Shown one piece after another: positions 1 to 34,657 of a DNA stretch of 34,657 bases. Positions within the stretch are counted from its first letter, which is position 1. Each line of letters starts with the position of its first letter. The notes under the pieces were generated by a model. The model searched no databases and was not told where the DNA came from. It saw nothing but the letters and a program-made list of their open reading frames with translations. Origin of the DNA: Candidatus Fraserbacteria bacterium (GTDB lineage Bacteria > Bipolaricaulota > Bipolaricaulia > RBG-16-55-9). The position numbers and the translations under genes were made by a program. Location of the stretch: contig JBBIPG010000016.1 in the NCBI GenBank assembly GCA_037442925.1, forward strand, positions 1 through 34,657, written 5' to 3'.

Positions 1-18
1 ATTGCTTCCAGCCTTCAT
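1..18 (-). CDS. 5' start (MKAGSN...) of a gene running off the window edge; possibly methylenetetrahydrofolate reductase MetF
   Basis: ATG at 18-16 overlaps the kinase TGA (ATGA) and follows GGAGGAG. Only 6 codons are visible; they resemble the MK(S/A)GSNLEK N-terminus I recall for MetV-associated MetF. Confidence 0.35.
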
Positions 19-1877
19 CTCATCGCTCCTCCCTTGGGCAGAGTGAACGTGAATTTGCAGCCCTTCCCCGTCTTAGGATCTGGGCTTTCGGCCCAGATCC
101 GTCCGCCGTGGGCCTCGACGATCTTCTTAGCGATCGCCAATCCCAGCCCCGCACCCTTCGTCTCCACACTCTTACCACGATAGAACTCTTCGAAGATCCG
201 TGGCAAATCTTCCGAGGGAATGCCAACCCCCGTGTCTCGCACCATCAGCTCTAGGCGATCTTCCAGGTTCTGCGCGCAGAGCCAGACCTCCCCTCCGGAG
301 GGGGTGAACTGGACGGCGTTGTTCAGCAAGTTCGTTAAGACCTGTTCCAGGCGGCGGGCCGAGGCCTCAATCGGGGGAAGTCCCTCAGGGCAGTCGAGTT
401 CAAGCTTCAATCCCTTCTCCTCCGCTTGTGAACGGACGTTCTCCAGAGCGTTCTCGATCACCGGCCTAAGCTCGATCAACTCCCTCTCTCGGACGATCTG
501 GCCCGCCTCGATGCGGGTGGCGTCCAAGAGATCATTGATGAGGTTGAGAAGTTCCTGGATTCGGGTGCTGCTTCTGGCGAGCATCTCCCGCTGGCGTTGG
601 CCCACCTCGCCTACGAAGCCGCCCAGAATCACTTGAAGGTAGCTCTGCACCGCTGCCAGCGGGGCCTTCAGGTCATGGGAGGCTATGGCCAAGAAATGGG
701 TCCGAAGTCGGTCCAGTTCGACCAACTTGCGGTTGGCTTCTTCCAGTTCCTTGAGGTTCAAGAGATACGTATCTTTGAGCACGGCCACTTCCCGCTGCCG
801 CTTGCGCAGCTCTGCGGCGATGGAGGTGGCAATGTATGTGGAGGCATATAGGGTCGTGATTAAGGCGAACAGTACTCCCAGGACAACTGGCCACTGGCTG
901 TAGAGTTCAAAGGGCATGAATCCAGTGAGATGGACGTGGGGGATGATCCCAAGGTATTCGAGGCTGACTAGGGCCGTGATCAGTAGGGCAGCTACTGTGG
1001 TCAGCAGGTAGACCGATCGGTACGACAGCAGAACGCTGGCGATAATGATATGAAAGACGTAGTAGAAGACGAAGGGATTCTCGATACCTCCGGTGAAATG
1101 GAGCAGCACAGTTAAGGCTACCAGGTCGAGAGCACCCTGGAGCTGGATGAGCCTTCTGGTCCTTGGAATCAGCGAGGCTCCGGCCCGGCGAAGCAGCTGC
1201 TTGGAATAGAGCAGCAGGACCGCGTTATAAAGGGCTAGGGCTGTTGCTATGAGGATGACTGTAAGGAGTGGGAGATCGATCTTCAAAGCGAACTGGGCAA
1301 AGACGGCGACGGCAGCGATCCCCACGGCGGCAATCCAGCGGAAGTTTATGAAGTATTGGACCTTCTGGATCAGCGTCGCTTCTTCGGGAGTGAATCCGGC
1401 AGCCAACTCCTCAACACGGAGAAACTCCATGAGCTTGTCGCGGGTCTCCCGCAGGCGGGAAGCCGTAAGATGCGCGATCCGATCGATCACCCTATAACCG
1501 ACCTGTGGGTCGCGATCTAGGAATTGGCGCAGCTCAGCTCCAGAGACGGCAATCAGCTTCGTCGGATGCAGGCAGCGGGCAGACAGAGTCAGAATATGGG
1601 GGCCGATAAGGGCCGACCAGGCGAGAACCCCACCTGGGCCGGCTGTCTCCACGGTCACCCGTCGTCGCGAGGCCCCAGGCCACAGCTCCACACCCATCTG
1701 GAGGGCGACTTCGCCATCAACCACCAGGAACAAGTCCTTGGCCGTGTCACCCTCCTCAAAGAGGACCGCCCCCGTTTCGCACGTCTGCTCACGACAGATC
1801 TGGGCGATCTCTTCCAATTCTTCGACCTTGAGGCTCTCAAAGAGCTCGAACTTCTCGAGGAGCCGGATCGGGACCAT
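15..1877 (-). CDS. Membrane sensor histidine kinase with N-terminal cyclic-nucleotide-binding (CAP_ED) domain
   Basis: N-terminal 'LFEEGDTAKDLFLVVDGEVAL...LAWSALI...TLSARC' cNMP fold; about 6 hydrophobic helices; H-box ASHDLKAPL, N-box NLLNNAVQF, G1 DTGVGI, F-box IFEEFY, G2 GAGLGL. Confidence 0.9.
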   Translation of the reverse strand: MVPIRLLEKFELFESLKVEELEEIAQICREQTCETGAVLFEEGDTAKDLFLVVDGEVALQMGVELWPGASRRRVTVETAGPGGVLAWSALIGPHILTLSARCLHPTKLIAVSGAELRQFLDRDPQVGYRVIDRIAHLTASRLRETRDKLMEFLRVEELAAGFTPEEATLIQKVQYFINFRWIAAVGIAAVAVFAQFALKIDLPLLTVILIATALALYNAVLLLYSKQLLRRAGASLIPRTRRLIQLQGALDLVALTVLLHFTGGIENPFVFYYVFHIIIASVLLSYRSVYLLTTVAALLITALVSLEYLGIIPHVHLTGFMPFELYSQWPVVLGVLFALITTLYASTYIATSIAAELRKRQREVAVLKDTYLLNLKELEEANRKLVELDRLRTHFLAIASHDLKAPLAAVQSYLQVILGGFVGEVGQRQREMLARSSTRIQELLNLINDLLDATRIEAGQIVRERELIELRPVIENALENVRSQAEEKGLKLELDCPEGLPPIEASARRLEQVLTNLLNNAVQFTPSGGEVWLCAQNLEDRLELMVRDTGVGIPSEDLPRIFEEFYRGKSVETKGAGLGLAIAKKIVEAHGGRIWAESPDPKTGKGCKFTFTLPKGGAMR

Positions 1878-1904
1878 CGCTTCTTTCCCCCTTTTCCAAA
1901 AGAC

Positions 1905-1933
1905 ATTCTAGTCCTCTGTGCACGTGGAGGCAA
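1905..1933 (-). promoter_or_regulatory. sigma70-type promoter for the kinase
   Basis: Minus strand TTGCCT-N17-TAGAAT. Confidence 0.55.
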
Positions 1934-1936
1934 AAA

Positions 1937-1966
1937 TTGCCATACGGGATAAAGAGCACCTATAAT
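1937..1966 (+). promoter_or_regulatory. sigma70-type promoter for metV
   Basis: TTGCCA-N18-TATAAT, back-to-back with the kinase promoter. Confidence 0.55.
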
Positions 1967-1995
1967 CGATTTCGCATGAAAGAGGTGAGGTGGCC

Positions 1996-2646
1996 ATGAT
2001 CATCGTCAAGGAGAAACCGCTGGAGGAGATCGTAGGCTTCCTTGGACCCTATAGGAAGATCGTCTTGGTCGGCTGCCAGGGCTGCTTCCAACCGCGGCGT
2101 GGGGCGAAGGAAGCCGAGGAGTATGTCCCCAAGTTGGCGGCACACGGGAAGACCGTCCGGGTATCTACAGTAGCCCGCCAATGCGATCACAATCTCGTGA
2201 TGACTGCGCCGAAGCTGAAGGATGAGCTTGGGGATGCGGAGGTGATCCTCTCGCTGGGTTGTGGTGCTGGGGTTCAGATGCTCTCGGAGGTCTTCCCGCA
2301 CATCCCCGTCTTCCCCGTTCAGAATACCATGTTCATCGGCGGGGAGGCTCAAGATGGGGAGCTACGCGAGTACTGTTCGGCTTGCGGGAACTGCGTTCTG
2401 CACCTGACTGCCGGGATCTGCCCTATCACCCGCTGTGCCAAGTCTTTGCTCAACGGGCCCTGCGGCGGCTCCGAGCGCGGCCGCTGCGAGGTCGATCCCG
2501 CGCTGGAGTGTGCTTGGTGCTTGATCTACCAGCGTCTCGCGGCCCTGGGCAGGCTCGAATCTCTGGCGGAGATCTGGCAGGTGCGTGACTGGTCCACAGC
2601 GGGCTTCGCCGGGCCCCGATCCATCCGATCGGCACGGCCATCTTGA
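1996..2646 (+). CDS. metV: Methylenetetrahydrofolate reductase small subunit / MTHFR C-terminal Cys-rich domain protein (MetV)
   Basis: VGCxxC, RQCD, LGCGAGVQ, CxxCxxC...GICPITRCAKSLLNGPCGG...CEV...CAW motifs. Start set at ATG 1996 (MIIVKEKP) after GAGGTGAGG. Confidence 0.85.
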   Translation: MIIVKEKPLEEIVGFLGPYRKIVLVGCQGCFQPRRGAKEAEEYVPKLAAHGKTVRVSTVARQCDHNLVMTAPKLKDELGDAEVILSLGCGAGVQMLSEVFPHIPVFPVQNTMFIGGEAQDGELREYCSACGNCVLHLTAGICPITRCAKSLLNGPCGGSERGRCEVDPALECAWCLIYQRLAALGRLESLAEIWQVRDWSTAGFAGPRSIRSARPS

Positions 2647-2745
2647 GAAGCGCCCTGTTCGAGGTCAGCCATCACGTTGATCTCGGTCATAGACCTCTCT
2701 CTCCTCCTTGCCATAGAATGCACACGGGTTCTTAAGGAGGTATGA

Positions 2746-4506
2746 ATGGCATACGATCCCACACAACTAAAGGACTGGCAGATCGCGGAACTCGCTGAAC
2801 CCAAAATGCCTACCCCAGAAGAATGGCGAGACCGGCTGGGACTGAAAAAGGACGAGATCATCCCCTATGGCAGGATCTGCAAGCTCGACTTCATGAGGAT
2901 CATGGAGCGCCTGAAGAGCAAGCGCGATGGCAAGTATATTGAAGTGACCGCCATCACCCCGACGCCCTTAGGAGAGGGAAAGACAACGACGACTCTGGGC
3001 GTCCTTGAAGGCATGGGCAAGCGCGGCATCCACGTCGGCGGCTGCATCCGCCAACCCTCAGGGGGCCCCAGTATGAACATCAAAGGCACCGCGGCTGGCG
3101 GAGGCAACGCGCTGCTCATCCCCATGACGGAGTTCTCGCTGGGCCTCACGGGTGACATCAATGACATCATGAACGCGCACAATCTCGCCATGGTGGCTCT
3201 GACGTCTAGATTGCAACACGAGCGCAATTATGATGACACACAGCTCACGAAGATTGGGCTGCGCCGCTTGGATATTGATCCGACTCGTGTGCAGATGGGC
3301 TGGATCATGGATTTCTGCGCTCAGGCGCTACGCCACATCATCATCGGTATCGGCGACCGCATGGATGGCTACATGATGCAATCGAGGTTTGATATTGCGG
3401 TCAGCTCGGAACTGATGGCCATCCTGGCGATTGCGCGAGATCTGGCCGATTTGCGCGATCGAATTGGGCAGATCACAGTGGCCTTCGATAAGAAGGGCCA
3501 TCCCGTTACCACTCACGATCTGGAAGTGGACGGAGCCATGACGGCCTGGATGCGCAACACTATCAATCCCACCCTCTGCTGTTCGATAGAGTACCAGCCT
3601 CTCATGGTCCATGCTGGGCCCTTCGCCAATATTGCCGTGGGCCAATCCTCAATCATCGGGGATCGCTTGGGGCTCAAACTCTTTGACTATCACGTGACGG
3701 AGAGCGGCTTTGGTGCGGATATCGGCTTTGAGAAGTTCTGGAACGTGAAGTGCCGTCTGAGTGGTCTTAAGCCCAATGTCTCGGTGCTCGTGGCAACCAT
3801 TAGGGCGCTCAAGATGCACGGCGGAGGCCCTAAAGTCGTTCCGGGTCGCCCACTGCCTGACGAGTATATAAAAGAGAACGTGAAATTGTTGGAACAAGGC
3901 ATGCCCAATCTGCTCCATCATATCAACATCATCAAGGCGTCTGGCATTGTGCCCGTGGTCTGCATCAATGCCTTCCACACGGATACTCGAAACGAGATTG
4001 CTGCCGTGAAGAACGCGGCGGAGAAGGCAGGTGCTCGCTGTGCCGTCTCCGAGCACTGGCTCAAGGGAGGCGAGGGTGCCCTGGAGCTGGTCGATGCGAT
4101 CGTGGATGCTGCTGAGGAGGAGAACAAGTTCCAGTGCCTATATCCGCTGGAAATGAAACTCCGTCAGAGGGTCGAGAAGATTGCCAAGGTGGTCTATGGC
4201 GCGGATGGGGCCAGCTGGAGCCCTGAGGCAGAAGAGAAAGCCAAGAAGCTCGAGGCCGATCCCAAGTACAGTGACTATCAGACGATGATGGTCAAGACGC
4301 ATCTCTCGCTCAGTCACAACCCGGACTGGAAGGGAGTTCCCAAGGGATGGGTGCTGCCCGTCCGCGATCTGCTCATCTTCTCCGGCGCGAAGTTCTTGTG
4401 CCCCATGACCGGTACGATCAGCTTGATGCCAGGCACGGCCTCGGATCCGGCTTTCCGAAGGATCGATGTGGACGTGAAGACGGGCAAGGTGAGGGGGCTC
4501 TTTTAA
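2746..4506 (+). CDS. fhs: Formate--tetrahydrofolate ligase
   Basis: [77 protein letters not shown]. Confidence 0.97.
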
Positions 4507-4517
4507 AGGGGACTGCT

Positions 4518-5468
4518 ATGGAGATGCGAAAAGTGGCAAAGGCGATGGAGAAGATCGGCATTCCCGGTCGGGATGCCTATGAGCTGCCTACCAGTGAGAA
4601 GCGCTTCCCGGATGGGGCGCAGTATCGCATGGAGGTCTCTGGAGTTGAGCGCTTGAGTGTGCTGGAGGCCCTTTTGGATGAGAGTGATAAGCGCAAGATG
4701 CCCATCCATAGGCTCATCTCAGTTGTGATGGGTGCGACCCTTCTCGACAAGAAGGAATTGAAAGCCTTCGCAAAGTTGGCCGCGGAGTCGAAATCGGAAG
4801 TGATCTTGACGCCGGGACCACGCTCTGCATGGGATACTGGCAGACAACTCGTCACGCCGGAAGGCGGACTATCGGGCTTGAGATTCCGGGGCTCGGATCA
4901 ACTGCGCTATGTGATCTCGGATATTATGCGAGCGATTGAACTCGGCTTTCGCGGGTTCTTAGTGATCGACGAGGGATTACTCTGGCTTCTCAACGAGCTG
5001 AAGCAGAAGGGCGACATTCCCAAAGACGTGACGTTCAAGGTCTCGATCTACGCGGGACACGCCAACGCTGCCGGAGGCAGGGTCTTGCAGATGCTGGGGG
5101 CAGGAACCTTCAACCCGGTAGCGGATCTCTCGCTGCCGCAGCTGGCCTCGATTCGACAAGCCATCGACATCCCAATGGACCTGCACATTGTGCTCACAGA
5201 ATCCTTCGGCGGGTATCTCAGATTCTATGACGGCCCAGAGATGGCGCGGGTCTGTGCGCCGTGCTATTTCAAGATCGAGCATGGACCAGCTTGCGCAGCC
5301 GGACCCGGCGCGCTCTACAAGCCCTGGACGAGCCCACAGCTCTTAGCAGATATGGCCCGTGAGAAAGTCAAGTATGCGCAAACCATCCATGAGCTCATCC
5401 ATGAGAACTATCCGGAAGCGGTGATGTCGAAACTGGGGGCCAAGGATCTGGCCATACCCAAACCGTAG
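4518..5468 (+). CDS. Conserved TIM-barrel-like protein, probably of the group annotated 'U32 family peptidase'; function unknown
   Basis: Start at ATG 4518 after AAAGGGGA, 11 nt past fhs. Motifs 'LPTSEKRFPDGAQYRME', 'GPRSAWDTG', 'GFRGFLVIDEGLL', 'GAGTFNP..DLSL.QLASIR'. Family call is from memory. Confidence 0.6.
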   Translation: MEMRKVAKAMEKIGIPGRDAYELPTSEKRFPDGAQYRMEVSGVERLSVLEALLDESDKRKMPIHRLISVVMGATLLDKKELKAFAKLAAESKSEVILTPGPRSAWDTGRQLVTPEGGLSGLRFRGSDQLRYVISDIMRAIELGFRGFLVIDEGLLWLLNELKQKGDIPKDVTFKVSIYAGHANAAGGRVLQMLGAGTFNPVADLSLPQLASIRQAIDIPMDLHIVLTESFGGYLRFYDGPEMARVCAPCYFKIEHGPACAAGPGALYKPWTSPQLLADMAREKVKYAQTIHELIHENYPEAVMSKLGAKDLAIPKP

Positions 5469-5495
5469 GAGCGAGACCCGCGGAAGGAGTACACG

Positions 5496-6416
5496 ATGCC
5501 CAAGAAGGCGACGCAAGCGGAACGCCAGAAGATCACCATCCCCAAGCTCTACGAGATGAAAACAAGCAAAGAGCCTGTGAGTTGGCTCACGTGCTACGAC
5601 TACCCCACAGCTCTCATCATGGATCGCGCGGGCATCGACATGATGCTAGTAGGCGACTCAGCCGGCATGACCATGCTGGGATACCCCACAACTCTGCCCG
5701 TGACCATGGATCAGATGATCACCTTCACGGGGGCTGTCTGTCGTGCTGTGAAGTACGCTTTCGTCATTGGGGACATGCCCTACATGAGCTATCAGATCAA
5801 CAACGATGAAGCCATCCGCAACGCCGGCCGCTTTATGGCGGAGTGTGGCACGGATGCTGTCAAACTCGAAGGCGGAGCGCGCGTGGCGCCCATCATTGAA
5901 GCCATCACGAACGCAGGCATTCCCGTAATGGGACATATCGGGTTGACTCCCCAGTCGGCCTCACAATTGGGTGGCTACAAGGCGCAAGGACGAGATGCCC
6001 AGACAGCACGCAGGCTCATCGCCGATGCAGAGGCGCTAGAAGAAGCTGGGGCGTTTGCGATCTTGCTCGAATGCATGCCGGCACCCGTTGCCAAGATCAT
6101 CCATGAGAGACTGCGGATCCCGGTCTATGGATTGGGCAGCGGGCGTGATGTTGACGGACAACTGATGATCGTGCACGATATGCTGGGGCTCTTTGAGAGA
6201 TTTGTGCCCAAGTTCGTCAAGCGGTATGCCAATCTGAGCCCGATTCTCCTGGAGGCATTCACCCACTACCGAGAGGATGTAAAGACCGAAACGTTTCCTC
6301 AGGCCGCGCATTTTTATACAATGGTGGAGGGGGAACTAGAGAAGCTGGGTGAGTTGTTTGATGACCGCAGTAGCAGACGCGGAAAACCCAAGCTTAAGAA
6401 GGGGGCACGCCAGTGA
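5496..6416 (+). CDS. panB: 3-methyl-2-oxobutanoate hydroxymethyltransferase (PanB family)
   Basis: LTCYDY, LVGDSAGM, GDMPYMSY, AVKLEGG, MGHIGLTPQS, GGYKAQGR, LLEC, DGQ.MIVHD.LG, PKFVKRYA. Confidence 0.93.
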   Translation: MPKKATQAERQKITIPKLYEMKTSKEPVSWLTCYDYPTALIMDRAGIDMMLVGDSAGMTMLGYPTTLPVTMDQMITFTGAVCRAVKYAFVIGDMPYMSYQINNDEAIRNAGRFMAECGTDAVKLEGGARVAPIIEAITNAGIPVMGHIGLTPQSASQLGGYKAQGRDAQTARRLIADAEALEEAGAFAILLECMPAPVAKIIHERLRIPVYGLGSGRDVDGQLMIVHDMLGLFERFVPKFVKRYANLSPILLEAFTHYREDVKTETFPQAAHFYTMVEGELEKLGELFDDRSSRRGKPKLKKGARQ

Positions 6417-8833
6417 AGCTGGTCCTTGGATTTGAGGAGATCAGCCAAGAAGATGTTTCGTTGGTCGGAGGGAAGACGGCCTCCATCGGGGAGATGACGC
6501 GCGCCCTTTCTGCAAAAGGTGTCAAGGTTCCGCCGGGCTTCGCTATCACGACGGACGCCTATAGGCTTTTTGTCGAGCGCGCGGGCATTGCACCAAGAAT
6601 CGAGGCTCTGCTGAAGGGTCTGAACCCTGCCGACGTACCAGATCTCGCGCAACGAGGTCGAACGATTCGTGCGCTCTTCGCGGGCGCTTCGCTTCCCAAC
6701 GAACTCGAAGAGGCAATCCGAATGGCTTATCGAAGCCTTGCCCGTACGCACTCGCGGGGGAAAGATCCGGTGGTGGCGGTACGCTCTTCGGCCACTTCTG
6801 AGGATCTCGCGGAAGCTTCCTTCGCGGGTCAACATGAGAGCTACTTGAATGTGCGAGGCGAAGAGCAGCTTCTGGCGCGTGTAGTGGATTGCTTTGCGAG
6901 TCTCTTCACGGATCGCGCCATCTCGTATCGCCACGCTCGGGGGTTCGACCATTTTGAATCCACGCTGGGTATAGCTGTCCAGAAGATGGTGCGCAGCGAT
7001 CGGGCAGCCTCGGGTGTCATGTTCACATTGGACACCGAGACGGGCTTCCGCAACGTGATTTACATTGCCTCTTCTTACGGCTTCGGGGAGCTCGTGGTGC
7101 AGGGTCGGGTCAATCCCGATCAGTTCTATGTCTTTAAGCCGTTGCTTCGCCGCGGGCGGCGTGCGATCCTGGAGAAGAAACGGGGGAGCAAGCAAGTGAT
7201 GCTCGTCACACCCGACGGCAAGGCGCTTAAGGTGAAGAGAGTCCCGCGCACGCAGCAGTTGCGCTTCTCGCTCGAAGATGACGAAGTCCTTCAGCTGGCG
7301 GAGTGGGGACTTCTCATCGAGGATCATTATCAGAGACCCATGGACATCGAGTGGGCCAAGGACGGCTTGAGCGGTGAGCTGTTCGTCGTGCAAGCCCGAC
7401 CTGAAACCGTTCATGCGGCCAAAGAAACCGGCGTACTCGAGACATACGTGCTGGAAGAGTCTGGACGATTGCTCATTCAAGGCGAGGCAGTAGGCTCGAA
7501 GATTGGCAAGGGTGAAGCTCAAGTTATTCTGCACGCCAAGGAGATCACCAAGTTCAAGCCCGGCCAGGTATTAGTCACAGAGATGACCGATCCTGACTGG
7601 GAACCCATTATGAAGCTGGCCTCGGCGATCGTGACGGATCGGGGAGGACGAGTCTGCCACGCGGCCATCGTCTCGCGTGAATTGGGACTGCCGTGCGTCA
7701 TTGGCACCGAGCGAGCGACAAAACTCATCCAAAGTGGACAGAAGGTCACGGTGGATTGCTCCGAGAACGTGGGCAGGGTCTTCGAGGGATTGCTACGCTT
7801 TCGCATCAACCGCCTCTCTCTTACAGAGATCCCCAAGACGCGAACGAAGATCATGATGAACGTGGGGTTGCCGGAGAAAGCCTTCTTGCAGGCTCAAATC
7901 CCCAACGATGGTGTGGGGCTGGCCCGCGAGGAGTTCATCATCAGTTCGCATGTGGGCATCCACCCCATGGCTCTTGTGGAATATGAACAGCTACAAGAGC
8001 GCGCGAAGAATGACAAGAAACTGGCTACCCTGATACGAAAGATCGATCAACGCACAGCCCACTACAAGGACAAACGCCAGTTCTTCATCGACCAACTGGC
8101 AAGCGGTGTGGGGAAGATCGCCGCCGCCTTCTGGCCCAACGACGTGATCGTGAGACTTTCAGACTTTAAGACGAATGAGTACGCCGGACTGCTGGGCGGC
8201 TTCCTCTATGAGCCTACGGAGTCGAATCCCATGTTGGGTTGGCGTGGGGCCAGCCGCTACTACGATCCCGAATACAAGCGGGCGTTCGGGCTCGAGTGCC
8301 AGGCGCTCAAGCAAGTCCGTGACGAGCTGGGACTCACCAATGTGAAGGTCATGGTCCCCTTCTGCCGCACGCCCGAGGAGGGTAGAAGGGTGATCGAGAC
8401 GATGGCCGAGTTCGGTCTCAGACAGCACGAGAATGGCTTAGAAATCTACGTGATGTGTGAGATCCCCAGCAATGTGATCTTGGCGGAAGAGTTTGCTGAC
8501 ATCTTCGATGGGTTCTCCATTGGGAGCAACGATCTCACACAGCTTGTCTTAGGACTGGATCGTGACTCGGAGCTGGTGGCTCACATTTACGACGAGCGCA
8601 ACGAGGCAGTCAAGAGACTCGTTCGACAAGTGATCGAGGTGGTGCGATGCAACAAGAAGAAGATTGGGGTCTGTGGTCAAGCTCCGAGCGATTTTCCCGA
8701 ATTTGCCGAATTTCTAGTGGAGTGCGGGATCGACAGCATCTCCTTGAATCCGGATACCGTCATTAAGACGCGACTGCTCGTCGCGGAAAAGGAGCAATCT
8801 AAACCTCAGCCCCTGGCTCAAAAACCCACCTGA
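6413..8833 (+). CDS. ppsA: Phosphoenolpyruvate synthase (pyruvate, water dikinase)
   Basis: VGGKTASIGEM, AVRSSATSEDL..ASFAGQ, DIEWAKDG, QARPETV, phospho-His GGRVCHAAIVSRELG, NPMLGWRG, MCEIPSN, FSIGSNDLTQL; GTGA overlap with panB. Confidence 0.96.
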   Translation: MKLVLGFEEISQEDVSLVGGKTASIGEMTRALSAKGVKVPPGFAITTDAYRLFVERAGIAPRIEALLKGLNPADVPDLAQRGRTIRALFAGASLPNELEEAIRMAYRSLARTHSRGKDPVVAVRSSATSEDLAEASFAGQHESYLNVRGEEQLLARVVDCFASLFTDRAISYRHARGFDHFESTLGIAVQKMVRSDRAASGVMFTLDTETGFRNVIYIASSYGFGELVVQGRVNPDQFYVFKPLLRRGRRAILEKKRGSKQVMLVTPDGKALKVKRVPRTQQLRFSLEDDEVLQLAEWGLLIEDHYQRPMDIEWAKDGLSGELFVVQARPETVHAAKETGVLETYVLEESGRLLIQGEAVGSKIGKGEAQVILHAKEITKFKPGQVLVTEMTDPDWEPIMKLASAIVTDRGGRVCHAAIVSRELGLPCVIGTERATKLIQSGQKVTVDCSENVGRVFEGLLRFRINRLSLTEIPKTRTKIMMNVGLPEKAFLQAQIPNDGVGLAREEFIISSHVGIHPMALVEYEQLQERAKNDKKLATLIRKIDQRTAHYKDKRQFFIDQLASGVGKIAAAFWPNDVIVRLSDFKTNEYAGLLGGFLYEPTESNPMLGWRGASRYYDPEYKRAFGLECQALKQVRDELGLTNVKVMVPFCRTPEEGRRVIETMAEFGLRQHENGLEIYVMCEIPSNVILAEEFADIFDGFSIGSNDLTQLVLGLDRDSELVAHIYDERNEAVKRLVRQVIEVVRCNKKKIGVCGQAPSDFPEFAEFLVECGIDSISLNPDTVIKTRLLVAEKEQSKPQPLAQKPT

Positions 8834-8921
8834 CCGAGCGCAGTCACCCATCTGATTGATATCATGGGAATTGGGGCGGAGATGCCCTACACTTTACTTG
8901 CAAGAAAGGAAGGAATCTCGT

Positions 8922-10190
8922 ATGACAGAAATGAAGCGCCGCGGCGAGCTCAAGATGCTCGAGGCAGCTCGCTATTTCTTCGATGAGGCAGCGAAGAAAC
9001 TCAAGCTGGAAGAAGATCTCATTGAGCTGTTGCGCTATCCGAAGCGAAAACTCATCGTCACCTTCCCTGTGACGATGGATGACGGCCGCGTGCGGCACTT
9101 TGAGGGCTACCGTGTGCAGTGCCATCCGGTGTTGGGGCCCGGCAAGGGTGGGATCCGCTACCACCCCGACACCGTGCTTGAGGAAGTGGAGGCGTTGGCT
9201 GTACTCATGAACTGGAAATGCGCTGTGGCCGGATTGCCGTTCAGCGGGGCCAAGGGAGGAGTCCGTTGCAACCCTAAAGAGATGTCCGAGCGCGAGCTGG
9301 AGCGGCTGACCCGAAGATACGCTGCAGAGATCGCGCCGATCATCGGTCCTGATGTGGACATCCCGGCTCCGGATGTGTACACCGGCGAGCGCGAGATGAC
9401 CTGGATCGTAGATACGGTCAGCATGCATCACAGCGGCGAGTACATGCCGGGCTTAGTGACAGGCAAGCCTCTCTTGCTCGGTGGTTCTGTGGGACGAGAC
9501 ACGGCGACCGCACGAGGCGGGTTCTTCGCCACCCTAGAAGCCCTCCATCGCCTCAAGATGGGGCTGGACAAGGCCACCGTGGCGATTCAAGGGTATGGAA
9601 ATGCCGGTTGGCACTTCGCGCATTTCGTGCATGATGCCGGGGCCAAGGTCATTGCTGTCAGTGATTCTAAAGGCGGCATCCACAACAGTCAGGGCATCGA
9701 TCCCTACAAGCTGAAGGAGCACAAGGACAAGACACGCAGTGTGGTAGGCTTTACGGGCACCGAGCGGATCACCAACGAGGAGTTGCTGGAAATGAAGTGC
9801 GACATTCTGGTCCCCTCGGCACTGGAAGATCAACTCCATGAGGGCAATGCCTTGAAGGTCCGAGCGAAGCTCATCGTGGAGCTGGCCAACGGGCCCACGA
9901 CGCAAGAAGCCGATCAGATCCTCTATGATCGGGGAGTCTTTGTCATACCCGACATTCTCGCCAACTCGGGTGGTGTGACGGTCAGCTACTTTGAGTGGGT
10001 GCAGGATCGCTATCGTTACTTCTGGGATGCCAAGGTCGTGGATGAGCGCTTGAAGAAGTTCATGACGGAAGCCTTTGATCATGTGGCGAACATGTCTGAG
10101 AAAGCCAAGGTCAACATGCGCCTGGCGGCCTACATGTTTGCCATCGATCGCGTGGCGTCCGCCGCTCGGATTCGCGGTCTATACGCGTGA
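8922..10190 (+). CDS. gdhA: Glu/Leu/Phe/Val dehydrogenase, most likely glutamate dehydrogenase
   Basis: [62 protein letters not shown]. Start set at ATG 8922 after AAGGAAGGA. Confidence 0.9.
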
Positions 10191-10237
10191 CCCGCTCCCG
10201 GCGAGACGCAGCATCACGAGAGAGGAATGGATCAGCG

Positions 10238-12214
10238 ATGACCAGTGCAACACACACGATTGAAGCCCTATTGGAAGAGAAGCGGGTGTTCCCTCCGCCG
10301 GAGGAGTTCAAAGAACAGGCGCACGTCCACACGACAGCGCCCTACGAGCAAGCAGCCCGTGATCGTGAGGCGTTCTGGGCGGAGGCAGCGGAAGAGTTAG
10401 ATTGGTTCAGGAAATGGGGCAAGGTCTTGGAATGGAATCCCCCGTGGGCCAAGTGGTTCGTCGGCGGCAAGCTCAACGCTTCGTACAACTGCATTGATCG
10501 CCATCTGAAGACGTGGCGGCGCAACAAGGCTGCGATCATCTTTGAGGGCGAACCCGGCGATGAACGTGTGCTCACCTATCAAGACTTGCATCGTGAGGTG
10601 TCGAAGTTCGCCAACGTCTTGAAGAAACTGGGAATCAAGAAGGGCGACCGAGTCGCGATCTATCTACCGATGATTCCGGAGCTTCCCATCGCGATGCTGG
10701 CCTGTGCCCGTATCGGCGCGGTCCACAGTGTGGTCTTTGGTGGCTTTTCGGCAGAAGCATTGAGAGACAGGATCAACGACGCTCAAGCGAAACTGCTCAT
10801 CACAGCGGATGGAGGCTGGCGACGCGGCCATGTCGTCCCACTCAAGAAGAATGCCGACGAAGCCCTCAGAAATACCCCTTCCATCGAGAATGTGATCGTC
10901 GTCCGCCGGATTATTGGTAGTGACGTGCTACAGGCCCCCTTGACGGGAGGATACTATCGGCGCGAGTTTTGGTGGCATGAGCTGATGCGGGATGCCCCCG
11001 TCGAGTGCTCACCGGAGCCGATGGACAGCGAAGACATGCTCTTCATCCTCTATACGTCGGGCACCACGGGAAAACCCAAGGGCGTTGTGCACACGACCGG
11101 CGGATATCTGGTCGGCGTCGCGCTCACTCACAAGTGGATCTTCGATATCAAAGAAGACGACGTCTTCTGGTGTACGGCGGATATCGGCTGGGTCACCGGG
11201 CATAGCTACATCGTCTATGGGCCGCTGGCCAACGGGGCAACTACGGTGATGTTCGAAGGCGTTCCGGACTACCCCGATCGTGACCGCTTCTGGGCCATTG
11301 TGGAGAAATATCGGGCGACCATCTTGTATACAGCTCCCACAGCCATACGCACGTTCATGCGCTGGGGCGAAGAATACCCGAAGAAACACGACCTGTCGAG
11401 CCTGAGGCTGCTCGGTTCCGTAGGCGAGCCGATCAACCCGGAAGCATGGATCTGGTATCACGACGTGATCGGTGGCGGACGCTGCCCCATTGTCGACACG
11501 TGGTGGCAGACTGAGACAGGACACATTCTCATCAGTCCACTTCCGGGCGTCTCAACGCTCAAACCGGCTTCGGCTAACCGACCTTTCCCCGGTATTGAAG
11601 CCCAGGTCGTGGATGAGTCGGGCCACCCCATTGCACCCGGAAAGGGCGCAGGCAACCTCGTGATTACGAGTCCTTGGCCAGGGATGCTCCGCACACTCTA
11701 CAACGACCCGGAACGCTACAAGAAGGCCTACTGGAGCAAATATCCGGGCGTATACTTGACCGGCGATGGCTGCAAGATCGACAACGATGGCGACTTCTGG
11801 TTATTGGGCCGTGTGGATGACGTGCTCAACGTGTCTGGACATCGGATCAGCACGATGGAGATCGAGAGCGCCTTGGTAGACCATCAGGCTGTGGCTGAGG
11901 CAGCCGCCATCGGCAAGAATCACGAACTCAAAGGCCAAGCGGCCGTCGCCTTCGTGACGCTGCGCGTGAGCCATAAACCTTCTGCGGAGCTGGCCGATGA
12001 GTTGAAGCAGCACGTCGGTAGGAAGATCGGCCCGATCGCGCGCCCGGATGATATCTACTTCACGGCAGAGCTGCCCAAGACGCGCAGTGGCAAGATCATG
12101 CGTCGTCTGCTCCGCGATATCGCCGAAGGAAGGACATTGGGAGACACCACAACACTTGCCAACCCCACCGTCATCGCCAAGCTCAAGGAGCAGTATGACG
12201 ACACTTCAAGTTGA
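10238..12214 (+). CDS. acs: Acetyl-CoA synthetase (AMP-forming)
   Basis: [63 protein letters not shown]. Start set at ATG 10238. Confidence 0.96.
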
Positions 12215-12219
12215 AGGGT

Positions 12220-14520
12220 CTATACAGGCGTAGCAGGCTCCGGGCAGCACCCGGCGATCTCTTCTTCCTCTTCCAGCTTCTGCGCCTCCACCACAGCGAT
12301 GGCCGCCAGATTGACGATGTCTTTCACTTCGTGGTAGCGCTGCAGCACGTGGGCCGGGCGGCGGGTTCCGATCAGAATGGGTCCGACGATCTCGGCATTG
12401 GCCAAGCACTGCACGAGCTTGTACGCAATGTTCCCCGATTCCAGATTGGGGAAGATCAGGATATTGGCCGGCTTCTTGAGACGATTGAACGGATATCCGT
12501 CGTTGAGGATCTCTTCGACCAGGGCTGTATCGGCCTGCATCTCGCCATCGATGACCAAATCGGGTGCGCGCTTTCTTACGAACTCCACGGCCTGGCGGAC
12601 CCGCTCGGTGCGGGCATGGCGCACGCTGCCAAAATCGGAGTACGAGAGCAGCGCAATACGAGGTTCAATATCGAAGTCGCGGGCTAGCCGCGCTGTTAAG
12701 ATCGCGATCTCGGCGAGCTTTTCCGCGTCCGTCTCTACATTCACCGTAGCATCAGCAAAGAGCAACACGCGGTTCTTCGTCGTCACTAGATAAACCCCGG
12801 CGATGGTCTTGCACTCGGGGCACGTTCGGATGACTTGCAAGATGGGGCGTAGCCCCTCGGGGTAGTGAAAGCCCAAGCCAGCGATCATCCCGTCCGCGTC
12901 CCCTAGCTCGACCATCACGGCCGCAAAGTAATTGGGTCTGGTGATCATCTCGCGTGCTTCCGTACAGGCGACGCCTTTGCGACAACGCAGTTCGTAGAGC
13001 CTCTTCGCGTAATGCTCGCGTTTCTCTGAGGTGCGTGGATCGATGATCTCGATGTCCTTCACGTTCATCTGCATCTCTTGTGCCTTGCGGCGGATCTCTG
13101 TCTCATCGCCCAGGAGAATAGGCTTCGCGAGCTTCTCTTCGACCAGCTGATGGGCCGCGCGGATCATCTTTTCGTGCTCGCCCTCGGCCAACACGATGCG
13201 CTTGGGATTTGACTTCGCTTTGTTAAAGACGATGCGCATCATCTCGCGGGACTTGCCGAGACGGGCTTCGAGCTGTTCCCGGTATTTATCCAGATCGAGC
13301 TTTATGCGTGCCACACCGGTCTCCATGGCGGCTTGAGCTACTGCCGGAGCTTCCCAGAGGAGCACGCGCGGATCGAGAGGCTTCGGGATGAGATAATCCG
13401 GTCCAAAATGCAGCGACTCCAGGCCGTAGGCTTTGACCACAGAGTCAGGAACGTCTTCCTTGGCCAGATTCGCGAGAGCGTGAGCGGCCGCGACCTTCAT
13501 CGCTTCGTTGATCTGCGTGGCACGCACATCCAAAGCGCCCCGGAAGATGAACGGGAATCCCAAGACGTTATTGACTTGGTTCGGATAATCGGAACGTCCG
13601 GTGGCAACGATCGCATCGGGTCGAGCGGCCTTCGCTTCCTCATAGCAGATTTCCGGGTCAGGATTGGCCATGGCAAAGATAATGGGCTTGGATGCCATTT
13701 TCTTGATCATCTGTTTGGTAACGAGCTTTGGCCCCGATAATCCGATAAAGACGTCGGCATCGACGAGTGCTTCCGCCAGAGTTCGGGCCTTCGTCTTGGC
13801 GGCGAACTCTGCCTTATACGAATTCATGTTCTCCTCACGGCCTTGGTAGATCACACCCGTCGTATCGACCATCACCATGTTCTCTTTACGAGCTCCTAAG
13901 AGCACGTAGAAGCGAGCCGTCGCGATGGCGGCTGCTCCCGCTCCGCTAAAGACGATCTTGATGTGTTCAAGACGCTTGCCGACGACCGATAGAGCATTCA
14001 ACAGTGCGGCGCCCGAGATGATCGCCGTGCCGTGTTGATCGTCATGGAAGACGGGTATTTTCATCTCTTTCTTCAAGTGCTCTTCGATGTAGAAGCATTC
14101 CGGAGCTTTGACGTCCTCCAGATTGATGCCGCCAAAGGTGGGTTCCAAGAGCTGGACGCTTTGCACAAAGAGATCGGGATCTTCTGTGTTGATCTCCAGA
14201 TCGATCGTGTCAATATCAGCAAAGCGCTTGAACAACAGAGCCTTGCCCTCCATGACGGGTTTTCCGGCCAGCGCCCCAATGTTGCCCAGGCCCAGCACGG
14301 CTGTGCCGTTGGTGACCACGGCTACCAGATTCCCTTTGGCCGTGTACTTATAGGCATCCTCTGGCTTCTTGTGAATTTCACGACAAGGCTCAGCCACTCC
14401 AGGTGTGTATGCCAAAGACAGATCCCGCTGGGTCAGGCAGGGTTTGGTCGGCGTGATCTCCAACTTGCCCGGCGGTCGCCTGCTATGATAATCCAGTGCA
14501 TCTCGCTTGAGTGCGCTCAT
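12220..14520 (-). CDS. maeB: NADP-dependent malic enzyme with C-terminal phosphotransacetylase-like domain
   Basis: [67 protein letters not shown]-like DGEMQAD...[12 protein letters not shown]. Start set at ATG 14520. Confidence 0.96.
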
Positions 14521-14593
14521 AAGCCACCCTTTCCTGGGTCCATCTTGACTGTAAAGGTTTGGTATAGCAGATGCCATGATCTGCGACGGCTCG

Positions 14594-14611
14594 GATCATG
14601 ATCATGATCAT
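14594..14611. repeat. (GATCAT)x3 tandem, self-complementary hexamer array
   Basis: gatcatgatcatgatcat in the maeB/protease divergent intergenic region. Confidence 0.7.
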
Positions 14612-14757
14612 ACGCAAGTTGCCTAAGAATCGCACATGATCTACGTCAGTGATTTTGGAGCAGCCTCCGCGTATGCTTCCCATAGAAGGCTTCAGAGGTA
14701 GCGCAACGGAGTGAGATGTGAAGAATCACGTCCTTCGTGGACAAGAGGTGATGAGGT

Positions 14758-15264
14758 ATGAATAGCGTGAAAACACTCGTGCTGGGCTTGGGCAATGAGT
14801 TCTTGAGTGACGATGGCGTCGGAATCCTGGCGGCACGTAGGCTCAGGGAAGAGTTGCACGGCCTAGCGGATGTCGTGGAAAGCACGCTCGCAGGTCTTGC
14901 CCTATTGGATTACTTCATCGGCTATGATCGGGCCATCATCATTGACTCGGTAATGACGGGACGCCAGCCGCCGGGGACAATCTATGAGTTGGCTCCGGAC
15001 GATCTGGATGCTATCTTGGTGCCCTCGCCGCATTACGCGGGTCTGCCAGAAATGTTAGCCGTGGCGCGAAGCATCAAGGTTGGCTTCCCCAGAGAGATCA
15101 AAATCCTGGCGCTGGAAGTGGAAGACCCCTACACCATTGGAGGCGAGTTGACCCCAGCTGTCCGTGGTGCGCTGAAGGAGCTGATTCAGCGAGTTCAGAA
15201 GCAGGTCCGGTTATGGCAAGAAGAGCTCCTCTGCACGGGAAAAGAACGAATAGGCAGCCGATGA
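14758..15264 (+). CDS. Hydrogenase maturation protease
   Basis: LVLGLGNEFLSDDGVG, AIIIDSV, SPH metal-ligand motif. Confidence 0.9.
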   Translation: MNSVKTLVLGLGNEFLSDDGVGILAARRLREELHGLADVVESTLAGLALLDYFIGYDRAIIIDSVMTGRQPPGTIYELAPDDLDAILVPSPHYAGLPEMLAVARSIKVGFPREIKILALEVEDPYTIGGELTPAVRGALKELIQRVQKQVRLWQEELLCTGKERIGSR

Positions 15265-15277
15265 GAATGAAGATCGA

Positions 15278-15532
15278 ATGAGCGAGAAAAAAGTACACAC
15301 CGAGGAACACCGAGTTACAGGCGAAGCACTCGTGGCCAAGATCAAGGAACTCATTCATGAGGGCAACATTCGCCGCATTGTCATTAAGAACGAGCATGGA
15401 ACCACATTGGTTGAGATTCCCCTCACACTGGGAGTGGTAGGAGCTCTGCTCTTGCCGGTTTGGGCTGCTATCGGCGCGATTGCCGCGCTGGCCGCGAACC
15501 TGATCATCATCGTCGAGAAAGTGGAAGAGTAA
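15278..15532 (+). CDS. DUF4342-type small protein
   Basis: KIKELIHEGNIRRIVIK...VEIPLTLGVVGALLLPVWAAIGAIAAL. Confidence 0.8.
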   Translation: MSEKKVHTEEHRVTGEALVAKIKELIHEGNIRRIVIKNEHGTTLVEIPLTLGVVGALLLPVWAAIGAIAALAANLIIIVEKVEE

Positions 15533-15563
15533 AAACCCATGAAGTCTTCGCGACTCAGTGGCT

Positions 15564-16613
15564 TCACCTCCAAATGCCAGGGATGACGCAGTTGCAATCA
15601 GGGCAGCGTCCTTCTCGCAGTCGGTTCTCATGAATCCAGAAGCCGTAGCGTTCAATCAGAAGGCTGCCACAGCTTGGACAGTAGGTGTTCTCATAACGAC
15701 CTGCCTCACCTGGTAAGTTCCCTGCGTATACAAAATGCAGACCAGCCTCATAGCCGATCTTGGCAGCCCGCATGAGAGTCGAGGCGGGCGTATTATCAGG
15801 ATCGAGCATCTTGTAATCTTTGTGGAAAGCTGTCACGTGCCAGGGGATGTCTGGTGAGATTGACACGAGAAATCTCGCCATCTGACGCAGCTCTTCATCT
15901 GAATCGTTAAAGCCCGGAATCACGAGTGTCACGATCTCGAGCCAGAAGCCCAGCTCATAGACCATCGCGATGCCATCCAGTACGTTTTTCAGTACAGCTC
16001 CCAGCACCCGATAGTTTCTATCTTGCATCGACTTGAGATCGATCTTGTAGCAATCGAGATGGGGTCGCACATACTGCAAAACCTCGCGGGTTGCATTTCC
16101 GTTGGACACATAGCCCGTCAGCAAACCTGCTCGCTTTGCTTCCTGAAAGATGGCCGCTGCCCATTCTGACGTAATGAGCGGCTCGTTGTAGGAGCTGACA
16201 AGAGCTCCTGCACCGTAACGTTGTGCTATTTGTACGAGTTGGGTGGGAGGGATTGACTGTGGTGGAGCACCGGCGTTCTTGTCGCGCAGGGTCTGCGAGA
16301 TTTGCCAGTTTTGACAGAAACTGCAATGCAGGTCGCATCCCAACATCCCGAACGTTAATGCGCGTACACCAGGCAAGACGTGAAAGAATGGCTTTTTCTC
16401 AATGGGATCAAGCTGCAATGCTCCGACGTACCCCCAAGGAACACGAAGTCGGCCCTCTCGATTGAAGCGCACTTGACAGATCCCGCGTTTGCCCTCGAAG
16501 ATGACACAGCGATGGGCACAGGCATAGCAGCGAACTTTCCTCTCTTTGAGCTTCTCGTATAGTTCGCCCTCACGCGTTTGCTCATCCAGCGTTTCTCTTA
16601 GCGAGACAGCCAT
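15564..16613 (-). CDS. amrS: AmmeMemoRadiSam system radical SAM enzyme
   Basis: N-terminal CxxCxxxC...CxVR, DPIEKKPFFH, radical SAM GCDLHCSFCQNW, SYNEP, YAGN, C-terminal CPSC...CPDC. Confidence 0.9.
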   Translation of the reverse strand: MAVSLRETLDEQTREGELYEKLKERKVRCYACAHRCVIFEGKRGICQVRFNREGRLRVPWGYVGALQLDPIEKKPFFHVLPGVRALTFGMLGCDLHCSFCQNWQISQTLRDKNAGAPPQSIPPTQLVQIAQRYGAGALVSSYNEPLITSEWAAAIFQEAKRAGLLTGYVSNGNATREVLQYVRPHLDCYKIDLKSMQDRNYRVLGAVLKNVLDGIAMVYELGFWLEIVTLVIPGFNDSDEELRQMARFLVSISPDIPWHVTAFHKDYKMLDPDNTPASTLMRAAKIGYEAGLHFVYAGNLPGEAGRYENTYCPSCGSLLIERYGFWIHENRLREGRCPDCNCVIPGIWR

Positions 16614-16619
16614 CGCCCT

Positions 16620-17420
16620 TTACTCCTCATAGAACGCATAGCATCCGTAGCCGACGACGTGGTTCTTGTCTCCGGCGGTGTCACCCGAATTGCGATAATC
16701 TAAGAGCTTGGCTGACCAGTTCTGCTCGCGTGCAAGGTGCAGGAGAGTCAAGATGGCACTCTTCCCGCAGGCTTCTACACGCTTTTCCATCAGCACAAGA
16801 TCAAGATTCTGAATTGCTTCATGCGTCAGTGCATCGCGTGAGATAGCTTCTTCCTGGGGATAATAATGGCTGAGATCGGAGCTGATGAGGACAAGATCGA
16901 TCTCGTTTAGATACTGGCTCAAAATCTGTGCCAGAACTCGATGATCGCACTCTCCTGTGAGAATTGGGAAGATCGCAATATCGCAGAAGATGAATTGCAG
17001 GAAAGGCAACTGGACTTCGAGCGAGTGCTCTGGCGCGTGAGCGGCTGAGTTGTCTCGGAGCTGTTCCCGCTTCAGCGCCCGTGCGATGAGCTCTTGCTGT
17101 GCCCTCACTGTTCCAAGTGGGGTTTGCCATCCCTCAACATTCAGCGTGGCTGCACCTTGAAAATACACGTAGTGCGCCGGACCTAGCAAGAGAACAGTGG
17201 GTGACGTCTTCTTCACAGTTGTTTGCAGCAACTTGTAGCCTGTGGCCGCCACAGGCCCAGAGTACGCATAGCCTGCGTGCGGGACGATCAGCGCTCTCAG
17301 TTTGCCAGGGATTGTTGGCGGAGTGGCCGCGGCTAGTAGATATTCCAACAGCGCCCGCAGTCTTGCCGGTTCATTGGGATAGAAGATCCCTGCTACAGAT
17401 GGCTTGCGCACGTTCTGCAT
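16620..17420 (-). CDS. amrB: AmmeMemoRadiSam system protein B (MEMO1 family)
   Basis: R.PSVAG.FYP, PHAGYAYSG, GPAH, EHSLEVQLPFLQ, SSDLSHY, EACG, NSGD, VVGY. Confidence 0.92.
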   Translation of the reverse strand: MQNVRKPSVAGIFYPNEPARLRALLEYLLAAATPPTIPGKLRALIVPHAGYAYSGPVAATGYKLLQTTVKKTSPTVLLLGPAHYVYFQGAATLNVEGWQTPLGTVRAQQELIARALKREQLRDNSAAHAPEHSLEVQLPFLQFIFCDIAIFPILTGECDHRVLAQILSQYLNEIDLVLISSDLSHYYPQEEAISRDALTHEAIQNLDLVLMEKRVEACGKSAILTLLHLAREQNWSAKLLDYRNSGDTAGDKNHVVGYGCYAFYEE

Positions 17421-17584
17421 GATTGCCTTATGCCTTGATTATACCAGTACAGCAACATCTGTGGGCATATCCCATTCTCTGTGGATGGAATGACGACTAT
17501 CAGCTCTGTCACTGATATAGATCATTATCGCAACACTATTAGGATGATAAAGTCTGGATTAGCTTAGGCCATAGAGGTGGCATC

Positions 17585-18484
17585 ATGGCAACAGCGAAAG
17601 TCGAGCCAGGAGAGAAGCCGCACACCAACGAAGCGCGTCGGCGCCTATTCACCGATTTTGCCCGTGGGGTCTTCGCGACCCTGGTTGCCGCAGGCTTGCG
17701 TACTGTGGAGGGGGAGCAAGCCTCAGCCCGGGAAGAAGGCCAACCTCCCCAGACCCTCGACATGTTGCCTGAGCCACACGAGCATGAGGATGTGCTGCTA
17801 CGTATGCAGCGCGAACTCCACAAAGCCTTACGCAAACCCGTGGAGCAGCGTCGCTGGGTGATGGTGATTGACTTACGCAAGTGTATCGGCTGCCATGCCT
17901 GCACCATCGCCTGCATTGCCGAGAATAAACTGCCTCCCGGCGTCGTGTACCGGCCTGTGATCACAGAAGAGATTGGGGAATACCCCAACGTCTCGATGCG
18001 CTTCATCCCGCGCCCGTGCATGCAGTGTGACAATCCTCCGTGTGTGCCCGTCTGTCCGGTAAATGCCACATACAAGCGCCCCGACGGTGTTGTGGAGATC
18101 GACTATAACGCCTGTATCGGATGCCGTTATTGCATCACAGCCTGCCCCTACAACGCGCGCACTTTCGATTTCGGCGAGAACTATACCGACAAGGCTCCCG
18201 AGAAGGCTCCCTACGAAGAGGCGCCCAATTTCGAGTATGGCCGCCGCTGGCGGCGCGAGCGGGAGCAGTCCCCAATCGGCAACGCCCGGAAGTGTCATTT
18301 CTGTCTACACCGCTTAGAAGCCGGGCAACTGCCCGCCTGCACGACCGGCTGCGTCGGCCGCGCGACCTTCTTCGGCGATGCCAATGATCCCGACAGTCTG
18401 GTTTCGGAACTGATCAGTAACCCTAATGTCATGAGACTGAAAGAAGAGTTGGGAACGAAGCCCAAGGTCTACTATCTCGTCTAG
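17585..18484 (+). CDS. ttrB: 4Fe-4S electron-transfer subunit of a DMSO-reductase-family complex (TtrB/NrfC-like)
   Basis: Twin-Arg RRRLF; four Cys clusters [37 protein letters not shown]...PAC..GC. Confidence 0.8.
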
Positions 18485-18492
18485 GAGGCACC

Positions 18493-19752
18493 ATGAGTGT
18501 CTGGGCTCAAAGAACAATGATGCAAACGATTGGCCCCAAGGTCTTGGGCGTTTTGTGGGTGGGCGCTCTGGTTGTAGGAGGCTGGGCCGTGATCCAGCGA
18601 CTGCTGCTCGGACATGAATTGGCTAACTACGGCAGCTACATCGTCTGGGGGCTATGGGTGTCCGCGTACATCTACTTCATTGGGTTGTCGGCGGGAGCCT
18701 TCTTGCTCTCCTCGCTGATTTACGTTTTCGCTTCCAAAGAACTGGAAAAGATCGGGAAACTCTCGCTCTTGGTGGCCGTAGTGACGCTGGTGATGGCCCT
18801 GCTATCGATCTGGTTCGATCTGGGGCACATGGAGCGCTTCTATTATATCTTCACCCGTCCCAACTTCCGGTCGATGATGGCTTGGATGGTCTGGTTGTAC
18901 ACGGCGTATTTCTTATTGCTGTTGGCAGAGATGTGGTTTGCTATGCGGGCAGATCTCGCCCGCTGGAGCGAGACGTCTGGATGGCGCCGTATGGTTGCCA
19001 ATCTGCTCCTCTTGGGACGAAGACTCACAGCGCGCTCGGTAGAGTTGGACCGCAACGCGCTGCGCGTGCTGGGCAGTATAGGGATACCTCTGGCGATTGC
19101 CTTCCACGGAGGAGTGGGGGCCTTGTTTGGCACCGTGCTGGCCCGGCCCTACTGGCATACGCCGCTCTATCCCATCTTGTTCTTGACGGGAGCACTCGTG
19201 AGCGGTGGAGCGCTCATGACCGCAACGGTGGCCTTCTTCTGGCCCAAGCACGACCCCAAGTATGCGCCGATGGTCCAGCGCCTGGGCAACATTGTTCTGA
19301 TGATCCTGCTCTTCGATCTGCTCTTGGAGTGGGCGGAGTTTTCCATCCCGATGTGGTACGGCGTCGGACCGGAGTACGAGCTTCTGCAGAAAGTGCTATT
19401 CGGGCCGTACTGGTGGGTCTTTTGGGTATTGCACATGCTCTTAGGCAGTCTCATCCCGATCTTCTTGCTCGTCACTCAATCGAGGAAACCCTTCTGGGTG
19501 GGCGTGGCCGGAGTGCTGATCACGACGACGTTCATGGCGGTGCGCTTAAATATCGTTGTCCCGGGTCTAATTGAGCCTCAGCTGCGCGGTCTGGAAGAGG
19601 CGTATTACAATCCCAGGCTCCTCTTTGAGTACGTGCCAAGCTTATTCGAGTGGCAGGTGATCCTCTTCATTCTGGCACTGGGATTTGGATTGTTCTATCT
19701 GGGTAATCGGTTGCTGCCTTTGATGGAGCGGGAGGAAGGAACTTCCAGATGA
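18493..19752 (+). CDS. NrfD/PsrC-family membrane anchor (TtrC position)
   Basis: WGLWVSAYIYFIGLSAG, DLGHMERF, SMMAWM, RPYW, about 10 hydrophobic segments; SD AGGAGG. Confidence 0.88.
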   Translation: MSVWAQRTMMQTIGPKVLGVLWVGALVVGGWAVIQRLLLGHELANYGSYIVWGLWVSAYIYFIGLSAGAFLLSSLIYVFASKELEKIGKLSLLVAVVTLVMALLSIWFDLGHMERFYYIFTRPNFRSMMAWMVWLYTAYFLLLLAEMWFAMRADLARWSETSGWRRMVANLLLLGRRLTARSVELDRNALRVLGSIGIPLAIAFHGGVGALFGTVLARPYWHTPLYPILFLTGALVSGGALMTATVAFFWPKHDPKYAPMVQRLGNIVLMILLFDLLLEWAEFSIPMWYGVGPEYELLQKVLFGPYWWVFWVLHMLLGSLIPIFLLVTQSRKPFWVGVAGVLITTTFMAVRLNIVVPGLIEPQLRGLEEAYYNPRLLFEYVPSLFEWQVILFILALGFGLFYLGNRLLPLMEREEGTSR

Positions 19753-22700
19753 GCGAGACTAAGAAGAAGCCGTCGAGTCGCCTCACACGGCGTGACGTAT
19801 TGAAAACAGCGGCCCTGTTGGGCGGTGCTGGACTCTTGGCAAGCCAGACGCCCCGGCTCTTCGAGGCGCTCGCCCGCGCCGAGTCGGATTACTTGACTCC
19901 TGTGGAAGAGTACTCCTTAGCCCAGCCAGAGAACCAGCTCTACTCGGTCTGTCTTCAGTGCAACACCGGCTGTGGAATCAAAGTGAAGATGCTCGACGGC
20001 GTCGCTGTGAAAATCGATGGAAATCCACTCAGCCCGTGGACCCTGCACCCCCATCTGCCTTACAAGACCTCGCCCTTCGAGATCGCCACAGTGGAAGGCG
20101 CGCTCTGCCCGAAAGGACAAGCAGGGCTCCAGACCGTTTACGATCCCTACCGCCTTCGCAAGGTCTTGAAGCGCAAGCCGGGAAGCAAGCGCGGTCAAAA
20201 CCACTGGGTCACGATCCCTTTCGAGCAGGCGATCACGGAGATCGTCGATGGCGGAGATCACTTTGGTGAGGGGCATGTTTCGGGTCTGCGCGAGCTATGG
20301 GCAGTGCGCGACCCTAATGTGGCCAAGCAGATGAGCGAAGACATCCAAAAGATCTGGTCTGCTCATGAGCGTAGCGAGAAAGAGAAACTCGTGGCCGAGT
20401 TCAAAGAGAAGTACCGAGAACAGCTGGATAAGCTCATTGACCCGGAGCACCCGGATCTGGGACCCAAGAACAATCAGCTGGTCTTTTTGTGGGGGCGGGT
20501 CAAGGGGGGCCGAGAGCACCTCATCCGTCGTTTCGTGCAAGATGCCTTCGGCTCGGTCAACGCCCACGGGCACACCACAGTCTGCCAGGGTTCGCTCTAC
20601 TTCACCGGCAAAGCCATGAGTGAGCAATACAAAGAAGGCCATTGGACCGGCGGCCAAAAGTTCTACTGGCAGGCCGACACAGAAAACTCGGAGTTTCTGA
20701 TCTTCGTAGGTGCATCGCCCTTTGAGGCCAACTACGGCCCTCCGGTGCGCGCCCCGCATCTGACCCACAATATGGTCGAGCATGGGCTGAAGATCGCGGT
20801 TGTCGACCCTCGACTGAGCAAGACGGCAGCCAAAGCCTGGAAATGGCTTCCCATCAGGCCCGGCACGGAAGCAGCTTTAGCTCTAGCGATGATCCGCTGG
20901 GTCATCGAGAAGGGGCGTTATGACAAGAGGTACTTGGAGAACGCCAACAAGGCCGCGGCCATGCAAGACGGCGAGCCTACGTGGTGTAATGCCAGCTGGT
21001 TAATCAAGATCGAAAACGACCGCCCGTCGACGTTTTTGCGGGCAGCCGAGATCGGCCTGAGTGAGGAAGATCGCTTTGTCGTCTGGCACGACGGGCAATT
21101 CTCAACTTGTGACCCCTACGATGAGACGACGCCCGTCGAGGGCGATCTGTTCGTCGATACGCAACTCAACGGCATCCGCGTCAAGAGCGGCCTTCAGGTT
21201 CTCTATGATGCTGCTCTGGAGCACACACTCGAAGAGTGGGCACAGATCTGCGGTCTCCCTCTGCGCGATATCGTCGAGCTGGCGCATGAATTCACTTCCC
21301 ACGGCAAGCGCGCGGCGGCAGACATTCACAGAGGCGTCAGCCAGCACACCAACGGCTTCTACAACGTCTTCGCTTGGTATGCACTCAATCTCTTGATCGG
21401 CAACTACGACTGGGCTGGCGGCCTGATCAAGAAGACCGAATATGACGCCATCGGAGACAAAGAGGGCAAGCCCTTCCCCATCAAGAAACTCCATCCAGGC
21501 AAGACTGTGCCCTTCGGGGTCTCAAACATCCGTCACGGGAACAAGTACGAAGAGACGACGCTCTTTGCGGGCTACCCGGCTAAGCGCCCCTGGTTCCCGC
21601 TGAGCAGCGATATCTATCAAGAGGTCATTCCCTCGATCGGCGATGCGTATCCGTATCCGGTCAAAGCCCTCTTTCTCTACATGGGCACACCGGGCTACAG
21701 CCTGCCCGCGGGTCAGACCAATATTGACATTCTCTCAGATCCCAAGAAGATCCCTCTCATCATCGCCAGCGACATCATCGTAGGCGAGACCAGCCTCTAT
21801 GCCGACTACATCTTCCCGGACTTGACTTATCTTGAGCGCTGGGAGTTCCATGGCTCGCACCCGAACATCGCTCCTAAAGTCCAACCCATCCGCCAGCCTG
21901 TCATTGCACCCATTCCAGAGACGGTCACAGTCTTTGGAGAAGAGATGCCGCTCTCACTGGAAGCGATGATCTTAGGAATCGCGGAAAAGCTAGGCTTGCC
22001 GGGCTTCGGACCCGGCGGATTGGGTGAAGCCGGTGACCTCAACCGGCCCGAAGACTTCTATCTCAAGATGGTTGCGAACGTCGCCTTTGGGGACAAGCCG
22101 GACGGCTCAGATGCAGTCCCCGACGCCGATGATCGTGAGGTCGAGCTCTTCCTGAAGGCAAGACGTCATCTGCCGACCAGTGTCTTCGAGCCCACAAAAT
22201 GGCAGCGTACCGTCAGCGAGTCGTTCTGGCGCAAGGTCGTCTATGTACTCAATCGGGGTGGGCGCTTCCAAGACCACGAGAAAGCGTACACACAAGACGG
22301 GAAAGTGACAAATCCCTACGGCACGCTCATCAATCTCTATCAGGAGAAGACGGCCACGACTAAGAACAGCATGACTGGAAGACTCTTTGCGGGCTATCCG
22401 CTCTATTTGCCAGCACCGGCGGATGTACTGGGGCGCCCCATTGAGGATGAAAAAGCGGGCTTCGATTTGAATTTGATCACCTACCGTGTGATCCATCAGA
22501 CGAAGTCACGGACGATCTCGAACTACTGGCTCTTGGGTATTGAGCCCGAGAATGCGGTCTTATTGAACCGACGCGACGCGGATCGCTTGGGGTTCAACGA
22601 GGGTGACACGGTCAAGATCATCTCTTCCTCCAATCCCGAGGGTGTGTGGGATCTTAAGAACGGCCGGAAGGTCCCCATGATCGGAAGGCTCAAGCTTGTG

Positions 22701-22937
22701 CAGGGTCTACGGCCGGGCGTGGTTGCCTTCAGCTTGGGCTATGGTCACTGGGCCTACGGCTCCGAAGACATGGTGATCGATGGCCGGGTGATCCGGCGAG
22801 ACGAGCGCCGCGCTCGGGGCATCCATGCCAACGCGGCCATGCGCATAGATCCCGTCTTAAAGAATACCTGCCTGCAAGATGTCACAGGCGGCAGCGTCAG
22901 CTTCTACGACAGCCGCGTCAAACTCGTCAAGATCTGA
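19749..22937 (+). CDS. ttrA: TAT-exported Mo/W-bisPGD oxidoreductase catalytic subunit, tetrathionate-reductase-like clade (TtrA/SrdA/Ttr-type arsenate reductase); substrate uncertain
   Basis: TRRDVLK TAT signal; FS0 CLQCNTGC...CPKG; GHTTVCQ putative Mo-ligand Cys; PDLTYLERW; C-terminal GYGHW, RARG..NAAM..DP; 1062 aa; B-C-A gene order. Confidence 0.8.
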   Translation: MSETKKKPSSRLTRRDVLKTAALLGGAGLLASQTPRLFEALARAESDYLTPVEEYSLAQPENQLYSVCLQCNTGCGIKVKMLDGVAVKIDGNPLSPWTLHPHLPYKTSPFEIATVEGALCPKGQAGLQTVYDPYRLRKVLKRKPGSKRGQNHWVTIPFEQAITEIVDGGDHFGEGHVSGLRELWAVRDPNVAKQMSEDIQKIWSAHERSEKEKLVAEFKEKYREQLDKLIDPEHPDLGPKNNQLVFLWGRVKGGREHLIRRFVQDAFGSVNAHGHTTVCQGSLYFTGKAMSEQYKEGHWTGGQKFYWQADTENSEFLIFVGASPFEANYGPPVRAPHLTHNMVEHGLKIAVVDPRLSKTAAKAWKWLPIRPGTEAALALAMIRWVIEKGRYDKRYLENANKAAAMQDGEPTWCNASWLIKIENDRPSTFLRAAEIGLSEEDRFVVWHDGQFSTCDPYDETTPVEGDLFVDTQLNGIRVKSGLQVLYDAALEHTLEEWAQICGLPLRDIVELAHEFTSHGKRAAADIHRGVSQHTNGFYNVFAWYALNLLIGNYDWAGGLIKKTEYDAIGDKEGKPFPIKKLHPGKTVPFGVSNIRHGNKYEETTLFAGYPAKRPWFPLSSDIYQEVIPSIGDAYPYPVKALFLYMGTPGYSLPAGQTNIDILSDPKKIPLIIASDIIVGETSLYADYIFPDLTYLERWEFHGSHPNIAPKVQPIRQPVIAPIPETVTVFGEEMPLSLEAMILGIAEKLGLPGFGPGGLGEAGDLNRPEDFYLKMVANVAFGDKPDGSDAVPDADDREVELFLKARRHLPTSVFEPTKWQRTVSESFWRKVVYVLNRGGRFQDHEKAYTQDGKVTNPYGTLINLYQEKTATTKNSMTGRLFAGYPLYLPAPADVLGRPIEDEKAGFDLNLITYRVIHQTKSRTISNYWLLGIEPENAVLLNRRDADRLGFNEGDTVKIISSSNPEGVWDLKNGRKVPMIGRLKLVQGLRPGVVAFSLGYGHWAYGSEDMVIDGRVIRRDERRARGIHANAAMRIDPVLKNTCLQDVTGGSVSFYDSRVKLVKI

Positions 22938-22942
22938 GCGAT

Positions 22943-23383
22943 TCAACTTGTCCGTGGGCAATGTATCACTAAGATGGGCTTTTGCGTCAGGTGTATCACA
23001 GCGTCGGTGACGGAGCCAAGCAACATCAACTCCAACCCGGTGCGGCCGCGCGTGCCCATGATAATGAGATCGTGCCCTTCGGCGGCCTTGACGATAGCCT
23101 GAATGGGGTTCTCCCCCTCGGCCAGTGAGGTCTCTGCTGTAACTTCAGCTTGTTGCGCAAGTTCGTGGGCCTTCTGCAGAGCATCTCTCGCGACCTTGCG
23201 GAGATCACCGAGGATCTCCTGCCCATATCTTGCCGCGATACTTCCGTAGCTGGCGATGGGGTTTTCCACCACGTAGAGGAAGGTCACCTCAGCTCCTGTC
23301 AGTTTGGCCAATTCCAGTCCTTGCTGAATGGCATGGACGCTGCAACTGCTCCCGTCGGTGGGCATCAAGATGCGCTTGTACAC
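22943..23383 (-). CDS. Universal stress protein (single domain)
   Basis: YKRILMPTDGS...DLIIMGTRGRTG..LLGSVTD.V. Start set at GTG 23383 after GAGGTG. Confidence 0.9.
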   Translation of the reverse strand: MYKRILMPTDGSSCSVHAIQQGLELAKLTGAEVTFLYVVENPIASYGSIAARYGQEILGDLRKVARDALQKAHELAQQAEVTAETSLAEGENPIQAIVKAAEGHDLIIMGTRGRTGLELMLLGSVTDAVIHLTQKPILVIHCPRTS

Positions 23384-23393
23384 GGTTGTCACC

Positions 23394-23837
23394 TCACTTT
23401 CTATGCCTTCCAGAATCAAACTCGGTCAGCAGCGCCAAGACTTTTTGCTCGATTTCGTCTCGTACCCGTCGGTAGATTTCCAGAGGCTGATCGAAGGGAT
23501 CTTCGATTCCCCAGTCGCGGGCGTCGCCACGGAAGGTCGTCGGACAGATGTTCTTGTCTGAGCAGCCCATTGTGATGACGTAGTCATAGTCTAGCAGCTC
23601 CTGTGGCGTGATCCCTTTGGAGCGATGTCCTGAGATATCAATGCCCTTCTCGGCCATGACCGTGATCGCTTGGGGATGGACGTAGCCCGCGGGCCGCGTG
23701 CCTGCGCTGGCAGCCCTGATGGTTAGGCCTCGTTCGCGCGCCTGATGATTAAAGAAGCCTTCGGCCATCTGGCTGCGACAGGAGTTGCCCACGCAGACGA
23801 AGATGACTCGCGACGGCTTGGGAGTCTGTTTACCCAT
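23394..23837 (-). CDS. arsC: Arsenate reductase, thioredoxin-coupled LMW-PTP type
   Basis: P-loop CVGNSCRSQMAEG, SAGT, GIDIS, ITMGC...CP, DWGIEDP; located in an ars operon. Confidence 0.9.
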   Translation of the reverse strand: MGKQTPKPSRVIFVCVGNSCRSQMAEGFFNHQARERGLTIRAASAGTRPAGYVHPQAITVMAEKGIDISGHRSKGITPQELLDYDYVITMGCSDKNICPTTFRGDARDWGIEDPFDQPLEIYRRVRDEIEQKVLALLTEFDSGRHRK

Positions 23838-24570
23838 CTACCGAATCTCCTTCCCTTAGAGAACTATGCCCCTCGTATTCTTTCTCCTCTCTTCGCTTGG
23901 CTTCTACTCTTTCTCGAATGCGTGCCATCATCTCCCGCAGTCGAGCGGCTTGTTCTTTCTGCTCTGAGGTTTTGGGCTCTTTTTGCGGCTGGGTGACCCG
24001 CCAGGTGAGCTTGCCCGAGAGCGGTTCTCCGGGATAGGCACCGAGATCATAGACCGTATAACCCTTAAATTCTGTAGGCTCCTCCTGGTAGCACGACCAA
24101 ACGGCCCTTCGGATCAGTTCAGGGTCGCCCTCATTCAAAAGATCAAGGATCGTGATCTGCTTGGTGAACCGCTCGATGAACTCCAAAGGAAGGTTGAAGA
24201 GATAAGGGGTGGGGGCATCGGTGCCGATGATCCTCTTGTTCTGATCGACGCCATTCTTCGCTAGGGCTTTCAAGGCATCTCCACTGGAGTGGCCTGGGGA
24301 TTCGGGACCACAGAGCACGATATAGCGAATATTCGGGTTGGCGACGATGTTGCAGACGATCTTCTCGATCCCGATGTTCTCCGTCTGCAGTGTCCCGGAG
24401 AGAGCAGCGCCGCTCTCCACGCCCACTCGGACCAGATGCTCAATATCACGCGGGATCTTCTCTTGGTCGTGGATCAGAATGACCACGACAGCGACGGGAG
24501 AGTAGTCATTTCCACGAAGATACCGCCCATCTTCCGGAGGATAGCCAGAGACCAGCGGCACTTTGAGCAT
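23830..24570 (-). CDS. MtrA-like (tetrahydromethanopterin S-methyltransferase subunit A domain) putative corrinoid protein, soluble
   Basis: YPP..G.Y..GN..SPVAV, GAA.SG.L.TENIGIEKIVCNIVANPNIRYIVLCG.ES.GH.SG..L.AL..NGVD...RIIG...P.P.L.NL...IERF..Q match the MtrA core; charged, non-membrane C-terminus; SD GGAGGAGG. Confidence 0.85.
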   Translation of the reverse strand: MLKVPLVSGYPPEDGRYLRGNDYSPVAVVVILIHDQEKIPRDIEHLVRVGVESGAALSGTLQTENIGIEKIVCNIVANPNIRYIVLCGPESPGHSSGDALKALAKNGVDQNKRIIGTDAPTPYLFNLPLEFIERFTKQITILDLLNEGDPELIRRAVWSCYQEEPTEFKGYTVYDLGAYPGEPLSGKLTWRVTQPQKEPKTSEQKEQAARLREMMARIRERVEAKRREEKEYEGHSSLREGDSVDG

Positions 24571-24573
24571 GGT

Positions 24574-24654
24574 CTACCCCTCCTCCAGTGAACCGAAGCA
24601 GTCATCGAGCACGTCGGGATAAGCGAGTCCGTAGCACGCGATCTTACGGGTCAT
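24574..24654 (-). CDS. Putative 26-aa small ORF MTRKIACYGLAYPDVLDDCFGSLEEG (or gene remnant)
   Basis: SD GAGGAG 10 nt upstream; fills most of the usp-mtrA gap; too short for the supplied ORF track. Confidence 0.4.
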   Translation of the reverse strand: MTRKIACYGLAYPDVLDDCFGSLEEG

Positions 24655-24668
24655 GTGAGGATCGCTCC

Positions 24669-25583
24669 TCATGAGGCGCGAGCGACGCAACACGGCTGGA
24701 CTAAGAGCACCGACGTCGGCGAACGCTCGGTCACCTTGCGCGAGACGCTCCCGCTGAGCATCTCCTCCAGGAAGCCCTTGCCGTGGGCGGCCATGACAAT
24801 GAGTGTGGCGTCGACCTCGTGAGCGGCTTTGATGATCTCGGCGGCGGGGATGCCCACGTGCAGGTGGGTATCGACCTGGAATCCAGCCATCTGCAAGGAC
24901 TTCTTCACCTCGTCCAAGCGATGCGTGTCATTGGTCCGAAACTCCTCGTATTTCTCCGCTGGGATCATCTTCATGACGCGTTCCTCCATCACGTGGACTA
25001 CAGCGACCTCACACACACCGGTCTCCTTGAGGCCTTTGACGTAGCTCAGCGCTTCGTGGGCACAGTCGGACCAATCCGTGGGATAAACGATCCTGTCGAA
25101 CAGATTAGTGCAGACTCGTTCACACAGATCTTTGTCATCTTCTCCCTCCAGAAAGTGATATTTCGCCACTAGGATCGGGCATGGTGCCCGCCCGATGAGC
25201 CGGTGCGTGGTGGGATCGAGATAGCCCTCGTCCCGGCGATGGCGGCGCTGCGAACCACCAATGATCAAAGAGACGCGCTCTTCAGCGGCCACGCGTAGGA
25301 TCTGCTGATACGGCAAGCCCGTCTCGATGCGTACCCGAACTTCCAGCCCTTCAGTCCTGATGGGCTCCTCCCATTCAGCGAAGCGCAGTTTGGCTAGCTC
25401 GCGCAACTGCTCGGCCTCTTGATCGCGATAGCCTTCTAACAAGTTGTGCTGCAAGCGGCGCTCGTCCACCACATGTAGCAGCACGACCTCGCGGAGCCCT
25501 ACGGCCTTGAGCTGTAGCACACATTGGAGCAGATCGTAGGAGAACTCGTCGAAGTCAGTCGGGTATAGGATTTTACGGTACAT
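24669..25583 (-). CDS. Universal stress protein (tandem two-domain)
   Basis: MYRKILYPTDF... and second domain RIVYPTDWS...LIVMAAHGKG..E.LSGSVS..V. Confidence 0.9.
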   Translation of the reverse strand: MYRKILYPTDFDEFSYDLLQCVLQLKAVGLREVVLLHVVDERRLQHNLLEGYRDQEAEQLRELAKLRFAEWEEPIRTEGLEVRVRIETGLPYQQILRVAAEERVSLIIGGSQRRHRRDEGYLDPTTHRLIGRAPCPILVAKYHFLEGEDDKDLCERVCTNLFDRIVYPTDWSDCAHEALSYVKGLKETGVCEVAVVHVMEERVMKMIPAEKYEEFRTNDTHRLDEVKKSLQMAGFQVDTHLHVGIPAAEIIKAAHEVDATLIVMAAHGKGFLEEMLSGSVSRKVTERSPTSVLLVQPCCVARAS

Positions 25584-26763
25584 CTGAGCCTCCCTTTCCG
25601 GGATTGTGGGGGGTCGCCTCTCTCGTGGCCTTCATCCCATGGCAACCCGATACCATCTCAGGAGCAGTGGGGTCAGCCAGAGCTGGTTGCGCAGTCAACG
25701 CCGCAGTCGCCCGCTCCCCAAAGAGCTTCAAGCTCGTGGCTCGCGCAAACCAGACGAGGGCCAGCATGACTGGCACCTCAATCAAGGGTCCCACCACGGT
25801 CGCCAAGGCCACCGTCGGATTGAATGCCGTAATGGCAATCGCTATGGCGATCTCAAAGTCACGGCCAGTGGAGTTGAACGCCACGGCCACGGCGTCCTTG
25901 TAGGTCAGCCCCAACTTCCAGCCGGTCAGGTAGACGAAGCTGAAGATCGTCCAGAAGAAGATGGTCATGGGCACGGCCAGTTGCACGATGATGAGTGGCT
26001 GGGCCACGATGAGGTCGCCCTTGAGTGCGAACATGACGACCAGCGTGAAGAGTAAGCCAATAATAGAGAGTGAATCAAGCGCCGTCTTAAACCGAGCGAA
26101 GCCTTCCTCACCCCAGTGTCTAACGCCGAATCGCCGCGTGAGAAAGCCAGCGACCAGTGGCACACCCAAGTACAAGAGTACGCTCTCGCCCACAAGCCAG
26201 ACGTCAAAGGACACGCTCCCCAAAAGCCACTTGGCGTAGACCGGGATGAGCAGCATCTGCATGATCGAGTTGATGGCCACCAGCACGATGGCCAGGGCAT
26301 TGTTCCCAAACGAGAGGAACGTGAAGACGATCACCATGGCAATACACGGAGCTAATCCGTAGAGCACGAGGCCAGTATGGAAGTCGCTGCCCGGCTGCAG
26401 AAAGAGATTGGCAAGCAGCAGCATCCAGAAGGGCGCAATCGCAAAGTTGAAGAAGAGCACGATCAGCAATTGCTTAGGTGAGCGCACAGCCTTCCCCAGC
26501 TCTTCAAACTTGATGTTGGTCATTGCTGGGTAGATCATCAAGAAGAGTCCCAGCACAACTCCCAGCGCCAGGGTATTCGGCAAGCTGAACTGGTACGCCC
26601 CGGAGACGATGTGCTTGAGGGCGTCGATGGGCGGGGTGAGCTCGAAGTTTGAGATACCGTATGCCTTGCCAATCCAGATACCCAAAGCCATGCTGATTAT
26701 CACAAAGACGGGAAGCAGACGAAAATCTTGCAGTTTTTCCAAGACCGTTCGGACATGAACCAC
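25573..26763 (-). CDS. acr3: Arsenite efflux transporter Acr3
   Basis: LMIYPAM, GLAPCIAMV (conserved Cys), NSIMQ, RDFEIAIAIA, VGPLIEVPVM; GTG start after AAAGGAGG. Confidence 0.93.
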   Translation of the reverse strand: MVHVRTVLEKLQDFRLLPVFVIISMALGIWIGKAYGISNFELTPPIDALKHIVSGAYQFSLPNTLALGVVLGLFLMIYPAMTNIKFEELGKAVRSPKQLLIVLFFNFAIAPFWMLLLANLFLQPGSDFHTGLVLYGLAPCIAMVIVFTFLSFGNNALAIVLVAINSIMQMLLIPVYAKWLLGSVSFDVWLVGESVLLYLGVPLVAGFLTRRFGVRHWGEEGFARFKTALDSLSIIGLLFTLVVMFALKGDLIVAQPLIIVQLAVPMTIFFWTIFSFVYLTGWKLGLTYKDAVAVAFNSTGRDFEIAIAIAITAFNPTVALATVVGPLIEVPVMLALVWFARATSLKLFGERATAALTAQPALADPTAPEMVSGCHGMKATREATPHNPGKGGSDVP

Positions 26764-26775
26764 GTGCAGCCTCCT

Positions 26776-27171
26776 TTAGAGTTTTCGGTAACCGATCACG
26801 CACAGACCCTCTCTGCGACGGGTCAAGCGCGCACGCAATAGTTTTGCGTCTCTTTGAAAAACGGGATCGTCCAGCTTGCCACGGAGTGCCGATAGGATGG
26901 CACGCTGCCACGGTGCAAGCTCCTCTGCCGGAGTGTAGTAGACCCACGTGCCTCGTTGTTGTGAGTCAAGCCATCCTGCGCTCTTGAGCTGCTGCAGATG
27001 GCGCGAGACTTGATACTGTGGCAGCCGCAGGGCATCGACCAGTTCACAGACACAGATGCCCCTTTCTGAAGCGACATTCAGAATGGCCTTGAGTAAGCGT
27101 AGCCGTGTGTCATCGGCCAGCGCCTGAAAACAATGCGCTAAGTCTTCTAGAGAAAGCCTTGTATGTATCAA
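26776..27171 (-). CDS. arsR: ArsR/SmtB repressor with CVC metalloid site
   Basis: FQALADDTRLRLL, ICVCEL, QVSRHL..LK.AG, RGTWVYY. Start uncertain: TTG 27171 chosen because the promoter lies inside the longer 179-aa ORF. Confidence 0.85.
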   Translation of the reverse strand: MIHTRLSLEDLAHCFQALADDTRLRLLKAILNVASERGICVCELVDALRLPQYQVSRHLQQLKSAGWLDSQQRGTWVYYTPAEELAPWQRAILSALRGKLDDPVFQRDAKLLRARLTRRREGLCVIGYRKL

Positions 27172-27183
27172 AGCGCATATAAG
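27158..27183. promoter_or_regulatory. Putative ArsR operator
   Basis: Imperfect inverted repeat CTTGTATG-N10-CATATAAG overlapping the -10 box and the start region. Confidence 0.6.
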
Positions 27184-27210
27184 TATATAAACAGAGGGCC
27201 CCGGCGTCAA
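27182..27210 (-). promoter_or_regulatory. sigma70-type promoter of the arsR-acr3 operon
   Basis: Minus strand TTGACG-N17-TATACT. Confidence 0.75.
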
Positions 27211-27342
27211 GAGGGTGGGAGATGACCGTATCGTGGCAGGATCATACGATGTACGAAGAGAATCAGCAGTGAGACAAGGAACGCCCCACCGAAGAGGTTG
27301 AACAAGCACCTTCATTCGACTGATTCCGCGTTGGTCTACTCT

Positions 27343-27576
27343 TCACCCTTCCAGCAGTTGCTTGATCTCTTCAACGCTGGGCACGTGGCCGCTCAGCTTC
27401 ACCACACCGTCGACAGCCACAGCGGGCGTGAACATCACCTGGCGTCGCGCGATCTCCATCGCATCGTAGACGTGTGCGACCTCCGCTTGTAAGCCTAGTT
27501 CTTGCACAGCTTTCTGCACGCGGCGCTCGGTCTCGAAGCACCTGGGACAGCCACTGCCCAGAATCTCGATCTTCAT
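27343..27576 (-). CDS. Small thioredoxin-like redox-active disulfide protein (MTH895/TM0996 type)
   Basis: MKIEILGSGCPRC...VMFTPAVAVDG.VK.SG.VPS.EEIK; alternative start at 27582. Confidence 0.88.
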   Translation of the reverse strand: MKIEILGSGCPRCFETERRVQKAVQELGLQAEVAHVYDAMEIARRQVMFTPAVAVDGVVKLSGHVPSVEEIKQLLEG

Positions 27577-27595
27577 GATCATCTCTCCCTCGCTT

Positions 27596-28663
27596 TCAGA
27601 AGATGAAGTTGCCTGCGAACCAACCGACCAGTGTTCCCAAGACGATGATTGTGATCACGTACGCAGTCGCTTTGTTCACGCCGAATACCCGCGCAACCGC
27701 AAGCCAATTGGGCAGACTCAGACCTGGCCCCGTCAGCAAGAGCGCGAGTGCTGGTCCCGGCCCCATCCCCAGCTTCATCAGTGTGTCTACAAAGGGAGCC
27801 TCGGTCATCGTGGCAAAGTAGCTGACGCCTCCAATCAGCGTTGCCAAGAACGATGCGCCCAAGCCCGATCCGCCTAGAGCCGTGCGTACCCACTCCTCCG
27901 GCAAGAGTTTCCCAATAATGCCGACGACGAAAACACCTGCGAGCAGGAGCGGGAAGATAAGCCTCACGAACCACCATGTCTCGGCAAACCAGCGCTTCAG
28001 CTCTTCTCTCGGCTTGACCCGCAGTGCATAGCCGAAGACAGCAATGGTTGCCACAACCCAAACCACGATCTTCGCCCAGTAGGGTCCACTCTGTACCAGA
28101 TAGTTGGGCGCGAGAAGCGAGATGACGAGCAGTCCAAGCAGAATCAGATCTTCTTGCCCCATCAGCTTGGTGGGTGCGATCGTATGGCCGGGATTGCTGG
28201 GGACAGGCGTGGGTTGTAATCTCGCTTGCTCTTCTTGGCGAAAGACGAGCGTCATGACCCAACCGACAATGAAAGCCATCAGAAGCGCCGCTATGATGCG
28301 CACGGTCACCATCGTCACGCCCAAGATCGCTCCTGTATACGTGAGCGCGAGAATATTCGCTGCCGGAGCTACCCAGAGAACGATGAACGCGGCACCGATG
28401 GCGGCGCCGGAGTAATAAAGCCCGCTGCTCACGGGGATGACCGTGCACGAGCACGCTGCCACGAAGAAACTCCCCCCGGCAGCCAACGCGAACGCTTTCA
28501 GTCTCTGAGCCGCTGCCCCCAAGTAATAGATGATCGTCTCCTTGGAGACGAAGGTGACCATTGCGCCCGCCAATAAGAAAGCAGGAATCAAGCAGGTCAA
28601 GACGTGGAGGGCGATATAGTCTTGCAGGGCCAGCAGTCCTGCTTTGACCCATTCCCAGAGCAT
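27596..28663 (-). CDS. DUF318/ArsP-like permease
   Basis: H.LTCLIPAF.LAG, ACSCTVIP, PAAN, YFATMTE.P, GMGPGPALALLL.GP.LSLP; flanked by arsR and a thioredoxin-like gene. Confidence 0.85.
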   Translation of the reverse strand: MLWEWVKAGLLALQDYIALHVLTCLIPAFLLAGAMVTFVSKETIIYYLGAAAQRLKAFALAAGGSFFVAACSCTVIPVSSGLYYSGAAIGAAFIVLWVAPAANILALTYTGAILGVTMVTVRIIAALLMAFIVGWVMTLVFRQEEQARLQPTPVPSNPGHTIAPTKLMGQEDLILLGLLVISLLAPNYLVQSGPYWAKIVVWVVATIAVFGYALRVKPREELKRWFAETWWFVRLIFPLLLAGVFVVGIIGKLLPEEWVRTALGGSGLGASFLATLIGGVSYFATMTEAPFVDTLMKLGMGPGPALALLLTGPGLSLPNWLAVARVFGVNKATAYVITIIVLGTLVGWFAGNFIF

Positions 28664-28690
28664 GGGATGTTCACCTCCCTTGTGAGAGCT

Positions 28691-29008
28691 TCATCGCCCC
28701 CTGAGCACTCGCACAGCTTCTCGCGCTTGGTCCCGAATCATCCCTTGGATCAGCTCCCGGATGGCTTGGATTCGATCATCGCTCAGCTCATAGATCACCC
28801 GAACGCCTTCCCTGTGAGATTTCACGAGACCTGCTTTCTTTAAGATGATCAAATGGCGCGATATGGTCGATTGATCCACATCGAAAGCAGGCTCAATCTC
28901 GCACGTGCAGCGAGGCCCTTCTATCAGGAAATCGAGCAGCTGAAGTCGGATCGGATGGCCGAGGGCCTGGTAGACCTCCGACTCGGTTTCATGCTGTGCA
29001 AAGCTCAT
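28691..29008 (-). CDS. Second ArsR/SmtB-family regulator
   Basis: QALGHPIRLQLL, RCTCEI, QSTISRHL..LK.AGLV. Start set at ATG 29008 after AAAGGGG. Confidence 0.88.
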   Translation of the reverse strand: MSFAQHETESEVYQALGHPIRLQLLDFLIEGPRCTCEIEPAFDVDQSTISRHLIILKKAGLVKSHREGVRVIYELSDDRIQAIRELIQGMIRDQAREAVRVLRGR

Positions 29009-29026
29009 GCTCGCCCCTTTCTTTGC

Positions 29027-29081
29027 ATTCATGCAGTTATGCACGTAATAGAATAATACGCCATGGGAGGCGCTCGGTCTA
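29027..29081 (-). promoter_or_regulatory. Putative promoter and operator of the second arsR operon
   Basis: Minus strand TAGACC-N17-TATTAT (29081-29053), followed by imperfect inverted repeat CATGCA-GTTA-TGCACG (29030-29045). Confidence 0.45.
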
Positions 29082-29164
29082 TGATCACGGGCAGCGATTT
29101 GCATGATCTGCGTCAGAGGCGAATCATAATGGGACAGTTTAGTATCTAGAAGGAGGTCAAACTC

Positions 29165-29647
29165 ATGGAACTTAAGACCGTCAAGATTGAGAAGCCGGAC
29201 GAGGTCAATTTCATATTGGGCCAGTCTCATTTCATCAAGACCGTAGAAGATCTGCACGAGGCGCTCGTGACGGCCGTTCCCAGGATCAAGTTTGGGCTGG
29301 CGTTTTGCGAGTCTTCAGGTCCTGCCCTCGTCCGTTGGAGCGGGACCGATCCTGAACTCATAGAGCTAGCGAAGCAGAACGCGTTCCAGTTGGCTGCGGG
29401 TCACAGTTTTATCATCTTTCTCAAGGACCTCTTCCCGATCAACGTTCTCCATGTCGTCAGAAGTGTGCCGGAAGTCTGTCAGATCTTCTGTGCCACGGCC
29501 AATCCCGTGGAAGTCGTGATTGCGGAAACAGAACAAGGGCGAGGCATTCTAGGCGTGATTGATGGGGTGAAATCCAAGGGGATCGAGACCGAAAAGGACA
29601 TCGCCCAGCGCAAAGAGTTTCTGCGCAAGATCGGCTACAAGCTGTGA
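29165..29647 (+). CDS. DUF355 / 'adenosine-specific kinase' family protein
   Basis: [66 protein letters not shown]. Confidence 0.85.
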
Positions 29648-29653
29648 GAGATT

Positions 29654-30067
29654 TCAAGAAACCGCACGCACCGTGATTGTCTCAGCCAGCTTGCGATCCA
29701 GCGCGATCTGAGCATGCCCTATCTGCAAGAGATGACAAGGGAAATTCCTCAGGAGCGTCAACTGGACGCCCGGTAGCAACCCGAGCGCCATGAGCCGGCG
29801 CTGTGTCATATCGTCTGGAGGGCATAGCTTGACGATCTCAGCCATCTGCCACGGCTTGAGCGCTGTGAGTGTGCGGGTGGCTGTCCACTGGCCGTCGGCA
29901 TCTGCTGAGGGTCCTCGGCGACGTTGCCAGCGGTGCCGCAGTCGTACAAGCCAACTCGGCTCAGTTGGGGTCTGATAGCCACAGTTGGGGCAGCAGGTGA
30001 GATTGCAGTTCTTGCCCAGTGGGCAACCGTGACAGGGACGCTTCGCTTCCGCCTCGGAGAATCTCAT
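29654..30067 (-). CDS. feoA: FeoA-domain protein with N-terminal Cys-rich module, 5' end apparently damaged
   Basis: CHGCP...C...CCPNCGY, then RRLMALGLLPG..L.L...P......G..QIAL....A..I.V. Confidence 0.75.
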   Translation of the reverse strand: MRFSEAEAKRPCHGCPLGKNCNLTCCPNCGYQTPTEPSWLVRLRHRWQRRRGPSADADGQWTATRTLTALKPWQMAEIVKLCPPDDMTQRRLMALGLLPGVQLTLLRNFPCHLLQIGHAQIALDRKLAETITVRAVS

Positions 30068-31872
30068 GCCCCATAGAGAGTCATCATAGGCGAACCCCTA
30101 AGATAGAGTCCGGCGGCCCCGTAGTCGCGACGGAAAAAGCCGAACAGGAAGGCCACCGCTGCCTCCGCCGGTAGGCCGATCAGCCGAACGACAGGCTCCA
30201 AGCCCCGGACTACGGCCTCAAAGATCCCCATCAATTGGCCGAGCCAGATGACAATACTGGCAGCAATGAACAGCGGTAGGACTTCTTTGAGATACCAGTG
30301 AACGCGTGTGTAGGTCTTTACGAGCACGTTGCCCAGTCGTGGGAGGCGAAGCGGAGGTATTTCCATATAGAACAGTGGTTGCTCACCCGGCAGCACCTGA
30401 GTTGTGAGATAGCCGATGAGCAAGAAGTTCGCTGCGATGACGCCTGCCCAGATCCAGAGCGCCATAGGATTGCCTGCCAAGATGGCAAAGATGACGCCCA
30501 ACTGGGCCGAACAAGGGATAGCCAGCGCCAGTAGGAAATTCGCGATCAGCCGTTCGCGTCCTGTCTCTAGCGTGCGCGTCACTAACGTCGCCATCGTGTC
30601 GCAGCCAAAGCCCAACACAATCAGGATGACCGCTCGCCCACTCAGGCCGATCGTCTTGAAAAGTCGATCGAGCAACATCGCGAGTCGGGGTAGATAGCCG
30701 GAATCCTCAATGAGTGCAAAAGCCAGAAAGAACGTAGCGACGATGGGCAGAATGATGGCAATCGCGTAGCGCACACCCAGAGTGAGGACTCCATATTCGC
30801 CGATCAGTAGATCTTGAATGGCCGTCCAGGGTAGGAGCCTGTGTACGACCTCTGTTACCCACGGATTGAGGTAGCGGCCAAAGAGGGTGTCTTCCAAGAA
30901 GTCGACGGCAGTCTGTGCACCGAAGACGCCAACCAGCTCATAGAGCCCGTAGAGCACAAGCAGCAGAAGAGGCAACCCGGTCACCGGATGGATAGCCAGT
31001 TGGCTTAGGCGCTCACGAAATGACGTGGATTGTCCCATGGGTTCGCGAATCGCGCGTGCAGCCAGACTCTTGGCGATCCTCTGGCGGTCCAGTGCCATTT
31101 GGAAAGCGAGGGAGTGGTGGGATGAGTTGCTCCCGGCCATAAGAGAGCGCATGTCCTCACGCGTTTGTGATCGCTCTTGTGCGCCCACGAACATCTCGAT
31201 CTCCACGTCACCTTGGAGGAGCAAGAGCGCAATAGCCCGCTTCGAGATGCGATATGAGCCGTGTAAGCCGCTCTCGATCTTTTGGGCAGCCGCTTCCACC
31301 GTGTTAGAGTACGTCAAATGATCTCTAGTAATCGCTTGTTTTTTGAGAGTTTGCGTGATGCAGTTACGGAGTTCGGCAATTCCACGTCGGCTCACGGCAT
31401 CGGTCGGAACAACCGGGATTCCCAAAGCCTCCTGCAAATAATCATCATCGATGCTGAGACCCTGCTGGATGGCTTCATCGATCATGTTGAGCACCAAGAT
31501 GACCGGAGGGCCCAGCTCTCGCAGTTGAAGCGTCAGCGGCAAAGCCCGTTCGAGTTCTTTGGCATCGGCAACATGCACGATCAGACTCGGTTGCCCTTGG
31601 AGCAGAATGTCCTTCGTGACCCGCTCTTCGTCGCTGAGCGCGAGGAGTGAGCGCAGTCCTGGCGTGTCCAGTATTGTATAAGAAGTTCCATGGATTCTTA
31701 GCTGCCCTTGAGCGACCTCCACGGTCGTGCCTGGGTAGTTCGAGACGGTCACATAGGCTCCTGTCAATCGTTGAAAGAGCAGGCTCTTGCCCACGTTAGG
31801 GGCACCCACCAGGACGATTCTCGCCAGACCCGGGGGGCTATCCACCGTCGCGGTGTTATGGCAGCTCGTCAT
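30064..31872 (-). pseudogene. feoB: Ferrous iron transporter FeoB, C-terminally truncated (probable pseudogene)
   Basis: G1 GAPNVGKS, G2 NYPGTT, G3 DTPG, G4 NMID, EDSGYLPR, PCSAQ; ends 12 aa after FFRRDYGAAGLY without the usual final membrane segment. Confidence 0.7.
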
Positions 31873-31925
31873 CTCGTCGCCCTCCTTTCTGCTTGGCCAT
31901 GTCGAGGGCGTCCTGAAGAGAAATG

Positions 31926-31942
31926 AGGACTTTTTCAGTCCT
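31926..31942. promoter_or_regulatory. Perfect inverted repeat upstream of feoB, candidate metalloregulator operator
   Basis: AGGACT-TTTTC-AGTCCT. Confidence 0.45.
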
Positions 31943-31951
31943 AGTTGAATC

Positions 31952-31981
31952 TTGACGCTTCAATTTGGCAAAAGCTATGAT
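31952..31981 (+). promoter_or_regulatory. Putative sigma70 promoter toward hypA
   Basis: TTGACG-N18-TATGAT. Confidence 0.45.
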
Positions 31982-32082
31982 ACGTGTCATCGTAAGAGTT
32001 GCGCTAGATCATCTATGCTCCCGCGATTGAGTAGCATCATTGGATCCGGAGACTCTGGGTCATAGAATGGAGCGGGATCACC

Positions 32083-32508
32083 ATGCATGAATGGGCATTG
32101 GCTGAAGCGGTCGTTGCCGCGACCGTGAAGGTCGCTGAGCAGCAGCGCCTGAAAACGATCACCGCCATCAAAGTGAGGCTGGGTGAACTTCAGCAGATCG
32201 AGCAAGAAGTGTTTGAATTCGCGCTGAAAGAGATCCTAATGCGGCATGAGCCACTACTCCGAAATGCTGGCATAGAACTCGAAATCGAAAGAGCCTCATT
32301 CCAGTGCAGGAATTGCGAGAAGGAGTGGACCTTCGCCGATGCCGGCTTGAATCCCGAAGAGGCGGAGTCAATCCACTTTATCCCGGAGATAGCCCACGTA
32401 TATATGCGATGCCCTGCGTGTTCTAGCCCCGATTTCGAAGTCATCCAGGGCAGAGGCGTTTGGCTTGCTTCGCTTGAAGGGGTGCAGCCCGATGGATCCG
32501 AGACCTGA
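32083..32508 (+). CDS. hypA: Hydrogenase nickel metallochaperone HypA (long, archaeal type)
   Basis: MHE N-terminus, GELQQ, CRNC and CPAC separated by a long insert (E.IHFIPE), DFEV..GRGV. Confidence 0.92.
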   Translation: MHEWALAEAVVAATVKVAEQQRLKTITAIKVRLGELQQIEQEVFEFALKEILMRHEPLLRNAGIELEIERASFQCRNCEKEWTFADAGLNPEEAESIHFIPEIAHVYMRCPACSSPDFEVIQGRGVWLASLEGVQPDGSET

Positions 32509-33223
32509 GATCATCGGGCAGAGGCTGGCGAGCATCAAGAACATCATTGCCGTGGCAGGCGGTAAAGGTGGGGTGGGCAAGAGCACCGTGGCCACGATGC
32601 TAGCGCTCATCCTCCGCGAGCGAGGCTATCGTGTGGGACTACTCGATCTCGATTTCTATGGCCCCTCCACGCACGTGATCTTAGGAATACCCGAAGGCAC
32701 ACAACCACGCGAAGAGAAGGGGATTATCCCGCCGGAGGTACACGGCCTGCAGTTCATGTCTCTTGTCTATTATGCAGGCGATAAGCCTTCGCCGCTGCGG
32801 GGACTAGACGTGTCAAACGCTCTCATGGAACTACTGGCCATCACGCGGTGGAATAATCTCGACTTTCTCATTGTCGATATGCCTCCGGGTCTGGGGGACA
32901 CAACTCTCGACGTGATCCGCTGGCTCAAGAAAGCTCGCTTTCTTGCCGTGACCACGCCGTCTCGTGTAGCGCTAGAGACGGTGAAGAAACTCCTTTCTCT
33001 ACTCATAGAGCTAGATGCCTCGATCATCGGGATCATCGAGAACATGAGAAGGGATGGCGATTCTCTCTCTTGCGATGAGTTAGCATCTTACGATGTGCCC
33101 ATGTTGGGGGGATTGCCGTTTGATGCAGAGCTCGAAGGATCTCTGGGAAATCCCCGGCAACTCTTGAAGACTCCTCTTGTCCAAGCGCTTAACAAAATCG
33201 TGCTAAAAGCGAAGCTCGCATAG
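32492..33223 (+). CDS. Mrp/MinD-family ATPase, probably ATPase-type HypB
   Basis: MDPR N-terminus, deviant Walker A GKGGVGKS, DLDFYG.S.HVILG, PLRG, DMPPGLGD, ENM without a following CxxC; overlaps hypA. Confidence 0.8.
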   Translation: MDPRPEIIGQRLASIKNIIAVAGGKGGVGKSTVATMLALILRERGYRVGLLDLDFYGPSTHVILGIPEGTQPREEKGIIPPEVHGLQFMSLVYYAGDKPSPLRGLDVSNALMELLAITRWNNLDFLIVDMPPGLGDTTLDVIRWLKKARFLAVTTPSRVALETVKKLLSLLIELDASIIGIIENMRRDGDSLSCDELASYDVPMLGGLPFDAELEGSLGNPRQLLKTPLVQALNKIVLKAKLA

Positions 33224-33664
33224 CACCAAGCGCACGACTTCTTCTACAGCCTTTTCGACTTCCGGAGAAAGCCCTTCGCCTGCCTCAAAGTCCTTCCCCT
33301 CGATGCCGTAAATGATGAAGCGTGGGGGGAGTTGATTGAGAGCACGTGCCAGTTCGACAGCTTCGGCAACGCTGAAGGCGTGAGTGGAGTAATGAAAGAA
33401 ACCTGTAGGGATGGCTTGTGCATGCGCATCCAGTCGATGGATGGTTCCCGGTGCACCGCCGGAGTGCACGGCATCAATGAGGATGACTGTGTCTGCATCT
33501 TTCCATGACTCCATCAAGGCAGCACCCTCGCCGCTCTCTTCCAGAATTCTTACATCATCGAGATGCTCCGCTTTCAGTCGCCGAGCGACGATAAGCCCCA
33601 CGGCGTCATCCCGTCGATAGACATTACCGGCGCCGATGATTACGAGTCGACGCTTGCTACGCAT
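33203..33664 (-). CDS. Hydrogenase maturation protease
   Basis: IIGAGN.YRRDDAVG, ILIDAV, STH; directly downstream of the large subunit. Confidence 0.92.
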   Translation of the reverse strand: MRSKRRLVIIGAGNVYRRDDAVGLIVARRLKAEHLDDVRILEESGEGAALMESWKDADTVILIDAVHSGGAPGTIHRLDAHAQAIPTGFFHYSTHAFSVAEAVELARALNQLPPRFIIYGIEGKDFEAGEGLSPEVEKAVEEVVRLVLCELRF

Positions 33665-33678
33665 TCCAGCCCCATCTG

Positions 33679-34656
33679 CTACTCTCTCTCAATATGCAGC
33701 TTCAAGTAGTGCGTGGCGCACGAGATGCACGGATCATAGTTGCGGATCGCCTGCTCACACTGCCACTGAAGCTTCTCTTTGGGAAGATCTATGTTCTTTG
33801 GGACAAACTGCCAAAGATCGCTTTCGATCGTCTTCTGGTTTTGCGCGGTCGGCGGAACGATCTTCGCGTCCAGAATCACACCGTCTTCATCAATCTTGTA
33901 GCGATGGTAGAGAATCCCGCGGGGCGCTTCCGTGCAACCGTAGCCCGTGCCTGCGCGCGGCTTGATCTCGACAGCGGGTCTCTCCGGCATTTCGTAGTCA
34001 TGTATGATTCGCAGTGCCTCATCACAGGCATAGAGCATCTCTATGCTGCGCACGATAATGCTCTGGAACGGATTGCGACAGACGGGCTCTAGTCCCGCCT
34101 CGCGCGCAGCCTTCTGTGCCAAAGGGGAAAGTTTATCGAAGTTCAGATTGTAGCGAGCCAGCGGACCGACAAAGTAATTCCCGCGCTCTTTCAGAACAGA
34201 GTGCAGCGCGTTGGAATGCGGCACGTGCTCTTCGACGAAGTGATCGTCATAGTCGGGAATCGCGATGTCCAGGCCCTTGTTCGATACGAGCCGCCCCTCA
34301 TTGAACGGGTACTCATTCGGGTGTCTCAGGGCGACAAACTCGTAGTCTTGCTCGAACTTGGGGAATGGGAGCTTAGCTGCCCAGAGAACAGTCTCGTAGG
34401 CCGCATCGCGCGCCCACCTGAGTTTTTCAGCTAGCGGATGTAACTCTTGCTTTGTGGGCACTTTGTAGAAACCACCGACTCGGACATTGATGGGGTGAAT
34501 CGCGCGCCCGCCCAGAAGCGTGACGATCTCGTTGCCGATCTTCTTTAGCTTTAGGCCCTGTTGGACGATCTCTGGATGATCCTTCACCATGTGAATCGCG
34601 CTCTCGTAGCCCAGAAAATCGGGAGCGTGAAGCAGATAGATGTGAAGTGCATGACT
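33679..34656 (-). CDS. [NiFe]-hydrogenase large subunit, group 3b (sulfhydrogenase alpha)-like; 5' part lies outside the window
   Basis: Frame stays open to the window edge ([17 protein letters not shown]), [29 protein letters not shown]2 motif [13 protein letters not shown] plus a cleavable tail. Confidence 0.92.
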
Positions 34657-34657
34657 T

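Follow-up and report, generated by a model that had tools for sequence, protein, structure and literature searches.

The ars operon and its mtrA-like gene

We analyzed a 34,657-nt stretch of DNA (the window) from Candidatus Fraserbacteria bacterium (GCA_037442925.1, contig JBBIPG010000016.1, positions 1 to 34,657 of the forward strand), in which an operon spanning 22943..27210 carries six genes in the order arsR-acr3-usp-mtrA-like-arsC-usp, every one on the minus strand. A second ars module, arsR2-arsP-thioredoxin (27343-29008, minus strand), lies just upstream. The features of both are as follows.

28691..29008, minus strand: second ArsR/SmtB repressor, first gene of the upstream module (profile match)
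27596..28663, minus strand: ArsP_1 (DUF318) permease of the upstream module, from the family of the methylarsenite exporter ArsP (PF03773, 224 bits)
27343..27582, minus strand: small thioredoxin of the MTH895/ArsE family, upstream module (TIGR00412, 95 bits against a cut-off of 62)
27210-27182, minus strand: sigma-70-like promoter, TTGACG-17-TATACT (sequence pattern)
27161-27180, minus strand: predicted ArsR operator, ATATGC-N8-GCATAT with 2 mismatches, directly after the -10 box (position and conservation)
26776-~27171, minus strand: ArsR repressor (NF033788, 71 bits against a cut-off of 55)
25573-26763, minus strand: Acr3-family arsenite efflux permease (TIGR00832, 258 bits, below the cut-off of 283; PF01758)
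24669-25583, minus strand: two-domain universal stress protein, Usp (profile match)
24574-24672/24693, minus strand: frame of 32 codons separating usp from the mtrA-like gene, unsupported as a gene and probably spacer
23830-24570, minus strand: MtrA-like protein of 246 amino acids, soluble, with MtrA fold, predicted to be a cobamide protein (PF04208, 144 bits, residues 7-169)
23394-23837, minus strand: LMWP-type ArsC, predicted arsenate reductase (PF01451; CX5R loop and two distal Cys)
22943-23383, minus strand: single-domain Usp, last gene of the operon (start GTG 23383 picked by its ribosome-binding site)
22870..22889, minus strand: terminator-like hairpin ~54 nt beyond the last usp (weak, with 7 found against 4.2 ± 2.2 expected)

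A sequence-only reading of this DNA had described the operon as these six co-oriented genes plus the 32-codon frame, behind one promoter and operator. Profiles and coordinates bear out the six genes, and the coordinates also reproduce the overlaps of 11 nt between acr3 and usp and of 8 nt between the mtrA-like gene and arsC, but no homologue of the small frame turned up in the fetched loci or elsewhere in the organism's own genome. The ars island extends farther upstream than that reading had it, through the second module. It had seen no other mtr subunit and no arsM in the window; our search of the genome likewise yielded no MtrH or second MtrA, but it placed an arsM on contig C10, together with arsR and arsN2.

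The ArsR of the operon has a Cys-Val-Cys (CVC) motif and a C-terminal Cys, and its gene probably starts at TTG 27171, which would leave it nearly leaderless. The promoter-like site ahead of it is weak alone, since three such sites were found against 2.5 ± 1.6 expected. Palindromes of the ATATGC-N8-GCATAT type number 35 genome-wide; one occupies the same position after the -10 box in two other loci, L001 (0 mismatches) and L002 (1 mismatch), where ArsR, operator, and downstream genes are the same as here and the pump is ArsP instead of Acr3. The palindrome is also found at or just before arsR in L037 and L112, and the ArsR proteins of L001, L002, and L167 belong to the same family as that of the operon. 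The ArsC scores 95 bits with TIGR02689 and 89 bits with TIGR02691, both below the NCBIfam ArsC cut-offs. The mtrA-like gene is an ars operon gene, co-oriented and coupled with arsR, acr3, and arsC behind a predicted ArsR-type operator.

Fold and cobamide site of the MtrA-like protein

The sequence-only reading had called the 246-residue protein a soluble relative of MtrA with a charged C terminus, and had proposed a Pfam search, a structure prediction, and a survey of homologue neighborhoods as checks. In the profile search, only PF04208 matches the protein, far above its cut-off (144 versus 25 bits), and NF002126 scores 195 against 161. The structure model (pLDDT 86.9) superimposes on cobalamin-bound MtrA (5laa_B) with a Z score of 25.2 and an rmsd of 1.4 over 159 residues at 43% identity, while the next-best match reaches a Z score of 6.9. 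The residues that contact cobalamin in solved MtrA, Y18, T53, E54, N55, G57, V61, N64, and H84 (PMC4915002), align with Y17, T63, E64, N65, G67, I71, N74, and H94. His94, the cobalt ligand by alignment to His84, is kept in 144/145 family members and Glu64 in 139/145. The MtrA core described earlier is kept in its histidine and pocket residues, but the E-S-x-G-H motif taken as part of it is the family's own version, solved MtrA having E-V-Q-G-H.

Cys73 and Cys160 are invariant in the family, and Cys73 by alignment adjoins the nucleotide-tail pocket; no arsenic-binding thiol site is evident. Surface conservation is very high. A charged helix forms the C terminus (residues 202-236), and the maximum 19-residue hydropathy after residue 170 is -0.19, with no membrane helix here and 0/120 homologues above 1.6, whereas 5/7 canonical-like MtrA proteins exceed 2.3. 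These data support a soluble protein with an MtrA fold and a predicted intact cobamide site, and binding of a cobamide is, by homology and model, very likely.

The protein shares with MtrA of the methanogen MtrA-H complex and its cytoplasmic homologue (PF04208; PDB 5LAA, 5L8X, 8Q3V, 9QTQ; PMC4915002) the fold, the cobalt-ligand His, the His-Glu link, and the nucleotide-tail pocket. It differs in an ~11-residue helical insertion, the E-S-P-G-H loop, the invariant Cys73, a charged helix where MtrA has its membrane anchor, and a setting in the ars operon of a bacterial host with neither MtrH nor a second MtrA in the genome. Against a role as subunit A of the Mtr complex stand the score with the equivalog model TIGR01111 (132 bits against a cut-off of 249), the missing anchor, the detection of MtrH in 0/5 carrier genomes tested (the 94%-complete own genome included), and neighbors that are ars genes and not mtrEDCBAFGH. 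Non-methanogen MtrA-like and MtrAH proteins of Asgard, Bathyarchaeia, and bacteria (PMC11291895, PMC9635834) likewise stand outside methanogenesis and have been proposed to link to the Wood-Ljungdahl pathway, but none of the 5 carrier genomes tested here has their MtrH partner. The word "arsenic" occurs 0 times in PMC11291895, and the consulted part of PMC9635834 gives no arsenic link for MtrAH.

HgcA/HgcB offer a parallel in which a corrinoid protein was repurposed for a metal and occurs with ArsR and ars genes in anaerobes (PMC11588087; 10.1101/2022.10.17.512643; PMC7438021). HgcA is membrane bound, carries Cys-on cobalt, works with a fixed ferredoxin partner, and draws on SAM as methyl donor (PMC11588087). 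The family studied here combines the MtrA fold with a His ligand, lacks a membrane part, and has a ferredoxin close by in only 9/160 loci. We rejected an HgcA-type metal methylase given that only PF04208 matches, no membrane helix is present, and the operon has no ferredoxin. With ArsM (NF008823) and the C-As lyase ArsI, the protein shares its operon context and its proposed chemistry, the formation or cleavage of As-methyl bonds, but it is related to neither in sequence or fold; ArsM depends on SAM and ArsI is a dioxygenase (PMC13262295, PMC10579292).

Recurrence in arsenic operons and the Wood-Ljungdahl link

A separate acr3, arsP, arsC, or arsM gene lies near 41/64 main-clade genome loci and 59/80 metagenome loci, and in an independent phylum draw 7/11 family loci have an ars gene versus 0/29 for other PF04208 clades, so that the proposed neighborhood survey came out as an enrichment; about 1.6% of the own genome is equally close to such a gene. 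The family sits inside differently built ars operons of many anaerobes, under 11 phylum-level labels, although the counts overstate independence because carriers within one phylum are related. ArsC is the commonest immediate neighbor (32/160 loci, mostly one Acidobacteria-like lineage), and one locus (L015) encodes an MtrA-ArsC fusion. ArsP-family exporters occur in 22/64 main-clade loci and directly upstream of the mtrA-like gene in 16/160 loci, a true arsM adjoins it in 13/160, a small thioredoxin is found in 51/160, GcvH in 6/160, and a MerB-like lyase domain shares the cluster in 10/160, with nine such proteins confirmed. Arsenic induction and an arsenic-related role appear likely.

No core ars gene was found in the fetched DNA of 23/64 main-clade loci (11/40 of those with at least 8 kb of DNA), and neighbors at non-ars loci include a CDF pump, nitroreductases, rubrerythrin/superoxide reductase, and DsrE. 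Across the family's loci, the recurring neighbors identified include no mer operon core gene, and no methyltransferase or activator is a regular neighbor. A separate arsM is encoded in 34/51 carrier genomes; two carrier genomes that are single chromosomes (G184 and G185) yielded no ArsM. In a second clade of MtrA-domain proteins, the genes follow ArsR/SmtB and accompany Cd/Zn-type ATPases.

The MtrA-like family co-occurs near-strictly with acsC/acsD. PF03599, the Wood-Ljungdahl corrinoid Fe-S protein, was detected in 48/51 carrier genomes (45/51 at E<=1e-60), against 64/400 Planctomycetota, 2/150 Acidobacteriota, and 24/150 Spirochaetota (1-16%) in background counts with the centres left out. 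Among other genomes of the host's taxonomic family, the mtrA-like gene occurs in 0/8 and AcsC in 0/4. In the own genome, acsB, acsC, RACo, acsD, an acsE-like gene, and cooS form a complete cluster, with no mtrA-like copy in it. Some basal relatives are fused to an AcsC-type FeS domain or a ferredoxin, and others adjoin an ACS C-terminal domain or a CODH. Across phyla, MtrA-like distances track those of AcsC/D/E/V (rho 0.39-0.46, p 0.017-0.059) and not those of RecA (rho -0.34), RplB (-0.20), or the neighboring Acr3 (0.08), a modest signal that rests on 7-9 phyla and loses significance, dropping to rho 0.19-0.37 (p>=0.10) without Bipolaricaulota and Acidobacteriota. The family is patchy even in acs-bearing genomes (5/65 Planctomycetota). 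CobS was not found in the 94%-complete host, which would therefore need to scavenge its cobamide.

To our reading, the protein probably works with the acs system, in which AcsE or methyl-CoFeSP would donate the methyl group and AcsV/RACo would reactivate the protein, but the co-occurrence could instead reflect a strictly anaerobic, cobamide-using lifestyle. A supply from the methyl-THF pool, as suggested earlier, gains support from the genome-level co-occurrence with acs genes and not from fhs/metV, which lie ~19 kb away and are not among the recurring neighbors. What is new here is the Wood-Ljungdahl co-occurrence of an arsenic-operon MtrA-like family and the tracking of its distances with those of Acs proteins. 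Since nearly all carriers have the pathway, the protein likely moves methyl groups between it and arsenic, a putative step that is apparently undescribed.

Possible roles of the MtrA-like protein

Whether the family is a dedicated, arsenic-regulated link between the Wood-Ljungdahl pathway and arsenic seems to us evenly balanced; such a cobamide enzyme would make or break arsenic-methyl bonds without SAM or oxygen, and might be the anaerobic methylarsenic demethylase that has so far been missing. How methylated arsenic is demethylated under anaerobic conditions has been described as unclear (PMC10579292; 10.64898/2026.08.27.747368), and the formation and breakdown of methylated arsenic in anoxic soils and sediments set the toxicity of arsenic in rice and groundwater. 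The question is directly testable in vitro with a small soluble protein that has a solved-structure relative, a defined cofactor site, and the candidate partners AcsE, CoFeSP, and RACo. An answer would assign a role to one group of orphan MtrA homologues labeled as a methanogenesis subunit in databases, which should not be read as methanogenesis remnants. The idea of the sequence-only reading, an As-induced corrinoid protein that transfers methyl groups, is partly supported.

Our best, though tentative, explanation is that an arsenic-induced cobamide carrier, charged by the methyl branch of the pathway, methylates trivalent arsenic without SAM. ArsC would produce As(III), AcsE or methyl-CoFeSP would pass a methyl group to the MtrA-like cobamide (with AcsV/RACo reactivating it), and the methyl-Co(III) protein would pass its methyl group on to As(III) or MAs(III) with no need for oxygen, yielding exportable or volatile methylarsines by a SAM-independent route while Acr3 and ArsP export the remaining arsenicals. 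The donor could alternatively be SAM, as it is in HgcAB. According to a review (PMC13262295), methylcobalamin methylates arsenic as a side reaction of MtaA; this route of methanogens (Thomas 2011, cited there) resembles the proposed role in its methyl-cobamide donor and volatile species but is incidental and not arsenic regulated, whereas the mtrA-like gene lies behind a predicted ArsR operator. The direction of transfer is the weakest step. Methylation is favored because ArsC, the maker of As(III), is the commonest immediate neighbor, and because a demethylase co-induced with an adjacent arsM would cycle futilely. Against methylation stand the lack of a regular methyltransferase or activator neighbor, the third or so of close relatives without a core ars gene, and the absence of an evident arsenic-binding thiol site; ArsM already methylates arsenic in two-thirds of the carrier genomes, so a second route could be redundant.

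The reverse direction is possible but rather unlikely: the Co(I) form would demethylate MAs(III)/DMAs(III) or the corresponding As(V) species and pass the methyl groups to THF or ACS, with the Wood-Ljungdahl pathway as the sink that regenerates Co(I). This would explain the need for acs genes, and it fits the frequent ArsP-family exporters, the MerB-like lyase domains, and the lack of ArsM in G184 and G185. A methylotrophic methanogen demethylates DMAs(III) anaerobically (PMC10579292), and non-methanogen MtrAH has been hypothesized to funnel methyl groups into the pathway (PMC9635834). However, arsM adjoins the gene in some loci, ArsC is fused or adjacent, no substrate-activating methyltransferase is among the neighbors, and methyl transfer is reported to run spontaneously from methylcobalamin to arsenic, so that the reverse would need the pull of a sink. 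Unlikely, too, is a guard function with no net arsenic product that matters, in which arsenicals attack CoFeSP or ACS and the protein, induced by arsenic, serves as a decoy, a spare carrier of methyl groups, a store of cobamide, or a partner in repair. The acs co-occurrence, the distance tracking with Acs proteins, a scavenged cobamide, and the non-ars loci beside redox-stress genes would all fit, and GcvH, which as a lipoyl protein would be bound by trivalent arsenic, is a possible parallel. Yet the gene sits in ars operons and not acs operons, the host's own acs cluster holding no copy, and the ArsC fusion and very high surface conservation fit catalysis alongside a partner better than storage.

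The ArsC fusion and adjacency, the ferredoxin and FeS fusions, and the small thioredoxins could also be read as pointing to a low-potential reductant, in which Co(I), recharged by RACo or ferredoxin, works with ArsC and thioredoxin and reduces As(V) or methyl-As(V) or forms volatile hydrides; the title of Wuerfel 2012, as cited in PMC13262295, names hydride generation by cob(I)alamin. We consider this improbable, given that the His-Glu lower-ligand pair, which serves methyl-Co(III) in MtrA, is conserved and that ArsC has its own cysteine relay. Similarly improbable is a general soft-metal(loid) or stress protein (Sb, Se, Te, Hg, Cd) found often but not specifically in ars operons: the loci without ars genes, some of them with CDF or P-type pumps, the second clade beside Cd/Zn-type ATPases, and the precedent of hgcAB, where a corrinoid gene with Hg as its known substrate occurs in ars operons (PMC7438021; 10.1101/2022.10.17.512643), speak for it, but the neighborhoods are dominated by acr3, arsP, arsC, and arsM, with no mer core gene among the recurring neighbors identified. 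Least probable is that the gene is a passenger, encoding a housekeeping C1 protein of Wood-Ljungdahl organisms and lying in arsenic islands by chance; the family history does follow Acs rather than Acr3 and stand-alone copies exist, but recurrence in differently built ars operons, overlaps or fusions with ars genes, and a patchy distribution among acs-bearing genomes argue against it.

The MtrA-like protein and its arsenic operon

We found that the arsenic operon proposed in the sequence-only reading does comprise six genes in the order arsR-acr3-usp-mtrA-like-arsC-usp, all on the minus strand and with overlaps of 11 nt and 8 nt; a small open reading frame also placed there has no homolog in the fetched DNA and was dropped as a gene. 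ArsR scores above its NCBIfam cut-off, while Acr3 (258 versus 283 bits) and ArsC (below both cut-offs, 95 and 89 bits) owe their family membership to Pfam. The arsenic island is larger than first described, with arsR2, an ArsP_1 permease and an MTH895/ArsE thioredoxin directly upstream, and the host genome (G000) has a separate arsM operon. Of the shared promoter and operator claimed for the operon, the operator is predicted from the recurrent position of a palindrome, and the promoter-like site is weak when taken alone. This palindrome (27161-27180) lies immediately past the -10 box, occupies the identical position ahead of the orthologous arsR in two other loci (L001 and L002), and is also found at or just ahead of arsR in L037 and L112. 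Given that the 2.07-Mb host genome contains 35 equally good sites, the argument for an operator rests on position. The relevant features are as follows.

Window 27210-27182: promoter-like site, weak alone
G000 contig C10, locus L168 6166-7888, minus strand: separate arsR-arsN2-arsM operon
Window 17585-22937, plus strand: TtrA-like molybdoenzyme operon with 4Fe-4S and NrfD subunits

The TtrA-like operon converges on the ars operon at a distance of 5 nt; in L001 and L002 it is likewise convergent, there abutting the mtrA-like gene. Its 1,062-aa enzyme scores 490 bits against TtrA and 130 bits against ArrA, each below cut-off, and the operon may encode a respiratory oxyanion reductase. A local tie between the mtrA-like gene and the window's fhs/metV genes, suggested earlier, was rejected on neighbor comparison. 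Between fhs and panB, a frame of ∼320 to 370 aa (4347-5468, plus strand) has no Pfam or NCBIfam match.

Membership of the window protein in the MtrA family was borne out by profile search, in which PF04208 spans residues 7 to 169, and by structure prediction. The AlphaFold model (60 rows, pLDDT 86.9, replacing a 31-row model with pLDDT 69) matches cobalamin-bound 5laa_B with Z 25.2 and rmsd 1.4 over 159 residues, the runner-up reaching a Z of only 6.9. The cobalamin contacts given in the accessible text of PMC4915002 correspond by alignment to Y17, T63, E64, N65, G67, I71, N74 and H94, and among 145 family members H94 is conserved in 144, E64 in 139, C73 in 143 and C160 in 144. The protein is predicted to bind a cobamide. 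It is an MtrA-domain protein and not an Mtr subunit, because it differs from solved MtrA in an extra helix (residues 41 to 52), in its loop (E-S-P-G-H versus E-V-Q-G-H) and in a C-terminal helix that is, as noted from the sequence, highly charged (51%); because none of 120 homologs has a membrane-like stretch past residue 170; and because it is the sole PF04208 match in a genome-wide search of the host, with MtrH found in none of five searched carriers (genomes with a member of the main clade described below).

Gene neighborhoods of the family and of other MtrA-domain clades

A protein search gave 3,943 matches, presumably including canonical MtrA, of which the best 120, the query itself aside, share 65 to 81% identity with it; the ESM Atlas returned MtrA-named clusters only. 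From 341 GTDB loci and 449 metagenome loci, we analyzed the 80 best of each set, using neighbor classes defined by profiles built from the GTDB loci plus the window, with representatives verified by Pfam and NCBIfam. In a quick IQ-TREE tree, whose outgroup joins on long branches are unreliable, the window protein falls in a well-supported main clade of 64 genome loci (SH-aLRT 98). The predicted recurrence near ars genes holds: a separate acr3, arsP, arsC or arsM (a core ars gene) is present in 41 of the 64 main-clade loci, in 44 of all 80 best GTDB loci and in 59 of the 80 best metagenome loci. The ars-linked members span 11 phylum-level labels, and one locus (L015) encodes an MtrA-ArsC fusion. 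A second apparent fusion (ArsC-MtrA, P0164) seems frameshifted and is uncounted, the partner in a putative ArsM fusion (P0274) is not ArsM, and ArsM calls in L031, L088, L159 and L032 (minus-strand match) failed NCBIfam as generic methyltransferases and were excluded from the counts.

Core ars genes are lacking from 23 of the 64 main-clade loci (11 of 40 among those with at least 8 kb), and the neighbors at main-clade loci without ars genes are a mixture of stress, redox and transport genes. Ahead of the mtrA-like gene, a scan of 34 loci, mostly without ars genes, detected no conserved operator (spacers of at most 14 nt). Three stand-alone copies (L135, L138 and L150, the last with one mismatch) have a common 9-bp inverted repeat, TGCAATATT ... 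AATATTGCA, before the start, possibly the operator for some regulator.

As an independent draw, we searched 401 Chloroflexota and 401 Planctomycetota genomes with PF04208 and fetched 40 of the 47 matches, omitting the two centers and five weak matches. A core ars gene lies near 7 of the 11 family members and near none of the 29 members of other PF04208 clades; the remaining four family members are the ArsC fusion, two probable members of the Cys-rich subclade described below and one on a 2.4-kb contig. As background, ∼1.6% of the host genome has a core ars gene equally near. The distribution is patchy, with the main clade in 3 of 184 genomes of the host's phylum and another MtrA clade in a fourth, and a search of PLSDB plasmids yielded no member of the main family.

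The sister subclade (L066, L068, L072, L073, L076, L078, L079, L080; P0125) has a core ars gene in none of eight loci. Its Cys-rich helical domain, fused or present as tandem small genes, has no Pfam match and a conserved CxxxC ... CQKTxGxCxIGxGC pattern; TusA is sometimes present. A second MtrA clade combines a Cys-rich N terminus, MtrA and DUF4346 (NF002128-like) and adjoins ArsR/SmtB regulators. In genome G072, its gene heads an arsR-acr3-arsC cluster with the same predicted operator as the window's, and it lies downstream of a heavy-metal P-type ATPase both in L211 and on a plasmid from Planococcus. Recruitment of the MtrA fold into metal(loid) resistance may have happened twice. Further MtrA domains form fusions with thymidylate synthase (in 16 of 64 scanned representatives, the E-S-x-G-H His being kept in some) or with dCTP deaminase plus DUF4346, and one MtrA gene adjoins dCTP deaminase and thymidine kinase; these could be part of a cobamide-dependent thymidylate route.

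DUF4346 clade: L167 5880-9054 (G072); L211, L221, L240, L243, L244, L207; plasmid L312 1435-5819
MtrA set tied to thymidylate synthase/dCTP deaminase: P0155, P0158, P0161, P0163, P0333, P0334; P0242, P0335-P0339; L234

Co-occurrence with the Wood-Ljungdahl pathway

We tested for acs genes in the host and in the genomes behind 50 of the 64 main-clade loci; the other 14 loci, mostly on contigs that were short or redundant, were omitted. PF03599 (AcsC/AcsD) was found in 48 of these 51 carriers and full-length AcsC (E ≤ 1e-60) in 45. At the same threshold, AcsC occurs in 9/11 carriers versus a background of 64/400 in Planctomycetota, in 4/4 versus 2/150 in Acidobacteriota and in 5/6 versus 24/150 in Spirochaetota; the background in the host's phylum is 42/101. 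In the independent draw, AcsC was present in 4 of 5 planctomycetal carriers versus 60 of 395 others (Fisher p 0.003, uncorrected for kinship) and in all four ars-linked carriers from Chloroflexota, while the DUF4346-type clade has no AcsC tie (2/5; Planctomycetota 0/4, one genome being common to both counts). Within the host's taxonomic family, AcsC is found in none of four other genomes and the mtrA-like gene in none of eight, and the host has both. Its acs cluster is complete, including the activator RACo and an AcsE-like gene at L249 11738-12541, and MTHFR is present. The host's acsB (L249 3098-6697, contig C2) contains an intein with LAGLIDADG domains, and acsB in L264 is of similar great length.

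Among 20 carrier genomes, between-phylum distances of the family correlate with those of AcsC, D, E and V (Spearman 0.43 to 0.64) and do not follow RecA (-0.44), RplB (-0.19) or Acr3 (-0.01, 12 genomes). After collapsing by phylum, rho is 0.39 to 0.46 (p 0.017 to 0.059), and leaving out Bipolaricaulota and Acidobacteriota gives p ≥ 0.10, so a common history of the family and the Acs proteins is suggestive only. A strictly anaerobic, cobamide-using lifestyle is a possible confounder. Basal relatives are fused to an AcsC-type FeS domain or a ferredoxin, and others adjoin the ACS C-terminal domain or CODH. In four Acidobacteriota carriers (L253-L256), the acs clusters are 56 to 77% identical to the host's and nearer to it than their RecA or RplB would predict, a hint that the pathway was transferred between these lineages.

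Candidate activity and alternatives

Taken together, there is a strong genomic case that this family, built on a known fold, genuinely belongs to the arsenic operons of anaerobes with the Wood-Ljungdahl pathway and is widespread there, and it has apparently not been described before; whether it is a new arsenic-methyl enzyme stands at about an even chance. Soluble MtrA homologs of bacteria or nonmethanogens are noted with no function assigned in the accessible text of PMC4915002, PMC11291895 and PMC9635834, and that of PMC7857596 predicts MtrA as donor for MesA. No literature joining the Mtr-type family to arsenic was found among the matches listed, which exclude most subscription journals and all supplements, whose gene tables could show co-location. 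A precedent is hgcAB, where ArsR controls a corrinoid gene within ars neighborhoods (10.1101/2022.10.17.512643; PMC7438021); mtrA goes unmentioned in the accessible parts of both papers, as in those of a preprint from 2026 on the anaerobic demethylation of arsenic, which follows mtaB/mttB-type genes.

A His-on cobamide carrier would require an activator as well as a partner to donate or accept the methyl group. No gene for either is regular among the neighbors; the acs genes could provide both. We tentatively favor methyl transfer from the Wood-Ljungdahl pathway to trivalent arsenic as the candidate activity, because MtrA passes its methyl group on, as a cation, to a soft nucleophile (PMC4915002), because methylcobalamin is reported to turn arsenic into volatile methylated species (review PMC13262295), because ArsC, the maker of As(III), is fused or adjacent, and because a demethylase induced together with arsM, an adjacent gene in 13 of 160 loci, would use up SAM to no purpose. 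SAM could be an alternative donor, as described for HgcAB in the accessible part of PMC11588087. The reverse reaction, demethylation of arsenicals into the pathway as a sink, would account for the acs dependence equally well and is consistent with ArsP and MerB-like neighbors. We consider it rather unlikely; if true, it would answer the open question on anaerobic arsenic demethylation posed in the accessible text of PMC10579292.

ArsM is present in 34 of the 51 carriers and has no match in 14, including two single-chromosome genomes; the protein is therefore neither a replacement for ArsM nor a mere accessory to it. Protection of the Wood-Ljungdahl pathway against arsenicals is slightly less probable than demethylation; a role as Co(I) reductant and a general metal or stress role are both improbable, and a passenger gene is more improbable still.

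At 10 of 160 loci, the same ars clusters also encode a fusion of the type thioredoxin-(NosL-like)-MerB (L011 9147-10658; L019 2536-3942; L022 4788-6203; L033 7396-8817; six more), the four genome-labelled ones being from Planctomycetota. It is a candidate in its own right for oxygen-free C-As cleavage. GcvH/lipoate-ligase genes, DGC-domain genes and OsmC likewise recur (L005, L092, L043, L128, L074), possibly as spare lipoyl targets for arsenite.
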